Part shown: piece by piece, positions 1 through 64,000 of the stretch
How positions within the stretch are numbered: position 1 is the first letter of the stretch
How the letters are laid out: each line of letters starts with the position of its first letter
Source of the DNA: Dehalococcoidales bacterium
GTDB lineage: Bacteria > Chloroflexota > Dehalococcoidia > Dehalococcoidales > RBG-16-60-22
Direction of reading: 5' to 3'
NCBI GenBank assembly: GCA_050014095.1
Contig: JBEKDZ010000004.1
Location: forward strand, 8,359 to 72,358
Length of the DNA stretch: 64,000 bases
Position numbers and translations under genes: made by a program
The notes under the pieces: generated by a model
Databases searched by the model: none
What the model was told of the DNA's origin: nothing
Seen by the model: the letters and a program-made list of their open reading frames with translations, nothing else

Positions 1-2171
1 CCGGCTACCTGGATAGCATCGGGCTGGGCTATAAGGACTTAAGCGCCGTCCAAGCCGGCATCGTGCTGACGTCCATTTCCGGATTCGGGCAGGAGGGTCC
101 TTATAAAAACTATAAAGACCCGGACATCGTCGTGCGGGCGCTAGGGGGGATGGTCTATACGGCAGGTTATGACGACCGGCCGCCGCTGACCGTCAGCTAC
201 GAGCATAGCCACAGCGCCGGGGCGATGAACGGCGCCGCCGGCACGATGATTGCCCTCATCCAGCGGGCGCACACCGGCAAAGGCCAGCATGTCGATGCCA
301 TTACCCAACAAGCCCTCGATATCATCTGCTCGGCGGAAATCGAAGGACCCTATGCCTTGTTCGGCCAGATTCCCACGCGGCACGGTCGTGCGCGGGCATC
401 CGTCACCCTCTTAGACGGCTCCACTTTCTTCAATACCCTGCTCTGGCCCTGTAAAGACGGCTATATCGCCCTCAACCTCCTCCTCAACCCCACCGCCGCT
501 AAGAACAACCATAGCATGATGGAGTACCTCAAGAAGGACGGTATCGATATCGGCTTCCTCGAGGGATGGGACTGGGAGAAGAAAAGCTGGGAGCACATGA
601 CGCGCGAGCAGGCGGAAAAGCTCATGGACTCGCTAGGCAAATTCTTTATGAACCACACCAAAGACGAGCTGCTCAAGCTAGCGATAGAAAATCGCTTCCA
701 GCTGGGGCCCTGCAACAACGCCGAAGACGTCCTCAAACACCCGCAGCTCGCCGCCCGCAAATTCTGGAAAGAAATCGAACACCCCGGGCTGGGCAAACTT
801 AAGTTCCCGGGCGGAGCAGTGGTAACGACGCAGGGCTACGTCGGCCCACGTACCAGAGCGCCGAAAATCGGGGAGCATAACGACGAGATACTGAAAGCTC
901 TCGATTCATTTAAAAAGTCGGCGGAAAAGCCGAAAACCTACGACAACAAAAAACCCTTTGAAGGCGTCAAGGTGGTACAGTTGTGCTGGGCGGGGGTAGG
1001 GGTTTACACGTGCAACTACCTCTCCCACTACGGCGCCACGACCATCCGCGTTGAGACCTCGACCCGCCCTGACCCCGTCAGGCTTTTCGCGCCTTTTGCG
1101 CCCACCAAACCAGGCGAACCTTTAGGACTTGAGCGCAGCGCCTTCTTTACCATTACGCATACGGCACCGGAGATGGGTATCAGCCTCAACTTTAAGCAGC
1201 CGGAGGCTTTGGAAATCTTTAAAAAGCTGGTTAAATGGGCGGACGTGGTGGCGGAGGGGTTTCCGGCGGGCGTCATGGATAAACAGGGACTGGACTACGA
1301 GGGGCTGAAGAAAATCAACCCGAATATCATCATGTTCCGCACCTGCGGCTATGGTCACACCGGCCCGATGGCGGACCAGCCCGGCTTCGGAAGTATTTTA
1401 ACAGCTGTCACGATGATGGACAATATCGTGGGCTGGCCGGATAGGCCACCCGTTCCCCCCTCCACCTACTATACCGACCAGCTTTCTCCGATGTACGCCT
1501 CGCTAGCAATTATGGCTGCCCTCGACTACCGCCGGCGTACCGGCAAGGGGCAGTACATCGACCATTCACAGATTGAAACGGGTCTTAATTATATGACACC
1601 CTTAATCCTCGATTATCAGGTGAATCATCGCGAGCTTAAGCCCAAGGGCAATAAGAGCAACTACGCCGCGCCGCATGGCATTTACCGCTGTAAAGGTGAA
1701 GATAGATGGGTTGCCATCGCCGTGATGAACGACGATGAATGGCAAAGCTTCGTGAAAGCGATGGGGAGTCCCAAATGGGCGTTGGACAATAAGTACGCCA
1801 AAACCGCCGACCGTGTGAAAAACAGCGACGCTTTAGATAAACTGGTAGAGGCGTGGACGATTAACTACCCGCCGGAAGCGGTAGAGGAAATGCTCCAGAA
1901 AGCGGGTGTGGGCGCGGGCGTCGTGGCTAACGCACAAGACATCGATGAGGACCCGCAGATGAATTACTACAATTTCTACCGGGAGATAGAGCATCCCTAC
2001 GTGGGCAAGCTGCGTTACTACCACCCCGCCCCGATAAAGCTATCGGCGGTAGAGACGGCGGTGGGTCGGCCAGTTTTATTAGGCGAGCATACGGACTATA
2101 TCTGCACCAAGATTCTCGGCATGTCCCAGAATGAAGTAGATAAACTGAGGCAAAAAGGCGCTTTTGAATAA
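1..2171 (+). CDS. Family III (CaiB/BaiF-type) CoA-transferase with two tandem transferase modules in one polypeptide; 5' end cut by window edge
   Basis: ORF 63..2171 stays open in the same frame back to base 3 (GYLDSIGLGYKDLSAVQAGIVLTSISGFGQEGPY, typical family III motif). A second module restarts around FEGVKVVQLCWAGVGVY and contains YTDQLSPMYASLAIMAAL...GKGQYID. Confidence 0.8.
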   Translation, partial: GYLDSIGLGYKDLSAVQAGIVLTSISGFGQEGPYKNYKDPDIVVRALGGMVYTAGYDDRPPLTVSYEHSHSAGAMNGAAGTMIALIQRAHTGKGQHVDAITQQALDIICSAEIEGPYALFGQIPTRHGRARASVTLLDGSTFFNTLLWPCKDGYIALNLLLNPTAAKNNHSMMEYLKKDGIDIGFLEGWDWEKKSWEHMTREQAEKLMDSLGKFFMNHTKDELLKLAIENRFQLGPCNNAEDVLKHPQLAARKFWKEIEHPGLGKLKFPGGAVVTTQGYVGPRTRAPKIGEHNDEILKALDSFKKSAEKPKTYDNKKPFEGVKVVQLCWAGVGVYTCNYLSHYGATTIRVETSTRPDPVRLFAPFAPTKPGEPLGLERSAFFTITHTAPEMGISLNFKQPEALEIFKKLVKWADVVAEGFPAGVMDKQGLDYEGLKKINPNIIMFRTCGYGHTGPMADQPGFGSILTAVTMMDNIVGWPDRPPVPPSTYYTDQLSPMYASLAIMAALDYRRRTGKGQYIDHSQIETGLNYMTPLILDYQVNHRELKPKGNKSNYAAPHGIYRCKGEDRWVAIAVMNDDEWQSFVKAMGSPKWALDNKYAKTADRVKNSDALDKLVEAWTINYPPEAVEEMLQKAGVGAGVVANAQDIDEDPQMNYYNFYREIEHPYVGKLRYYHPAPIKLSAVETAVGRPVLLGEHTDYICTKILGMSQNEVDKLRQKGAFE

Positions 2172-2179
2172 TCAAAAAC

Positions 2180-2243
2180 TGTCATTCTGAGGGAGTCCCG
2201 ATTTGCCTTTTCTTTTCCTCAAATCGGGACGACCGTGAGAATC
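2180..2243. repeat. Family A-related repeat arm (TGTCATTCTGAGGGAG...GACCGTGAGAATC) carrying an internal perfect 10-bp hairpin
   Basis: The ends match the left arm of the element at 62301 (TGTCATTGTGAGGGAG...GACCGTGACAATC). Internal stem GTCCCGATTT (2195-2204) pairs with AAATCGGGAC (2221-2230). Confidence 0.6.
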
Positions 2244-2255
2244 TGGTTGAAAGAA

Positions 2256-2281
2256 CTGGATCCCGATTTTCATCGGGATGG
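2256..2281. repeat. Family B-type short hairpin repeat (CTGGATCCCGAT-TTTC-ATCGGGATGG)
   Basis: 8-bp stem ATCCCGAT/ATCGGGAT with a 4-nt loop. It has the same CTGGAT...ATGG frame as the copy at 29044-29069. Confidence 0.55.
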
Positions 2282-2304
2282 TAGAGTCTCTAAAAAGACT
2301 CTAC
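2281..2304 (-). terminator. Hairpin overlapping the fdhA stop codon; possible terminator in the convergent gap
   Basis: GTAGAGTC-N8-GACTCTAC is a perfect 8-bp stem, followed on the minus strand by the 2256-2281 hairpin. No strong U-tract. Confidence 0.35.
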
Positions 2305-5255
2305 CACTTTTCTTGTTCGGAACGCGAAAGCAGCCAGACCCTAAGTCGGTCGTTAAGCTTGCCGGTCAGCGACTCTATTTTCGCTACGTCCCCGCTTAAG
2401 ATAGCCGCCTTTTCTGCGTCGTTAAGCTTATATCCCTTTAAAGCGTCCTCCGGGCCGCGGGCAACCTGGTCGACAAAAGCAGGTTCCCGGCTGGCGCGGT
2501 AGAGAGCCGATAGCATGGCTTCTTTGCCGCTGACCGCGTGCTTGCTGATTTTCACAGGGCAGGTCTTATATGCCGGCGTGCCGGTAATCGGGTCGAGCGT
2601 TTCTTTAGCGGAGCTGATAAGCTCATTAGTAGGCGTCTCCGCGAAGTGGAAAGCCATATGCACTACACCCGGCGGCACGGCATCGGTAACGCGCGCCCGG
2701 ACATTGACCTCCCCATGTCGGGAAGCTACCTGGATAATATCAGCCTGATTGATGCCCAGCGAGGCGGCGTCGGCAGGATTTATCTGGCACTCTTCCTCGT
2801 TCATGAGGATATTCAGCACATCCACCTTGCGCGTCATCGTGGCATGATAGTGATATAGCCGCCGTCCGGTCATCAGCATGAGGGGGTACTCGGCATCCGT
2901 CATCTGGACGGGCGGACGGTACTTAAGCGGCACGAAATTGCCTTTACCGGAAGGCCTGGCAAAGATTTCTTCGTGCATAATGCAGGTGCCGGGGTGGTCT
3001 TCGCTCGGGCAGGGCCATTGCAAACTGCCTTCATCGAGTCGCTTATAGGTAATGCCACCATAGCTGGGGGTAAGGCGGGCGATTTCTTCCATAATCTTGC
3101 TGGCATCCGCATAATCGAAGCCCTTGGCCCCCATGCACCGGGCTATCTCGCCGATAATCCAGCAATCGTCTTTGCTTTCGCCGATGGGTTCGATGGCTTT
3201 ACGGATACGCTGCACGCGGCGCTCGGTGTTAGTGAAAGTGCCATCTTTTTCCGCATAGCTGCAGGCAGGGAGAATTACATGGGCGTACTCTGCCGTCTCG
3301 TTAAGGAACATATCCTGGAAGACGAAGAAATCCAGCTTGCTTAGCGCCTCGCGGATATGGTGACTATCGGGGTCGGTCAGCACCGGATTCTCCCCCATGA
3401 TATACATAGCTTTTATATCACCGTCGAGTATAGCGGGGAACATCGTAGTCAGCTTCATGCCCGGCTCGCGGCTTAGCTTCACGCCCCAGGCCGCTTCGAA
3501 CTTCTTGACGGATTCATCGTTCGAGACCGACTGGTAGCCGGTAAAAACGTTAGGCAGCGCGCCCATATCGCAGGCGCCCTGGACGTTATTCTGTCCCCTT
3601 AGCGGGTTGACCCCGGCGCCGGGTTTGCCGATATTGCCGGTAAGCATGGCCAGGTTGCCGTTGGCGATGACATTATCCGTGCCGTGGCTATGCTCGCAGA
3701 TGCCCATGGCGTAGAGAATGGTGGCAGGGCTGGTGGTGGCATACATGCGGGCGGCTTTAACGAGCAGGTCGGCATCCACGCCGGTAGTTTTCGCCACCCA
3801 GTCCAGCGGGTAATTTTTAAGCGCGTCGCGGAAAGCCGCGAAATTCTCACAACGCTTTTCAACGAAGTCTTTATCGTACAATCCTTCGTCGTAAATAATG
3901 CGGCATAAACCCATGAGCAGGGCGACATCCGTGCCGACGCGGTGGCGAATCCAAAGGTCGGCATCACGCACAAAATCTACCTCCATGGGGTTGGCGACGA
4001 TGAGCTTGGCGCCATTGCGGACGACCTGCCGCACCTTCATCGCCAGAACGGGATGCGCCTCGGGGGCATTGGTGCCGATGGCAAGGACGCATTTAGCGTT
4101 AGCGAAGTCATCGATATTATTCGTCATCGCCCCGCTGCCGAAGGTAGTGGCCAGACCGGCCACGGTAGGGGCATGTCAAAGACGGGCACAGTGGTCGACG
4201 TTATTGGTATGCAGCACCGCCCGTCCGAACTTCTGCATGAGGTAGTTGGCTTCGTTGGTGCTCCGCGCCGAGGAAACCACACCGACCTCACTAGGTTTAT
4301 AGGTCTTTAGTTTACTGGCTACCAGGTTGAGAGCCTCTTCCCAGGTAGCTTTTTCAAACTTACCGTTCTTTTTAATGAGCGGGGTGGTCAGGCGGTCTTT
4401 AGAGTGGATGAAGTCCGCCACGCCGAAGCGCCCCTTGACGCAGAGATGCCCTTCATTGGAAGGACCTTCCTTATCGCCACGCACGCTGATGACCTCGCCG
4501 CCGCGGATGCCCAGGTAAACCTGGCAGCCCACCGCGCAGTAAGGGCAGGTGGTTTTTACCTCCCGCGTGACCAGGCGGCTCTCCCGGAAGGTAAGCGCGC
4601 CGGTGGGGCAGCGGGCAACACATTCCCCGCAGGTCTCACAGCGCGAAATCAAGATGGGTTTATCTCCCAGCGTACTTACCGTGGCTAAATCGCCCCGGAA
4701 AGCCATGTCGATAGCGTCGATGCCGGTTACCTCGTGGCAGGCGCGCCAGCAGCGACCGCAGAGAATACACTTATTCATGTCGCGCACATAAGCGGGGTTG
4801 CTATCATCAACGGGGACGACGCGGGTTCGTTTGCGGAGTCGGTTAAAATGTTTCTCCTCCACACCGAGATAGCGCGCCACTTTCTGGAGCTCGCAGTTCT
4901 GGTTCTTGAAGCAAGTGAGGCAATCACCCTGATGGTTAGCCATGATAAGCTCCATGGTGATGCGGCGGGAGCGACTCACCGCGGGCGTCTCGGTGTGAAC
5001 GACCATGTCGTTGGTAGCCTCGGTGGTGCAGGAAGGAGGCAGACCGCGCATTTTCTCAATCTCCACGATGCAAAGTCGGCAAGCGCCGTATGGCTTGAGG
5101 TCGGGCTCGTAGCAGAGAGTGGGGATATAGACGCTCGCCTTGAGGGCGGCTTCCAATACCGTCGTGCCCTGTGATACCTCAACTTTCACACCGTCGATAG
5201 TCAAAGAGATGGTCTTGAGCTTTTTATCATCTAACGCGGTCGAGCCATTCGTCAT
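2301..5255 (-). CDS. fdhA: Formate dehydrogenase catalytic subunit (Mo/W-bis-PGD, NuoG-like Fe-S N-terminus), selenocysteine-containing
   Basis: ORFs 4176..5255 and 2301..4163 share one frame and are joined by an in-frame TGA (minus strand, 4176-4178). The junction reads [27 protein letters not shown], the conserved Sec/Cys active-site motif. The N-terminus has 2Fe-2S (CYEPDLKPYGACRLC) and several 4Fe-4S Cys motifs, followed by molybdopterin domains. Confidence 0.9.
4147..4178 (-). promoter_or_regulatory. UGA(Sec) codon plus bacterial SECIS hairpin of fdhA
   Basis: The RNA reads UGA CAU GCC CCU ACC GUGGCC-GGUCU-GGCCAC. It forms a perfect 6-bp stem (plus-strand 4147-4163) with a GGUCU apical loop. 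This puts G and U at +23/+24 from the U of UGA, as I recall for the E. coli fdhF SECIS. Confidence 0.8.
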
Positions 5256-5286
5256 CGGTCGCCTCCAAACTTAATCATCATCGCAA

Positions 5287-7197
5287 CTATGTTTTGGCCC
5301 GCACGGGGATAGGTTCGGCGGGAGCTTTGATAGGCTCACCGGAGACCTTGGCCACGGCGCGAACCTTTTTAGGACAGATATCGTAGCAACTGCCACACTT
5401 AATACACTTCGCCTGGTCGATAACATGCACCATTTTTTTAGCGCCCGTTATCGCGTTGACCGGGCAGACGCGGGCGCAAGCGCCGCAGGCGATACATTTA
5501 TCAGCATCGATATAATACTGAACCAGCGCCCTACATGCCAGCGCCGGACAGCGCTTTTCGTTGATATGGGCTTCATACTCATCGCGGAAGTAGCGGATGG
5601 TAGTGAGGACAGGATTAGGAGCCGTTCCGCCGAGAGCGCAGAGCGAGCCGTTTTTCACCGCGTCGCCCACTTCCAGCAGCAGGTCAATATCGCCCGGTTT
5701 GCCTTTGCCAGTAACAATGTCGTTCAAAATATCCAGCATCTGCTTGGTGCCCCAGCGGCACTGGATGCACTTGCCGCAGGACTCAAGCTGGGTAAAAGTG
5801 AGGAAATAGCGGGCGACATCCACCATGCAATTGTCTTCATCCATGACGACCATGCCGCCGGAACCCACGATGGAGCCAGCCGCTGCCAGGGTCTCGTAAT
5901 CTACTGGCGTATCAAGGAAGCTGGTCGGCAGGCAGCCGCCGGAAGGCCCACCGGTCTGGACAGCCTTGAACTTTTTATCGCCGAAGATACCGCCGCCGAT
6001 GCCGTAGATAACCTCACGCAGGGTTATGCCCATCGGCACCTCGATAAGACCCGTCCTATTTACTTTACCTACCAGCGAAAAGGTCTTGGTACCCTTACTG
6101 CCCTGGGTGCCGTAGGTAGCCCACCAGTCCGCCCTCTTTTGCATAATGGCGGAGACGTGAGCCCAAGTCTCGACGTTATTGATATTGGTCGGTTTGCCCC
6201 ATAGTCCTGATTGGGCGGGGAAAGGGGGACGGGGGCGGGGCATACCCCGCGCGCCTTCGATAGAAGCCATCATGGCAGTCTCCTCGCCACAGACGAAAGC
6301 GCCGGCGCCCTCTTTTATCTTGATATGGAAATTGAGACCGGCACCCATGATGTTATCGCCCAATAAGCCGTACTTTTCCATCTGCTCGAGGGCAGTCTTC
6401 AAGCGCTGGATAGCCAGCGGGTACTCGGCACGGCAGTAGATATAGCCCTCGGAGGCGCCGATGGCATAAGCGCCGATGAGCATACCTTCCAGGATGGCGT
6501 GGGGGTCGCCCTCCAGCACGGCGCGGTTCATAAAAGCGCCGGGGTCGCCTTCATCGGCGTTGCAAATAATATACTTAGGGGAGCCGGCAGCGTCATGGCA
6601 AAACTGCCATTTATTCCCGGTGGGAAAGCCAGCGCCACCCCTGCCGCGCAGTCCCGATTTCTTGATTTCATCAATAACTTCCTGCTGCTTCATTTTTAGG
6701 GCGCGCTGGATTCCTGTATAACCGCCATTAGCGATATAATGGTCGATAGACGAGGGGTCGATATTGCCGCAGTTGCGCATTACCAGACGCACCTGGGGTT
6801 TAAAGACGGGGGACTCGGCGAGGGGAGGAATACCGTCGATGCTACCTTCGCCGCGGGAACCCAGAGCGAGGTCGGGACGGGGATTATCACCGGCAAGATA
6901 GTCGCGGACGATTTCCGCCATCAGCTCCGGCGTGAGATTGCCGTAGAAAATGCTTGGCTTATCGGGTTTGACTATCTCCACCAGGGGCTCGGCGTAGCAA
7001 AAACCGATACAGCCGACCTGGGTTATTTCCGCCTTCAGATTATACTTTTCCAGTTCCTGATGGAGGGCAGCGAGGACAGCCTCGGCGCCGGCGGCGATAC
7101 CACAAGTGCCCATGCCGATGAAGATGCGGGGCCGGGTGCTTTTTTGCGTCGCCTGCCACTGCGTTTGGGCTCTCTCTTTTATCTCTTCAAAATTCAT
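5287..7197 (-). CDS. NuoF/HydB-like NAD(P)H-binding flavoprotein subunit (FMN, Fe-S) with N-terminal thioredoxin-like and C-terminal 2x[4Fe-4S] ferredoxin domains
   Basis: Contains GLRGRGGAGFPTG (NuoF FMN/NAD site), ESCGKCIQCR (N3 cluster) and C-terminal CIACGACARVCP / CIKCGSCYDICP motifs. Operonic with fdhA. Confidence 0.85.
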   Translation of the reverse strand: MNFEEIKERAQTQWQATQKSTRPRIFIGMGTCGIAAGAEAVLAALHQELEKYNLKAEITQVGCIGFCYAEPLVEIVKPDKPSIFYGNLTPELMAEIVRDYLAGDNPRPDLALGSRGEGSIDGIPPLAESPVFKPQVRLVMRNCGNIDPSSIDHYIANGGYTGIQRALKMKQQEVIDEIKKSGLRGRGGAGFPTGNKWQFCHDAAGSPKYIICNADEGDPGAFMNRAVLEGDPHAILEGMLIGAYAIGASEGYIYCRAEYPLAIQRLKTALEQMEKYGLLGDNIMGAGLNFHIKIKEGAGAFVCGEETAMMASIEGARGMPRPRPPFPAQSGLWGKPTNINNVETWAHVSAIMQKRADWWATYGTQGSKGTKTFSLVGKVNRTGLIEVPMGITLREVIYGIGGGIFGDKKFKAVQTGGPSGGCLPTSFLDTPVDYETLAAAGSIVGSGGMVVMDEDNCMVDVARYFLTFTQLESCGKCIQCRWGTKQMLDILNDIVTGKGKPGDIDLLLEVGDAVKNGSLCALGGTAPNPVLTTIRYFRDEYEAHINEKRCPALACRALVQYYIDADKCIACGACARVCPVNAITGAKKMVHVIDQAKCIKCGSCYDICPKKVRAVAKVSGEPIKAPAEPIPVRAKT

Positions 7198-7259
7198 GCT
7201 ATCCCCCTTACCAGGCTAATCACGCACGGAATATCTCAAGAAACCGGCAAACGAGAACA

Positions 7260-7772
7260 TTACTTTTTACCCTTTATCAATTCCCTGGCTTTTTCCGGTG
7301 TCATGCGGCCGTACACCCTATCGTTGACGACGACGACGGGCGCTAGGGCGCAGGAGCCGAAGCAGGCGACCGTTTCCAGTGAATATTCCAGGTCTTTGGT
7401 GCTGCCGCCTTCTTTAATACCAAGTACCTTTTCCAGCTCTTCAAGGATGCGGGGCGACCCCTTGACGTAGCAGCCCGTGCCGCGGCAGACCTTGATAGTG
7501 TTGCGTCCCATGGGGACGAACTTGAACTGGGCGTAAAATGTAGCCACACCGAAGACCGTACTTTCCGGCACTTTTACAAAACCAGCAATATTTCTCATGG
7601 CTGCCTGCGGTAAATAGCCGAGCTTCTGTTGCACCTGCTGCAGGATAGGGATTAACTCGGCTTTATCTCCGGTAAAAGATGCCAGCACCTTGTCAATGGC
7701 ATCCGTGATATCTTTTTCATCCGGTCGACTGGTTTTTATCGCATTTTGGTTACTTTCATTAACGCTCATCAA
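7260..7772 (-). CDS. NuoE/HydC-like 2Fe-2S (24-kDa type) subunit
   Basis: LIPILQQVQQKLGYLP...VCRGTGCYVKG...ETVACFGSCALAPVVVV is the typical NuoE fold. It is the first gene of the nuoE-nuoF-fdhA unit. Confidence 0.85.
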   Translation of the reverse strand: MMSVNESNQNAIKTSRPDEKDITDAIDKVLASFTGDKAELIPILQQVQQKLGYLPQAAMRNIAGFVKVPESTVFGVATFYAQFKFVPMGRNTIKVCRGTGCYVKGSPRILEELEKVLGIKEGGSTKDLEYSLETVACFGSCALAPVVVVNDRVYGRMTPEKARELIKGKK

Positions 7773-8111
7773 ATACCTCGCTTAGTTGACCTCTTTTCAT
7801 GATAAAGCGCCGCAGTTTAAGGGATAAAAGCAAGTAAAACTGGCAGTTTATATTATAGAAGGAAAATTCTATACCTATTATTAGCATCTAGCGGCTTGAA
7901 TTTCAAGCTGGGCAATAAAGTAGGGAATTGATAATCAAAGGCAACTGTTTAAAAGAGATTTTCCGGCGATATTTGCTTAGAGGGTTTTATCCACCTTGCC
8001 ACTTGATGGCGCACTCCCGCCTTGTAGAGGAAAAATAAAACGGAAAAAGCGATGATACCAAAAGGAACAGCTAGAGAGTGCTACCTTGGCGCTTGCTTCC
8101 GTACGGCAGGG

Positions 8112-9251
8112 TTACTTGTCAGAATCATTGAGGCGCAGGCCTTCAATCAAGGCTTTTACCGCCATGGGACAAAACTGACTGCCGGAGCAATCGTTGAGTT
8201 CTTTAACGGCAATATCAATGGGCAAAGCCGAGCGATAAGCGCGGTCGGTGGTCATGGTGTCAAAGGCATCAGCCACGGCAATGAGGCGGGCGCCCAAGGG
8301 AATAGCGTCACCCTTTAATCCATTGGGATAGCCCGTGCCATCGTGTTTTTCATGATGGCTAAGCACAAACTCAGCCGCTTTTTCTAGAAAAGGAATTTCT
8401 CTTAAGAGCTCCGCCCCGGTCACCGGATGGGCACGTATTATCTCCCATTCTTCCGGCGTCAAGGGACCGGTCTTACTCAAGATACTAGAATCAATAGTCA
8501 TTTTACCGACGTCATGGAGAATACCCGCGTATTCCAGAGTCTGCACCTCGTCAGAAGAGAATGAGAGCGCTAGGCCAGCCTTGGATGAATATTCCATCAC
8601 CCTTTGAGAATGACCTCGTGTAGAGGGGTCTTTGGCATCGATGGCTGCTGCCAGCGCCATAATGGTGCTTTTATAGGCTTCCATTAGCGTCTGTTGCAGC
8701 CGGGTATTTTCAATCGCCATAGCGGTGGTGTTTGCTACGGCAACGACGGCTTCCATATCCTGCTCGTCGAAAACCTTTCCCTCGCATTTGTTGAGCACCT
8801 CTATCACACCGAGAGTCTTGCGGTCGATGCTAAGCGGGGCGCAAACCAGCGATTTAGTATAAAAACCGGTAGTATCGTCAATCACTTTATGAAAATTAGT
8901 GCTCCGGGTGACATCATTAACAATCAGTGGTTTGCCGGTACGCACTACCTGACCGGCAATACCGTATTGAGTGCTTAATTTCGCCTGTCGCAACGTCTTG
9001 CCAACAGGACCGGTGACAGCTTCGAAATACAGCTCCTGGTCATTATCTCTGAATAATAGCACCGAAGCCGCTTCAGCATTGAGCGTACGCTGGGTCATCA
9101 TGATTACCTGTTCCAGCAAATCCTGCATGCGTGTGCTATTCTCCGCTTTTTTATTCGTCTCACGAAGCATCTCTAAGCGCGCAATATTATCCCGCTCTAT
9201 ATGGCCGGAAGGTATCTTCCCGAATTTAGTTCGCTCTAGACTATTAACCAT
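8112..9251 (-). CDS. GAF domain + HD-GYP domain phosphodiesterase
   Basis: N-terminal GAF-like region (ASVLLFRDNDQELYFEAVTG...LVCAPL...GVIEVLNK). C-terminal HD-GYP signatures are ILHDVGK and HHEKHDGTGYPNGL. Confidence 0.85.
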   Translation of the reverse strand: MVNSLERTKFGKIPSGHIERDNIARLEMLRETNKKAENSTRMQDLLEQVIMMTQRTLNAEAASVLLFRDNDQELYFEAVTGPVGKTLRQAKLSTQYGIAGQVVRTGKPLIVNDVTRSTNFHKVIDDTTGFYTKSLVCAPLSIDRKTLGVIEVLNKCEGKVFDEQDMEAVVAVANTTAMAIENTRLQQTLMEAYKSTIMALAAAIDAKDPSTRGHSQRVMEYSSKAGLALSFSSDEVQTLEYAGILHDVGKMTIDSSILSKTGPLTPEEWEIIRAHPVTGAELLREIPFLEKAAEFVLSHHEKHDGTGYPNGLKGDAIPLGARLIAVADAFDTMTTDRAYRSALPIDIAVKELNDCSGSQFCPMAVKALIEGLRLNDSDK

Positions 9252-9300
9252 TGCCGTTTCCTTATCTGCCTGTTTATGCTAGCAATCGACCCCTTGCTAC

Positions 9301-10113
9301 TTATGAAGCTACGCTTTCTAGACTGCGAAATTGCATCTTGTTTCTTTCCGGTAAATTATCGAACTCTTCTTTAACAACCCATACCAGCTCATTATCGCCG
9401 ACGCCGCGGATGGCGACATATTTAGGCACAAAGAGCTCTGCGTATTCCGGAGGCATATATTCCTGCACCGCAAACCCACGGTGGGGGAAACAAAAAGTTA
9501 GAGGATTCAGGTGAGATAGCCTCGAGGCAGTATTGATACAGTGCCCGATATAGTCGTGACCATTGCCAATACTGAAAACCTTGCCTCTGGCTACGCCGCA
9601 GCGGAGCACGCTCGGCGGTTTATTAACGACCCTGTTTATCTGGGGATAAAAATCCTGCCGGTAGGCATAACAAATGTTATAAAGGGTGGCGGCTAATCGG
9701 CAAACCTGGTCTTCTTTCATTCTGCGGGCGTTCCAAACAACCACTATGCCATCCCCCGTGAATTTTACGAGTATCGGGAGGTCCGCCCAAAAATAGGTGC
9801 GGCCATCATCCTCATCGGTAAGACCGTAGATGATACTGCCAAAAAACCAATCGAAGAAGTTATTAAGAAACGAGGGGATAGCCAGATAAGCATCCACCTG
9901 GTTGCAGAAGGCGGTAAAACTAGAGAGGTCGAATACAGCCGCGACGGCCTCTATTTCCTCACAAGGCGTATTGACATCGCCCAAGCCGAGTATCGTTGGA
10001 TTGAATTTGTTTAAAATATCATTGGTAAGCAGTTTCAGTCCCCCGGGTTGACCTTGAGCAATACCGGCAGCCGAACCGGTAGACCTCACGCGTCTGATGA
10101 TTCTTCTCTTCAT
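9301..10113 (-). CDS. Stand-alone class III nucleotidyl (adenylyl/guanylyl-type) cyclase homology domain protein
   Basis: Cyclase catalytic motifs are in order: AAVFDLSSFTAF (metal Asp), KFTGDGIVVVW (GD), LRCGVARGKVFSIGNGHDYIGHCINTASRLSHL (R.G..G....Y.G..IN.ASRL). No sensor domain. Lies 49 nt upstream of the GAF-HD-GYP gene. Confidence 0.65.
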   Translation of the reverse strand: MKRRIIRRVRSTGSAAGIAQGQPGGLKLLTNDILNKFNPTILGLGDVNTPCEEIEAVAAVFDLSSFTAFCNQVDAYLAIPSFLNNFFDWFFGSIIYGLTDEDDGRTYFWADLPILVKFTGDGIVVVWNARRMKEDQVCRLAATLYNICYAYRQDFYPQINRVVNKPPSVLRCGVARGKVFSIGNGHDYIGHCINTASRLSHLNPLTFCFPHRGFAVQEYMPPEYAELFVPKYVAIRGVGDNELVWVVKEEFDNLPERNKMQFRSLESVAS

Positions 10114-10351
10114 GGGAGTCCTTTTTCAATAGATTATTCAACCATATATTATTATCGAAAAAGTAAACAAGCCATAAATATTTTTATCAGTTCTCTAAAC
10201 TTTTTGTGAATATCAGATTTTTCAATTAAAGTACACGCGTAAAAAACGTAAACCAAGGGGGCAAAAAGGGGAGGAATATTCCCGTTGCTTATGATAAGGT
10301 GTATAATGTTACCGCAAACATTGCCGACTCAAAAGCGGCAGGAAAGACGCA

Positions 10352-11020
10352 ATGATACAGTTGCTAATAATAACCGAAGAAGCAAAAACAGCCAAGCTAA
10401 TCCAGGCAAGCCTCGCCCGGCACACTTTTACATGCTCTACCACTAATTACAAAAGCGCGCTTGAGACAGCTGCCAAAGAGTCGCCCAACCTGGCGATTTT
10501 AGAAATACCCGATATTGCTAATGAAGCGGTATGGGGGCTTATCAGCAACCTGAAAAAGGGGAGGAATCTGCCAGTAATAGCCTTGATATCGGTAGAAAAG
10601 GCTGCTAGCCTGAACGATCGCCAGGAAATCGATGACTTCATCATCCGCCCGTATAACGAAGCCGAGCTATTACTAAGGATAAATCTCCTGCTGAATAAAA
10701 CACAGGGCGCCGATAGCAGTGAGCAAATTAAGTGCAACGGTTTGATCATCGACCTGATCACCTGCGAGGTTACTGTGGATGGCAGGAAAGCCGACCTTAC
10801 CTTCAAAGAGTACGAGCTGCTTAAACTGATGGCGCGCAACCGGGGTCGTGTTTTCACGCGCGAGGCGCTGCTGGATAAAATCTGGGGCTACGACTATTAC
10901 GGCGGCGACCGTACCGTGGACGTACACATGCGGCGCCTGCGCAGCAAAATCGAGGATGCCAGCCACACCTATATCGAGACTGTGCGTAATATTGGCTACC
11001 GATTCGTGAAAAACCCATAG
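10352..11020 (+). CDS. OmpR/PhoB-family winged-helix regulator with a degenerate (Asp-less) receiver domain
   Basis: The C-terminus (TFKEYELLKLMARNRGRVFTREALLDKIWGYDYYGGDRTVDVHMRRLRSKI...IETVRNIGYRF) is a canonical OmpR DNA-binding domain. In the receiver, the acidic pair is EE (IITEEAK), the phospho-acceptor position is Glu (LAILEIPD) and the conserved Lys is Arg (FIIRPY). Confidence 0.8.
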   Translation: MIQLLIITEEAKTAKLIQASLARHTFTCSTTNYKSALETAAKESPNLAILEIPDIANEAVWGLISNLKKGRNLPVIALISVEKAASLNDRQEIDDFIIRPYNEAELLLRINLLLNKTQGADSSEQIKCNGLIIDLITCEVTVDGRKADLTFKEYELLKLMARNRGRVFTREALLDKIWGYDYYGGDRTVDVHMRRLRSKIEDASHTYIETVRNIGYRFVKNP

Positions 11021-11054
11021 CTTAAACCAGTTTTTAATATAAATTTAACTCTCA

Positions 11055-11072
11055 TGTAATCCGTTCGTAACA
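11055..11072. promoter_or_regulatory. Inverted repeat TGTAA-N8-TAACA upstream of glnA (TnrA/GlnR-box-like, spacing off by one)
   Basis: TGTAATCCGTTCGTAACA lies 65-82 nt upstream of the glnA ATG. The Bacillus TnrA/GlnR consensus is TGTNA-N7-TNACA. Confidence 0.3.
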
Positions 11073-11136
11073 TTTTGAATTTAAAATGAAAATATATAAA
11101 GGGAAAAGTGCTTATATAAAATATTAGGAGGGAACA

Positions 11137-12480
11137 ATGACGAAAAGGAGTAAAGCGGAAGCCAAGGAATACATCCTCAAGATGGCTAAGGAGCACGACG
11201 TTAAGTTTATCTGGTGCTGGTTTACGGATATACTCGGTATTCTGAAGAGCTTCGCCATTACGGTTGAAGAGTTGGAGGGGGCGCTGGAAGAGGGTATGGG
11301 TTTTGATGGCTCTTCTATTGAAGGATTTGCCCGTATCGATGAGAGCGACATGGTCGCCATGCCCGACCCCGATACCTGGCAGTTGTTGCCATGGAATCCG
11401 CCGGAGCACCGCGCGACTGCCCGCATGTTTTGTGATATCCTGATGCCGGGAGGTCAGCCGTTTGAAGGCGACCCACGGTTTGTCCTGAAGAGGAACCTGA
11501 AAAAGGCAGCCGACCTGGGCTATACTTATTACGTGGGGCCGGAACTGGAATACTTCTATTTTAAAGACGGCAACGGCACCGAATTTCTCGACCAGGGCGG
11601 CTACTTCGACCTGACCACGCGCGACGCCGCCATCGAGCTGCGGCGGGATACCGTTATCCAGCTGGAAAAAATGGGTATCGGCGTGGAATATGCCCACCAT
11701 GAGGTCGCTCCAAGTCAGCATGAAATCGATATGCGCTATACGGATGCCCTGACTATGGCGGATAGTGTCATGACTTACCGCCTGGTGGTGAAAGAGGTAG
11801 CGCTGAAAAACGGCGTTTACGCCACCTTCATGCCCAAACCGGTCTTCGGCATCAACGGCAGCGGCATGCATGTGCACCAGTCGCTGTTCAAAGGCGACCA
11901 CAACGCATTTTTCGATACTAAAGACTCCTATCACCTCTCCAAGGAAGCCAAGAGCTATATCGCCGGCCTGCTCAAGTATGCCCCGGAGATTACCGCCGTG
12001 TGCAGCCAGTGGGTCAACTCCTACAAGCGGCTGGTGCCGGGCTACGAAGCTCCGGTCTACCTCTCCTGGGCAAGGCGGAACCGCTCGGACCTCATCCGCG
12101 TACCGGAATACCGCCCGGGCCGGGAAAAAGCCACCCGCATCGAATTCAGGTCGCCGGACCCCGCCTGCAATCCCTACCTCTGCTTCAGCGTCATGTTAGC
12201 CGCCGGACTCGATGGCATCAAGAATAACCTGACGCCACCCGCGCCCATCGAGGAAAACGTCTACGAGATGAGCGCGGAAGAAAGACAGAAACACGGTATC
12301 AGCACGTTACCGGGCAGCCTGGCAGAGGCCATTCAACTGGCGGAAGGCAGCAAGCTGGTAAAGGAAACCCTCGGCGAGCATGTTTTCAACTCCTTCATCG
12401 AAAACAAGAAAAAAGAGTGGGATGAGTACCGTACCCAGGTGTCAGAGTACGAATTGAAGAAATACCTGCCGATAATGTAA
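11137..12480 (+). CDS. glnA: Glutamine synthetase type I
   Basis: FDGSSIEGF, GPELEYF, the HHEVAPSQHEIDMRY region and NGSGMHVHQSLF are all GSI hallmarks. A GGAGG RBS precedes the ATG. Confidence 0.95.
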   Translation: MTKRSKAEAKEYILKMAKEHDVKFIWCWFTDILGILKSFAITVEELEGALEEGMGFDGSSIEGFARIDESDMVAMPDPDTWQLLPWNPPEHRATARMFCDILMPGGQPFEGDPRFVLKRNLKKAADLGYTYYVGPELEYFYFKDGNGTEFLDQGGYFDLTTRDAAIELRRDTVIQLEKMGIGVEYAHHEVAPSQHEIDMRYTDALTMADSVMTYRLVVKEVALKNGVYATFMPKPVFGINGSGMHVHQSLFKGDHNAFFDTKDSYHLSKEAKSYIAGLLKYAPEITAVCSQWVNSYKRLVPGYEAPVYLSWARRNRSDLIRVPEYRPGREKATRIEFRSPDPACNPYLCFSVMLAAGLDGIKNNLTPPAPIEENVYEMSAEERQKHGISTLPGSLAEAIQLAEGSKLVKETLGEHVFNSFIENKKKEWDEYRTQVSEYELKKYLPIM

Positions 12481-12500
12481 AGTACAGTTGAGCCAAATAA

Positions 12501-12536
12501 AAAGAGGGGGCCAGGTTAATAGCCCCCTCTTTTTTA
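12501..12536. terminator. Bidirectional rho-independent terminator between glnA and tusA-like gene
   Basis: AGAGGGGGC-N10-GCCCCCTCT stem, flanked by an A-run upstream and a T-run downstream. Confidence 0.8.
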
Positions 12537-12558
12537 TCCTGGTTGATGATATTAAGGG

Positions 12559-12801
12559 CTACTTCTTTTTAACGTAAACGCGGATTTCCCCGCCACTTTC
12601 TTCCACACCTAAAAACTCATTGCCGGTGGCCTGCGCCCAGGCCGGCATATCATGCTTGATGCCCTTATCGTCGGCGATGATTTCCAGAACCTCACCCGCC
12701 TTGAGCTCTTTGATTCTCTGCGCCGTTTTTACGATGGGCATCGGGCAATACAAACCCATGCAGTCTAGTGTCTGGTCCGCTTTCATCTCCAACTCCTCCA
12801 A
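12559..12801 (-). CDS. TusA/SirA-family sulfurtransferase
   Basis: CMGLYCPMPIVK (CPxP active-site motif), 80 aa. Confidence 0.85.
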   Translation of the reverse strand: MEELEMKADQTLDCMGLYCPMPIVKTAQRIKELKAGEVLEIIADDKGIKHDMPAWAQATGNEFLGVEESGGEIRVYVKKK

Positions 12802-12802
12802 T

Positions 12803-13303
12803 TTAAATAAACAGGGTTACCTTCGACTGGCGGGCTTCATTCAGGAAAAAGGCAGCCCCTGCCAGACTCCCGACCTCTTCCCGGAAAGCCCCTTCACCCA
12901 AGCCCATCACACCGCAGGATGTAGAGCAGGGAATAAGCTTTATCCCCATGTCCTTCGCCATCTGGATGAACTCATCAATAGAGGGCAGGTGGCTTTCCTT
13001 CATGAACTTTTTCATCATCGCCGTCCCCAGGCCGAACATATGGAACTTCGAGAGCCTTAGCCGCTGCGAGCCGCCGCGGTTCATAAAGTTGAGCATCTTT
13101 TTCATAATGCCTTTGCCGCCCGGTTTACCCTCGTTCTTCTTGAGAATGTTCAGTCCCCAGAAGGTGAAAAACATGCTGACATCCATCCCCATACTGGCGC
13201 CGGTCGTGGCTAAAATAAAAGCCGCCAGCGCTTTATCCAGGTCGCCGCTAAAGACGACGATGGTCATTTTTTCTTTTTCTGCAGATTTTTCCGTCTTAAC
13301 CAT
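12803..13303 (-). CDS. DsrE/DsrF-like family sulfur-relay protein (DsrE3-like)
   Basis: MTIVVFSGDLDKALAAFILATTGASMG...IPCSTSCGVMG. It is abutted to the TusA-like gene, a pairing known from sulfur-relay loci. Confidence 0.7.
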   Translation of the reverse strand: MVKTEKSAEKEKMTIVVFSGDLDKALAAFILATTGASMGMDVSMFFTFWGLNILKKNEGKPGGKGIMKKMLNFMNRGGSQRLRLSKFHMFGLGTAMMKKFMKESHLPSIDEFIQMAKDMGIKLIPCSTSCGVMGLGEGAFREEVGSLAGAAFFLNEARQSKVTLFI

Positions 13304-13304
13304 C

Positions 13305-13511
13305 TTACTGCCCTTCCTTACAAAGCTCCCGGATATTAGCGCCGCAATTGGGGCATGTCTCGGTATCCCGGCGCACGGGCGTCTCGCAGTTCGGACAGTG
13401 CAGTACCTTTACGCCGCAGGCTTCGCAATAGGGGAAAGCCGCCTCGGCGATTTCTTCATCGCAGTAGGGACAGGAATGGACTTTATCCATTGCCTTGTTT
13501 TTATCCACCAT
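13305..13511 (-). CDS. Double zinc-ribbon small protein
   Basis: Four CxxC pairs: CPYC, CEAC, CPNC, CPNC. 68 aa, tightly packed between the iscU and dsrE-like genes. Confidence 0.6.
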   Translation of the reverse strand: MVDKNKAMDKVHSCPYCDEEIAEAAFPYCEACGVKVLHCPNCETPVRRDTETCPNCGANIRELCKEGQ

Positions 13512-13513
13512 TT

Positions 13514-13900
13514 TTACTTACCTCCCGCTTTCTGTTTACTTTGGTAGTCCTTAATCGCTTCGTGCAGGGCCTGGGCGCCCAGGTTGGAGCAGTGCAATTT
13601 GTTTTTGGGCAGCCCTTCCAGCTTATCCGCCACCGATGCAGGGGTCAGCTTCATCGCCTCTTCCAGCGTCATGCCTTTGGCCAACTCGCTGACCATGCTG
13701 GATACGGCAATAGCCGCCCCGCAGCCGAAGGTCTTGAATTTAACGTCTTCCAGGCGGTTGTCCTTGACCTTGATATAGAAGGTCATCATATCCCCGCAGA
13801 CCGGGTTCCCCTCTTCCCCAACCCCATCCGGATTTTCAATTTCCCCCACGTTACGCGGGTTCATGAAATGGTCCATTACAACTTCGTTGTATACCGGCAT
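13514..13900 (-). CDS. iscU: IscU/NifU-type Fe-S cluster scaffold (copy 1)
   Basis: DHFMNPRNVGEIENPDGVGEEGNPVCGD...FKTFGCGAAIA...LHCSNLGAQAL. Confidence 0.9.
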   Translation of the reverse strand: MPVYNEVVMDHFMNPRNVGEIENPDGVGEEGNPVCGDMMTFYIKVKDNRLEDVKFKTFGCGAAIAVSSMVSELAKGMTLEEAMKLTPASVADKLEGLPKNKLHCSNLGAQALHEAIKDYQSKQKAGGK

Positions 13901-13901
13901 A

Positions 13902-15089
13902 TTACTTGCCTCCTTGGCTAGTTTTCACGTATTTTGCGTATAGCGGTGACATCTGCCGCAGCCGGTCAACCACGGGCGGCATCGTCTCCAGAACGTAGTC
14001 GATGTCTTCTTTAGAATTGTCCAGTCCGAGCGTGAACAGCACCGAGCCCTGGGCAATCTCGTGAGAAAGTCCGATAGCGAGCAGCACATGAGAAGCCTTA
14101 AGCGCCCGCGAAGTGCAGGCCGAGCCGCTGGAAACAGCGATGCCTTTGCTGTTTAAGAGCATCAGCATGGCTTCCCCCTCGATGAACTCCACACAGAAGC
14201 TGGCATGACCGGGCAACCGATTTGTAGGGTGACCGGTGACCACCACGTGCTCGATTTTAGAGGGCAGCTCCTTGAGTAAAAGGTCGCGCAGCGGTGTCAG
14301 GGTATATATCCGCTTTGGCATCTGCGCCGCGGCTATTTCCGCCGCCTTGCCCAGGCCAACGATGGCTGGCACATTCTCGGTGCCACCCCGCCGCCCGCCC
14401 TCCTGGATGCCGCCATCGAGCAACGGTATAATTCTGACGCCTTTACGTACCCATAAAGCGCCAGCGCCCTTGGGGCCATAGAACTGGCTGCCAGCCAGGC
14501 TTAAAGCATCTACCCCCAGGTCGGTGACGTTGACGGGTACCGTCCCCGCGGTAGCCACGGCGTCGGTATGGAAGGGTATTTTAAGCTCCTGGGTAATTTT
14601 CGCTATTTCTTTAATCGGCTCGATAGTGCCTATTTCACCGTTGGCGTGCATGATGGAGACCAGTACCGTGTCTTTTCTAATGCTTTTCTTCACATCTTCG
14701 GGATTGACGACGCCGTTTTTATCCACCGGCACTTCGGTTACCTCGAAACCCCATTTTTCCAGCGTGCTTGCCGCGTGCAGCACGGAGAAGTGCTCGATAG
14801 CGGAAACGACAATATGCTTGCCCTGGGTCTGCCGGGCTAAAGCCAGCCCTTTAACGGCGAGGTTATTGCTTTCGGTGCCTCCGCTGGTAAAGATAATCTC
14901 CTCCGCGTCCGCCCCGATAAGGCCCGCCACCTTTTCCCGCGCCTCGTCTAAAGCCTCCCGCGCTTTATCGCCCCAATCGTGTAAGGACTGCGGATTGCCG
15001 AACACTTCGCCGAGGTAAGGCAGCATCGCCTCTCTCACTTCCGGCATCAGGGGCGTGCTGGCAGTGTTATCCAGATATACTTTCTTCAT
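13902..15089 (-). CDS. nifS: Cysteine desulfurase NifS/IscS type (copy 1)
   Basis: PLP-dependent class V aminotransferase motifs ([15 protein letters not shown], the [15 protein letters not shown]-Lys region, SSGSACTS active-site Cys). I prefer ATG 15089 (MKKVYLDN) behind a GGGAGG RBS over the track start at 15098. Confidence 0.9.
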
Positions 15090-15173
15090 ACCTCCCACCT
15101 CCTATGCTCATTATCAGGATAGTCTTGGATGAGGCTAATTGAAATGACTTTTATCTCATTACGCCCGCACCTT

Positions 15174-15200
15174 GTCATTCCAGCGAAAGCTGGAATCCAG
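15174..15200. repeat. Family B hairpin repeat GTCATTCCAGC-GAAA-GCTGGAATCCAG
   Basis: 8-bp stem with a GNRA-type GAAA loop. A near-identical copy sits at 58561-58586. Confidence 0.75.
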
Positions 15201-15216
15201 GGGAGGAGCAGAGGGA

Positions 15217-15250
15217 GTCATTGCGAGGAGCACAGCGACGTGGCAATCTC
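15217..15250. repeat. Family A repeat, solo long arm (GTCATTGCGAGGAGCACAGCGACGTGGCAATCTC)
   Basis: Matches the long arms at 51074-51108 and 58494-58528 (reverse). No inverted partner is present here. Confidence 0.7.
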
Positions 15251-15327
15251 TATCAATGAATTTAGTCAATCGTCGAGCTTACCGGCATATCTTCTCGATT
15301 ACATCGGAACTCTTTGATAACTGTTCA

Positions 15328-15365
15328 TTGTCAACTGTTAACTGAATACTGTCAACTGTCAACTC
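15328..15365. repeat. Cluster of four TGTCAAC/TGTTAAC motifs directly after the PurM-like stop codon
   Basis: The minus strand reads GTTGACAGTTGACAGTATTCAGTTAACAGTTGACAATG. Each unit carries a TTGACA-like hexamer. A possible promoter is TTGACA-17-GACAAT facing nifS copy 1. Confidence 0.4.
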
Positions 15366-15366
15366 A

Positions 15367-16425
15367 TCACGCCTTATATTTCTCCAGTGCCCCATAGAAA
15401 GCCCGCCAGAAGGGGTCGACGATGGGGTGCTCCAGCTTCTTTTCTTTGCCGTTTTCTACCAGCACCATGCCTTTTTCCGGCTGCGTCAGCTCGCCGACGA
15501 TTGATGCCTTAATGCCCTTTTGCGTCAGCGTTTTAACCACGGCCGGCGCTTTGTTTTCCTTGCAGGCGATAATCAGCGTGCCTTCACTAATAGAGGCATA
15601 GGGGTCGATGCCGAACAGTTGGCAAACCTCCTCGACAGACTCCTCAACGACGATTTTTTCTTTTTCCACCCTCACGCCCAGTCCCGATGCTTGAGCCACC
15701 TCGAACAGCCCGCCCCAGACGCCGCACTCGGTAGCATCGTGCATGGCGGTAACGCCTTTCTCCCTGACGCCGACGCTGACCGCCGTTAAAGCGTCTTCAA
15801 CGACCGTCATCTTATAAAAAACCTGCTGGGCTTTATGGTTAAGCTCCGCGCCGTATTTTTCGGTAATAACCCCGGGGAGCATCGCGGCGAAAATTCCGGT
15901 CGCTTCGATAGCCGGCCCCTTGGTAACGATTACTTTATCGCCGGCCCGGCAGAATTTAGGAGTAACGTATTCATTAAGTTCGCCGATGCCGACGATGGTA
16001 GCACCGCCGACCATCGGATAGTGGCAGCCTTCATAGCGGGCGGTGTGGCCGGTAATTACCGCAATACCCATCTTTTCGCACTCGCGGTGAATGATATCCC
16101 AGGTGATTTCCAGTTGCTGCTTGGTCATCTCCATCGGCAGGTTAAGATCGATGCTCAAGAACCTGGGCGTAAGTCCGCTGGTAACGGAGTCCGACGCGAT
16201 GATATGGATCGCGAACCAAGCGGCCCGCTCCCATCCATATTCCGGCACGATAAAAACGGGGTCGCAGGTAAAGGACACCGCTTTGCCCCCGATTTCCACG
16301 ATGCCAACATCCACGCCGTGCTGCGGTCCCACCAGTATGCTCTTACTTTTCGCACCCAGCCGCGGGTAAATCAGCTCGCTAAAAATTTCCGGTGAAATTT
16401 TCCCTATTTCCGGCATATCAGCCAT
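15367..16425 (-). CDS. PurM/AIR-synthase superfamily ATP-dependent enzyme (HypE/ThiL-like), exact function unassigned
   Basis: N-terminal region GPQHGVDVGIVEIGGKAVSFTCDP...IASDSVTSGLTP and C-terminal region AMHDATECGVWGGL fit the PurM-superfamily two-domain layout. Start ATG 16425 (MADMPEIGK) follows a GGAGG RBS. A TPP riboswitch lies immediately upstream. Confidence 0.7.
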   Translation of the reverse strand: MADMPEIGKISPEIFSELIYPRLGAKSKSILVGPQHGVDVGIVEIGGKAVSFTCDPVFIVPEYGWERAAWFAIHIIASDSVTSGLTPRFLSIDLNLPMEMTKQQLEITWDIIHRECEKMGIAVITGHTARYEGCHYPMVGGATIVGIGELNEYVTPKFCRAGDKVIVTKGPAIEATGIFAAMLPGVITEKYGAELNHKAQQVFYKMTVVEDALTAVSVGVREKGVTAMHDATECGVWGGLFEVAQASGLGVRVEKEKIVVEESVEEVCQLFGIDPYASISEGTLIIACKENKAPAVVKTLTQKGIKASIVGELTQPEKGMVLVENGKEKKLEHPIVDPFWRAFYGALEKYKA

Positions 16426-16437
16426 ATTAATACCTCC

Positions 16438-16579
16438 AAAAAACAACTAAACCAGAAGCTTGAGGGGAACCGACTTCTGGTTTTGGTTTCACTTCCCTAC
16501 GCTCGCATTACCGAGTTCAGGTTCAAAGGGTCTGTCCTTCCGTTATCGGAAGGACTCTCAGCCTACAGCTCCCCTAGTG
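16438..16579 (-). promoter_or_regulatory. TPP (THI-box) riboswitch with terminator-type expression platform
   Basis: The minus-strand RNA (16579->16490) reads CACUAGGGGAGCUGUAGGCUGAGAGUCCUUCCGAUAACGGAAGGACAGACCCUUUGAACCUGAACUCGGUAAUGCGAGCGUAGGGAAGUG. The conserved CUGAGA and ACCCUUUGAACCUGA..GGUAAUGC..GCGUAGGGAA elements are present, closed by a P1 helix CACU/AGUG. It is followed by hairpin AACCAGAAG-N15-CUUCUGGUU (16450-16482), a U-rich tract, the RBS and ATG 16425. Confidence 0.9.
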
Positions 16580-16603
16580 GCAATATTCAGTTGTGTTCAC
16601 ATT

Positions 16604-17007
16604 CTATACTATTCCGACGTTTTGCTGCAAGCCTTGTTTCCTCTGGTAGTCCTCGATGGCGGACTTGAGAGCTTCCTCGGCCAGCACCGAGCAGTGCATT
16701 TTGATTGGCGGCAGCCCACCCAAAGCCTCGGCGACGGCGCGGTTGGATATTTTCAACGCTTCATCTATGGTCTTGCCTTTGACCAGCTCGGTGACCATGG
16801 AGCTCGTGGCGATAGCCGCCCCGCAGCCGAAGGTCTTAAACTTGGCGTCCGTAATGACGTTATCTTTTACCTTGATATAAAGCTCCATGATATCGCCGCA
16901 GATGGGGTTGCCCACGTGCCCGACGCCGTCGGGGTTTTCTATCTCACCGACATTCCGGGGATTTTTAAAAAATGTTCCATTACTTTTTCGCTATAAACCG
17001 GGGACAT
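16604..17007 (-). pseudogene. iscU: IscU/NifU-type scaffold (copy 2) interrupted by a 1-nt frameshift in a T6A5 run (true pseudogene, homopolymer miscall, or -1 recoding)
   Basis: ATG 17007 (RBS GGAGGAGG) gives MSPVYSEKVMEHFLKIPGMSVR*. Shifting -1 at CAU UUU UUA AAA A (16966-16972) gives ...HFLKNPRNVGEIENPDGVGHVGNPICGD..., which continues into ORF 16604..16915 and parallels copy 1. Confidence 0.75.
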
Positions 17008-17021
17008 GTAATGACCTCCTC

Positions 17022-18188
17022 CTATTGTTTGCTTTTTAACAGCGGCGACATTGCCCGTAAGTTGGCAACGATCGAAGTTAGAGCAGTGATTACCTGTTCT
17101 ATCTCGTCTTCCGTCGTCCACTTGCCCAAAGTAAAGCGTAGCGAACCGTGCGCTTGTTCATGTGAGCAACCGGTAGCCAGCAAGACATGGGACGGCTCCA
17201 GGCTACCCGAACTGCAGGCGGAGCCGGTGGAAGCCGCGATGCCCTGCATATCCAGGTTCAGTAGCATCGATTCACCTTCAATAAAACTGACGCTGATATT
17301 GACATTATTGGGTAGCCTCTTTATCGGGTGCCCGTTTAAAGTAATATGGTCGATATGTTGCTGCAGCCCGGCGATAAATTTATCTCTCAAGCCGGTCAGC
17401 CGCATAGCTTCTTCATCCATTTCGCGGCGGGCAATTGCCGCCGCCGCACCGAAGCCAACGATGCCGGGAGTATTTTCCGTGCCGGACCGCCGGCCTTTCT
17501 CCTGGCCGCCGCCATGTATAAAGGCGCTTATTTTTGTCCCTTTCCGGATATAAAGCGCCCCTACGCCCTTGGGACCGTAAAGCTTATGAGCAGAAATGGA
17601 AAGCAAATCCACCCCCAACTCGTTAACGTCTACCGGTATATGACCAACCGTCTGCACGGCGTCAGTATGAAAATAGACTCCTGCCTCATGGGCAATTTTA
17701 CCAATTTCAGCCACCGGCTGGATTGTGCCAATCTCATTGTTAGCGTGCATCACGGAGATAAGAATGGTTTTGGGCGTAATAGCTTTTTTTACATCGGCGG
17801 GGTCGACAATGCCGTACTTGTCCACCGGCAGATAAGTGACCTTAAAACCACTTTTTTCAAGGAACTTGCACGTTTCCAGCACGGCATGGTGTTCAATAGC
17901 GGTGGTGATGATATGGTTGCCCTTACTCTCGTTAGCATAACATACGCCCTGCAAGGCAAAGTTATCCGCCTCGGTGCCGCCGCTGGTGAAAACTATCTCT
18001 TCATCGCTAGCGCCGATAAGCCCGGCGACATTAGCTCTGGCTTTCTCGATAGCCTCTCTGGCTTCTTGCCCGAATGAATGAATGCTCGACGGGTTGCCGA
18101 AGGCATCGGTAAAGTACGGCAGCATCGCCTGTAAAACATCAGAGTGCACCGGCGTCGTTGCCGCATAGTCGAGATATATTCTATTCAT
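17022..18188 (-). CDS. nifS: Cysteine desulfurase NifS/IscS type (copy 2)
   Basis: Collinear with copy 1 (SGGTEADN, HANNEIG, SISAHKLYGPKG, STGSACSS). Confidence 0.9.
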   Translation of the reverse strand: MNRIYLDYAATTPVHSDVLQAMLPYFTDAFGNPSSIHSFGQEAREAIEKARANVAGLIGASDEEIVFTSGGTEADNFALQGVCYANESKGNHIITTAIEHHAVLETCKFLEKSGFKVTYLPVDKYGIVDPADVKKAITPKTILISVMHANNEIGTIQPVAEIGKIAHEAGVYFHTDAVQTVGHIPVDVNELGVDLLSISAHKLYGPKGVGALYIRKGTKISAFIHGGGQEKGRRSGTENTPGIVGFGAAAAIARREMDEEAMRLTGLRDKFIAGLQQHIDHITLNGHPIKRLPNNVNISVSFIEGESMLLNLDMQGIAASTGSACSSGSLEPSHVLLATGCSHEQAHGSLRFTLGKWTTEDEIEQVITALTSIVANLRAMSPLLKSKQ

Positions 18189-18262
18189 CGTTCCCCATCA
18201 ATATTTTTACCGGGGCGGGGCGGAGTTTTTAAGATGACCCTACCCCGGCATGTACCTTTCAC

Positions 18263-19486
18263 TTAGGCTAACGTCTCTATCTGGCGTTCTTCCAAACTCT
18301 TGATAGCTATACCCGCCTCCACCCCAGGTAAAAGCGTGACCGGCTCGGTCAGGGTAAACTCGCCCTTTTGTATCCAGGATTTTAGCATTTGGGCAATCTC
18401 CACCGCCTTAGGATAGCTGGAAAGCGACGATGTGGGCACTTTCTTGCCTTTCACCTCTATCGTGCCGGTCTTGAGTTGGGCGTAGCTGACCTCTCCCAGC
18501 GTATCCGGTTTACGCTGCGGGTATACCTCGGAATAGTCCACGATAGGCGCGAAGATATCGGCGTCCGTAACCGTTGTGAACTTAAGGATTTCCTCGGACA
18601 GTATCGGAATGGGCACACCGATGCCGACAACCATGCTGGCACCGTAGCCCTGCATGCTGATGCCTCTAAGCCAGGCAGACTTCATCTGCTTCAGGTCGCC
18701 GATGACCGCTAGCGTACCGGCGGGCTTACGCGGCACGCCGTTCTCCCCCCTCGGCACGCCTGGATTATGCTGGGTGCCCTGCCAGGCAACGTAGCCCACG
18801 CCCCCGCCTAGAAATATCTTCGTCCCGATGCCGATGGTCTTATAAAGCGGGTCGTTAAGCAGCGGCGAAAGCTGCCCGGCGCTGCAATAGTTGGCATTCC
18901 CTAAAATGGGCTTCAAAACGCCCATGTAGGTATAAATCGTTTTACTTGATAGATTCACCGCCACGTTGTAATTCTGGTAGGCGTTGCGGGGATTGAAAAG
19001 CACCGCTTCATTAATGTCTTTGAGATTAATCAGTGTTTCCAGTTTCTTTTTCGGATAGCAGTCCGTGCCGTAAGCGGAGGCGACCAAGCGCACATTCTTG
19101 CCGCTGACCAGCTCCTCGATAACATGTCCGCCGCCATACCGAAACTCGCCGGGATGTACCCGGTTCCTGGGGTCATCATCCGGCAAAGCCGTGCAGCCGA
19201 TAAGAATATCCACGGCAGCAAAGCCGGTGTAAACAGGTACATCATTAAGGTAAGCCCGCCCACCGCCGATTTTGATACGCGGTTTAGTGTGCCCCACGTT
19301 AAGGTAGGCGCCCGAGGAACACATCGGGCCGAAAGTGCCGGTGGTCACCACGTCCACGTCGCGGGCGGCTTTCGCGAGCCCTTTCTCTTTAGCGATATCG
19401 ATTATCTCTTCGGCAGTAGCGACTACCGCCTGACCTTTTTTTATTTTTTCATTGATTTCCGCAATTGTTTTCATCAAATACGTCAC
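18263..19486 (-). CDS. COG1900/DUF39 homocysteine-biosynthesis (sulfur-incorporation) protein, MA1821-like
   Basis: VVTTGTFGPMCSSGAYLNVGHTKPRIK...YLNDVPVYTGFAAVDILIG...RYGGGHVIEELV is the family signature as I recall it. No fused or adjacent NIL-ferredoxin partner is seen. Confidence 0.7.
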   Translation of the reverse strand: MTYLMKTIAEINEKIKKGQAVVATAEEIIDIAKEKGLAKAARDVDVVTTGTFGPMCSSGAYLNVGHTKPRIKIGGGRAYLNDVPVYTGFAAVDILIGCTALPDDDPRNRVHPGEFRYGGGHVIEELVSGKNVRLVASAYGTDCYPKKKLETLINLKDINEAVLFNPRNAYQNYNVAVNLSSKTIYTYMGVLKPILGNANYCSAGQLSPLLNDPLYKTIGIGTKIFLGGGVGYVAWQGTQHNPGVPRGENGVPRKPAGTLAVIGDLKQMKSAWLRGISMQGYGASMVVGIGVPIPILSEEILKFTTVTDADIFAPIVDYSEVYPQRKPDTLGEVSYAQLKTGTIEVKGKKVPTSSLSSYPKAVEIAQMLKSWIQKGEFTLTEPVTLLPGVEAGIAIKSLEERQIETLA

Positions 19487-19572
19487 CTTTCAGAGTTTAT
19501 TTTTCCATTAAATAAGCCCTTCCGGGCGACGCATGGTCCATAATAAATTCATCTTATCACCTCAAAAACATT

Positions 19573-20577
19573 CTATTTATTCGGTACAGGCTCCTGGAAA
19601 AGCCAGGTGGAAAGATAGCGCTCGCCGGTATCCGGCAGGATAACTACGACGAGTTTACCTTTGTTTTCCGGTCGCTGCGCCACTTTGACCGCCGCCCAAA
19701 CTGCCGCTCCGGAAGATATACCCGCTAAAATCCCTTCCTCACGCGCCAGCCGTTGGGCGGTAATGCCTGCGTCCTCGTTAGACACAGTTATGATTTCATC
19801 AATAAGGTCTCTGCGAAGGACATCGGGGACAAAGCCAGCGCCGATGCCCTGGATTTTGTGCGACCCCGCTTTACCTTGTGAAAGTACCGGGGAACCCTCC
19901 GGCTCAACCGCGATAGCCTTGAAGTCCGGTTTCCTGTCTTTTAAAACCTCGGCGATGCCGGTTAACGTGCCGCCCGTGCCGACGCCAGCGACTAAAATAT
20001 CCGCCCTGCCGTCCGTGTCCCTCCAGATTTCGTCGGCGGTGGTGAGGCGGTGGATTTCCGGATTGGCCGGATTCTTGAACTGCTGCGGTATAAAGTAGTT
20101 GCTGTTCTCCGCTGCCAGCTGCTCGGCTTTTTTAATCGCTCCAGTCATCCCCTCCGCCCCGGGGGTGAGAACCAGCTCGGCGCCGAAGATGGAAAGCAGC
20201 TGTCTCCTCTCCAGTGACATCGTTTCCGGCATGGTAAGGATAAGCCGGTAGCCCCTGACCGCGCAGACAAATGCCAGGGCGATGCCGGTATTGCCGCTGG
20301 TAGGCTCGACGATAACCGTGTCCTTTTTTATCCGTCCCTTAGCTTCAGCATCGGCAATCATCGCCACGCCGATACGGTCCTTAACGCTGCTGGCAGGATT
20401 GAAGAACTCCAGTTTGGCGACTACCTCCGCCTTAGCCCCATCGGTAACGCGATTTAGTCGTACCAGCGGTGTGTTGCCGATGAGTTCGGTGCAGTCCCCG
20501 GCGATGCCCCGTGTTAGCTTGGGTATTTTCACTGTTTTATAGGTTAAATATTCAATATCTTTGTTTCCCATCTTCAT
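19573..20577 (-). CDS. cysK: Cysteine synthase A (O-acetylserine sulfhydrylase), PLP-dependent
   Basis: [12 protein letters not shown]...[16 protein letters not shown]...[12 protein letters not shown]...[10 protein letters not shown]. Confidence 0.9.
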
Positions 20578-20583
20578 GCTCCC

Positions 20584-21027
20584 TTAGATGTAATACATCG
20601 ATGATTCCGGCAAGCCTTTCTTCTTTTGCCTTTCCACCAGGTCCTGCAGCGTGGTGGCTGCGAGGACTCCGTCCATCGCCTCTTTCATCTCGCCCCAGAC
20701 ATCGCGGGTAACACATTGTTTGGAGCGCTCGCAAACTTCAGGGTGGTCAACGCATTCCACCGGCGCTAACGACCCCTCCAGCAGTTGGGTAATTTCCAGC
20801 ATCGTAATATCCCGGGGTTTTTTGGCCAGGGTAATGCCCCCTTTAGGTCCCTTGATGCTGCGTACAATGCCGCCGGAAATCAAGGGGGCGATTAAATGCT
20901 CCAGGTATGCCAGGGAAATCTGCTGTCTGCCGGCGATGTCCTTAAGAAAGACTGGTCCCCACCCCTCACGGAGCGCCAGCTCTAAAAGGGCTCTAGTGCC
21001 ATAGCGCGTCTTGGTAGAAAGCTTCAT
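20584..21027 (-). CDS. Rrf2-family transcriptional regulator (IscR/CymR-like, three-Cys cluster motif)
   Basis: MKLSTKTRYGTRALLELA...ISLAYLEHLIAPL, with Cys ligand candidates in CVDHPEVCERSKQC. First gene of the sulfur cluster. Confidence 0.85.
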   Translation of the reverse strand: MKLSTKTRYGTRALLELALREGWGPVFLKDIAGRQQISLAYLEHLIAPLISGGIVRSIKGPKGGITLAKKPRDITMLEITQLLEGSLAPVECVDHPEVCERSKQCVTRDVWGEMKEAMDGVLAATTLQDLVERQKKKGLPESSMYYI

Positions 21028-21050
21028 CGCATCACCTCATTAGGCAATAT

Positions 21051-21105
21051 GTTGACTAATTTAATCAACAATGTAAACAATAACATATTTCATAAGAGGT
21101 GTCAA
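21051..21105 (-). promoter_or_regulatory. Candidate promoter of the Rrf2-cysK cluster with a palindromic operator over the start site
   Basis: On the minus strand: TTGACA (21100-21105), 17 nt, TATTGT (21077-21082). This is followed by the imperfect palindrome GTTGA-N9-TCAAC (21051-69), which contains a GACTAATTTAAT core reminiscent of Rrf2/IscR sites. Confidence 0.45.
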
Positions 21106-21123
21106 GCATCTATCGCTGGCTAC

Positions 21124-21151
21124 TTGACATCCGTCATTTCAAGAGTATAAT
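21124..21151 (+). promoter_or_regulatory. Sigma-70-type promoter for 21188..21709
   Basis: TTGACA (21124-29), 16-nt spacer, TATAAT (21146-51). A GGAGG RBS lies at 21175. Confidence 0.6.
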
Positions 21152-21187
21152 CCAAGTTGCAAGAGTTGGTTTAAGGAGGTATCAATT

Positions 21188-21709
21188 ATGTGGCTAGAAG
21201 ATAAATTCCTTGCCTGGTGGTTGCACGGTCCCCGCTACGGCTGGTCGAAGCTACGCCGCTGGCTGTTCGAGCGCGGCTTTTTACAAACGACCCTACCGCA
21301 CGTTAGCTCTCTGGCAGATATCCAGGCGCGCTTAAGAGAAATACGTTGGAAACAGGATAGTTGGCCCCAGCTGTTCGACTGTGTAAGCTACCCGCAGCGG
21401 GTCTGGGCAAGAAAGACAGACGACTGCGATGGTTTTGCCATCCTGGCGGCCACTCTCCTTAAAAACTGGGATCCACAAACCAAGCCCGTGGTCGTCACCG
21501 CCATGGTTACGCCACTGGCGAACGGTCATTCGGTTTGTGTTTTCCAAATGGGCGGGGGCTTAAGGTATTTCAGCAATGCTTTATTAAGTTCTAGAATCTT
21601 CCAGAGCTACGGTGAAATAGTAGCTGATTTTACACCGCCCAACCGGCTTGTCTGCTGGGATGTTATCCAACCGGAGACGCTGAAAGAACTGGAATACCAT
21701 GTCGTTTGA
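21188..21709 (+). CDS. Hypothetical protein, possible transglutaminase-like cysteine peptidase fold
   Basis: TDDCDGFAILAATLL (C..FA core motif) and a later NGHSVCVF histidine. Weak, motif-level only. Confidence 0.35.
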   Translation: MWLEDKFLAWWLHGPRYGWSKLRRWLFERGFLQTTLPHVSSLADIQARLREIRWKQDSWPQLFDCVSYPQRVWARKTDDCDGFAILAATLLKNWDPQTKPVVVTAMVTPLANGHSVCVFQMGGGLRYFSNALLSSRIFQSYGEIVADFTPPNRLVCWDVIQPETLKELEYHVV

Positions 21710-21762
21710 ACATTAAGTATTTTAGAAGTGGTAATACACCAAGAAGCGGGAGGTGACTAACT

Positions 21763-22104
21763 ATGGAGAACCAGATAAAATATTATGACGAGACTGCTAA
21801 ATACAGGGACAAGTTCGACATAGGACTGCCGGAGGCAATGAAAACATATTCTGCCTTCAGGAAAGAAGTATATCGAGACGGAGCGCTCAGTCTCAAGACC
21901 AAGCGGCTTATCGCCTTGGCAGCCGGATTCATGGCAGGGTGCACCAGGTGTATCATCGGGCAAACTAAAGACGCCGTAAAAGCCGGAGCTACCAAAGCTG
22001 AAATCATGGAAACTGTGGCCGTCGCGATTGTCATGGGAGGTACCGCCGTTAGCGCCGAGTCATGGCGCGTGGTCAAAGTGCTGGAAGAGCTTGGCAAGTG
22101 GTAG
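21763..22104 (+). CDS. Carboxymuconolactone decarboxylase / AhpD-like family protein
   Basis: ALSLKTKRLIALAAGFMAGCTRCIIGQTKDAVKAGAT has the CxxC motif and helical core typical of the CMD family. Confidence 0.75.
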   Translation: MENQIKYYDETAKYRDKFDIGLPEAMKTYSAFRKEVYRDGALSLKTKRLIALAAGFMAGCTRCIIGQTKDAVKAGATKAEIMETVAVAIVMGGTAVSAESWRVVKVLEELGKW

Positions 22105-22133
22105 CAACTCACCGAGACTGGCCAATCAGCTTA

Positions 22134-22571
22134 CTAGCCTCCAGCTACTTGAAGTCGGCACCAAGCATATAAGGAATCATATACTTCGAATTGACGTGCC
22201 AGGTTCTCTTCGTCGTCGGGATAGCGTAGGCTATAACCAACGGCGATCGCTTCCAGCCCACGGGCAATCGGGTCCTTATCGATATCGGGGGCAACATCAG
22301 CGGAGTGAACTACTTTAGCCATCCGCAGCAACGCCGGGTCTTTCAGTTCGTATTTTATAATAATGGACTCGAACGAGCAGCGGCCTTCATGATGATCCAG
22401 CTCTGCCTGACCCATTGCGTCAAAAAGAATAGCCCCAGTCTTTTCCGCGACTGCTTTAACCTGGCTGGCTGGAGCAAAGAGAAACTCCGCTTCGTTATCA
22501 ACAAAGCGGCTGATGAGCCAGGGACAGGCAACCCTATCAACGTGAACGTGTGAACGTGTAATCCATTTCAT
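22134..22571 (-). CDS. ChrB C-terminal-domain (chromate resistance) family protein
   Basis: MKWITRSHVHVDRVACPWLISRFVD. Start ATG 22571 behind an AAGGAGG RBS is preferred over 22607. Confidence 0.65.
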   Translation of the reverse strand: MKWITRSHVHVDRVACPWLISRFVDNEAEFLFAPASQVKAVAEKTGAILFDAMGQAELDHHEGRCSFESIIIKYELKDPALLRMAKVVHSADVAPDIDKDPIARGLEAIAVGYSLRYPDDEENLARQFEVYDSLYAWCRLQVAGG

Positions 22572-22675
22572 GATTTTGCCTCCTTTTCTGATGAGCTTGA
22601 TTAGCATTATATATCATTATTGCCCGCTGTCAAATTTTGATAATTACCACATAAATAAAGTAGAATTACTTTTTA

Positions 22676-23872
22676 ATGAGGATTAAATTTTCTCCTTTTA
22701 TCCTGCTTTGTATTATGGGCGGCCTGGCCATCTTCAGTTCGACCATGGCCAAGAATCCGGCTTTACCCCTGTTCATCCGCTCTATGGGGGTGGACGTGTC
22801 TACCCTGGGCTTTATCGCGGCGGCGTCGACGGTCGTAGGTATTGTTGTCAGCCTGCCCGCCGGCATTCTCTCCGACCTTATCGGGCGCCGCCGGGTGATA
22901 CTGATAGCCGCCGTTGTGTTTGCCACCGCCCCCTTTTTATACCTTATTATCAATGCTCCCTGGCAATTGGTCCTGGTACGCATCTATCACGGATTAGCCA
23001 CCGCCATCCTGGGCCCGGTTGCTATGGCGGTGGTTGCCGATACCTTTGAAAAAGGGCGCGGCGAACGCATGGCATGGTATTCATCAGCCACCATGGTAGG
23101 ACGATTTATCGCTCCATTTGTGGGCGGCCTTCTCATTTTCGGCGATAATTTCTATTGGGTATACCTAGCGGACGGACTTGCCGGGGTAATGACTCTCCTG
23201 GCGGCCATCCGGTTGCCATTGGCTACCAACACCTCTGGCTCCGCCTGGCAAACTTTAAAACAACGGCGGGGTACATACGGGCAGGAGATTGCCTTTGTTT
23301 TTCGCCACCCAGGCATTCTGGCTACGAGCGGTATCGAGGCCGTACAATATTTCGCCTATGGCTGCCTGGAAACGTTTATACCGGTCTATTTAAACGAGAC
23401 ACTCGGTTATTCAGCCTGGGAGATAGGCCTATTATTTACCGTTCAAATATTGGCAGCTACGTTTACTAAACCCATAATGGGGCGTCTGTCCGACCGCTAC
23501 GGGCGCGTGCCGCTAATTTCCGCCGGGCTAGTGCTGGGAGGAATGACCACCGCCACTTTAATCCTCTCCTCCAACTATCTGGTAATCGTCGTACTGATAG
23601 CTATCTTCGGACTGGGGTTAGCCACCGTCACAGCTTCCACCTCTGCCCTGGTGGCAGATTTATCCCGCGCCCAGGGGCGGGGAAGCGCCCTGGGAATACT
23701 TTCCAGCATCATGGATATTGGCCAATCAACCGGCCCTATGGTAGCCGGAGCGCTGATTACCGCTTCTTCATATCAGATGACTTTCGGAATCGTAGGTGCT
23801 GCACTGGTCGTCATCAGCCTAGTTTACTGGCTTGGCATGCGGTGGATTACTAGTCGTCTAAAGACGAACTAA
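22676..23872 (+). CDS. MFS transporter
   Basis: About 12 predicted hydrophobic helices and the MFS loop motif GILSDLIGRRRV / GRLSDRYGR. Confidence 0.85.
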   Translation: MRIKFSPFILLCIMGGLAIFSSTMAKNPALPLFIRSMGVDVSTLGFIAAASTVVGIVVSLPAGILSDLIGRRRVILIAAVVFATAPFLYLIINAPWQLVLVRIYHGLATAILGPVAMAVVADTFEKGRGERMAWYSSATMVGRFIAPFVGGLLIFGDNFYWVYLADGLAGVMTLLAAIRLPLATNTSGSAWQTLKQRRGTYGQEIAFVFRHPGILATSGIEAVQYFAYGCLETFIPVYLNETLGYSAWEIGLLFTVQILAATFTKPIMGRLSDRYGRVPLISAGLVLGGMTTATLILSSNYLVIVVLIAIFGLGLATVTASTSALVADLSRAQGRGSALGILSSIMDIGQSTGPMVAGALITASSYQMTFGIVGAALVVISLVYWLGMRWITSRLKTN

Positions 23873-23931
23873 TATAGTGGATACCAACACACGAATTATA
23901 TAAATAGCGAAAAATATGAAGGAGTTATATC

Positions 23932-24360
23932 ATGCCCAGGACCAAATACGATAAATACATTACATCAGAAGTATTGTACAAAGACCCTAAAAATCCTAAC
24001 GCGAGTGTAACCAGCACGCGTCACCTGGGGGATAAATGGGGCGGAGGCCACCTGTCTATTGATACCATTTACGTTACCCATCCCCACGTGATGATATCCC
24101 AGCCGCATAAGCATGAGTTCCCTCAATACTTAAGCTTTTTCTCTGCCAACCCAAAAGACTCTAAAGACTTTGACGCGGAGATAGAGATAACGCTGGGGGA
24201 GGAGCAGGAAAAACACATTATCAAGTCACCTTCATCCGTATATGTTCCCACCGGATTATTGCACGGCCCCATCAACTTCGCCAAGATAAACAAACCGCTG
24301 TTGTTTATAGATATTGCCGTGACGGGCAAGTATTCCAGGGTGGGCAATACGCCGGACTAA
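23932..24360 (+). CDS. Cupin-fold hypothetical protein
   Basis: Cupin motif 1-like PHKHEFPQYLSF and motif 2-like VYVPTGLLHGPINF. Confidence 0.5.
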   Translation: MPRTKYDKYITSEVLYKDPKNPNASVTSTRHLGDKWGGGHLSIDTIYVTHPHVMISQPHKHEFPQYLSFFSANPKDSKDFDAEIEITLGEEQEKHIIKSPSSVYVPTGLLHGPINFAKINKPLLFIDIAVTGKYSRVGNTPD

Positions 24361-24373
24361 AGGGGAAAAGGTA

Positions 24374-24402
24374 GGAGGGGGCATAACCCCCTCCCCTTTT
24401 TT
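24374..24402. terminator. Bidirectional rho-independent terminator (cupin gene / SPFH operon)
   Basis: GGAGGGGG-CATAA-CCCCCTCC stem followed by a T-run. On the other strand an A-rich/U-rich context is present. Confidence 0.75.
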
Positions 24403-24418
24403 CTACAGTAATACCTGT

Positions 24419-25285
24419 TTACTTTTCCGTCTTTTTGGCGGTCGTCACACCGGCTAAATCCCCAATAACGTTCACCAGGCTCTGGCCAGATGGCAAGACA
24501 ATTTTAGCATTAGACGACAGGGATTTCTCGACGGCTTCCAGTTTCCGTAGCAGTTGCGCATTACCAATGAAGTACTGGTTGGCTGCCTCGTTCACCAGCT
24601 TGATTGCCTGCGCCTCACCTTCGGCGCGCAGAATATTCGCCTGTCTGGCGCCCTCGGCGACTTTGATAGCCGCCCTTCTTTCACCGTCCGCCTTGGTCTC
24701 GGTGGCGGTGGCAAAGTCCTGCGCAGCCACCTTCTGGTTGCTAGCGACGACGACGCTGTTCATCACTTCCTGCACCGCGGTCGGGGGCTCGATTTCCTTT
24801 AGCTCCGTCCGAACGATTTCAATACCCCAGTTCGCCGTTTCTTTGGCCAGCTGTTCGTAAAGCTCTCTATTAATTTTATTACGGTCGCTATTGGCTTCCT
24901 TAAGGGTCATTGTGCCGATGATGTTACGCAGCGTGGTCTTAGCCAGGGCGACAATCTGCTCGCGGTAGTTAAAGACGCCGTAGACCGATTTTTTAACGTT
25001 CTCTTCCTCCGTCTTGACCTTGAAGTAGACGTTGGAGTCCACCGAGGCGTTAAGACTATCGGCGGTGATAATTTCACGTTTTTCAGAGCTGACCATCATT
25101 TCCGTAATATTGACCCTGACCAGTCGCTCAATACCAAAGGGAAGCAGAAAGAGAAGTCCCGGGCTGGCGAACCGGTTGTATTTACCGAACCGCTCCACCA
25201 GGCCGCGTTCGGTAGGCCGGACCGTCCTTAACGAGATTAGAAGAATGAATAGCACTACACCAATGACGATATAAATCCAGTACAT
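24419..25285 (-). CDS. SPFH/Band-7 (stomatin/prohibitin-like) membrane protein
   Basis: N-terminal TM helix, then VRPTERGLVERFGKYNR...GLLFLLPFGIE and an Ala/Glu-rich coiled C-terminus. Confidence 0.85.
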   Translation of the reverse strand: MYWIYIVIGVVLFILLISLRTVRPTERGLVERFGKYNRFASPGLLFLLPFGIERLVRVNITEMMVSSEKREIITADSLNASVDSNVYFKVKTEEENVKKSVYGVFNYREQIVALAKTTLRNIIGTMTLKEANSDRNKINRELYEQLAKETANWGIEIVRTELKEIEPPTAVQEVMNSVVVASNQKVAAQDFATATETKADGERRAAIKVAEGARQANILRAEGEAQAIKLVNEAANQYFIGNAQLLRKLEAVEKSLSSNAKIVLPSGQSLVNVIGDLAGVTTAKKTEK

Positions 25286-25316
25286 CTTTTTACCCCCTGT
25301 ATTATTATATGCTTTT

Positions 25317-27002
25317 CTAATACCTTAGGTAATTGGGCACGATGTTCTTGTATTTCTTAACCAGCTGCGCCCAATTCTTCGGCAGCTCAACTTTTATCGT
25401 CACCGGATTAGGCCCGCCCTGCATAAGGCCCATCCACGACCCGAACCCACCGAAAACGAATATTTGAACGGGGTCGGGGTCGCGCGGGCTCGGCACCAGA
25501 ATAGCATTTTTATTAGCCGCACCGGTAATAACGACATTGCCGCGGTCGAAGGGTTTACTGTCGTCTAAGCCCAACCTCTTATAGTATCCGTCAGGCACGA
25601 CGGCGTTCTTCACGATAAAGTCTTTGACGGCTTTTTTTCTCCAGCCATCCTTCGCCAGTGAACCGGCGTTGGTAGGCGTTAGCAGTACCGCGAACATGCC
25701 CATACGAGCGGGCACGATGCTGCCCACCACCGTCGCCAGTATGCCTTTAGCGTCGGTGCCGAAGGGCATCATCTGCTGGAAGGACTGCGGAAACATAAGG
25801 GAAATGGCACTATCTTCTTTTTTAAAGCCTCGCTCGACATGCAGCGGCTCCCAGGGACTGTTCTCTTCGTTTTCCGCCGCCACAAAGGAGTATTTGCCGG
25901 GGTTGCCCAGCACGCCCATATCCTCGATTTGCTTGCGGATGCCACGGATGTTTTTAGTTATCAATCCCATCGCCCGCCCGATTGATGCGTTAGCGATATC
26001 CCCCGGACTGGTGGCGCCATAGGTCGAGCGCACGTTTATATCCTTAGCGATAGGCCCATTAATGAGCCAGAAAGGAGCGAACGAGCCGGTGCTCGCCGCC
26101 ATCATGCCGCAGACCGGGTTAGACGCCAGGGCATGCACGCCGGCGATGAGTAGCGGCATATAGGTCGGCAGGCAGCCTGCCATAACGGCGTTAATGGCGA
26201 TTTTTTCAATGGTGGCTTTGCCCAGGCGCGGCTCCAGCTTCTCCACCAGATGGTCAGCGGGGAAGTCGGTGCCGGTCATCATCTCCGCCACTGCTTCTTC
26301 GGTGGGAGGGATAATGGGGAGTCCGTCCGTCCAGCCGCGCTGGTAGAAGAACTGGTTGACCTCCGCCAGCGTGCCCTTGAAAATAAGGCGCGTGGGGTTC
26401 TCTGCTTCCCGGCGCTTGGGCGCTTTCTCCTCGTCGGTCAACGGCTTTGTCAATACGGCGACGACGTTATTGAATACCGCTTTGACAGCGGCTACGATAT
26501 CCTCCACGACGGTCGACTCGGAGACGATGGTCTCCGGCACAATCCTTATCACCGGCATGCCTTTGCTGGATGCCGCGGACATGGCGTCGTTATGAAAATG
26601 CTCGAAGACGTAGGTGGCAGTCGGCTTGCCCTTGCCCTCGATATAAATTGCGTCGTACACAAGGTACTTGGTGCATGCCCCTCAGTCGCCGACGGCGGCG
26701 ATAACCGCATCCACCCCCTTTAGCCAGTCGTTAAACTCCCCTTCCCTGTCCTTTTCCAGGGAGGAAACGGAGAACGACCGGGCGAAAAACTTGGTGATAG
26801 ACACGGAAGGGAATTTTTCATTAATCAGCTTCTCCGTGACGTCGAGGATAAGCGTAGCGGCGCGTTTGTTGTTGCATAGCAGACCTATTTTCTTGCCGTC
26901 CAGCTTATCCAGTCGCGGCGAAAGACCCTTTAACTGAACGGGGTCGGCTTCCGCCCAGGGACTTAGTACTTCATAAGTAGGAGTTGCTTTTTCTGCACTC
27001 AT
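25317..27002 (-). CDS. Candidate selenoprotein: ORFs 26682..27002 and 25317..26660 fused through an in-frame UGA (U-G-A-C motif; UGSC-family-like)
   Basis: Same frame. The junction reads ...GVDAVIAAVGD-UGA-GACTKYLVYDAIYIEGK. There is only a 21-nt gap, with no RBS and no in-frame ATG for the downstream part (the track start is a GTG). A good RBS (AAGGAAG) precedes only ATG 27002. The genome demonstrably decodes Sec (fdhA). Confidence 0.6.
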
Positions 27003-27064
27003 ATTGATACTTCCTTTTCTCCAGTAATAAGTATAAAAAATATCCCATCTTTAAGGACAGAATG

Positions 27065-27379
27065 TCAGGACTTTGTTTGGCCGATAAACGACTGCATTAA
27101 AATTTTCCCATCTCGGATGTGAAATGTGTCACCACCGAATAGGACCGCCGGAACCGCCGACCAGAGGACGTAGGCATATTCTCCATAAATTTCTTGCCTG
27201 ATGGTCTTCATGTTAGCTATCACTTCGGGTGTATATATAGTTATTATTCTTGAAAAACTCGCTCGTATACTATTGAGTCCTTTCTGAGACAAGCGCTTGT
27301 ACATGGTTTTGTAATACCGCTTCAATTGCTCCTGTAGCCATATAGACTCCTTTATATACTTATATTGATTCGCCCACAA
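27065..27379 (-). CDS. Hypothetical protein, possibly NTF2/SnoaL-like fold
   Basis: C-terminal GGDTFHIRDGKILMQSF resembles the SnoaL-like family ending. AT-richer than its neighbours (by eye). Confidence 0.35.
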   Translation of the reverse strand: MWANQYKYIKESIWLQEQLKRYYKTMYKRLSQKGLNSIRASFSRIITIYTPEVIANMKTIRQEIYGEYAYVLWSAVPAVLFGGDTFHIRDGKILMQSFIGQTKS

Positions 27380-27394
27380 TAGTAACTAATTTTT

Positions 27395-27676
27395 TTATCC
27401 GCCGGTCATTGGCACGAGCAGCGCAATGCGGTCGCCCGGGTGCAGCTCGAAGTTCTGACCGTCGAAGTAGAACTTACCGTTGATATTGAACTTGTACTGC
27501 TCGACGAGGCGGTCTTCTCCGGGGCGGATAACCCGTCCTTCCAATGAAGGTATTTGCTTTCTCATCGCGGCTATCACTTCCGGCATTGTCGCGCCGTCGC
27601 GCAGCTCCACTTCAACCTCGCGCAACTCCGTTATCTCGCGTGGGAGACCGTACATGGGTATAACGACTTTAAACAT
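27395..27676 (-). CDS. MoaD/ThiS-family ubiquitin-like sulfur-carrier protein (C-terminal Gly-Gly)
   Basis: 93 aa ending ...RIALLVPMTGG-stop. A beta-grasp-like pattern precedes it (INGKFYFDGQNFELHPGDRIALL). Confidence 0.7.
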   Translation of the reverse strand: MFKVVIPMYGLPREITELREVEVELRDGATMPEVIAAMRKQIPSLEGRVIRPGEDRLVEQYKFNINGKFYFDGQNFELHPGDRIALLVPMTGG

Positions 27677-27702
27677 ATTTCTATTTCCTCGATGGTTAAA
27701 TT

Positions 27703-27731
27703 ATTGTACCATCGTCGTATTTTCAGGTCAA
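27703..27731 (-). promoter_or_regulatory. Sigma-70-type promoter of the moaD-like/selenoprotein/SPFH unit
   Basis: On the minus strand: TTGACC (27726-31), exact 17-nt spacer, TACAAT (27703-08). A 7-bp inverted repeat CGATGGT-N11-ACCATCG (27690-27714) overlaps the -10. Confidence 0.6.
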
Positions 27732-27850
27732 CGTTCTCTTAAAGGGTTCCCCTTGGTTAGATAAATACTCACCCCCTTTTGTTCCCCCTCTCAAACCCAG
27801 TTATTACCTATGTTGGGTATTTATTTGTGTTTGATAGGGGGAAGTGAGTT

Positions 27851-27876
27851 GAGAGAGGGGGCGCAACCCCCTCTCT
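27851..27876. repeat. GC-rich hairpin AGAGAGGGGG-CGCAA-CCCCCTCTCT
   Basis: Perfect 10-bp stem. Same stem family as the terminators at 12503 and 24374. Confidence 0.6.
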
Positions 27877-27884
27877 ATTACACT

Positions 27885-27940
27885 CCCCTCTCCAGCCAGA
27901 AAATTCTCTGTTTTAGCTAGTATTACGGGCTGGAGAGGGG
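27885..27940. repeat. Inverted repeat CCCCTCTCCAGCC-N30-GGCTGGAGAGGGG followed by TCAGGGGTGAGG
   Basis: 13-bp perfect arms in the divergent intergenic region between the moaD-like operon and the methyltransferase gene. Confidence 0.6.
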
Positions 27941-28011
27941 TCAGGGGTGAGGTATGAATAAAGCAAATCGTGAATAAAACCATCCTAATAAATATGGTAT
28001 AATGCTCCATT

Positions 28012-28857
28012 ATGTACGACCCCAAATACACCAAAACATTTTATAACGCCTATGGCGAATTCGAGTGGGCGCGGCTGGAAGCCACCCCCTTCGGGCGGCT
28101 GCAGGCCATTATCCACGAGGACTTTATCCTGCGCTATCTTAAGAGCGGCGACCGCGTCCTCGATGCGGGGTGCGGACCGGGGCGTTTCAGCATTAGCGTC
28201 GCCCGCGCCGGAGGCAGGGTCACCGCCCTCGATATCTCCGATAAACAACTGGAGATTGCCAAAGAGAAAATAGCCGCAGCCGGACTAATCGACCAGATAG
28301 AGCAGTTTATCGAGGGCGATATTTGCGACCTTTCCATGTTCGAGGATGGGCAGTTCGATATGGTTATCTGCTATGGCGGGGCTTTATCTTATGTTTGTGA
28401 AAAACACCAAAAAGCGGCGGCGGAATTAATGCGCGTCACTAAACGCGGCGGCGTTATCCTAGTCAGCGTTATGAGCCGTCTGGGAACAGTACAGGGGGTA
28501 GCAAGATTACCCTACATCCCCAGTTTGGAGACCCCGGACATATCGGGTCCGGGCGTGCCGGGTTTATGGGAGGTGGTGGAAAAGGGCGAGTTCCCCGGCT
28601 TTCCTTCCAGGGCAGGTTTAATGCACGCGCCGATGCACCTATATACTGCGGAAGAATTAAAATCCCTCTTTAAGAAGTGCCGGATATTAGAAGTTGCCGG
28701 TTCCAACGTAACGATACCGGAAGCCCCCCATTCCGGCGAACAGATAGCCACCAGTCCAACAGCCTGGGCGACATTAGTAGAATTAGAAAAGAAAATCAAT
28801 CACGACCCCGGCCTGGTGAACTGCGGCAGTCATATAATAATGGCCGTTAAGAAATAG
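28012..28857 (+). CDS. Class I SAM-dependent methyltransferase
   Basis: VLDAGCGPGRFS (motif I), ALDIS (motif II), FDMVICYGG. Confidence 0.8.
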   Translation: MYDPKYTKTFYNAYGEFEWARLEATPFGRLQAIIHEDFILRYLKSGDRVLDAGCGPGRFSISVARAGGRVTALDISDKQLEIAKEKIAAAGLIDQIEQFIEGDICDLSMFEDGQFDMVICYGGALSYVCEKHQKAAAELMRVTKRGGVILVSVMSRLGTVQGVARLPYIPSLETPDISGPGVPGLWEVVEKGEFPGFPSRAGLMHAPMHLYTAEELKSLFKKCRILEVAGSNVTIPEAPHSGEQIATSPTAWATLVELEKKINHDPGLVNCGSHIIMAVKK

Positions 28858-28872
28858 ACCTAAACAATCATC

Positions 28873-29069
28873 CATTCCGTTGTAAAACGGAATCCAGGTA
28901 CATGGGATTATAATAATTTATCGGTCTTTTTAACAGTATCACTGGATTCCCAATCAGGTTGGGAATGACGTGTTTCTCATGTGGTTAAAAACACCGTCAT
29001 TCCCGTGAAAACGGGAATCCAGAGGGGTGGGGTAAAAGAGTGGCTGGATACCGATTGTCATCGGTATGG
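28873..29069. repeat. Cluster of four family B hairpin repeats in mixed orientation
   Basis: The four copies are CATTCCGT-TGTAAA-ACGGAATCCAGG (28873-98), CTGGATTCCCAA-TCAGG-TTGGGAATGAC (28942-69, inverted), GTCATTCCCGT-GAAA-ACGGGAATCCAG (28995-29021) and CTGGATACCGAT-TGTC-ATCGGTATGG (29044-69). Confidence 0.75.
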
Positions 29070-29083
29070 TTGTAAATAATACT

Positions 29084-30898
29084 CTACGTCGCCAGCTCCG
29101 GTGCGTTGAGTTGCTGGTGCATCTTATAGTAAAGTCCCTGCCTGGCGAGCAGCTCCTTGTGAGAGCCTTCCTCAATGATTTTACCTTTATCCAGCACGAT
29201 AATGCGGTCGGCTTTGGTTACCGTGGAAAGCCGGTGCGCAATAGTCAGGCAGGTGCGCCCCTTGGTCAGTTTCCTTAAAGCCCGCTGCATAATACGCTCG
29301 GTATTAGTATCTACATTAGACGTCGCTTCATCGAGTATCAGTATCTGCGGGTCAGCCAGTATCGCGCGTGCCAAACAGATAAGTTGGCGTTGGCCGGCGC
29401 TTAAATTAGCGCCCCGCTGCCCCACCAGTGTATCGAAGCCCTTCTCCAGTCGGCTGATGAAGTGATGCGCCCCCACCGTTTTCGCCACATCAATAACCTG
29501 CTCGTGGGTGGCGTCTAACCTGCCGAACTTGATATTCTCCTCGATGGTGCCGGAAAAGAGAATGGGGTCCTGCGGCACGATGCCGATTTGCCTTCTTAAC
29601 GACTGTTGGGTCACGGAGCGTACGTCGTAGCCGTCTACGGTCACCGACCCCTTGGTCACCTCGTAAAAACGCGCCGTGAGGCTCACCAGGCTGCTTTTAC
29701 CCGACCCCGTCTGCCCTACGATGGCGACCGTTTCCCCCGGCTTGACGGCGAGGTTGATATTATGCAAGACGTCTTTATTCTGTTCGTAGGCAAAGCTCAT
29801 ATTTTTGAAAACTATTTCGCCTTTCATCAGCGGCAACTCGATGGCATCCGATTTATCCTGAATTTCCGGCGCCACATCCAGCAGCTCGAAAATACGCGCC
29901 CCGGAAGCCATCGCCCGCTGTAGGTCTGTATACTGCATGGAAAGCTCCAGAACGGGGTCGAAGAAACGCTGGACGTAGAGTAAAAAGCTCATTAACGCGC
30001 CGATGCTCATGGCGCTATCCAGCACTTGCATACCGCCGACGATGATGACGATAGCGAAAGACACGCCGGTGGAAATCATGACCATCGGCATCATCAGTGC
30101 TTCCAGCTTAACGGCCGTCACATTAGCATCGAGGTGCGCCCGGTTTACCTGGTCGAACTGCTCCATATTCTCTTCCTCGCGGGATAGACTCTGGATAACC
30201 CGCACGCCGGACATATCCTCTTGGAGCTGCGAATTAACCGTGGCGATAGCCCGCCGTACTTGGATAAACGCTTTCCGGGCGTATTTCTGCCAGACGATGG
30301 TCATAAGAATCATGAACGGTATCACCGCCAGCGTAATTAAAGCCAGGCGGGGACTCATCGAAATCATGATAATCGCGATGCCCACCAGCGTCAGCAGACT
30401 GGTCACCATGGTTAATATGCCCTGGGTTACGAGCTCCTGTATTTGTGAAACGTCATTTTGCACCCGGGACATCAGCTTGCCGACTTTATGGGTATCGAAG
30501 AAGCTCAAGGATAAACGCTGCAAATGGTCGAACATCTCCGTGCGCATGCGGTAGATGATGGCCTGGCCAGCATAAGCTAAGTAGACGTTCTCCAGATACT
30601 GCCCTCCCCAGGTCAACAGCGCCATGACCACGTATAAAATAACTACGATGCCGAGTCCGCTAAAATCGTGCCCGATGATACGGTCGGTAGCCAGACCCAC
30701 CAGGTAGGGAGCCGCCAGCGTCGCCAGCGTACGCACGAGCATACCGCCCGCCCCGATGCTTATCCACCCCTTGACCGGCGCTAGGTATTTAGGCAGCTTG
30801 CCGAAAACGCGGCTATCGTAGACCTTGCCCAGAACCTCGTCGGAGTCAAAGCCGCCACGTCCACCAAAGGGACCACCGCCCGGGCCGCCGTGCATCAT
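29084..30898 (-). CDS. ABC exporter, fused permease/ATPase (MsbA/MdlB-like), subunit 2
   Basis: Six-TM domain plus an NBD with Walker A GQTGSGKSS, signature LSAGQRQ and Walker B ILILDEATS. Confidence 0.9.
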   Translation of the reverse strand: MMHGGPGGGPFGGRGGFDSDEVLGKVYDSRVFGKLPKYLAPVKGWISIGAGGMLVRTLATLAAPYLVGLATDRIIGHDFSGLGIVVILYVVMALLTWGGQYLENVYLAYAGQAIIYRMRTEMFDHLQRLSLSFFDTHKVGKLMSRVQNDVSQIQELVTQGILTMVTSLLTLVGIAIIMISMSPRLALITLAVIPFMILMTIVWQKYARKAFIQVRRAIATVNSQLQEDMSGVRVIQSLSREEENMEQFDQVNRAHLDANVTAVKLEALMMPMVMISTGVSFAIVIIVGGMQVLDSAMSIGALMSFLLYVQRFFDPVLELSMQYTDLQRAMASGARIFELLDVAPEIQDKSDAIELPLMKGEIVFKNMSFAYEQNKDVLHNINLAVKPGETVAIVGQTGSGKSSLVSLTARFYEVTKGSVTVDGYDVRSVTQQSLRRQIGIVPQDPILFSGTIEENIKFGRLDATHEQVIDVAKTVGAHHFISRLEKGFDTLVGQRGANLSAGQRQLICLARAILADPQILILDEATSNVDTNTERIMQRALRKLTKGRTCLTIAHRLSTVTKADRIIVLDKGKIIEEGSHKELLARQGLYYKMHQQLNAPELAT

Positions 30899-30901
30899 AG
30901 C

Positions 30902-32677
30902 TTATTCTTCTTCCTCTTCAATATTTAACATGAGCTGTGATTCGTATATATCTTTATAAACACCACCCTTAGCCATCAGCTCATTATGCGTGCCTTTTTC
31001 CACCAGCATGCCATCCTGCAGCATTAAAATCTGGTCAGCGTTCTGGATGATGGGCAGGCGGTGGGTAATGATAAAGGTCGTCCGCCCCTTAATCAGTTTG
31101 TCCAGTGCCTGTCGGATGAGCCTTTCCGTGGCGGCGTCCACGCTGGCCGTGGAGTCGTCGAGTATTAAAATACTGGGATTGACAAGCAGCGTCCTGGCTA
31201 TGGAGAGCCGCTGTTTCTCCCCACCGGAGAGGGTATCGCCCCTCTCACCTACCCAGGTATCATAGCCTTCCGGCAACGACATGATAAAATCATGCAGGTT
31301 AGCTGCCTTGGCTACCTCGGTAATTTTATCCATGCTGGCATTCACCACGCCATAGGCGATATTCTCATGGATGGTAGCGGAAAACAGGAAGACATCCTGT
31401 TGCGCGGTAACGACGTTTTTACGCAGGGATGCTAGCGTGACATCGCGGATATCAATGCCGTCTATTAGGATTTTTCCAGATGAAACATCATAGAAACGAC
31501 CGAGCAGATTAGCTACGGTGCTCTTGCCGCTACCGGAACGCCCCAGCAGGGCGATGAGCTGTCCCGGCTCCACCTCGAAGCTGACATCCTTCAGCGCCGG
31601 ACCCATATTTGTATAGCTAAAGCTGACATTCTGAAAGGCTACCCGCCCTTTAACCCTCCCCAGCTCGATGGCATTGGGCTTTTCGGTAACTTCAGATTTT
31701 GTATCCAGGATTTCTAAAATACGCTGTCCGGCGGATATCGTCCGGGAATAAAGATTGACCAGCATCCCCAGCCGGCGGATAGGCATGACCAGCATGCCGA
31801 TATAAAGGATGAACTCGGTTACCTGCCCTATCGTAATAACGCCATCAGCTACCTGGTGACCACCGTACCAAAGGATAACCGCCGCCGGGACGGTGAAAAG
31901 CAGTGCCATCGTCGGCGCGTTAATCCCCATCAGTTTAGCGGCGTGGATTTGCTCGTCGGAAAGCACCGTCGCCTGCTCGGCGAATTGACGATTATCTTCT
32001 TTTTCGTGAGAAAACGCTTTAACCACGCTGATGCCGGCGAGGCTTTCCTCCAGGGTGGTACCCATGACACCCATAATCGCTTGCACTTTTAGCCAGATAG
32101 GCCTGATACGGCGACCGAAATTGATAGCCAGCCAGGCTACCGGAGGAACAAATGCAAGTGTTAGCAAAGCCAGCTGCCAATCCATGATAATTAATATAAC
32201 AGCCACGGCAGCAATCATGATGAATACCTGCGCCATGCCGAGCAAGCCCATGGCGAAGAACATACGTACCGCTTCGATATCTACCGTGGCGCGGGACATC
32301 AGTTGGCCCGTCTGGCTCCTATCATGGAAGGAAAAGCTCAAACGCTGGATGCGCTCATAAAGGGCGTTCCTCATGATATAGGTGGTTTTTTGCGCTACGA
32401 GCTCGTTAAGATAGCGCTGCCCGTAACCAGCCAGACCTCTTAAAGCGCTGACAATGACGATAATACCCGCCACCCACCAGATGAAGCTCTGTGAGCTGTC
32501 TACGGTGATAAAGAGAAAGGAGTGGGTTCCGGAGTTTAAAGCGGCATCAATACCGTCACCCAATAAGTTAGGTATAGATATACCCAGCAGGGTGCCGATA
32601 ACCAGGCTGATAAAGGCAAAGACCAGTAAATACCAGTAGCCCCGCACAAATGCCAGCAGTCTTAAAAATACTTTCAT
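30902..32677 (-). CDS. ABC exporter, fused permease/ATPase, subunit 1
   Basis: Walker A GRSGSGKST, signature LSGGEKQR, Walker B ILILDDSTA. Lies 3 nt upstream of its partner, implying a heterodimer. Confidence 0.9.
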   Translation of the reverse strand: MKVFLRLLAFVRGYWYLLVFAFISLVIGTLLGISIPNLLGDGIDAALNSGTHSFLFITVDSSQSFIWWVAGIIVIVSALRGLAGYGQRYLNELVAQKTTYIMRNALYERIQRLSFSFHDRSQTGQLMSRATVDIEAVRMFFAMGLLGMAQVFIMIAAVAVILIIMDWQLALLTLAFVPPVAWLAINFGRRIRPIWLKVQAIMGVMGTTLEESLAGISVVKAFSHEKEDNRQFAEQATVLSDEQIHAAKLMGINAPTMALLFTVPAAVILWYGGHQVADGVITIGQVTEFILYIGMLVMPIRRLGMLVNLYSRTISAGQRILEILDTKSEVTEKPNAIELGRVKGRVAFQNVSFSYTNMGPALKDVSFEVEPGQLIALLGRSGSGKSTVANLLGRFYDVSSGKILIDGIDIRDVTLASLRKNVVTAQQDVFLFSATIHENIAYGVVNASMDKITEVAKAANLHDFIMSLPEGYDTWVGERGDTLSGGEKQRLSIARTLLVNPSILILDDSTASVDAATERLIRQALDKLIKGRTTFIITHRLPIIQNADQILMLQDGMLVEKGTHNELMAKGGVYKDIYESQLMLNIEEEEE

Positions 32678-32967
32678 GAAAAAATACCTGGAAAAAATTA
32701 AGCCCCGTTGCGATATAACGTGATATATTATACTATTAAAATAGGGGTACGGTAAAGGATTATCTTGGTATTATCAGCTTCCGGCAAGCTAACGTTTACG
32801 CTGGTATGCCGCAGATATAATCCCGTCTACCGAATACAAAAAATCACTAAAAAATTAGGTATTTTCTACCTATTATTTTACTTGTTACACTAATATACTT
32901 ATAATTAATAATAGGGAAAATAATAAGGAAAATCCGTTTTTATCCTCTGTTCTTCAGAGAGAATTTT

Positions 32968-33534
32968 ATGCCCGAAGCAAAAACGACGACGTTTATCGAT
33001 GAAATTTGCGCTATCCCCGGCGGGGAGGACATCAAGGTATGCATCCAGTGCGGCACCTGTACAGCTTCGTGCCCCACCGCCGATAGGATGGATTGTTCCC
33101 CTTCCCACCTAATAGCCATGGCTCGGGCAGGCATGCGGGAGGAGGTACTATCCGCCAATAGCATGTGGCTTTGCCTATCCTGCTACTTATGCGTGGTACG
33201 GTGCCCCAGGGATATTAAAATAACCCGACTGATGCACGTCCTGGAGAGCCTATCCGCCCGCAGCCGTTTAAGCAACAAACGCACCACCACGCCGAGGATG
33301 TATAAGGGCTTCAATAAATTCATCATCAGAGGTGGGCGGATATCCGAGCTCTGGATGATGGTCGGCTACTATCTACGCACTAATCCGTTGAAAGCGCTGG
33401 GGATGCTTCCTATAGCGGTCAGTCTATTCCTGCACAAACGCATATCGCTCAAAATAGATAAAATGAAGCCGGAGGGTATCAAGCAGCTTAATGCCATCAT
33501 CGACAAAGCGGAGTCTTCAGGAGGTACCTGGTGA
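32968..33534 (+). CDS. hdrC: Heterodisulfide reductase subunit C
   Basis: Two CxxCxxCxxxCP motifs: CIQCGTCTASCP and CLSCYLCVVRCP. Confidence 0.85.
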   Translation: MPEAKTTTFIDEICAIPGGEDIKVCIQCGTCTASCPTADRMDCSPSHLIAMARAGMREEVLSANSMWLCLSCYLCVVRCPRDIKITRLMHVLESLSARSRLSNKRTTTPRMYKGFNKFIIRGGRISELWMMVGYYLRTNPLKALGMLPIAVSLFLHKRISLKIDKMKPEGIKQLNAIIDKAESSGGTW

Positions 33535-34406
33535 AACAATATTCTTACTTTCCGGGGTGCGGTCTCTCACCTGAAGGCTTCGGCAGGGCATTTGACTGGT
33601 CAATTAAAGGGGTTAATAAGGTTCTGGATTTAGAATTTAAAGAAATCCCCGATTGGAACTGCTGCGGCACCGTCCCTTACGATACTCTTCATGAGCATGC
33701 TTCTTTTGCCGTCTGCGCCCGCAACCTTGCCCTCGCAGAACAAATCGGGGGCGATTTAGTAGCGCCGTGCAGTTCCTGCTACGTGTTTTTAAGTCGTACC
33801 AACCAGTATATTCATGAATACGCCAAAGTAAAAAAGGAAGTTGAAGATGCTTTAGCCGCCGGCGGCCTCGCCTACCATGGCAAAGTCAAGGTGCGCAAGG
33901 TGCTCGATGTTTACGTTAATGATGTCGGCTACGACGTTATCGCGGCTAAAGTGAAAAAGAGTCTGGAGGGCCTTAAAGTAGCCTGCTACTACGGCTGCCA
34001 GGAGGTGCGCCCCATTTTTGGCCGCGACCACCCGGAAAATCCTAAATATATGGATAAGCTGGTCAAAGCATTAGGCGCCGAAGCCGTTAATTTCCCACTA
34101 AAGAGCGCCTGCTGCGGCGGTTCGCTCATCATCTCCGAGGAAGACGCATCGCTTGAGCTGATTAAAAAACTGCTGGATTCTGCCGTGAGCAACGGGGCGG
34201 AGGTTATGATTACCGGCTGCCCGCTATGCCAGTTGAACGTGGACGCTTACCAGGCGATGGTAAACCGGAAATATAAGACCGACTATCATTTGCCCATCCT
34301 GTTCTTTACCCAGTTGATGGGCGTGGCTTTCGGTCTCGATGAAAAAGACCTGGGACTTAAAACCAGTATCGTGCCGGTGAAAAAGGCTCTGGCGAAATTT
34401 ATTTAA
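33531..34406 (+). CDS. hdrB: Heterodisulfide reductase subunit B (two CCG domains)
   Basis: NCCGTVPY and ACCGGSLI CCG motifs, plus CPLCQLN. Confidence 0.85.
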   Translation: MKQYSYFPGCGLSPEGFGRAFDWSIKGVNKVLDLEFKEIPDWNCCGTVPYDTLHEHASFAVCARNLALAEQIGGDLVAPCSSCYVFLSRTNQYIHEYAKVKKEVEDALAAGGLAYHGKVKVRKVLDVYVNDVGYDVIAAKVKKSLEGLKVACYYGCQEVRPIFGRDHPENPKYMDKLVKALGAEAVNFPLKSACCGGSLIISEEDASLELIKKLLDSAVSNGAEVMITGCPLCQLNVDAYQAMVNRKYKTDYHLPILFFTQLMGVAFGLDEKDLGLKTSIVPVKKALAKFI

Positions 34407-34415
34407 GGAGTAGAA

Positions 34416-36416
34416 ATGGCGCCAAAAATCGGTGTTTATATTTGCCACTGCGGCAGCAATATCGCCGGCATCGTGGACTGCTCTAAAGTTACCGAGTTCG
34501 CCCGCGGTCTGCCCAATGTAGCTGTGGCGCGTGACTATAAATACATGTGTTCCGACCCCGGCCAGAACCTGATTAAAGAAGATATTAAAAAACTGGGCCT
34601 TAATCGCGTCGTCGTCGCTTCCTGCTCGCCGCGGATGCACGAGCCTACTTTCCGCCGCGCCTGCCAGGATGCCGGACTTAACCAGTACCTTTTTGAAATG
34701 GCAAATATTCGCGAGCAGTGCTCCTGGGTACACGTCGATAAAGAAATGGCGACGGAAAAAGCCAAAGCCCTGGTCAGTGCTGCCGTCCACCGCGTTGCCT
34801 TACAGGAGCCGCTGGAAACTAAAGAGGTAGCCATGAACCCGTGCACGTTGGTCATCGGCGGAGGGGTGGCGGGTATCCAGGCGGCTTTAGAAATTGCCGA
34901 TGCCGGCCACAAGGTCTACCTTTTGGAAAAAGAGCCCAGCATCGGCGGCCATATGGCGATGTTCGATAAAACCTTCCCCACCCTGGACTGCGCCGCCTGT
35001 ATTTTAACGCCCAAGATGACCAGCGTCGGGCAGAACCACAATATCGAGCTGCTGGCTTATAGCGAACTAGTCGAGCTTTCCGGCTATATCGGCAATTTCA
35101 AGGCTAAAATCAAGAAAAAGGCGAGGTATATCGATACGGTCAAATGCACCGGCTGCGGGCGCTGCTCGGAGCTCTGCCCCACCTCCCTACCCAATGAGTT
35201 CGACTGCGGCCTTGGCCAGCGTAAAGCTATCTATATCCCCTCCCCTTACGCCGTCCCTAATAAAGCCATCATCGACGCGAAAAACTGCCTTCATCTTAAG
35301 GGTAAAGCGAACGGCAAAGACGTCTGCCGTTTATGCCAGAAAGGCAACGAGAAGAAAGGTTTAGTCGGCTGCGAGGCGGAGGCGATAGACTTCGACCAGA
35401 AAGACGAAATGGTGGAGATTGAAATCGGTAATATCATCGTCGCCACCGGCTTCCAGCAGTTCGACCCCGCCAAGATATACCAACTCGGCTACGGCCGCTT
35501 GAATAATGTTTTCACCAGTTTAGAGTTCGAAAGGCTGACCAACGCTTCCGGTCCTACCAGCGGCAGGGTGTTGCTCAAAGATGGCTCCGAGCCGAAAACC
35601 ATCGCCATTTTGCACTGCATCGGCAGCCGTGATGCTAACTACCATAAATATTGCTCGCGGGTCTGCTGCATGTACTCGCTTAAATTCGCCCACCTGCTGC
35701 GGGAAAAGCTGCCGGAGGCGGCCGTGTACCAGCTCTATATTGATATGCGCTGCGCCGGCTCCGGCTACGAGGAGTTCTACGAGCGCCTGCAGGAGGAAGG
35801 GGTAAACTTTATCCGCGGCAAGGCTGGCGAGGTTACCGATTTAGCCGAAAGCCCAGAAGAAAAAGACAGGCTTGTCGTTATGGTGGAAGATACACTGGTA
35901 CGTCGCAAGCGGCGCCTACCCGTGGATATGGTTATCCTGAGCTGCGCCCTGGAGCCCCGCCCCGATACCGAACAGCTCGCCAGGATTTTGACTTTGAGTC
36001 GTAAGGCTGACGGCTTCTTCCTGGAAAAACACCCCAAGCTCGACCCCGTCGCCACCACCACGGACGGCGTCTATATCGTCGGCTGCTGCCAGAGTCCCAA
36101 AGATATACCGGATACCGTCGCCCAGGCATCGGCAGCGGCGGCACGGGTGCTGGCGCTCATCAGTAAGGGCAAGGTAGAGATAGAAGCCGCCATTGCCAAC
36201 ATCGACGAAGAAAAATGCTCCGGCTGTAAAATCTGTATCGACCTCTGCCCGTATAAAGCCATCAGTTTCGATGAAGAAAAGAAGGTCTCCCGTGTTAACG
36301 AGGCGCTTTGCAAGGGCTGTGGCACCTGCGTGGCGGCCTGCCCCAGCGGCGCCATTAAAGGCAGGCATTTTACCACCGAGGAAATTATGGCGGAAATCGA
36401 GGGGGTACTGGCATGA
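34416..36416 (+). CDS. hdrA: Heterodisulfide reductase subunit A (FAD, multiple Fe-S)
   Basis: IGVYICHCGSNIAG, dinucleotide fold VIGGGVAGIQAALE, and C-terminal CSGCKICIDLCP / CKGCGTCVAACP. Confidence 0.9.
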   Translation: MAPKIGVYICHCGSNIAGIVDCSKVTEFARGLPNVAVARDYKYMCSDPGQNLIKEDIKKLGLNRVVVASCSPRMHEPTFRRACQDAGLNQYLFEMANIREQCSWVHVDKEMATEKAKALVSAAVHRVALQEPLETKEVAMNPCTLVIGGGVAGIQAALEIADAGHKVYLLEKEPSIGGHMAMFDKTFPTLDCAACILTPKMTSVGQNHNIELLAYSELVELSGYIGNFKAKIKKKARYIDTVKCTGCGRCSELCPTSLPNEFDCGLGQRKAIYIPSPYAVPNKAIIDAKNCLHLKGKANGKDVCRLCQKGNEKKGLVGCEAEAIDFDQKDEMVEIEIGNIIVATGFQQFDPAKIYQLGYGRLNNVFTSLEFERLTNASGPTSGRVLLKDGSEPKTIAILHCIGSRDANYHKYCSRVCCMYSLKFAHLLREKLPEAAVYQLYIDMRCAGSGYEEFYERLQEEGVNFIRGKAGEVTDLAESPEEKDRLVVMVEDTLVRRKRRLPVDMVILSCALEPRPDTEQLARILTLSRKADGFFLEKHPKLDPVATTTDGVYIVGCCQSPKDIPDTVAQASAAAARVLALISKGKVEIEAAIANIDEEKCSGCKICIDLCPYKAISFDEEKKVSRVNEALCKGCGTCVAACPSGAIKGRHFTTEEIMAEIEGVLA

Positions 36417-36835
36417 GCTTCGAACCCAAGATTGTCGGCATCCTCTGCAACTGGTGCTCTTATACCGGTGCCGACCTCGCTGGAACTTCGAGGAAGAAAT
36501 ACCTGCCCAATGTCCGGATAGTGCGCGTCATGTGCTCCGGTCGCGTCGAGCCTACCTTTATTTTAAAAGCCTTTGAACAGGGCGCGGACGGCGTCCTCGT
36601 CTGCGGCTGCCACCCCGGCGACTGCCATTACCAGGACGGTAATAAAAAGACCGCCCGCCGCATGCCGCTGCTCAAGAAAATGTTAGCGCAGTTCGGTATT
36701 GAAGATGAAAGGGTACGCCTGGAATGGATATCAGCCTCGGAAGGTGACCGCTTCGCTGCCATCGTCAACGAGATGACGGAACAGGTAAGGAAGCTGGGAC
36801 CTTTTAGCGGGAACGGAGGTGGCGCCAATGGCTAA
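36413..36835 (+). CDS. mvhD: MvhD-type (methyl-viologen-reducing hydrogenase delta) subunit
   Basis: ILCNWCSYTGADLAG...VMCSGRV...GADGVLVCGCHPGDCHY. Confidence 0.85.
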   Translation: MSFEPKIVGILCNWCSYTGADLAGTSRKKYLPNVRIVRVMCSGRVEPTFILKAFEQGADGVLVCGCHPGDCHYQDGNKKTARRMPLLKKMLAQFGIEDERVRLEWISASEGDRFAAIVNEMTEQVRKLGPFSGNGGGANG

Positions 36836-37790
36836 ACCGAAACTGGCAATCTACTGGTCGGCGGCCTGCGGCGGCTGCGACGTCGCCATCCTCGATACGA
36901 ATGAAAAAATCCTGGATATCGCCAACCTTTGCGATATCGTCCTCTGGCCTATCGCTATGGACTTTAAATACCACCATATTAGGGAGATGAAGGATAAAAG
37001 CATCGATTTATGCCTCTTCAACGGCGCCGTTCGCAACACCGAGCAGGAAGAGCTCGCTAAACTTTTACGCGAAAAATCTAAAATCCTGGTAGCTTTTGGC
37101 GCCTGCGCCTGTCTCGGCGGCATACCGGCGCTGGCTAACTTCACCACCCGTGATGAGATATTACAGCGGGCTTACATCGAGATTCCTTCCAATAATAATG
37201 GGCAAAAGACCCTCCCGCAGCTGAAAACCAAAGTTGCCGAGGGTGAACTGGAGCTGCCCGAATTATTCGACACGGTAAAAACTTTAGCGCAGGTGGTACC
37301 AGTGGAATACTTTGTGCCCGGCTGCCCCCCGCCCGTCGACCTTATTTTAAAGCTGGTAGATTTATATGCAACTAACAAACTTCCTCCGTCCGGTGCTATC
37401 ATCGCCTCCGATAAAACCTGCTGCGATGAGTGCGACCGCATTAAAGAAGAAAAAAAGGTAAAAAAATTTTACCGTCCCCATGAAATTATCACCGACCCCA
37501 AGAAATGCCTGCTGGAGCAGGGCATCATCTGCTGCGGTCCCGCCACACGCGGGGGCTGCGGTATGCGCTGTATTAAAGCCAACATGCCCTGTCGCGGCTG
37601 TTTCGGGCCGCCGGAAGGCGTGGCTGACCAGGGCGCCAAAATGTTGAGCGCCATCGCTTCTATCTACCAGGGAGAAACCCCGGAAGAAATTAATAAAATG
37701 CTGGAAGAAGTGGTCGACCCGGCGGGTACTTTCTATCGGTTCGGCATGGCGGACTCCATGCTAAAGAGAAAAAGACTCCAGAAGAGTTGA
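36819..37790 (+). CDS. mvhG: [NiFe] hydrogenase small subunit, Mvh/group 3c type
   Basis: AACGGCDVAILD, FGACACLGGIP, and C-terminal Cys-rich ferredoxin-like region CCGPATRGGCGMRC...MPCRGCFGP. ATG 36828 is an alternative start. Confidence 0.8.
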   Translation: MAPMAKPKLAIYWSAACGGCDVAILDTNEKILDIANLCDIVLWPIAMDFKYHHIREMKDKSIDLCLFNGAVRNTEQEELAKLLREKSKILVAFGACACLGGIPALANFTTRDEILQRAYIEIPSNNNGQKTLPQLKTKVAEGELELPELFDTVKTLAQVVPVEYFVPGCPPPVDLILKLVDLYATNKLPPSGAIIASDKTCCDECDRIKEEKKVKKFYRPHEIITDPKKCLLEQGIICCGPATRGGCGMRCIKANMPCRGCFGPPEGVADQGAKMLSAIASIYQGETPEEINKMLEEVVDPAGTFYRFGMADSMLKRKRLQKS

Positions 37791-37803
37791 GGAAGTTTAT
37801 CAT

Positions 37804-39267
37804 ATGGCGAAAATTAGTATCGACCCCATTACCCGGCTCGAGGGACACGGCAAGATAGAGATATTCCTTGATGCCGATGGCGCGGTGGCAAACGCCTACC
37901 TCCAAATACCGGAGCTGCGCGGCTTCGAGAAATTCTGCGAGGGACGTCCGGTAGAAGAGATGCCCCGCATCGTGCCCCGCATCTGCGGCGTCTGCCCCGG
38001 TGCGCACCACATGGCTTCGGCCAAAACCACCGATTCTGTCTATCATGTCGACCCCCCGCCTGCCGCCAAAAAGCTGCGGGAGTTGTTCTACTGCGCCCAT
38101 ATGATTCACTCCCATATCGCTTGTTTTTACGCCCTCTCCGCCCCGGACTTCGTCCTCGGTCCCATGAGCGACCCTGCCCAAAGAAACATCCTCGGCGTGG
38201 TGGGCAAGGTCGGCCTCCAGGTAGGCGGCGAGGTCATCAAGCACCGCGCTTACGCCCAGCAAATCCAGGCGACCATCGGCGGCAAAGCCACCCACCCCGT
38301 CTGCGGCATCCCCGGCGGCATGAGCAAAGCGATTAACGAGGAGGAGCGTAAGGAATTCGAGGAGAAAGCCAAGTCCCTGGTAAACTTCGCCCAAGATAGC
38401 CTTAAGCTCTTTAACGACGTTGTTCTAAGCAATAAAGAGTATCTTAACCTCATCACCGGCGATGTCTATACCATGAAGAGTTACTATATGGGCATGGTAG
38501 ATGCTAAAAACAAAGTGAACTTTTACGACGGCGATTTACGACTCGTCGACTCCGACGGCAAAGAGGTAGTTAAGTTTAAAGCCGCCCAATATCTTGACTA
38601 TATCGCCGAGCATACCGAGCCCTGGTCTTATATGAAATTCCCCTTCCTGAAAAAGGTGGGCTGGAAGGGCTTCGTGGAAGGCAAAGACAGCGGCGTTTAC
38701 CGCGTCAGCCCGCTAGCACGTCTTAACGCTTCCGACGGCATGGCCACGCCGCAGGCGCAAGAAGCGTATGATAAAATGTATCAAACCCTCGGGGGAAAAC
38801 CGGTGCACGCCACCATGGCTTTCCACTGGGCTCGCCTGATTGAGCTCCTTTACGCCGCCGAGCGCCTGCTGGAGCTCTGCCGCGATAAAGAAATAACCAG
38901 TCCCGATGTAAGGACTATCCCCACCGCCACCCCCGATGAAGGCATAGGCGTCGTTGAGGCGCCGCGCGGCGTTCTCATCCATCACTATAAAACGGATAGC
39001 AATGGCATCATCCAGAAAGTGAACATGATTGTCGCTTCGGCACATAATTACCCCGCCATGAATATATCCATTAAAAAAGCCGCCCAGAGCCTCATCAAGA
39101 GGGGACAGCCGGCTTCCGAGGGACTGCTCAACATGGTGGAAATGGCTTTCCGCGCCTACGACCCCTGCATGGGCTGCGCCACCCACACTTTACCCGGCCA
39201 GATGCCTTTAGAGGTCCTTATCCGTAACGAACAGGGTGAAATTATCCAGAAACTAAGTCGGACATAA
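37804..39267 (+). CDS. mvhA: [NiFe] hydrogenase large subunit, Mvh/group 3c type
   Basis: N-terminal RLEGHGKI and PRICGVCP. C-terminal DPCMGCATH is followed by a cleavable tail. Confidence 0.9.
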
Positions 39268-39281
39268 GCTGGAAAGAAACT

Positions 39282-39758
39282 ATGAGTGTAAACAAACTTA
39301 AGACGCTGGTGCTCGGACTCGGTAATCCCATTTTGAGCGACGACTCTGCCGGCTGCCGCGTGGCGATGGTGCTGCAAGAAAAACTGCACCTTCCGGACGT
39401 AGACATCAGAGAGGCAAGCATCGCCGGGTTGGACTTCCTGGATACGCTCACCGGCTACGACCGCACCATTATCATCGACGCCATCCAGACCGGCCAAGGC
39501 ACGCCGGGTCAGATATACCGCTTCGGACCCGAGATACTGGCACACACCCGCCACGCTAGCACGCCTCACGATGTAAATCTAGCCACCGCCCTCGAACTCG
39601 GGAAAAAGCTTAAACTGGAGTTGCCGCGAGAAATCACTATCTTCGCTATCGAAGCCGAAGATGTTACATCCTTCAGTGAAGAGTGCGGTCCTGGGGTAAA
39701 ACGAGCCATCCCCCAATGCGTTGAAATGGTCATCCGAGAACTGCAAATAGCTTCTTAA
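39282..39758 (+). CDS. Hydrogenase maturation endopeptidase (HycI/FrhD/HoxW family)
   Basis: LVLGLGNPILSDDSAG...IIIDAI...PHDVNL. Confidence 0.8.
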   Translation: MSVNKLKTLVLGLGNPILSDDSAGCRVAMVLQEKLHLPDVDIREASIAGLDFLDTLTGYDRTIIIDAIQTGQGTPGQIYRFGPEILAHTRHASTPHDVNLATALELGKKLKLELPREITIFAIEAEDVTSFSEECGPGVKRAIPQCVEMVIRELQIAS

Positions 39759-41602
39759 AGTCCCAGCTCTGCTGCCACATCCCCCAACCCCAGTTCCACC
39801 ATCCTTTTTTTACCCGGTTTACCCGTTGCCGGGTCCCACTGCATTGCTATAAAATAGTCTCTAATCATCGTGGCTTCATCAACGGAAACGCCTGTGTTGG
39901 GGCCTGCCTTGTGCGGCGGTTTGCCAAGCAGTCGCCCCGATATTTTAAAAGATTGGAGTCCTATGTCCTCCCGCAGGTTGAAAGCCTGGCGCATATTTTC
40001 GATTCTCTCGCCGATAAGCACCAGGTCGTCGGTAGTGACATCCCAGCCAGTTACTGGCCGTATAAAATTAGCGATGCCATCGGTATCCGGGAAAGCCGAG
40101 TTCACGAAGAGGCACGTACCGGAGCACATCAACGCATGTTGGAAGTTGCTGCCCCGCGCATGCACCTCCCCCCGGCCGGTATATAGCTGCCGGTTGATAT
40201 CCGGCAGCAGCCCCTTGTTATGGTGCTCCTCCGAGCCCTGGGTGTGGCGTGCCGGGGTGGCATTAGTGAGATACGTCGTCGCCATAGCAGAGGTAGCGAT
40301 AGGATTATGCCCCGGCACCTCCTGCCCATGTACGTGCATGGCGTAATCCGCAGCATTTTTGCCTATCTTTTGTGCGGCTACTTTAACGCCATCCGCCAGG
40401 ATATCGCCAAAGCCTTCGCGTAATCCCATTTTTTCCGTCATCGCCACCAGCGCTTGATGATTGCCCCACTTCAGGTCGATGCCGTCCGTATCTTTTTTGG
40501 TAATCAGCCCTTTTTCGTAGCATTCCATAGCGAAAGCGATAACCGCACCGGCGGAAATAGTATCGATGCCTAGACGATTGCAGATGTCATTGGCTTTGAT
40601 AATCGAATCGATATTGTTGTTCAGGCAGTTGCTGCCGAGCATAGCGATAGTTTCATACTCGGGACGGTAGGAGCCGGCGGCGTATTTATATTCCCCCGTG
40701 CCCTCTTTCATCGTGGCTTCGCAGCCGACCGGACACTGATAGCAGGCGATGTGTCTTAAGCGTCTTTCGTCAACCGCTTCGGCGCCCAGCGTGCTGGCAT
40801 TGGGAAAATCGTTAATTGCTGCCCCGCCCCAGTTCTTCACCGGCGAGTCCCCGCCCTCGATGCTACTGGCCGTCGTAAAAGTTGTGCCGTATTTCCGCAG
40901 GATGCTGACATGGCCACCCAGCAACGCCAGGTATTTCGTCCTTAAGTCCTTCACTCCTTGTTCATCGTAGACAGGCACCTTCATCTTACCCTTAATCGCC
41001 ACTGCCTTGAGTCGTTTCGACCCCATTACCGCGCCCAGACCGGAGCGTGCGGCGACACTGCCCTTTAAATGCACCACGCCGGCGATGAGCGATAGCCTTT
41101 CCCCGCCCGGCCCGATGCAGGCGACCTCCGTTTCCTTACCCAGCTCCGTTTTAATTATGTCCTCTGTATCGTAGGTATCCTTGCCCCAGAGATGCCCGGC
41201 GTCTTTAAGTTCTACCTTGCCGTTATCGATAAAGAGATAAACCGGCTTGGGCGAAATGCCGGTGAAAAAAACGAAGTCGTAGCCGGCGAACTTCAAAAAA
41301 GCTCCGAAATGCCCGCCGGAGTTGGCATCGCCCCAGCCGCCCGTTAAGGGCGATTTACCGACGATGGTATAGCGCGTGCCGGAGATAGCCTGGGTGCCGG
41401 TGAAAGGTCCTGTGGTAAAGCCAAGTATATTATCCGGTCCGAGGGGGTCGATGCCCGCTTTCATCCTGCTGAATAGTATCCTGGCACCGATGCCGTACCC
41501 CCCGATGAACTGCCGCGCCATTTCCTCATCGAGCAGCTCATCATTGAACTTGCCCCGGGTCAAATCAACCCATAGTATTTTCCCCATGTAACCTCTCGCC
41601 AC
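39755..41602 (-). CDS. aor: Aldehyde:ferredoxin oxidoreductase (tungstopterin AOR family)
   Basis: GKILWVDLTRGK...IGGYGIGARIL N-domain, the CYQCPVGC cluster motif and a long AOR C-domain. Confidence 0.85.
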   Translation of the reverse strand: MARGYMGKILWVDLTRGKFNDELLDEEMARQFIGGYGIGARILFSRMKAGIDPLGPDNILGFTTGPFTGTQAISGTRYTIVGKSPLTGGWGDANSGGHFGAFLKFAGYDFVFFTGISPKPVYLFIDNGKVELKDAGHLWGKDTYDTEDIIKTELGKETEVACIGPGGERLSLIAGVVHLKGSVAARSGLGAVMGSKRLKAVAIKGKMKVPVYDEQGVKDLRTKYLALLGGHVSILRKYGTTFTTASSIEGGDSPVKNWGGAAINDFPNASTLGAEAVDERRLRHIACYQCPVGCEATMKEGTGEYKYAAGSYRPEYETIAMLGSNCLNNNIDSIIKANDICNRLGIDTISAGAVIAFAMECYEKGLITKKDTDGIDLKWGNHQALVAMTEKMGLREGFGDILADGVKVAAQKIGKNAADYAMHVHGQEVPGHNPIATSAMATTYLTNATPARHTQGSEEHHNKGLLPDINRQLYTGRGEVHARGSNFQHALMCSGTCLFVNSAFPDTDGIANFIRPVTGWDVTTDDLVLIGERIENMRQAFNLREDIGLQSFKISGRLLGKPPHKAGPNTGVSVDEATMIRDYFIAMQWDPATGKPGKKRMVELGLGDVAAELGL

Positions 41603-41716
41603 GATTGCCTCCGAAAAATTTACGAGAAAAGGTGACGCAGTAATTATACTATATTGCCGTGGTTAGAAAAAATTTACGAAATATCAGATTAGACGTAAAA
41701 CTTACTTAAACATGAT

Positions 41717-41745
41717 TTGACAACGACAAAGATATGATATATATT
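41717..41745 (+). promoter_or_regulatory. Sigma-70-type promoter for the pyruvate-kinase-like gene
   Basis: TTGACA (41717-22), exact 17-nt spacer, TATATT (41740-45). An AAGGAGG RBS lies before the start at 41828. Confidence 0.6.
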
Positions 41746-41827
41746 ATGCGAAACAAAAAAGAGACTTTTGGGGAATAATGTGATGTTTAGGAACTATTTC
41801 ATCTTTTTTATGAAAAGGAGGTAAAAC

Positions 41828-43695
41828 TTGTATATCCGGAGTGACAATCAACGCTTAAAGACAAAAATAATCGCTACAATTGGCTCCGAGAATCGTCTTA
41901 GGTTTTCACCTTCTGGTCGTAAATATCATAGGATTAAATATGGCAAGATGTTTAAATGGTTTGAACAGCCGGTTTATGGCGGCTTTATGGTTGATATATT
42001 AAGATTAAATATGGCCTTCTATGAACCTATAACAGGAGAACAGCAGTATAGAAATATTTTTGACTGGCTAGAAGATAATAAGGATGAATTGGCAAAAAAT
42101 GTAGGCGTATTGTGTGACCTAGCTGGCGCAAAAACCCGTCTTGGAAACATCAAGAGCAAAAGAAAAAAGAAAGAAGGAAAAAAGATGAAGAAGATAAAGA
42201 CGGCGTCAATGTTAAAGGAGAATTTCTACTGTATTTAGAAAAAAAATCCACCGGCAACAGTAAAAAAGCAAGCGTACTGGCTTATGGGAAGCCTCTGCGG
42301 GAACTTGGGGATTATTACGACAATATCTGTAATAACTTAGAACTTCATTTGGGTAGAGGTAAACCGGGCATAAAGATTACCGTCGGCGATGGAAAAACTA
42401 TTTTAAAAGCTTATAAGTTAAAAAATGGCATTTTATACTGCCATGTAGAAAAAGAGGGGATTATTAAGAGCAATTGGGGTATTACCTTTGAAAAACTTGA
42501 CCTCATGTTACCTTCTTTCCAGCCGCCCGACGAAGATGCTTTGAAATTCATGTTACGTCTTGATGATCAGCGTGGTTTTATCTCTGCTATTGGCGTTTCT
42601 TTCGTTAGAGAGCCGGAAGACATAGTAAAAGTAAGAAAATGCATTGAGAATTACTATCATCATGAATTTAAATACAGCAAAACAAATGCACGACTCCGTT
42701 GTCCGTACATCATTGCCAAGATAGAAACGGAAGCAGGCGCTGAAAATATCGAGAAAATACTCGATGTTGCGGACGGCGCCATGATTGCCCGGGGCGACCT
42801 GGCATTGCAGCTTAGCCGGGAGGAAGTCCCGCAAAAACAAAAGGATATAATCAGCCTGTGCAATAAACGTGGAAAAATCGCTATCACGGCTACAGAAATG
42901 CTTGCTTCCATGGAAGAAAACATAGAACCGACACGCGCCGAGGTAAATGATGTCTTCAATTCAATTGTTGATGGTACCGACGCAGTTATGCTTTCAGGCG
43001 AAACATCCAGCGGGAAATATCCAGCTCAAGCCGTTCACTACATGAATAGGATAACGGAAAGAGCTGAAACATATTTTGAAAAAATTTATTCTAGAAAGAC
43101 CTCACAAAACTTACAGCGAATCCAAGTATTAAGAGAAGGGTCAGAGAAATTAATAGAAGATACTACTGCCAGACTTAAAGAAAGATGGCAGTTTTACAGG
43201 AAAAAGGGCGAGAAATGGGCATCGGGTTTATATCATGATAAATATAAAAAAAGCAAGGAACAGGGGACTACCGACCGGATTTGTGCTGCAGCTTGTGAAC
43301 TGGTTGAGGAGCAAGAATTCAAAGCTATCGTTGCCTCAACGGCATCCGGAAGGACCATAAGAATGTTATCGCGCTTTCGGCCCAGTGTTAAGTTAATCGG
43401 TATAATCTACGATGAAAGATGCCGGCGTAAATTACTGCTTAGTAACGGAGTTTATCCGTTAAGCATTGGAACCAAAACGCCTCCTGCAGACAATACATGG
43501 AAAAACCCAGAAGCAGTTTTTCAAAGAGCTGCTGAACACTGTATTAAAGATAAATTGTTAAATAAAGGTGACCGAGCTGTTTTTGTATCCGGCACTCCTT
43601 TAGGGTATTATGGTCAGGGGAAGGTAAATATACTCCAGATAAAGACCTTTAGTATAAAGTCTCGTAAAGGTGTTAATAATTTTACTGCTAAATAG
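41828..43695 (+). pseudogene. Divergent pyruvate kinase paralog, split by a 1-nt frameshift inside an A-rich tract (pseudogene, homopolymer miscall, or -1 recoding)
   Basis: ORF1 has LKTKIIATIGS and VLCDLAGAKTRLG (PK N-terminal motifs). The frame of ORF2 is open from at least 42121 and, after the shift, gives the B-domain (VNVKGEFLL...ITVGDGKTILKAY...). It then reads IIAKIETEAG, DGAMIARGDL, ATEMLASM and EPTRAEVNDVFNSIVDGTDAVMLSGETSSGKYP. Confidence 0.7.
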
Positions 43696-43785
43696 GTTTT
43701 ACAGGTCGCAATATATTATTTATTGAAAAGTGTCACACCAGCAGTAAAGGAATGTACTTAATCACTTTTGCATAAATACTCTAAT

Positions 43786-44649
43786 ATGAAAACAAGACTT
43801 GGTCCTTACCTCTGGAGCGTATTAGTCATGGCGCTGGCGTTGGCGCTTTCTCTTTTCGTCGCCACCCACGAAAAAGTATTTGCCGAAGAACAGCAAATAG
43901 TCTCCCCGGATGTTTCACTCTGGCCGGTATTGCTCTACTTTTTCGGTGTGGTGGCAGTGGTAGCCATTATCCTTTTTATCATCCCCTTAAAAAAAATACG
44001 GCTGCTTTTCCGGTTGTTGTTCGCCTTCATGTTTGCCTGGGGACTATTTATCGTCAGTTTCTTCTTTATGCCGGACCCGGCGGCTTATACCCTGGCGGCC
44101 GTCGCCGGCATTGTCTGGCTGTTCTGGGCGAGAATCTGGCTGCATGATATTCTCCTGCTGATAGCCCTGGCTGCCGCTGGCGCTGTCTTTGGGTTTATCT
44201 TCTCCCCATGGACGTTCATGATTTTCATGTTGGTCATCGCCGTTTACGATGTCCTAGCCGTACGTTTCGGGCTGATGGTCTGGATGGCGGATAAGCTTTC
44301 CGGAACCACTTCCCTGCCCGCTTTTGTTTTCCCTAAAAAAACAAGCGACCTGAAACTGGGTCTCCAGACCGTGCAGGTGGGTGAACTTAAAAAAGAAGCA
44401 GCGGATAAACGCGAGCATACTATCCTGGGCGGCGGCGATATCGGCTTCCCTTTGATGCTCTCGAACTCGGTTTACTTCGCATCCAATATGTGGAGTGCCG
44501 TTCTCGTGGGCGCTTTTAGCATCGTTGGGCTGATAGTGGCTTTTATTATTCAAAAGGTATGGCTCAAGGGCAAACCCATGCCCGCTTTGCCCCCCATCGC
44601 CATCGGCTGCCTCATCGGCTTCGTCATAGCATCAAATTTCATTAAATAG
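43786..44649 (+). CDS. Presenilin/signal-peptide-peptidase-like intramembrane aspartyl protease (A22 family homolog)
   Basis: Polytopic membrane protein with the three family signatures in order: AVYDVLAV (YD), LGGGDIGFPLM (GxGD) and PMPALPPI (PAL). Confidence 0.75.
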   Translation: MKTRLGPYLWSVLVMALALALSLFVATHEKVFAEEQQIVSPDVSLWPVLLYFFGVVAVVAIILFIIPLKKIRLLFRLLFAFMFAWGLFIVSFFFMPDPAAYTLAAVAGIVWLFWARIWLHDILLLIALAAAGAVFGFIFSPWTFMIFMLVIAVYDVLAVRFGLMVWMADKLSGTTSLPAFVFPKKTSDLKLGLQTVQVGELKKEAADKREHTILGGGDIGFPLMLSNSVYFASNMWSAVLVGAFSIVGLIVAFIIQKVWLKGKPMPALPPIAIGCLIGFVIASNFIK

Positions 44650-44664
44650 CGCGGGTTAAATATC

Positions 44665-45891
44665 ATGCCAATAAATACCGATGTCTATTTTCATAAAACA
44701 GTTGCCTTTCGCTTCTGGAAACAAAGCCTCCAGTTCCGTTTATCCCAGCAGCTTTTCAGTAGCCACAATATAGACACCGGCACCAAGTTCCTGCTGCGTA
44801 CTATTGTGGAAGCCGGTCATCCTCCTTTTAAGCGTATCCTGGACGTCGGCTGCGGCTACGGACCGCTCGGATTAACATTGAAATGTCTCTACCGTGATAG
44901 CCTTTTACACCTGTTGGATAGAGACGCGCTGGCAGTAGAATACACTCGCCAGAACGCCGAGCTTAACGGACTGACCGACGTTGCAATCTACGGCAGCCTG
45001 GGCTATGACGACGTTAATCGTAATGACTTCAACCTTATCGTTGCCAACATCCCCGACCATGCCGGGGAAACGGTAATTACGTATCTTATACAGGAAGCGC
45101 GTTACTATCTGGCGCCCGGCGGCACTGTAGCTATATTAGTGGTCGCCCCGCTGGAAAACATGGTTGATAAAATCATGTTAGATATCTCCGACGCGGAAGT
45201 TATCTTAAAGCGTAACCAATCACGACACGTGGTCTTTCATTACAAGTTTTCCGACGTAATAACTCTGCCCCGACTCGCCCAGAATTCTCTGGAACGTGGT
45301 GTTTATCACCGAAATGACATCACCATGCACCTCGGTAAACTTGAATATAAAATGCAGACCGCTAACGGCTTGCCGGAGTTCGACTCTTTGAGCTATAGCA
45401 GTGAAATGCTGATAAATGCTTTGGGTGAAGCAGGGGACGGGGAAATTAATCATGCCGCGGTTCTCAACCCCGGCCAGGGGCATGTCGCGGTGGCGCTATG
45501 GAAAATACTAAAACCCAAATCCATTACTCTAGTTAACCGTGACCTGCTGGCACTCCGGTATTCGCAGCGCAATCTTATTTTGAATGGATGCCGACCCGAG
45601 AGCATTAGCATCCTGCATCAGGTTGGCTTAGACCCAAACTTCCAAGGAAAAATCGACCTCTTTATCGGTTCGCTGCGCGGAGAGGAAGGCAAAAAAGCCT
45701 CCTTGTTGACCCTCGACCAGATGACTGCCAATCTATCTGATAAAGGGATAATCATCTTATCTTCCGGCTCCACGGCTATTACCCGCCTTGCCGACTACAT
45801 AGAATCTCAAGGACTCCTCCACATTAAAAAGCGGGAACGGCGGCGGGGCTATAGTTTGCTGGTGATGGATAAGATTTCAGGATCAAATTAG
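44665..45891 (+). CDS. Two-domain rRNA (guanine-N2) methyltransferase-like protein (RsmC/RlmG architecture)
   Basis: N-module has ILDVGCGYGPLGL and VANIPDH (NPPxH-like motif IV). A second, degenerate MTase-like module follows. Confidence 0.6.
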   Translation: MPINTDVYFHKTVAFRFWKQSLQFRLSQQLFSSHNIDTGTKFLLRTIVEAGHPPFKRILDVGCGYGPLGLTLKCLYRDSLLHLLDRDALAVEYTRQNAELNGLTDVAIYGSLGYDDVNRNDFNLIVANIPDHAGETVITYLIQEARYYLAPGGTVAILVVAPLENMVDKIMLDISDAEVILKRNQSRHVVFHYKFSDVITLPRLAQNSLERGVYHRNDITMHLGKLEYKMQTANGLPEFDSLSYSSEMLINALGEAGDGEINHAAVLNPGQGHVAVALWKILKPKSITLVNRDLLALRYSQRNLILNGCRPESISILHQVGLDPNFQGKIDLFIGSLRGEEGKKASLLTLDQMTANLSDKGIIILSSGSTAITRLADYIESQGLLHIKKRERRRGYSLLVMDKISGSN

Positions 45892-45918
45892 TTAATTAGT
45901 ATATTATCCACCTATAAT

Positions 45919-45951
45919 AGGATTATTATTGATTACGTGCTATAATCCTAT
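45919..45951. promoter_or_regulatory. Inverted repeat TAGGATTAT-N15-ATAATCCTA upstream of 45993
   Basis: 9-bp perfect arms, each overlapping a TATAAT-like hexamer, in an AT-rich intergenic region. Confidence 0.3.
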
Positions 45952-45992
45952 AAATAAAAAGTGATTCTAGGTAAAGGACTAAAGGGATTAAT

Positions 45993-46367
45993 ATGGACTG
46001 GTTTCTTCAACATAGTTCAAATTTTGCTAACGCTGGTATTGCTGTAATATTAATAGGGCTTGCATTAAGGCTACTGCCACCTAATGAGGCAAGTAAAAGG
46101 CATAATAATGGAATCAAATTATTAGTCCTTGGCATTATAATTCTTCTATTAGGTTACTTTGGTTCTTCACTAAAACTATCAGGGACAGATGTATTGATTA
46201 CTAGTGGTGCTGCGGTGTTTGTGGCCGGTATTTTTGAACTTATTCAGTGGGCAGTTGATATTGGAAAATCAACATGGCATCATGTTTACATTGGAGTATG
46301 GGTCGCGTGTATCGTTGGGGCTCTACTAGTTGTACTCTCCGTAATAGCAAGTAGTTTGCCACGATAA
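45993..46367 (+). CDS. Small integral membrane protein, unknown function
   Basis: Four hydrophobic segments; AT-rich codon usage compared with neighbours (by eye). Confidence 0.5.
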   Translation: MDWFLQHSSNFANAGIAVILIGLALRLLPPNEASKRHNNGIKLLVLGIIILLLGYFGSSLKLSGTDVLITSGAAVFVAGIFELIQWAVDIGKSTWHHVYIGVWVACIVGALLVVLSVIASSLPR

Positions 46368-46443
46368 AAAAATTTAATCATCGGTTCCTAATAATCAATA
46401 AAGTGAAGTAATTTCCTAAAATACATTTTATCGGAGGTATTTA

Positions 46444-47055
46444 ATGAAAGTCCTTATTTTATCCGGCAGCCGCAACCGCGAAGGCCAGACCGCCCGTGCT
46501 ATCAAAGCTGTCCAGAAAGGCATCGCCGCTGGCAAGGGCAAGTCCGAGGTCATCTTCCTGACCGAACTTAAGCTGGAGCGCTGCCGCCAGTGCGATCCCG
46601 ATGGCTGGGGACTCTGCCGCCGGGAAAGTCGCTGCATTATCGACGACGATTTGGCGTCGGTCATCGCTAAAGTGAAAGATGCGGACGTTCTCGTTTTCGC
46701 CAACCCCGTCTACTTCGGCGACTTGAGCGAGAGCATGCGCTGCTTCCTCGACCGGTTCCGCCGCACGCTCTTCAAGCCCGGCGCCGCCCCTCGTCCCGGC
46801 TTCCCCATGGGTGGCGGCACGCCCACCATCGGTATATCTTATGCTGGCGGTTCTGGCAACGGCACGGTATCCTCCTCCGCCACCTTAGAACGCGTCCTCC
46901 AGACCTGCGGCTTTGACGTGGTAGACATGATACAGGTGCGCCGCCAGAATATCGACGTTAAAATACCCATGCTGGAAATGGTCGGCAAGTGGCTAACGAC
47001 TAAACCCACCTCCGGTCCGCCTTTCATGCCCCCGCCGCCCCTACCTAAGAAATAA
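46444..47055 (+). CDS. Flavodoxin-fold NAD(P)H-dependent FMN reductase / iron-sulfur flavoprotein-like
   Basis: MKVLILSGSRNREGQT, a Cys cluster CRQCDPDGWGLCRRESRC, and ADVLVFANPVYFGDLS. Confidence 0.7.
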   Translation: MKVLILSGSRNREGQTARAIKAVQKGIAAGKGKSEVIFLTELKLERCRQCDPDGWGLCRRESRCIIDDDLASVIAKVKDADVLVFANPVYFGDLSESMRCFLDRFRRTLFKPGAAPRPGFPMGGGTPTIGISYAGGSGNGTVSSSATLERVLQTCGFDVVDMIQVRRQNIDVKIPMLEMVGKWLTTKPTSGPPFMPPPPLPKK

Positions 47056-47076
47056 CATTTTACAAGTCTACCCTGA

Positions 47077-47105
47077 TTGACAGCAACCGCTTTCTACGCT
47101 AAAAT
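47077..47105 (+). promoter_or_regulatory. Sigma-70-type promoter of the P-type ATPase leader
   Basis: TTGACA (47077-82), exact 17-nt spacer, TAAAAT (47100-05). Confidence 0.65.
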
Positions 47106-47163
47106 ATTATAGTTCAGAACAGGCCCTCAAAGAGGAGAGCCGGGCTCAAGCAACGGAGAACAA

Positions 47164-47196
47164 ACCCGTGGGACTGACCGTCCTGCGGGTTTTTTT
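47164..47196 (+). terminator. Intrinsic terminator inside the 5' leader of the P-type ATPase (attenuator)
   Basis: ACCCGTGGGA-CTGACCG-TCCTGCGGGT is a 10-bp stem (two G-U pairs) followed by T7. It ends at the annotated ATG 47197 and 12 nt before the more likely ATG 47209. Confidence 0.7.
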
Positions 47197-47208
47197 ATGG
47201 GGAATATC

Positions 47209-49794
47209 ATGAAGGAAATCTACGATTTAAATAAACTGCGCCTGATTAGCGGCCTATCTGAAAAAGAGGCGGCGGAAAGACTCCGCCGTGAGGGTTTTAA
47301 CGAAATCCCGTCCGCTAAAAAACGCAGCTTTTTTGCGATAGCTTTTGACGTATTGCGGGAGCCGATGCTGCTGCTCCTTATCGCCGGCGGCATCATTTAC
47401 CTTATTCTCGGCGATATACAGGGAGCATTGCTGCTGCTTTTCTTCGTCGGCGTCATTATCAGCATCACCCTGTATCAGCAGCGTAAAACGGAACGTACGC
47501 TGGAGGCTTTACGCGACCTTTCGAGTCCGCGTGCCATGGTCATCCGCGACCATGCTACCAGGAGAATCGCTGGACGCGAGGTGGTGCGGGGCGATATCGT
47601 CGTCCTCTCCGAGGGCGACCGCGTGCCGGCGGACGGCGTCGTCCTGGACTGCAATAATCTGATGGTCGAAGAATCACTCCTCACCGGCGAGTCTGTCCCC
47701 GTGCATAAACTAGAATGCGCTGATGAAAACATGCCGATGCAGCGCCCCGGCGGCGACCAATCGCCCTTTGTCTACTCAGGCACGCTGGTCGTTAGCGGAC
47801 TGGGCATCGCGCGTATTGCCGCGACCGGCATCCATACCGAGTTCGGTCGTATCGGTAAGTCCCTGCAAACCATCGAGCCGGAGGAAACGCTCCTCCAGAA
47901 AGAAACGGGGCACCTCGTCCGCAACATCGCCCTGATTGCCGTGGCTCTTTGTGTGATACTGGCAATTGTCTATGGTCTCACCATCGGCAAATGGCTCGAT
48001 GGTTTTCTGGCGAGCATCACCCTGGCGATGGCTATCCTGCCGGAGGAGTTCCCGGTAGTGCTCACGGTTTTCCTGGCCATCGGCGCTTGGCGTATCTCGC
48101 AGAGTCATGTGTTAACCCGCCGCGTGGCGGCTATTGAAACGCTCGGCTCGAATACCGTCCTCTGTGTCGATAAAACCGGCACGCTGACCATCAACCGTAT
48201 GTCCGTGCGTAAGATTTTCACCGCCGGCGAGTTTTTCGATATCGAAGGCAGTCTCGAGGTGTCCCCGCCGGAAAAGTTCCATCGCTTGATTGAGTTCAGC
48301 ATTCTCGCCAGTCAGACTAACCCCTTCGACCCCATGGAAAAGGCTTTATGGGATTTAGGTGAACACTACCCCAGCCTCACGGAGCACCTGCATGACGATT
48401 GGGAGCTGATGAAGGAATACTCTCTATCACGAGAGCTAATGGCATTATCGCGGGTCTGGCAATCGCGTGAGCGGCAGGACTATGTTATCGCCGCCAAGGG
48501 CGCCCCCGAAGCCATTATCGACCTTTGCCACCTCGATGCTAAACGGGCGCGTGAGCTTCACGACAGGATAAGCGAGATGGCTGACGAAGGGCTAAGAGTG
48601 CTGGGCGTAGCTAAAGCCAGTTTTAGACAGACGGCGCTGCCGGGCAACCAGCACGTCTTTAACTTCGACTTTCTGGGGCTGATAGGCTTCGCCGACCCGA
48701 TTCGCCCGTCTGTGCCGGAGGCCATTGAAGAGTGCCATAACGCTGGTATCCGGGTAGTAATGATTACCGGTGACTACCCCATCACCGCACAGAATATCGC
48801 CCACCAGATTGGTCTCAAGGAGCCGGATAAAGTCATCACCGGCGCCGAGCTTAATGAATGGAGCGATAAAGAGCTCAAAAAGCGCATTATGACGGCTAAT
48901 GTTTTTGCCCGTGTGATACCGGAGCAGAAGCTGCGTCTGGTCAACGCCTTCAAGGCTAATGGCGAAATCGTCGCCATGACCGGCGACGGCGTTAACGATG
49001 CCCCGGCGCTAAAAGCCGCCAATATCGGCATCGCTATGGGGGGCAGGGGCACCGACGTCGCCCGTGAAGCCGGCGACCTGGTCCTGCTGGATGATGATAT
49101 GTTTTCTATCGTGAAAGCAATCAGGCTGGGCCGGCGTATCTTCGATAACCTGCGCAAAGCGATGGCTTATATCCTGGCGATACACGTGCCCATCGCCGGT
49201 TTATCCCTTATACCGGTTTTGTTTAAATGGCCGCTTGTTTTATATCCGGTGCACGTCGTGTTCTTGGAGCTGATTATCGACCCCGCCTGCTCGATTGCTT
49301 TTGAGGCTGAACCGGAAGAGTCCGATATCATGCAGCGTAAACCCCGCGACCGCAAGGAACCGCTTTTAAACGGCAGAACGGTGGCTTTGAGTCTTTTACA
49401 GGGCATCATCGTCCTCGGCATTACGCTGGCCGTTTATAAGTTGAGCCTAGCTTTAAACCTCGGCGAAGCTGAAGCGCGCATCCTCACCTTCACCACGCTC
49501 GTTATCGCCAACCTCGGCTTGATACTGACCAACCGCAACTGGTCAGCGACGATTTTTACCAGCTTCCGCGCCCGCAACATCGCCTTGAGGTGGATTCTTG
49601 TATCTGCTATCGTTTTCCTCGGGCTGGTTATTTACGTGCCCTTCCTGCGCGACTTGTTCCACTTCGAAATCTTGAACGGTGTTGACGTTCTCATCTGCGT
49701 CGGAGCCGGCCTGGTAAGCGTTCTCTGGTTCGAGGTCGTTAAATATCTTAGTCGGCAGAAAAAACAGCGGGTGGACGGCATTAACGGGGGTTGA
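47209..49794 (+). CDS. Cation-transporting P-type ATPase (type II-like, Ca2+/Mg2+ class not resolved)
   Basis: CVDKTGTLT phosphorylation site, TGES actuator motif (LTGESVPV), MITGDYPITA, TGDGVNDAPAL and the TM4 motif LPEEFP. Start 47209 (MKEIYDL) is preferred because 47197 abuts the terminator U-tract. Confidence 0.9.
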   Translation: MKEIYDLNKLRLISGLSEKEAAERLRREGFNEIPSAKKRSFFAIAFDVLREPMLLLLIAGGIIYLILGDIQGALLLLFFVGVIISITLYQQRKTERTLEALRDLSSPRAMVIRDHATRRIAGREVVRGDIVVLSEGDRVPADGVVLDCNNLMVEESLLTGESVPVHKLECADENMPMQRPGGDQSPFVYSGTLVVSGLGIARIAATGIHTEFGRIGKSLQTIEPEETLLQKETGHLVRNIALIAVALCVILAIVYGLTIGKWLDGFLASITLAMAILPEEFPVVLTVFLAIGAWRISQSHVLTRRVAAIETLGSNTVLCVDKTGTLTINRMSVRKIFTAGEFFDIEGSLEVSPPEKFHRLIEFSILASQTNPFDPMEKALWDLGEHYPSLTEHLHDDWELMKEYSLSRELMALSRVWQSRERQDYVIAAKGAPEAIIDLCHLDAKRARELHDRISEMADEGLRVLGVAKASFRQTALPGNQHVFNFDFLGLIGFADPIRPSVPEAIEECHNAGIRVVMITGDYPITAQNIAHQIGLKEPDKVITGAELNEWSDKELKKRIMTANVFARVIPEQKLRLVNAFKANGEIVAMTGDGVNDAPALKAANIGIAMGGRGTDVAREAGDLVLLDDDMFSIVKAIRLGRRIFDNLRKAMAYILAIHVPIAGLSLIPVLFKWPLVLYPVHVVFLELIIDPACSIAFEAEPEESDIMQRKPRDRKEPLLNGRTVALSLLQGIIVLGITLAVYKLSLALNLGEAEARILTFTTLVIANLGLILTNRNWSATIFTSFRARNIALRWILVSAIVFLGLVIYVPFLRDLFHFEILNGVDVLICVGAGLVSVLWFEVVKYLSRQKKQRVDGINGG

Positions 49795-49916
49795 TTTTTT
49801 AGTAAGCCGTGCTGTACGATAGACAGAACCTTTGAGTTGGCGTTCATTCCCGAAAGATGTTAGAATCTGGATGTTTTTATTAACTTATTAAGTCTGACCG
49901 CAGCGGAGGTACTAAC

Positions 49917-50885
49917 ATGGACAAGATTCTGAATGTTGGTCCACTAACCATGGACAAGACAAACCTGAAGAAAAATGCACTGGCCGGAGAAGTAGCGGTA
50001 ATTACAGGCGGGGCGGGCAACGTGGGGCTGGGCACGGCCAGAAGTCTGGCGTGGTTGGGTGCAAAAGTAGTGATTGCGGATGTAACGCCGGAGTCCGGAA
50101 AGGCGGCCGAGGAACTCATCAATAGCGAGAACGAGCCGAGGACCGCTCTCTTCGTAAATACCGATGTTTCCGACGAGGCTTCCATGAAGGCTATGGCCAA
50201 GCAGGCTTTCGATACGTTCGGGAAAGTGGATATCCTGGTCAACAATGCCATGATTATGTCCCTCGGGGCGCCGGTACTGAAGTCCACCATCTACCAGCTG
50301 GACCGGCAGTACGAGATAGCGGCGCGCGGTACACTTATCGGAATTCAGCTTTTCGTGCCCGGAATGCAGGAACGGCATCACGGCGTGGTCACGTACATGT
50401 CGACAGCTTTCCGCTATCCGGTAGGACCAAGCAACTACTGCGCGGCAAAAGCAGCGGCAACCTCTATAATAATGTCGCTGGCGGCGGAACTGGGGCCGGT
50501 GGAAAACACGGGTATTGCCGTCTTTGCCTTCATCCCGGCGGGCGTCGGCTTTCCCCGCAGCGTCCCTCCTCTTACTCCTGAACTATTAGAGAAATTTAAG
50601 AACTTCAAGATGCCCGCCATGCCCGGCTACGAGGGTAACATTCCCTCCGAGGATGGTGGGGCGGCTCTGGCCTATTGCATCACCCGGGCTGCCGAGCTGC
50701 ACGGCTCGGGGATAATGATTGGGCAGGCTTTCCGGCAGATGAACTGGCCGTATCCCAAGCCAGAGACGGTGCCGACTACCGATTTCCAGCGCATTGATGA
50801 CATGGCCCTAGCGCTGGTGTTTGCGATTATGGGGCCCGGCTTCCCCGACCCGAAGGTACCGCTGATGCCGATTAACCGGAAGTAG
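49917..50885 (+). CDS. Short-chain dehydrogenase/reductase (SDR) family oxidoreductase
   Basis: VAVITGGAGNVGLGTA (TGxxxGxG), NNAM, and the YCAAKAA catalytic YxxxK. Confidence 0.8.
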   Translation: MDKILNVGPLTMDKTNLKKNALAGEVAVITGGAGNVGLGTARSLAWLGAKVVIADVTPESGKAAEELINSENEPRTALFVNTDVSDEASMKAMAKQAFDTFGKVDILVNNAMIMSLGAPVLKSTIYQLDRQYEIAARGTLIGIQLFVPGMQERHHGVVTYMSTAFRYPVGPSNYCAAKAAATSIIMSLAAELGPVENTGIAVFAFIPAGVGFPRSVPPLTPELLEKFKNFKMPAMPGYEGNIPSEDGGAALAYCITRAAELHGSGIMIGQAFRQMNWPYPKPETVPTTDFQRIDDMALALVFAIMGPGFPDPKVPLMPINRK

Positions 50886-50926
50886 AGCAATTGCAGTAAA
50901 ACAAGAAACAATTCTTACAAAGAACT

Positions 50927-51002
50927 TTGGTAGGCCGTGCAGGATTCGAACCTGCGACCAATGGATTAAAAGTCCACTGCTCTACCAACTGAGCTAACGG
51001 CC
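50927..51002 (-). tRNA. tRNA-Lys (anticodon UUU), CCA encoded
   Basis: GGGCCGTTAGCTCAGTTGGTAGAGCAGTGGACTTTTAATCCATTGGTCGCAGGTTCGAATCCTGCACGGCCTACCA. The cloverleaf was checked by hand; the anticodon loop is CUUUUAA. Confidence 0.92.
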
Positions 51003-51073
51003 CTTGAAACGTAATTCCAGATATTAATTCTAACAAATCGGTCTCTCACTACGCAAATTTGACGTAGGACATC

Positions 51074-51161
51074 TGTCATTGCGAGGAGCGTAGCGACGTG
51101 GCAATCTCCATCATTGACTTTGTTCAGTTTTAGGGATTGCCACGCTTCGCTCGCAATGACA
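51074..51161. repeat. Family A inverted-repeat element (complete: long arm + spacer + short arm)
   Basis: Left arm TGTCATTGCGAGGAGCGTAGCGACGTGGCAATCTC, 24-nt spacer, right arm GGGATTGCCACGCTTCGCTCGCAATGACA. Confidence 0.8.
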
Positions 51162-51243
51162 GTGGAATTAATTTTTTGTCTATCCTCCCACCTTTGCGTT
51201 ATGGTTCGACAGGCTCACCATTTTACGTTATAATAGCCTCACT

Positions 51244-52344
51244 ATGGTGAATGATGAACTCTATATGCGGCTGGCTTTGAAAATGGCGCGCAAGGGACTG
51301 GGCAAAACCTCCCCCAACCCCATGGTGGGCGCCGTAATCGTTAAAGACGACCGTATTATCGGGCAGGGGTATCATCATGCTTTTGGCACCGACCATGCGG
51401 AGGTGGATGCGCTTAAGCACGCTCAAGAGGACGTTGCCGGGGCGACGCTTTACGTTACTCTGGAGCCCTGCCGCCACTACGGTAAAACCCCGCCCTGCAC
51501 CGATGTCATCATCAAGAGTAAAATCGGGCGGGTGGTAACCGGCATGCTGGACCCCGACCCCCGCATGAAGGGTGAAAGCGTGAAACTCCTGAACCAGAAT
51601 GGTATAAAGACCACCGTCGGTGTGCTGGAGGCGGACTGTCTTGCTCTGAACGAAAAGTACATCAAGCACCGCACCACCGGTCTCCCTTACGTTACGCTTA
51701 AGTGGGCGCAGACTTTGGACGGGCGCATCGCTACCGCTAAAGGCTCCTCACGCTGGATAAGCTCCCCGGAATCTTTAAAGTTGGCGCACCGGCTCCGCGC
51801 CACAAACGACGCAATTTTAGTGGGCGTCAGCACGGTGATAAAGGACGACCCGGAGCTGACCACCCGTTTGGTCAAGGGCAGGAATCCCATCCGCGTAATT
51901 CTGGACTCCACGTTAAGGATTCCCCTCGACGCTAAAGTGCTGTCCAATCAAAAAGCCGCCAAAACTTTAATCGCCGCCACCCCCCGCGCGGCTAAAGCAA
52001 AGCTCGCCGCCCTGCAAAAGATAGACATCGAGGTTTTAGTTGTTCCACAGGATAAAGACGGTAAAGTGGACTTAACTAAGCTGCTGCAAACCTTGGGTAA
52101 ACGTGATATCACGTCCCTGCTGGTGGAGGGGGGCGGCGAGGTGATTACCTCTTTCCTACGCCTGAACCTGGCGGATAAAGTGGTGGCAATCATCGCCCCC
52201 AAGATACTGGGCAAAGGCACCGACGCTATCGGCGACCTTAATATTACGGATTTAACTAAGGCTTACAAGCTCTCTTTTACGAAGGTCTATAGAAGCGGGG
52301 TGGATATAGTAGTGGAGGCTGGGAGACGTAAAGGACATTCTTGA
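51244..52344 (+). CDS. ribD: Bifunctional riboflavin biosynthesis deaminase/reductase
   Basis: HAEVDAL, TLEPCRHYGKTPPC (CMP/dCMP deaminase zinc site), and the C-terminal reductase domain (KWAQTLDGRIA...LLVEGGG). Confidence 0.9.
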   Translation: MVNDELYMRLALKMARKGLGKTSPNPMVGAVIVKDDRIIGQGYHHAFGTDHAEVDALKHAQEDVAGATLYVTLEPCRHYGKTPPCTDVIIKSKIGRVVTGMLDPDPRMKGESVKLLNQNGIKTTVGVLEADCLALNEKYIKHRTTGLPYVTLKWAQTLDGRIATAKGSSRWISSPESLKLAHRLRATNDAILVGVSTVIKDDPELTTRLVKGRNPIRVILDSTLRIPLDAKVLSNQKAAKTLIAATPRAAKAKLAALQKIDIEVLVVPQDKDGKVDLTKLLQTLGKRDITSLLVEGGGEVITSFLRLNLADKVVAIIAPKILGKGTDAIGDLNITDLTKAYKLSFTKVYRSGVDIVVEAGRRKGHS

Positions 52345-52447
52345 CTAGTTTTTATTACTTAATTCCCTTACAATTATATTACTTTTATTCTTACTCTTGA
52401 CAAAAACACAAATGGATAATACACTTAATAAAGGAGGGGGAAATATT

Positions 52448-52648
52448 ATGACAAGTAATTTGCAGAGTAAAAAATCCCGTCTGGAACTTGAATACAATAA
52501 ATTATTCCCTAATCCAGCCATATTCCCTACAATGACAGAAAATTCCTTAGAGCAACCTTCTCCGTTAAAAATAGTCCCAAGCGTAGCGACATCCGGAGCT
52601 TACGAAGAACCTATCCAATTCGATAGGATGATCATACCAGATGCCTAA
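52448..52648 (+). CDS. Small hypothetical protein (66 aa), translationally coupled to the downstream protease
   Basis: An AGGAGG RBS lies 7 nt before ATG 52448 (the track start 52397 has no RBS). Its stop overlaps ATG 52641 of the next gene by 8 nt. The region is AT-rich. Confidence 0.5.
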   Translation: MTSNLQSKKSRLELEYNKLFPNPAIFPTMTENSLEQPSPLKIVPSVATSGAYEEPIQFDRMIIPDA

Positions 52649-53567
52649 TTGGGCTGATATCCTTAACGAAATCCAGCAATTTCAAGCAAGCCATTTTACT
52701 CAGTCAAATGCAGCAGTAGATGTTGTTCGTCGAAAATACTTAAAATCCCTTTTCGATTACACGCAAAGGAATGTTATTGCATATTATTCAGGATTTTTAT
52801 CAAAGCCTGGTATATTACAGGCAGACATAAATGACGAAGACAAAAATGGCTTTATGATGGCAGTACATAAACTGGATAGGAGTAAAGGTCTAGATCTCAT
52901 CTTACATACTCCCGGTGGTGACATTGCGGCAACACAATCAATAGTTAATTATCTACAAAAAATGTTTAAACACAATATTCGGACAATTATTCCTCAAATA
53001 GCCATGTCAGCAGGCACAGTAATCGCATGTACTTGCAGAGAAATAATAATGTCGAATCACTCAAACATAGGCCCTATTGATCCTCATCTCAGTGGAGTAC
53101 CCGCCGTTGGCGTAATTGAAGAATTCCGCCGCGCCTGTAAAGAGATAAAAGATGACCCAAGCAAGATTCCTATTTGGCAATCAATAATTGGGCAATATAG
53201 ACCAACCTTTTTAAGTCGTTGTGAAAATGCTATAAAGTGGTCAAACGCTTTCGTTCAAGAGCAACTTGAAAATGTAATGTTTTCAGGTGAGCCAGATGCG
53301 AAAAACAAGTCCAAGAACATCGTAAAAAAATTGACTGATTATTCCAAAAATAAAACTCATAATAGACACATTCATTTCGAGGAATGTAAAAAAATCGGAC
53401 TAAAAGTAACTAAAATTGAAGATGATAATATTCTTCAGGATTTAGTTTTAACCGTTCACCATTGCTATATGTACGCATTGATGAATACTCCGTCATATAA
53501 AATGATTGAAAATCATCTTGGTGTAGCGCTTGTTAAAAGAGAGGTTGCTCCACAGCGACAACAATAG
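52641..53567 (+). CDS. SDH-family Clp-fold (ClpP/crotonase-like) serine proteinase
   Basis: LDLILHTPGGDIAATQSIVNYL and IPQIAMSAGTVIA (nucleophile Ser context) match the serine-dehydrogenase-proteinase type as I recall it. Confidence 0.65.
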   Translation: MPNWADILNEIQQFQASHFTQSNAAVDVVRRKYLKSLFDYTQRNVIAYYSGFLSKPGILQADINDEDKNGFMMAVHKLDRSKGLDLILHTPGGDIAATQSIVNYLQKMFKHNIRTIIPQIAMSAGTVIACTCREIIMSNHSNIGPIDPHLSGVPAVGVIEEFRRACKEIKDDPSKIPIWQSIIGQYRPTFLSRCENAIKWSNAFVQEQLENVMFSGEPDAKNKSKNIVKKLTDYSKNKTHNRHIHFEECKKIGLKVTKIEDDNILQDLVLTVHHCYMYALMNTPSYKMIENHLGVALVKREVAPQRQQ

Positions 53568-53583
53568 CTTTCTGTTAGATATT

Positions 53584-53773
53584 ATATTCCATCACCTCCG
53601 CTATCACAAAATCCTTCTCCCTCTCCCTTTTACAAAGGGAGACGATGTCATCTTCTCCTTTATACCGCATTTCCCACTTTGAAAAAGGGGGTTCACCCTG
53701 AAGGTTCTCCCTGAAGGGATTAAGGGGGATTTCATTCCCTCTTAAAATATGCCATCACCTCGGCTATCACAAA
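53584..53773. repeat. 27-nt direct repeat (25/27 identical) duplicating the folC 3' end and bracketing a 136-nt hairpin-rich insert
   Basis: ATATTCCATCACCTCCGCTATCACAAA (53584-53610) versus ATATGCCATCACCTCGGCTATCACAAA (53747-53773, inside folC). The insert contains TCCCTTT-TAC-AAAGGGA and a repeated CCCTGAAGG. Confidence 0.7.
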
Positions 53774-55096
53774 TATGCTCCCCGCCGCCACTATCAGGTC
53801 GTTAGGGCCTACCTCCCCCAACGCCAGCTGCATCGCGTCCTTTACGCTCTCCGCTAAACGAGGCGTCACGCCGTGTTTCTTAAACGCCGCCACCAGCGCC
53901 TCCGCCTTTACCGCCCGCGGGTGCTTGGATGCCACCAGGATAATGTCGCCCGTCATTTTGGCTGCCTCCGCCGCCATGCCCGGTATGTCTTTATCCGCCC
54001 CGAACCCCAAAATCAGCTTCATTTTATCGTACTTAAAATAATCGGCTAACGCTTCTCTTAACCTCTGCATCGAGTAGGCGTTATGCGCCCCGTCGACGAC
54101 GACCCACGGCTTTTTCCGCAGCACCTGTAAGCGCCCGGGCCAGTCCACCTTTGCTAATCCTGCGACGATGTTTTGGGACGATATTTTCGCGCCCTTTTCT
54201 TTGAGCAACTCTACTGCGGCGACGGCATCGGCGGCGTTCTCCAGCTGGTGCAAGCCGAGTAGTGCTATCCGCAGTTTGTACTCCCCCTTCAGCCCCTTCA
54301 CGCGGAAACTCTGTCCCTCCTGATTGAAGCCGAGCCTCTCCCACGTAACGTCCTCCCCCACTTTAACGAGGTGGACGCCCTTCTCCTGGCACACCCGCTC
54401 GATGACCTCCATTGCCTCCGGGAACTGCGGCGCGCTCACGACGCTTGCTCCCGGCTTGATGATGCCACACTTCTCGCCAGCTATCTTAGCTAACGTATCC
54501 CCCAGCACGTCCATGTGGTCGAAGCTGATGGACGTTAACACGCACACCTGCGGCTGTATTACGTTCGTGGCGTCGAGCCGTCCTCCTAAACCCACCTCCA
54601 GCACCTGGTAGTCCGCCTTCACCCGCTGGAAGTGGAGGAACGCCATCGCCGTAAAAATCTCGAAGGTCGTCAGTTCTCCAAGGTCGCCCAGCGCGTTCTC
54701 CGCTTCGACGTGGGGCTGGATAATTTCGACCAGCTTCGCCCAGTCCGCCTCGGCAACAGGCTGGGCATCCACCCGTATTCGCTCCGTGTAGGAAAGGAGG
54801 TGGGGGGAGGTATAAAGTCCCACCTTATAGCCGGCGTTGTGCAGAATCGACGCTATCATGGCGGAAGTGCTGCCCTTCCCCTTCGTCCCCGCCACATGCA
54901 CCGAACGCGCGTAATTTTGCGGATTGTCCAATCTTGCCAGCAGCCTCTCGATGCGTTTTATATCCCACACAATCCCCGACCGCGGCAGCCGCTCGTAATC
55001 CGCAAACTTCAGAACGTAGTCCAGAGCTTCCTGGTAGTTCAATATTTGCCTCTTAAAATTATCATATCTCAATCCGGTATTCAGGTAAAGCCACAT
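53732..55096 (-). CDS. folC: Folylpolyglutamate synthase / dihydrofolate synthase
   Basis: VHVAGTKGKGST (P-loop), Mur-ligase family layout, DGAHN. Confidence 0.9.
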   Translation of the reverse strand: MWLYLNTGLRYDNFKRQILNYQEALDYVLKFADYERLPRSGIVWDIKRIERLLARLDNPQNYARSVHVAGTKGKGSTSAMIASILHNAGYKVGLYTSPHLLSYTERIRVDAQPVAEADWAKLVEIIQPHVEAENALGDLGELTTFEIFTAMAFLHFQRVKADYQVLEVGLGGRLDATNVIQPQVCVLTSISFDHMDVLGDTLAKIAGEKCGIIKPGASVVSAPQFPEAMEVIERVCQEKGVHLVKVGEDVTWERLGFNQEGQSFRVKGLKGEYKLRIALLGLHQLENAADAVAAVELLKEKGAKISSQNIVAGLAKVDWPGRLQVLRKKPWVVVDGAHNAYSMQRLREALADYFKYDKMKLILGFGADKDIPGMAAEAAKMTGDIILVASKHPRAVKAEALVAAFKKHGVTPRLAESVKDAMQLALGEVGPNDLIVAAGSIFVIAEVMAYFKRE

Positions 55097-55100
55097 TAAA

Positions 55101-55140
55101 TGTCATCCTGACCCTGAACAAAGTGAAGGGGAAGGATCTC
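55101..55140. repeat. Imperfect hairpin repeat TGTCATCCTGACCCTGAAC-AAA-GTGAAGGGGAAGGATCTC
   Basis: Shares the TGTCAT..C..GA..ATC frame of families A and B; intergenic. Confidence 0.45.
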
Positions 55141-55221
55141 GTGGTGGGGATAGGTTTTTCCCGGTTTTACCAAAAATATTTTAATAATATGTTAACTTTC
55201 TATCTAGAACCCTATTGACAA

Positions 55222-55269
55222 ACACTACAGGTTGTGCCAAGATATAAGCCTTGATACAATAACTTGTGG
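55222..55269 (+). promoter_or_regulatory. Two NrdR-box-like 16-mers spaced 32 bp start-to-start, upstream of nrdR-nrdJ
   Basis: ACACTACAGGTTGTGC (55222-37) and ATACAATAACTTGTGG (55254-69) each match 12/16 of the acaCwAtATaTwGtgt consensus as I recall it. TTGACA at 55215-20 sits just upstream. Confidence 0.45.
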
Positions 55270-55279
55270 AGGTCGGCGG

Positions 55280-55813
55280 TTGAACTGCCCCTTCTGCGGA
55301 TATTACGACTCTAAGGTCATCGACTCGCGTGACGTGAACGACGGCATCCGCCGCCGACGCCAGTGCCTGCGGTGCGATTTGCGTTTCACCACCTACGAGC
55401 GTTTGCAGCGCGCCAGTCTTTTCGTCATTAAAAAGGACGGACGCCGTGAGGAGTTCGACCACGAGAAGCTCCTGGCGGGCATCCGTAAAGCCTGCGACAA
55501 GCGGCCTTTAGCCAGCGGCGCTGTCGAGAAAATGGTTGATGAAATTGAGGGCGAGCTTTACCAGTCCGGCCATGCCGAGGTGCCCAGCTCTCATGTCGGC
55601 GACCTCGTGATGGCTAAGCTCAAAAAGACCGACCATATTGCCTATATTCGCTTCGCCAGCGTCTACCGCGAGTTTGAAGATATCACCATACTTAAGGAAG
55701 AGGTGGATAACCTCGCCGTCCGCGCCCCTTTACCCCCCGCCGACCAGCTCCCCCTTATCCCGAGAGAAGAGTTGCCCGAGCCGATAAAGTCAACGCGGAG
55801 GCAGCGGCGATGA
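55280..55813 (+). CDS. nrdR: Transcriptional repressor NrdR (zinc ribbon + ATP-cone)
   Basis: TTG 55280 behind a GGAGG RBS gives MNCPFCGYYDSKVIDSRD...RRRRQCLRCDLRFTTYER...VIKKDGRREEFD. The track start at 55232 is probably too early. Confidence 0.85.
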   Translation: MNCPFCGYYDSKVIDSRDVNDGIRRRRQCLRCDLRFTTYERLQRASLFVIKKDGRREEFDHEKLLAGIRKACDKRPLASGAVEKMVDEIEGELYQSGHAEVPSSHVGDLVMAKLKKTDHIAYIRFASVYREFEDITILKEEVDNLAVRAPLPPADQLPLIPREELPEPIKSTRRQRR

Positions 55814-58434
55814 ACACGAGCAACCATGCCGGCAGGAGGAATGTTTCTCCTATCAATCGCAGCCAGATAGCCCGCATCGTCTTCGATAATGCGGCGGCGA
55901 TGGGCATACGCGACCGCAAGCTCGTGGAAAAGCTGACCGGCCAGGTCATCGAGCGGCTGGAAAAAGCACAGTCGCAAGCCCTGCCCACTCTGCCTGGCAT
56001 GGAGGAGATGGTAGACCGGCGTTCTCGCCAAGCTCCCCATGGCAGGATGCCCACCGAAGCCGAAATCGAAGCCATGGTTATGGAAGTGCTTAACACAGAA
56101 AAACCCGTACCAATACCGGTAGCCGAACCCGCACCAGTAGTCGAACCAGCGCCAGCGCCGAAAGAGGAGGTCAAAGCCGCCATGGAAACCGAAACCGAAG
56201 TTAAAACCGCTAAAGAAACATTATCAGAAAACGGTCTCACCGCTACGGCTTTGCAGGTGCTGGAAAAGCGCTATTTATTAAGAGATTACAAAGGCAAGGT
56301 TATTGAAACACCGGAGGAGATGTTCCGCCGGGTTGCCAAAGCCATCGCTGCCGCGGAGCTTTTCTATAATCCAAAGGCTAATATTAAGTCTGTTGAGGAC
56401 GACTTTTTCAAGTTGATGTACGAGCTGGAGTTCCTCCCCAACTCCCCCACCCTGATGAACGCCGGCAAAAAGCTCGGGCAGCTCTCCGCCTGCTTCGTCC
56501 TCCCCGTGGACGACTCCATGGAGTCGATTTTCGACGCCGTTAAATATACGGCGCTAATTCATAAAAGCGGCGGCGGCACCGGCTTTTCTTTTTCCCGGCT
56601 GCGACCGGAAAATGATGTGGTGGGGTCGACGGGCGGCGTCGCCAGCGGACCGGTTTCCTTCATGCGCGCCTTCGATACCGTCACCGACGTCACCAAACAG
56701 GGAGGCACCAGGCGGGGAGCCAATATGGGTATCCTGAATATCAATCACCCTGATATCATGAAGTTTATCTCCGCCAAGCAGGAGAAGACCGCCCTGACAA
56801 ACTTCAACCTTTCCGTGGCTTTAACCGCCGACTTTATGGAAGCGGTTAAGTCCGGCGCTGACTACGAGCTAATTAATCCCCATACTAAAGAGGTCGTCGG
56901 CAAGCTCAACGCTAAAGATGTCTTCGATAAAATAGTGGACATGGCGTGGCGCACGGGCGACCCCGGCATCGTCTTTATCGACCGCATTAATGAGGCAAAT
57001 CCCACCCCCCACCTCGGTAAAATCGAGAGCACCAATCCCTGCGGCGAACAGCCCCTCCTCCCCTACGAATCCTGCAACCTGGCTTCCATTAATCTTTCCC
57101 GCATGATGAAGAAGAAAGGCGGCGGCTACGAAATCGACCACCCCAAGCTGGCGCGGACGATTAAAACGGCCGTTCGCTTCCTAGATAACGTTATCGACGT
57201 TAATAAATTCCCCCTGCCCCAGATAGAGGAAATGACGAAAAAGACGCGGAAAATTGGGCTGGGCATTATGGGTTTTGCGGATATGCTGGTCATGCTCGGC
57301 GTGCCTTATAACTCCGAGGAAGCGCTGGATGTCGCCGAAAAACTGATGCGCTTTATCGGCGAGGAAGGCCTCAAAGCCTCGGTGGAGCTGGGTAAAGACC
57401 GTGGCGTTTTCCCGGCTTTCACGGGCAGTATCTATGACGTGCCGAATGGACCGCAGGTGCGTAACGCCACCCGCACCACCATCGCCCCCACAGGAACTTT
57501 AAGCATGATTGCCAGCTGCTCCAGCGGCATCGAACCCCTCTTCGCTTTAAGCTACACCAAGACCGTCCTCGATGGCACGCCCTTTGTCGAGGTGAACCCT
57601 TATTTTGAAGAGGCGGCGAAAAGGGGCGGCTTCTACTCCGACGAACTAATGAAGAAGCTGGCGGAAGGCACGCATTTAAGCGACATCAAGGACGTGCCCG
57701 ATAAAATTAAGCGGGTATTCGTCACCGCCCACGAAATCACCCCGGAATGGCATGTGAAGATGCAGGCGGCTTTTCAACGCTCCACCGATAACGCCGTCTC
57801 CAAGACCATTAATTTCCCGCAGTCCGCCACCCGCGAGGATATCTCCCACGCTTACACGCTCGCTTATGAGGAGGGACTTAAGGGCATCACCATCTACCGC
57901 GACCGCTCCCGGGATAGTCAGGTGCTGACCACCGGCAAAAAGACGGAAAAAGCGGTAGAAGAACCGGTCATCCGCGCCCCGCGCAAACGCCCCACCGAGA
58001 CCAAAGGCACAATTACCAAGATCAACACCGGCTGTGGCTCGCTATATGTCACCGTCGCTTACGATGATAAAGGCATTTTTGAGGTCTTTGCCACGTTAGG
58101 AAAGTCCGGGGCTTGCGCATCGGCACAGGTAGAGGCGATTTGTCGCCTTATTACATTGGCGTTGCGTTCAGGGGTGGACGTGGCACAGGTGGTAAAACAG
58201 CTACGCGGCATCCGCTGCTCCTCTATTTCCTGGGAGGGGGGTAAATCTATCCTCTCCTGCGCTGATGCCATTGCCAGCGTGCTGGAAAAACATATCAACG
58301 GCGACGATAAACCTAAGCTGGAGGACTACGGCCTCGCTAAAAACATGGCTGGCCAGTGCCCGGAATGCTCTAATATGCTGGTGTTTTCTGAAGGCTGCTA
58401 CCACTGCCCCGCCTGCGGCTACACCAAGTGCTAG
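55810..58434 (+). CDS. nrdJ: Class II (adenosylcobalamin-dependent) ribonucleotide reductase
   Basis: LQVLEKRYLLRD, NPCGEQPL (active-site Cys), TIAPTGT, and a C-terminal zinc ribbon CPECSN...CYHCPACG. About 140 aa of N-terminal extension if ATG 55810 (ATGA overlap with nrdR) is used. Confidence 0.85.
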   Translation: MNTSNHAGRRNVSPINRSQIARIVFDNAAAMGIRDRKLVEKLTGQVIERLEKAQSQALPTLPGMEEMVDRRSRQAPHGRMPTEAEIEAMVMEVLNTEKPVPIPVAEPAPVVEPAPAPKEEVKAAMETETEVKTAKETLSENGLTATALQVLEKRYLLRDYKGKVIETPEEMFRRVAKAIAAAELFYNPKANIKSVEDDFFKLMYELEFLPNSPTLMNAGKKLGQLSACFVLPVDDSMESIFDAVKYTALIHKSGGGTGFSFSRLRPENDVVGSTGGVASGPVSFMRAFDTVTDVTKQGGTRRGANMGILNINHPDIMKFISAKQEKTALTNFNLSVALTADFMEAVKSGADYELINPHTKEVVGKLNAKDVFDKIVDMAWRTGDPGIVFIDRINEANPTPHLGKIESTNPCGEQPLLPYESCNLASINLSRMMKKKGGGYEIDHPKLARTIKTAVRFLDNVIDVNKFPLPQIEEMTKKTRKIGLGIMGFADMLVMLGVPYNSEEALDVAEKLMRFIGEEGLKASVELGKDRGVFPAFTGSIYDVPNGPQVRNATRTTIAPTGTLSMIASCSSGIEPLFALSYTKTVLDGTPFVEVNPYFEEAAKRGGFYSDELMKKLAEGTHLSDIKDVPDKIKRVFVTAHEITPEWHVKMQAAFQRSTDNAVSKTINFPQSATREDISHAYTLAYEEGLKGITIYRDRSRDSQVLTTGKKTEKAVEEPVIRAPRKRPTETKGTITKINTGCGSLYVTVAYDDKGIFEVFATLGKSGACASAQVEAICRLITLALRSGVDVAQVVKQLRGIRCSSISWEGGKSILSCADAIASVLEKHINGDDKPKLEDYGLAKNMAGQCPECSNMLVFSEGCYHCPACGYTKC

Positions 58435-58440
58435 CCCCAT

Positions 58441-58528
58441 TGTCATTGCGAGCGAAGCGTGGCAATCACAAACTCGATATTAATTCAATGATAGAGATTG
58501 CCACGTCGCTCCGCTCCTCGCAATGACA
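58441..58528. repeat. Family A inverted-repeat element (complete: short arm + spacer + long arm)
   Basis: Left arm TGTCATTGCGAGCGAAGCGTGGCAATC, 26-nt spacer, right arm GAGATTGCCACGTCGCTCCGCTCCTCGCAATGACA. Confidence 0.8.
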
Positions 58529-58560
58529 CTACAAAAACCCTACTCTTCCTACCGCCCCCT

Positions 58561-58586
58561 GTCATTCCAGCGAAGGCTGGAATCCA
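58561..58586. repeat. Family B hairpin repeat GTCATTCCAGC-GAAG-GCTGGAATCCA
   Basis: One base different from the copy at 15174-15200, and again adjacent to a family A element. Confidence 0.75.
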
Positions 58587-58708
58587 TTTTAAGGATTTTA
58601 TCATAATTGTATATTTATGATGGATTCTGGCCTACGCCAGAATGACCCTAGGGTTTTGACACCCCCTTTATGGTACTGTTATCATTATCTCTCGGAGTAT
58701 CTATTATT

Positions 58709-59356
58709 ATGCAGCGTTTACGCATCAGGTTCAGCCGCGGCGAAGAGATTAGGTATATCTCCCACCTCGATATCATCAGGCTATGGCAGCGGGCGCTTAA
58801 CCGCGCCGGCATCGCCCTGGCTTACTCGGCAGGGTTTAACCCCCACCCCCGCATTTCGCTGGCGCTGGCTCTAGCTATGGGCGTCACCAGCGAGGTGGAG
58901 TTGATGGACATTGTGGTGGACAAATTCATTTCGCCCCACTCCTTCACCGCCGCCGTCGGCCGGCAGCTACCGCGCGGCATCGCCATCAGCGATGTCTTTA
59001 ACACTCCCCTCACCATGCCCTCTTTACAGTCCCAGGTCCGCCAGGCAGAATACACCGTCTCGATAGCCACTGATAAAGATAAGGACGAAATCGAATCGGC
59101 TTTGAACGCGTTGCTAGATAAAGAAACCCTCCCCTGGCAGCACCAGCGGGATACCGGACCGCGTAAATACGACCTCCGCGTCCTGATTGACGACCTCTGG
59201 CTCATCGATTGGCGTGAAGGCTGCTGCACTATCGGTATGCGGCTGCGCTGTGATGCCGCCGGTGCGGGCAGGCCGGAGCAGGTTGCCGCCGCCCTCGGCT
59301 TTGAAAAATACCCCGATACCATACACCGCAGCAAGCTCATCCTCCAGACAAACTAA
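58709..59356 (+). CDS. DUF2344 / TIGR03936-type radical-SAM-associated protein
   Basis: MQRLRIRFSRGEEIRYISHLDIIRLWQRALNRAGIALAYSAGFNPHPRISLA. ATG 58709 is preferred over the track start at 58670. Confidence 0.7.
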   Translation: MQRLRIRFSRGEEIRYISHLDIIRLWQRALNRAGIALAYSAGFNPHPRISLALALAMGVTSEVELMDIVVDKFISPHSFTAAVGRQLPRGIAISDVFNTPLTMPSLQSQVRQAEYTVSIATDKDKDEIESALNALLDKETLPWQHQRDTGPRKYDLRVLIDDLWLIDWREGCCTIGMRLRCDAAGAGRPEQVAAALGFEKYPDTIHRSKLILQTN

Positions 59357-59372
59357 AAAGGTGGAATAACAG

Positions 59373-60809
59373 GTGCCAATCCAGAAAAACCCTTCTTCAG
59401 AACAAAGAGTTCTGGCATTTATTAAAGAAAATAGCCTCGTTTCCCGTCGTGAACGGCTGGTTGTGGCGGTTTCCGGGGGTCCGGATTCTGTTTGCCTGCT
59501 GCATATTCTGGTAGCCCTGCGTAAAGAGTTGGCTATCGACCTGCATATCGCCCACCTTGACCATCAGCTGCGGGGTAAAGATTCCGCCGCCGATGCCCGC
59601 TATGTCGCCGGACTCGCTAAAAGACTCGGTATCCCCGCTACAATTGCCTCCCGTGATGTAAAATCTTACCAAAAGCAACATCGCCTCTCGCTGGAAGAAG
59701 CCGCGCGTGAGGTCCGCTATGGCTTCCTCGCCGAGGTCGCCGTAGAAGTAGGAGCGGCGAAAGTAGTCGTAGGCCATACCGCTGATGACCATATCGAGAC
59801 GATGCTGATGCACCTAATCCGCGGCAGCGGGATAAAGGGACTGCGCGGTCTTTCGCCGGTAAGCAAACTGAATGTATCCGGCGGCAGCCTCACTGTTATC
59901 CGACCCCTTTTAGAGTTAAGTCGGGAGGAAACTGTTGCTTATTGCGATAGCCATAAGCTCAAGCCCCGCCTTGATGCCTCCAACCTCTCGCCGGAGCCGC
60001 TGCGGAATAAAATCCGCCTCCATCTCCTGCCTTTACTCCGTAAATATAATCCGCAAATAAATCAGGCACTGCTCCGTTTAGCCCGCACCGCCGCCGATGA
60101 CCTCGACTTTATTGAAAAAGAGGCGCGCCGTCTTATGGATAATATCGCTCAGGTCAACCAAAACTCGGTCATCATTAAAAAGAAAGATTTTTCAGCCTTA
60201 CCACCCGCCCTGCAACGTCAAATCCTGCGGTTTTCTATCGCGTCGCTGCTGGGAAGTCTTAAAGATATTGAAGCTGACCATATAGAGGATATTATTGAGG
60301 CTCTGGAAAAGCCCGCCGGCAAAGTCATTGGGCTACCCTTCGGCATTAATTTCACTATCGAATACGATAGGTATATTCTGGCGCCAGCATCTCTATCGCT
60401 TTGTCCCTTCCCCACCCTGGCGGGTGAAACGGCGCTAAAAATCCCCGGCAAAACGCTATTCTCCGGCTGGACAATCGATGCCGCTATCGAAAAAAAGTCG
60501 GTGGGCAAAGATTGGGGAGGGGAGGCTAATGATTTTTCCGTTAGCTTTGATTTTACTAAGGTTGGGGAAAAGCTAACCGTTCGCCGCCGCCTCCCTGGCG
60601 ACCGCTTTCAGCCGCTAGGCATGACGCAGCCCAAGAAGCTGAATGTCTTTATGATAGACGCCCGCATTCCGCAAGCCTGGCGTCGTAATATTCCGCTTGT
60701 TTGCGCTGGCGATAACATTATCTGGGTGGTTGGCTACCGTATCGACGAACGGTATAAGGTAAAAACGGAAACACAAGAAATATTAAGACTTGAGTTCAAA
60801 CGAATTTAG
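59373..60809 (+). CDS. tilS: tRNA(Ile)-lysidine synthetase
   Basis: VVAVSGGPDSVCLLH (PP-loop SGGxDS), AHLDHQLRG, and the C-terminal TilS substrate-binding domain (RRRLPGDRFQPLGM). Confidence 0.9.
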   Translation: MPIQKNPSSEQRVLAFIKENSLVSRRERLVVAVSGGPDSVCLLHILVALRKELAIDLHIAHLDHQLRGKDSAADARYVAGLAKRLGIPATIASRDVKSYQKQHRLSLEEAAREVRYGFLAEVAVEVGAAKVVVGHTADDHIETMLMHLIRGSGIKGLRGLSPVSKLNVSGGSLTVIRPLLELSREETVAYCDSHKLKPRLDASNLSPEPLRNKIRLHLLPLLRKYNPQINQALLRLARTAADDLDFIEKEARRLMDNIAQVNQNSVIIKKKDFSALPPALQRQILRFSIASLLGSLKDIEADHIEDIIEALEKPAGKVIGLPFGINFTIEYDRYILAPASLSLCPFPTLAGETALKIPGKTLFSGWTIDAAIEKKSVGKDWGGEANDFSVSFDFTKVGEKLTVRRRLPGDRFQPLGMTQPKKLNVFMIDARIPQAWRRNIPLVCAGDNIIWVVGYRIDERYKVKTETQEILRLEFKRI

Positions 60810-60813
60810 CTTC

Positions 60814-61851
60814 TTACGCTACCTTATCCTGCCGGTAGCCTTTCCCGTCGATAATCACCCGATCCTCCCCTTTTTGCTTCACCACCTCTCCCACCACCTT
60901 TGACCCCGGCAGGGCCTTAGTCAGCTTTTTAACGCTCTCCGGCGCGCATATCACCGCCATCCCGATGCCCATATTGAAAACGCGGTACATTTCCTGAATA
61001 TCGATATCGCCCTTCTTCCGGAGGAGACTAAAAATAGGCGGTATTGTCCATTGCTTACTATCGAGTCGTGCAGTCAAACCTTTGGGCAAAGTCCGCGGCA
61101 GATTACCCGGTATCCCCCCGCCCGTAATATGCGCCAGCCCTTTGATGTTTTTCAGTAGCGGTTTGAGCTGGTTGTAATAGCAGATATGCGTCTTCATGAA
61201 CGCCTCGCCTATTGTACTACCCAGCTCCGCGTAGCGCTTGTTAAGCGCCGCCGCCGTCTCCCCTAAAACTTTACGCGCTAAAGAATAACCGTTGGTATGC
61301 AGTCCGTTGGAAGGTAAGGCGATTATCGCGTCCCCCGGTATGATACCCTCTCCCATCATTATCTTGTCTTTCTCCACCACCCCCACCACGAACCCCACCA
61401 GGTCGAAGTCGTCGCCGTGATAAACTCCCGGCATCTCCGCCGTCTCCCCGCCGATTAACGCACAGCCTACCTCTTTACAGGCAGTCGCCAGTCCCTTACC
61501 TAACGCTTCGATTCTTCGTGGCACCACCTTGCCCACCGCGATATAGTCGAGGAAAAAGATAGGCTCCGCCCCGCAGGTGAAAATATCGTTGACGCAGTGA
61601 TTGACGATGTCTTGGCCAACCATATCGTATTTATTCAAAGCGGCGGCAATCTTAAGCTTCGTCCCCACCCCATCCACACTGGAAACGATGACCGGCTTTT
61701 TATAGCCCTTCATCTCGAAAAGTCCCCCGAAAAACCCCACGCCGCTCAACACCTCCGGACGCAGCGTGGCGCGAGCATACTTGCCGATTTGGGAAATGAC
61801 TTTAGACTTCAGGTCGATATCCACGCCGGCGGCGGCATAAGTCTCTTTCAT
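60814..61851 (-). CDS. purM: Phosphoribosylformylglycinamidine cyclo-ligase (AIR synthase)
   Basis: YAAAGVDID, DGVGTKLKIA, DIVNHCVNDI, GGETAEMPG. Confidence 0.92.
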   Translation of the reverse strand: MKETYAAAGVDIDLKSKVISQIGKYARATLRPEVLSGVGFFGGLFEMKGYKKPVIVSSVDGVGTKLKIAAALNKYDMVGQDIVNHCVNDIFTCGAEPIFFLDYIAVGKVVPRRIEALGKGLATACKEVGCALIGGETAEMPGVYHGDDFDLVGFVVGVVEKDKIMMGEGIIPGDAIIALPSNGLHTNGYSLARKVLGETAAALNKRYAELGSTIGEAFMKTHICYYNQLKPLLKNIKGLAHITGGGIPGNLPRTLPKGLTARLDSKQWTIPPIFSLLRKKGDIDIQEMYRVFNMGIGMAVICAPESVKKLTKALPGSKVVGEVVKQKGEDRVIIDGKGYRQDKVA

Positions 61852-61952
61852 CGCGGCACCTCCTGCGCAGGAGAAACTTCAGGCCGAGCCTTCTGGTCGA
61901 GGCCTTACGTTCTTAGATTAGCAGATATTTAGTTGAGTCTGCAAATGAAATA

Positions 61953-61981
61953 TTGACATCCTGCCTCTTCGCCGCTAGCAT
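61953..61981 (+). promoter_or_regulatory. Promoter placing the transcription start at or within a few nt of ATG 61991 (leaderless candidate)
   Basis: TTGACA (61953-58), 17-nt spacer, TAGCAT (61976-81). Only 9 nt separate the -10 from the ATG, and there is no RBS. Confidence 0.45.
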
Positions 61982-61990
61982 ACTAATATT

Positions 61991-62287
61991 ATGCCAGAAC
62001 GCTATTTCGGGCGGCAGATAGAGGTCACGACTGGCGGCGACGTTAAAGTGCCTTTATCTTTCAAACTGGATGGACGCGAATATATCATTCAAGAAATTTT
62101 AGAATCCTGGCCCGACTACGGTTTCGGGAGGAGCGGGGCGGGACGCAAACGCTGGTGGCAGCGGCACCACCGCAACTACTACCGGGTTAAAACCACCGAT
62201 GGCGATGTCTACGAAATGTACTACGAGCGCGGCGTCAACCTCAAAAATCCCGAATTTAAAAAATGGTTCCTTACCCAAAAACTATAA
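61991..62287 (+). CDS. Hypothetical protein (98 aa, basic, Trp/Tyr-rich)
   Basis: ORF with a promoter directly upstream. RKRWWQRHHRNYYRVKTTDGDVYEMYYE; no family assigned with confidence. Confidence 0.5.
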   Translation: MPERYFGRQIEVTTGGDVKVPLSFKLDGREYIIQEILESWPDYGFGRSGAGRKRWWQRHHRNYYRVKTTDGDVYEMYYERGVNLKNPEFKKWFLTQKL

Positions 62288-62300
62288 AAACCTGCCTACC

Positions 62301-62401
62301 TGTCATTGTGAGGGAGCGTTAGCGACCGTGACAATCTCATTCATTGTCGTTGGATAACTAGGAGATTGCCACGTCCTTCTATGGAAGGACTCGCAATGAC
62401 A
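62301..62401. repeat. Family A inverted-repeat element (divergent complete copy)
   Basis: Left arm TGTCATTGTGAGGGAGCGTTAGCGACCGTGACAATCTC, spacer, right arm GAGATTGCCACGTCCTTCTATGGAAGGACTCGCAATGACA. Confidence 0.75.
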
Positions 62402-62415
62402 AAATAGGAGCAATA

Positions 62416-62445
62416 TTGCATTAATCGCCTATTTTATCATAGAAT
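62416..62445 (+). promoter_or_regulatory. Candidate promoter of tRNA-Cys
   Basis: TTGCAT (62416-21), 18-nt spacer, TAGAAT (62440-45). The tRNA starts 27 nt downstream. Confidence 0.5.
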
Positions 62446-62471
62446 AAAATACGTTGGGGTTCACACTGAAG

Positions 62472-62547
62472 GGCGACGTGGCCAAGTGGTTAAGGCGGGG
62501 GTCTGCAAAACCCCTATTCGGCGGTCCGAATCCGCCCGTCGCCTCCA
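62472..62547 (+). tRNA. tRNA-Cys (anticodon GCA), CCA encoded
   Basis: GGCGACG acceptor stem pairs with CGTCGCC. The anticodon arm is GGGGU-CUGCAAA-ACCCC; the T arm is GGCGG-TCCGAAT-CCGCC. Confidence 0.9.
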
Positions 62548-62561
62548 AATTATTATCCCTG

Positions 62562-62591
62562 TAAAAATAAAAAACTGCCGTTTTTCGGCAG
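62562..62591 (-). terminator. Rho-independent terminator of 62615..62878
   Basis: The minus-strand RNA has CUGCCG-AAAAA-CGGCAG followed by UUUUUUAUUUUU. Confidence 0.7.
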
Positions 62592-62614
62592 CTGGCTTTC
62601 TCCTATTCCCCGCC

Positions 62615-62878
62615 CTACTCTTCCCACAGCACTGGCTCTAGCTCGTCCTCGTAAACCACTATTTCCTTTTTATCTTTACCCACCCGTACGTGATAGATGA
62701 AGAATACCTGGCCAGTACGCACATTTATATAGTAGTAATTAGAAATTTCGCCAACTTCCCCCGCAAACTCATTAACGTCAAACTCGCGTTTGGTCACGCC
62801 CTTCTCATCGACGGGTTTGATGACAACCTTTTGCCCTTTAACGAACCTAGGACTGATTTCATTTTGTCGTATTGTCAT
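62615..62878 (-). CDS. Hypothetical small protein (87 aa)
   Basis: ORF with a terminator downstream; no recognisable motif. Confidence 0.45.
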   Translation of the reverse strand: MTIRQNEISPRFVKGQKVVIKPVDEKGVTKREFDVNEFAGEVGEISNYYYINVRTGQVFFIYHVRVGKDKKEIVVYEDELEPVLWEE

Positions 62879-63096
62879 TTGCGCATGAATAATAATACGA
62901 AATTACATATTTTGTCAATACCCAAAAAATAATCCCCTGAAATATTCGTTTCTATCATCAATTCCCTTGACATGCCTAACCCAAGCTTTTACAATAGTGC
63001 TATCATTATAGACCCAACATTCTCTAAGGAGGTGACTTATCGAAGAAATATTCCAATCGAGGTTTATAAAGAGTTTATCTTATAGGAGGTACGAAG

Positions 63097-63465
63097 TTGG
63101 AAATTAGCTTTAAATCAAAGGCTCACGTGCCTACATTGGTCATCAGTGGCATGCTACTGTTCGCCGCCGTCTTTTTACCTTGGGCTAGTATCGGTGGTAT
63201 GGCTGCCGGTACCGGCACCTCGGATTGGGGCGCGATGTCCACCATCGCCAGCATTCTCGGTCTCGGCCTCGCTTTTCTGACCAACGCTAAAGCCAGAGCG
63301 CTAGGGTTAATGGTCATTGGCGTTCTAGCATTAGTTGGTGCCATTATTTATGCCGTCCGCCTTGAAGGTGCAACTATAAGTTTTGGCATTATCTTTGAAA
63401 TGCTGTTTGCGCTGGCAGCTATATTCTTCGGTTTCCAGAATTACACGAAGCGCGGCTCTAAATAG
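63097..63465 (+). CDS. Small integral membrane protein (4 TM), unknown function
   Basis: TTG start behind a GGAGG RBS, hydrophobic helices, terminator downstream. Confidence 0.55.
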   Translation: MEISFKSKAHVPTLVISGMLLFAAVFLPWASIGGMAAGTGTSDWGAMSTIASILGLGLAFLTNAKARALGLMVIGVLALVGAIIYAVRLEGATISFGIIFEMLFALAAIFFGFQNYTKRGSK

Positions 63466-63498
63466 CATCACGGTTTATTTAAATTATCGTTCTAGCTT

Positions 63499-63546
63499 AA
63501 CACGGCAACCGGTATAAAAGCTGCGTTGCCGTGTTTAGTTTTTTAA
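63499..63546 (+). terminator. Rho-independent terminator
   Basis: ACACGGCAAC-N14-GTTGCCGTGT followed by TTAGTTTTTT. Confidence 0.8.
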
Positions 63547-63564
63547 ATAGTAATTTCCTCCACC

Positions 63565-63593
63565 TTGACACCCCACCCGCCACCCCCTAAAAT
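63565..63593 (+). promoter_or_regulatory. Sigma-70-type promoter of tRNA-Leu (and plsY)
   Basis: TTGACA (63565-70), exact 17-nt spacer, TAAAAT (63588-93). Confidence 0.65.
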
Positions 63594-63635
63594 TAGGCTG
63601 GATAGGCTGGCTTGCCGGCCGAAGCCTTGGCGCAG

Positions 63636-63720
<85 letters not shown>

Positions 63721-63731
63721 GGAGATAAAAT

Positions 63732-64000
63732 ATGCCTTGGTTTATTGTTATTTTAAGTTATCTTTTTGGCTCGCTGCCGACGTCTTACATTCTCGGCCGC
63801 GTCACCGCCGGGCGTGATATCCGCCGCATTGGCGATGAAAATGCCGGCGCCGCAAACGCCTACCGCGAGCTCAACGCCCGGGCAGGCATCATCGTCGGTA
63901 TTATCGATGCCGCCAAGGGTTCGGCGGTTATCCTCATCGCCCAGGCAGCTAGCATGTCCCAGCCGATTGTCCTACTGGCTGGCTTAGCTGCCGTCATCGG
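63732..64000 (+). CDS. plsY: Glycerol-3-phosphate acyltransferase PlsY family, 3' end cut by window edge
   Basis: Not in the ORF track (no stop in the window). ATG 63732 behind an AGGAG RBS gives MPWFIVILSYLFGSLPTSYILGRVTAGRDIRRIGDENAGAANAYRELNARAGIIVGIIDAAKG, the PlsY signature layout. Confidence 0.7.
   Translation, partial: MPWFIVILSYLFGSLPTSYILGRVTAGRDIRRIGDENAGAANAYRELNARAGIIVGIIDAAKGSAVILIAQAASMSQPIVLLAGLAAVI

What the first reader, a model, noticed from the sequence alone, without database searches (positions are those of the whole stretch)
26640..26700. Second in-frame UGA: candidate U-G-A-C selenoprotein hidden as two adjacent ORFs
ORFs 26682..27002 and 25317..26660 are in the same frame, separated only by TGA and 6 sense codons.
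- The junction reads VDAVIAAVGD-U-GAC-TKYLVYDAIY, a UxxC redox-type motif at the end of a beta-strand-like segment.
- The downstream part has no RBS and only a GTG start.
- The same genome decodes Sec in fdhA.
- I recall a UGSC-motif (seleno)protein family from marine metagenome selenoproteome surveys, and this looks like a UGAC variant.
- Downstream of the UGA, the only structure I can find by hand is a weak helix: UGC/GCA plus GUAC/GUAC with a CUUGU loop at about +22 to +26. SECIS support is therefore much weaker than for fdhA.
Basis: partly seen in the sequence, partly recalled or inferred. Interest (0 to 1): 0.65.

Follow-up and report, generated by a model that had tools for sequence, protein, structure and literature searches.

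The report
Miscalled UGSC-family selenoprotein fusion gene
The two adjacent reading frames are one 561-residue gene whose in-frame UGA encodes selenocysteine; it belongs to the already described "UGSC" selenoprotein family of unknown function, fused here to a large uncharacterised domain.

Summary
The interpretation also holds.

- The fused translation matches Pfam UGSC (PF24696, 94 bits, cut-off 25) across residues 12-185, spanning the TGA.
- In 80 related loci from many phyla, the aligned codon is TGA in 64, TGC (Cys) in 3, and Ala/Met/Val in the rest.
- Contiguous 530-620-aa homologues carry CGSC or AGSC at this site.
- Synonymous-codon conservation peaks just after the UGA.
- The weak GUAC/GUAC hairpin (loop CUUGU) has its loop at +22..+26, the same position as the fdhA SECIS loop in this window. 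Distant relatives have a full 7-bp helix there.

UGSC-containing proteins have been a known selenoprotein family since 2005-2008, and a fusion to an unknown domain was reported in 2008. This is therefore a new, mis-annotated member (UGAC variant), not a new kind.

The residual interest is the roughly 370-aa C-terminal domain. It has no Pfam model and no convincing PDB fold match, and it often sits next to a thioredoxin-reductase-like gene. Function remains unknown; a selenol/thiol redox role is inferred.

The parts
25317..27002 (-). Single CDS of 561 codons (560 standard residues + Sec107) ending in TAG. Public gene calls split it into a 106-aa ORF and a 447-aa ORF.
   Evidence: One search gives the translation. 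One search shows the Pfam domain spanning the TGA. Searches show contiguous homologues aligned end to end. One search shows that all 120 closest database homologues were called as 413-451 aa (nearly all 443-447), i.e. truncated at the same place.
26682..26684 (-). UGA codon read as selenocysteine (Sec107), first residue of the U-G-A-C motif.
   Evidence: TGA at this column in 64 of 80 related loci, TGC in 3. Cys in 13 of the 147 homologues of at least 500 aa that were tallied. TGA also ends 9 ordinary ORFs in this window, so the standard code applies.
26673..26675 (-). Cys110 (TGC), the partner cysteine of the UxxC motif.
   Evidence: the 'GSC' cysteine is kept in most homologues, including those with Ala in place of Sec.
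26448..26969 (-). UGSC-family domain (residues 12-185). It is predicted to be a parallel beta/alpha domain, with Sec between a beta-strand and the N-terminus of a helix.
   Evidence: PF24696, 94 bits against a cut-off of 25. AF2 model of the 47%-identical homologue P0123 has strand 102-108, the U-equivalent at residue 110, and helix 111-126; the Foldseek hits are flavodoxin-like domains.
26649..26675 (-). Candidate SECIS. Upper stem GUAC (26667-26664) pairs with GUAC (26658-26655). The loop is CUUGU (26663-26659), at +22..+26 counting the U of UGA as +1. An optional lower stem is UGC (26675-26673) / GCA (26651-26649).
   Evidence: the fdhA hairpin of this window has its loop GGUCU at the same +22..+26 position; the helix 15-21/27-33 is paired in 65% of cells against 56% in shuffles (0 of 500 shuffles reach it), with AU/GC and CG/GC exchanges; synonymous-codon identity peaks here; the fold alone is not significant.
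25320..26405 (-). C-terminal domain of about 360 aa with unknown function. Its invariant core is GWTDGxPxxPPT ... ATxEKIAxNAVMAGC (Cys277 at 26172-26174).
   Evidence: no Pfam or NCBIfam model, even for standalone proteins of about 350 aa; no PDB sequence relative; a confident AF2 model (pLDDT 89.7) with no PDB match at E <= 0.001; 4723 clusters at 50% identity match the post-UGA query, which includes about 80 residues of the UGSC domain.
27010..27015 (-). Shine-Dalgarno-like AGGAAG, 7 nt upstream of the ATG at 27002.
   Evidence: Read directly. No equivalent precedes the GTG at 26660.

Best explanation
Window 25317-27002 (minus strand) is one gene for a 561-residue selenoprotein. The UGA at 26682-26684 is decoded as selenocysteine, presumably by SelB and tRNA-Sec. 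These are probably recruited by a short hairpin that lies inside the coding sequence, with its loop 19-23 nt past the UGA. The N-terminal ~185 residues form a UGSC-family domain. Its U-G-A-C motif sits where a beta-strand meets the N-terminus of a helix, the usual position for a redox-active or nucleophilic pair. The C-terminal ~370 residues form a conserved, uncharacterised domain.

Shown: single gene, family membership, Sec/Cys correspondence, an RNA-level constraint after the UGA, and the two-domain architecture.

Inferred: Sec107 and Cys110 cycle between a selenol/thiol state and a selenenylsulfide. They would deliver electrons to, or attack, a substrate bound by the C-terminal domain, and be re-reduced by a thioredoxin-reductase-type system. 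The chemical reaction itself is unknown.
For: - Pfam UGSC matches residues 12-185 across the stop. All 17 aligned full-length relatives hit only this family.
- The TGA column is conserved in 64 of 80 loci from Dehalococcoidales, Acidobacteriota, Desulfatiglans, Burkholderiales, Tectomicrobia and Nitrospiraceae, at 31-87% protein identity. TGC occurs in 3 loci.
- Contiguous homologues of 528-619 aa align end to end, with CGSC, AGSC or GGSC at the motif.
- The 12 highest of 546 sliding windows for synonymous-codon identity all lie within -6..+5 codons of the UGA (0.63 against a gene mean of 0.42, sd 0.06).
- The hairpin loop occupies the same positions as the fdhA SECIS loop in the same window. 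The helix is supported across the 66 distinct TGA-carrying sequences (65 loci plus the window).
- fdhA in the window carries Sec with an Rfam SECIS_3 match, so this genome decodes Sec.
- A TrxR-like gene lies 23-152 nt downstream on the same strand in 8 related loci.
- The U-equivalent sits between a strand and a helix N-terminus in a confident model.
- The literature lists the UGSC-containing protein as an abundant selenoprotein family with a UxxC motif, and reports a UGSC/Unknown_1 fusion (PMC2398784).
Against: - The hairpin in the window has only 4 base pairs, with U rather than G at +23, and folds no better than shuffled sequence.
- Rfam has no match at this site.
- No tRNA-Sec, selA, selB or selD was found inside the 64-kb window.
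- The NCBIfam equivalog NF041046 scores 76 bits, below its cut-off of 125.
- Most contiguous homologues have Ala, not Cys, at the Sec column (99 of 147). The first redox residue is therefore dispensable in a large sister clade, which weakens a strict two-residue redox mechanism.
- The TrxR-like neighbour is absent from the window itself, and no neighbour is universal.
- There is no experimental evidence for selenium incorporation or for any activity.
Confidence: 0.9

Rival explanations
1. These are two separate genes. The TGA is a genuine stop ending a 106-aa UGSC-like protein, and the 447-aa protein starts independently at GTG 26660. This is how all public annotations call it.
For: Gene callers produced 413-451-aa products (nearly all 443-447) for all 120 closest homologues, and a separate 101-aa UGSC ORF in L001. 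TGA is used as an ordinary stop elsewhere in the window.
Against: The Pfam domain continues across the stop. The 7 codons between the TGA and the GTG are conserved as coding sequence, including the motif cysteine. There is no RBS before the GTG. Homologues with Cys or Ala at the column are contiguous. Standard gene callers cannot call Sec, so their output is not evidence either way.
Confidence: 0.04
2. The UGA is read through, but not as Sec. Near-cognate tRNA would insert Cys or Trp, or the lineage has reassigned the stop codon.
For: The SECIS candidate is weak in this clade. No Sec machinery is visible in the window.
Against: The column aligns with Cys in homologues, as expected for Sec. fdhA in the same window has a classical Sec codon plus a SECIS_3 match. 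TGA terminates 9 other long ORFs here. Synonymous-site constraint after the UGA points to an RNA signal.
Confidence: 0.04
3. This is a pseudogene or an assembly or sequencing error that created a premature stop.
For: None specific. It is a generic possibility for MAG-derived sequence.
Against: The same TGA occurs in 64 independent assemblies from several phyla, with both flanks under coding constraint.
Confidence: 0.01

Closest known systems
UGSC-containing selenoprotein family (Pfam PF24696; NCBIfam NF041046; Zhang & Gladyshev 2008, PMC2398784; reference member ABI76733.1 of Hyphomonas neptunium)
   Same: It shares the domain (94 bits against a gathering score of 25), Sec at the first position of a UxxC motif, and Sec forms far outnumbering Cys forms (255 vs 21 in GOS; 64 TGA vs 3 TGC here). 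Function is unknown in both cases.
   Different: The motif is U-G-A-C rather than U-G-S-C. The protein is 561 aa with a ~370-aa C-terminal extension, whereas the NCBIfam equivalog models a 147-aa standalone protein and the window protein scores below its cut-off (76 vs 125 bits). The predicted fold looks flavodoxin/Rossmann-like, not the Trx-like fold suggested in the 2008 paper.
'UGSC/Unknown_1' fusion selenoprotein (Fig. S1A of PMC2398784)
   Same: A UGSC domain is fused to a conserved domain of unknown function that contains a conserved Cys. Here the conserved Cys is Cys277 in NAVMAGC.
   Different: The published alignment is held only as an image. Identity of 'Unknown_1' with this C-terminal domain could therefore not be tested.
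Selenoprotein B-type reductase subunits (GrdB / PrdB, Pfam PF07355), UxxC selenoenzymes that cleave C-N bonds reductively and are recycled via thioredoxin
   Same: They share the UxxC motif, a plausible dependence on a thioredoxin-reductase-type partner (adjacent gene in 8 related loci), and frequent neighbourhood with amino-acid or peptide uptake genes.
   Different: No sequence similarity was detected, there is no pyruvoyl-subunit partner, and the domain architecture differs. This is an analogy for how the protein might work, not family membership.
fdhA Sec codon and SECIS of the same window (Rfam SECIS_3-like)
   Same: A 5-nt apical loop at +22..+26 from the U of UGA, with U at +24.
   Different: fdhA has a 6-bp GC-rich stem and G23-U24. 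The UGSC gene has a 4-bp GUAC/GUAC stem and U23-U24, and no Rfam match.

Membership tests
UGSC family (Pfam PF24696) | Profile HMM score at or above the gathering threshold over the whole domain | tested here: met
   94 bits against 25, residues 12-185 matching model positions 2-171 of 172. The match spans the TGA.
UGSC family (Pfam PF24696) | U/C-G-S-C motif at the conserved column after ...V(I/V)xxxGD | tested here: met
   the window has GD-U-G-A-C, with Ser replaced by Ala. The same UGAC occurs in L001-L008, L010, L023 and L037.
UGSC family (seleno)protein, NCBIfam NF041046 (equivalog, 147 aa) | Score at or above the curated cut-off of 125 bits | tested here: not met
   76.4 bits. The fused form is a relative, not a member of the standalone equivalog.
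Bacterial selenoprotein gene | In-frame UGA conserved in orthologues and aligned with Cys in some homologues | tested here: met
   TGA in 64 loci and TGC in 3. Cys-containing contiguous homologues include P0127, P0153, P0189, P0192 and P0208.
Bacterial selenoprotein gene | SECIS hairpin immediately downstream of the UGA, with an apical loop about 20 nt away | tested here: inconclusive
   The window has a 4-bp stem with a 5-nt loop at the same position as the fdhA loop. The helix is supported across relatives, and there is a peak of synonymous-site constraint. However, the single-sequence fold is not significant and Rfam has no match.
Bacterial selenoprotein gene | The genome encodes the Sec machinery (selA, selB, selC, selD) | not testable with these tools
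   No tRNA-Sec is present in the 64-kb window, and the rest of the genome was not available. Indirect support comes from fdhA, which has a Sec codon and a SECIS_3 match.
Bacterial selenoprotein gene | Selenium physically incorporated at the UGA position | not testable with these tools
   This needs 75Se labelling or mass spectrometry.
Thioredoxin-fold oxidoreductases (suggested for UGSC in PMC2398784) | Trx fold, with CxxC at the N-terminus of helix 1 of a mixed beta-sheet core | tested here: inconclusive
   The AF2 model of a 47%-identical homologue shows repeated beta-alpha units. The best PDB matches are flavodoxin-like, SIS, G-domain or GDSL folds, and none is a Trx-fold protein, but all are weak (E >= 1.8e-3).
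GrdB/PrdB selenoprotein B family (PF07355) | Sequence match to the GRDB profile | tested here: not met
   no hit, even at E <= 10, in any of the 17 family members.

The most novel reading that the evidence does not exclude
The UGSC domain and the uncharacterised ~370-aa C-terminal domain together form a new type of selenoenzyme. The C-terminal domain has a fold not represented in the PDB and would bind a small organic substrate. The Sec-x-x-Cys pair of the N-terminal domain would reduce or cleave that substrate and be recycled by a dedicated thioredoxin-reductase-like partner. This would finally assign a reaction to one of the most abundant environmental selenoprotein families.
Probability: 0.25. 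Interest if true: 0.6.

Novelty: new member of a known kind. Interest (0 to 1): 0.3.

Why it matters
- Annotation: this gene and all 120 of its closest database relatives are called as truncated 'hypothetical proteins'. Recognising the Sec codon restores a 561-aa protein and adds a second selenoprotein to this Dehalococcoidales-like genome.
- Biology: the UGSC family is among the most abundant selenoprotein families in aquatic metagenomes, yet it has had no assigned function since it was first described. This analysis yields three concrete handles for experiments:
  - The Sec form is the dominant state across at least six phyla.
  - It is fused to a very large domain family (more than 4,700 clusters at 50% identity) that has no Pfam model and no convincing fold match to a solved structure.
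  - It repeatedly sits next to a TrxR-like gene.
- None of this changes the category of the finding. It is a known family.

Tried and rejected
- Single-sequence RNA folding of 31-, 60- and 91-nt stretches after the UGA gave z-scores between -0.39 and +0.22, so it is uninformative.
- RNAalifold on clades A, B and C, and on all sequences together, gave only weak and inconsistent consensus structures. I moved to a fixed-register test against the fdhA geometry.
- An Rfam scan of the site at E <= 10 found nothing. Rfam SECIS models appear to be gene-specific, since fdhA hits SECIS_3.
I used the post-UGA 454-aa piece, a contiguous 47%-identical homologue (P0123), and the window's C-terminal domain instead.
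- A PDB sequence search with the family profile found nothing below E = 0.3.
- Foldseek searches of the full-length model and of the C-terminal model gave no match at E <= 0.001. The best hits were class I fumarase alpha and 'Toblerone-fold' cyclic amide hydrolases, with TM <= 0.29 and rmsd about 15 A, too weak to use.
- The search for a universally conserved neighbour gene found none. The best neighbour clusters occur in at most 13 of about 80 loci.
- The supplement of PMC2398784 holds Fig. S1A only as an image, so the 'Unknown_1' domain could not be compared.
- A relationship to GrdB/PrdB was considered and rejected as membership, because no profile hit exists. It is kept only as a mechanistic analogy.

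Full report
**Observation.** The region was read on both strands. The gene lies on the minus strand.
- The ATG is at 27002, preceded by AGGAAG 7 nt upstream.
- The reading frame runs to a TGA at 26684-26682, continues through GGG GCA TGC ACC AAG TAC CTT, and reaches the GTG at 26660 where ORF callers restart. It ends at the TAG at 25319-25317.
- The only slip is that 7 codons, not 6, separate the TGA from the GTG. The fused length of 561 is correct.
- The + strand ORFs overlapping the site (26250-26723 and 26668-26937) have no support and were not pursued.

**Family membership.** With Cys substituted for the stop, the protein matches Pfam UGSC (PF24696) at 94 bits (gathering score 25). The match covers residues 12-185, running straight through position 107. 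NCBIfam NF041046, 'UGSC family (seleno)protein', also matches over residues 35-185. It scores 76 bits, below its equivalog cut-off of 125. That model describes a 147-aa standalone protein, so the window gene is a relative rather than a member. The remaining ~375 residues hit nothing in Pfam or NCBIfam.

**Is the TGA decoded?**
- The 120 closest database proteins (73-100% identity, Dehalococcoidales and Chloroflexi MAGs) are all 413-451 aa (nearly all 443-447). Every one was truncated at the same point by gene callers.
- In one such contig, a 101-aa ORF hitting PF24696 directly precedes the 447-aa ORF, with the same TGA junction.
- An exhaustive search of 1.84 billion cluster representatives, using the post-UGA piece as query, found contiguous proteins of 530-620 aa whose match begins at about residue 100-115. 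When fetched and aligned, they cover the whole fused sequence. At the Sec column they read CGSC (P0127, P0153, P0192, P0208), CGNC (P0189), AGSC or GGSC (many), or SGAA/SNSP (P0121, P0123).
- A scan of one genome per GTDB species returned 80 loci. Mapping the column codon by codon gave TGA in 64 loci, TGC in 3, and GCx, ATG or GTx in 10; two loci did not reach the column, and in L050 the neighbouring Asp is not conserved. The TGA loci include Dehalococcoidales, Acidobacteriota, Desulfatiglans and Thermodesulfobacteriota, Burkholderiales and Betaproteobacteria, Tectomicrobia and Nitrospiraceae, with protein identity to the window from 87% down to 31%.
- A profile search returned 120 contiguous full-length proteins (556-589 aa), all PF24696-positive and all named 'hypothetical' where a source gives a name.
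- Among the 147 fetched homologues of at least 500 aa that could be tallied, the column is Ala in 99, Cys in 13, Ile in 11, Met in 7, Ser in 5 and Gly in 5. The downstream Cys is mostly retained.
- TGA ends 9 other long ORFs in this window (10 of the 45 counted, one being the fdhA Sec codon), so the standard code is in use.

Together these results exclude a sequencing error, a pseudogene and two independent genes. They show the Sec/Cys correspondence that defines a selenoprotein column.

**SECIS.**
- Folded alone, the 31-91 nt after the UGA are no more stable than shuffled sequence. Rfam finds nothing at E <= 10.
- The window's own fdhA provides a reference. It has TGA at 4176-4178 in the context CARL*HAPTVAGL and matches Rfam SECIS_3 (42 bits, E = 8.8e-9). 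Its hairpin is GUGGCC/GGCCAC with loop GGUCU. Counting the U of UGA as +1, the stem occupies 16-21/27-32 and the loop 22-26. From my own knowledge, this matches the E. coli fdhF arrangement with G23-U24.
- In the UGSC gene, the GUAC/GUAC stem occupies 18-21/27-30 and the loop CUUGU occupies 22-26, so the loop position is the same.
- In the distant 'SW..HD' clade, the same positions form a perfect 7-bp helix, GUCGUGG-AGUGU-CCACGAC, with G23-U24.
- On the 66 distinct TGA-carrying sequences, the helix 15-21/27-33 is paired in 65% of cells, against 56% in shuffles (0 of 500 reach it) and 19-48% in slid registers. Pair 20:28 alternates AU (27) with GC (21), and pair 21:27 alternates CG (24) with GC (23). 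These exchanges coincide with amino-acid differences between clades, so they represent few independent events.
- Independently of any structure model, synonymous-codon identity in 12-codon windows across 30 orthologues peaks immediately after the UGA. It is 0.63 at offset +1, against a gene mean of 0.416 (sd 0.064). The 12 best of 546 windows all lie between -6 and +5. In the window's clade, AAG TAC CTT GTG TAC GA is invariant, including at third positions.
- My conclusion is that an RNA signal overlaps the coding sequence here, and the short hairpin is the best candidate for it. In this clade it is minimal and non-canonical (U23).
- A middle clade (L016-L035) lacks this hairpin. It shares a conserved potential hairpin about 57 nt downstream, which I cannot explain.

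**Architecture and structure.**
- The fused sequence itself could not be submitted. I modelled P0123, a contiguous homologue 47% identical to the window, with a 128-sequence alignment. The result was pLDDT 88.7 and pTM 0.91.
- The N-terminal domain is a series of beta-alpha units. The U-equivalent residue (110) lies between strand 102-108 and helix 111-126.
- Foldseek against the PDB gave only weak matches (E >= 1.8e-3), all to flavodoxin-like, SIS, GDSL or G-domain three-layer sandwiches and none to thioredoxin folds.
- The window's own C-terminal domain (residues 190-561) modelled confidently (pLDDT 89.7, pTM 0.90). It has no PDB match at E <= 0.001. The best hits are class I fumarase alpha and Toblerone-fold amide hydrolases, with TM <= 0.29 and rmsd about 15 A.
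- No PDB sequence relative exists.
- The C-terminal domain also occurs alone in proteins of about 350 aa, which likewise lack any Pfam hit.
- Its invariant core is GW(T)xGxPxxPPT ... ATxEKIAxNAVMAGC, plus N351, E360, D361 and the AENEExSPW motif.

**Genomic context.**
- ORFs around the target in the 81 fetched loci (80 from the genome scan plus L001) and the window were clustered. No neighbour is universal.
- Many loci carry two or more paralogues of the target.
- The recurrent neighbours are:
  - A 307-aa pyridine-nucleotide-disulphide oxidoreductase with a CxxC motif (low-Mr thioredoxin-reductase type), lying 23-152 nt downstream on the same strand in 8 loci.
  - A short-chain dehydrogenase, adjacent in about 6 loci.
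  - A small cupin-like protein in 10 loci, including the window (23932-24360).
  - Rhodanese-domain proteins in 7 loci.
  - Peptide-type ABC transporter genes (SBP_bac_5/Opp) in about 9 loci.
- In the window, the gene is tightly spaced with a ThiS-like gene and a 104-aa ORF upstream, and an SPFH gene downstream.

**Mechanism.** It is shown that this is one gene, a Sec codon, a UGSC domain and a fused unknown domain. The rest is inferred. Sec107 and Cys110 would act as a selenol/thiol redox or nucleophilic pair serving the C-terminal domain, and would be recycled by a thioredoxin-reductase-type system, loosely analogous to GrdB/PrdB-type reductases. The large AGSC sister clade, where Ala replaces Sec, shows that the first residue is not universally required. 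The chemistry may therefore differ between clades, or it may rest mainly on the second Cys.

**Comparison with what is known.**
- The UGSC-containing protein is an established selenoprotein family. It was reported from Hyphomonas neptunium and from environmental data (PMC1976440).
- It is listed as one of the most abundant families in the GOS data, with 255 Sec and 21 Cys sequences and a UxxC motif. The same paper reports a 'UGSC/Unknown_1' fusion (PMC2398784).
- Reviews in 2022 and 2026 still list it as functionally uncharacterised.
- Whether 'Unknown_1' is the domain seen here could not be checked, because the figure is held only as an image.

**Verdict.** The finding is a mis-annotated new member (UGAC variant, fused form) of a known selenoprotein family. 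It is of modest interest. The unexplored C-terminal domain and its TrxR-like partner are the parts worth following up.

Noticed in passing
window 4123-4181 (-), Sec codon 4176-4178: fdhA (formate dehydrogenase alpha) is split by an in-frame TGA in the context CARL*HAPTVAGL. The downstream hairpin matches Rfam SECIS_3 (42 bits, E = 8.8e-9, below the gathering score of 63).
   Followed up: yes
window 25320-26405 (-), and standalone homologues P0214, P0224, P0235, P0261, P0266: The ~370-aa C-terminal domain represents a very large family. The post-UGA query, which also includes about 80 residues of the UGSC domain, finds 4723 clusters at 50% identity. The domain has no Pfam or NCBIfam model, no PDB sequence relative and no convincing PDB fold match, despite confident AF2 models.
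   Followed up: partly
L009 4577-5500, L013 7632-8555, L033 7703-8680, L036 1313-2236, L040 1046-1969, L054 2344-3267, L055 7320-8243, L078 3278-4198: A low-Mr thioredoxin-reductase-like gene (Pyr_redox_2, CxxC motif) lies 23-152 nt downstream of the UGSC-fusion gene on the same strand in eight loci. It is absent from the window itself.
   Followed up: partly
L016-L035 and L041, about +50 to +70 nt after the UGA: Acidobacteriota and Desulfatiglans relatives lack the +18..+30 hairpin. They share the near-identical nucleotides AAG CCG GTC GTG TTA CTG GC, which can form a GCCGGU/ACUGGC hairpin. That is too far from the UGA for a canonical bacterial SECIS, and it remains unexplained.
   Followed up: no
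window 23932-24360 (+): A 142-aa ORF has no Pfam hit. Its homologue from L020 matches Cupin_2 weakly (24 bits, below the gathering score). Homologues recur within a few kb of the UGSC-fusion gene in 10 loci.
   Followed up: partly
window 27065-27676 (-): A ThiS-family gene (27395-27676) and a 104-aa ORF with no family match (27065-27379) lie upstream of the selenoprotein gene on the same strand, with gaps of 15 and 62 nt. An SPFH/Band_7 gene follows after 31 nt. This may be an operon.
   Followed up: no
L047-L050 (one Chloroflexi MAG), L049 in particular: Single genomes carry many paralogues of the fusion gene. In L049 several copies are each directly preceded by an SBP_bac_5 substrate-binding protein gene (gaps of 13-32 nt).
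   Followed up: no
P0127; P0191 and P0194: A Cys-form homologue (P0127) starts with a twin-arginine-like signal (RRSFFRDL...). Two 1.2-kaa proteins (P0191 and P0194) carry a CGLC motif at the aligned Sec column; P0191, the one scanned, embeds the UGSC domain between other parts, including Cu_amine_oxidN1 repeats. Some family members are therefore probably extracytoplasmic.
   Followed up: no
window 16477-16585 (-): A TPP riboswitch (Rfam RF00059, 66.6 bits) lies upstream of the ORF at 15367-16446.
   Followed up: no
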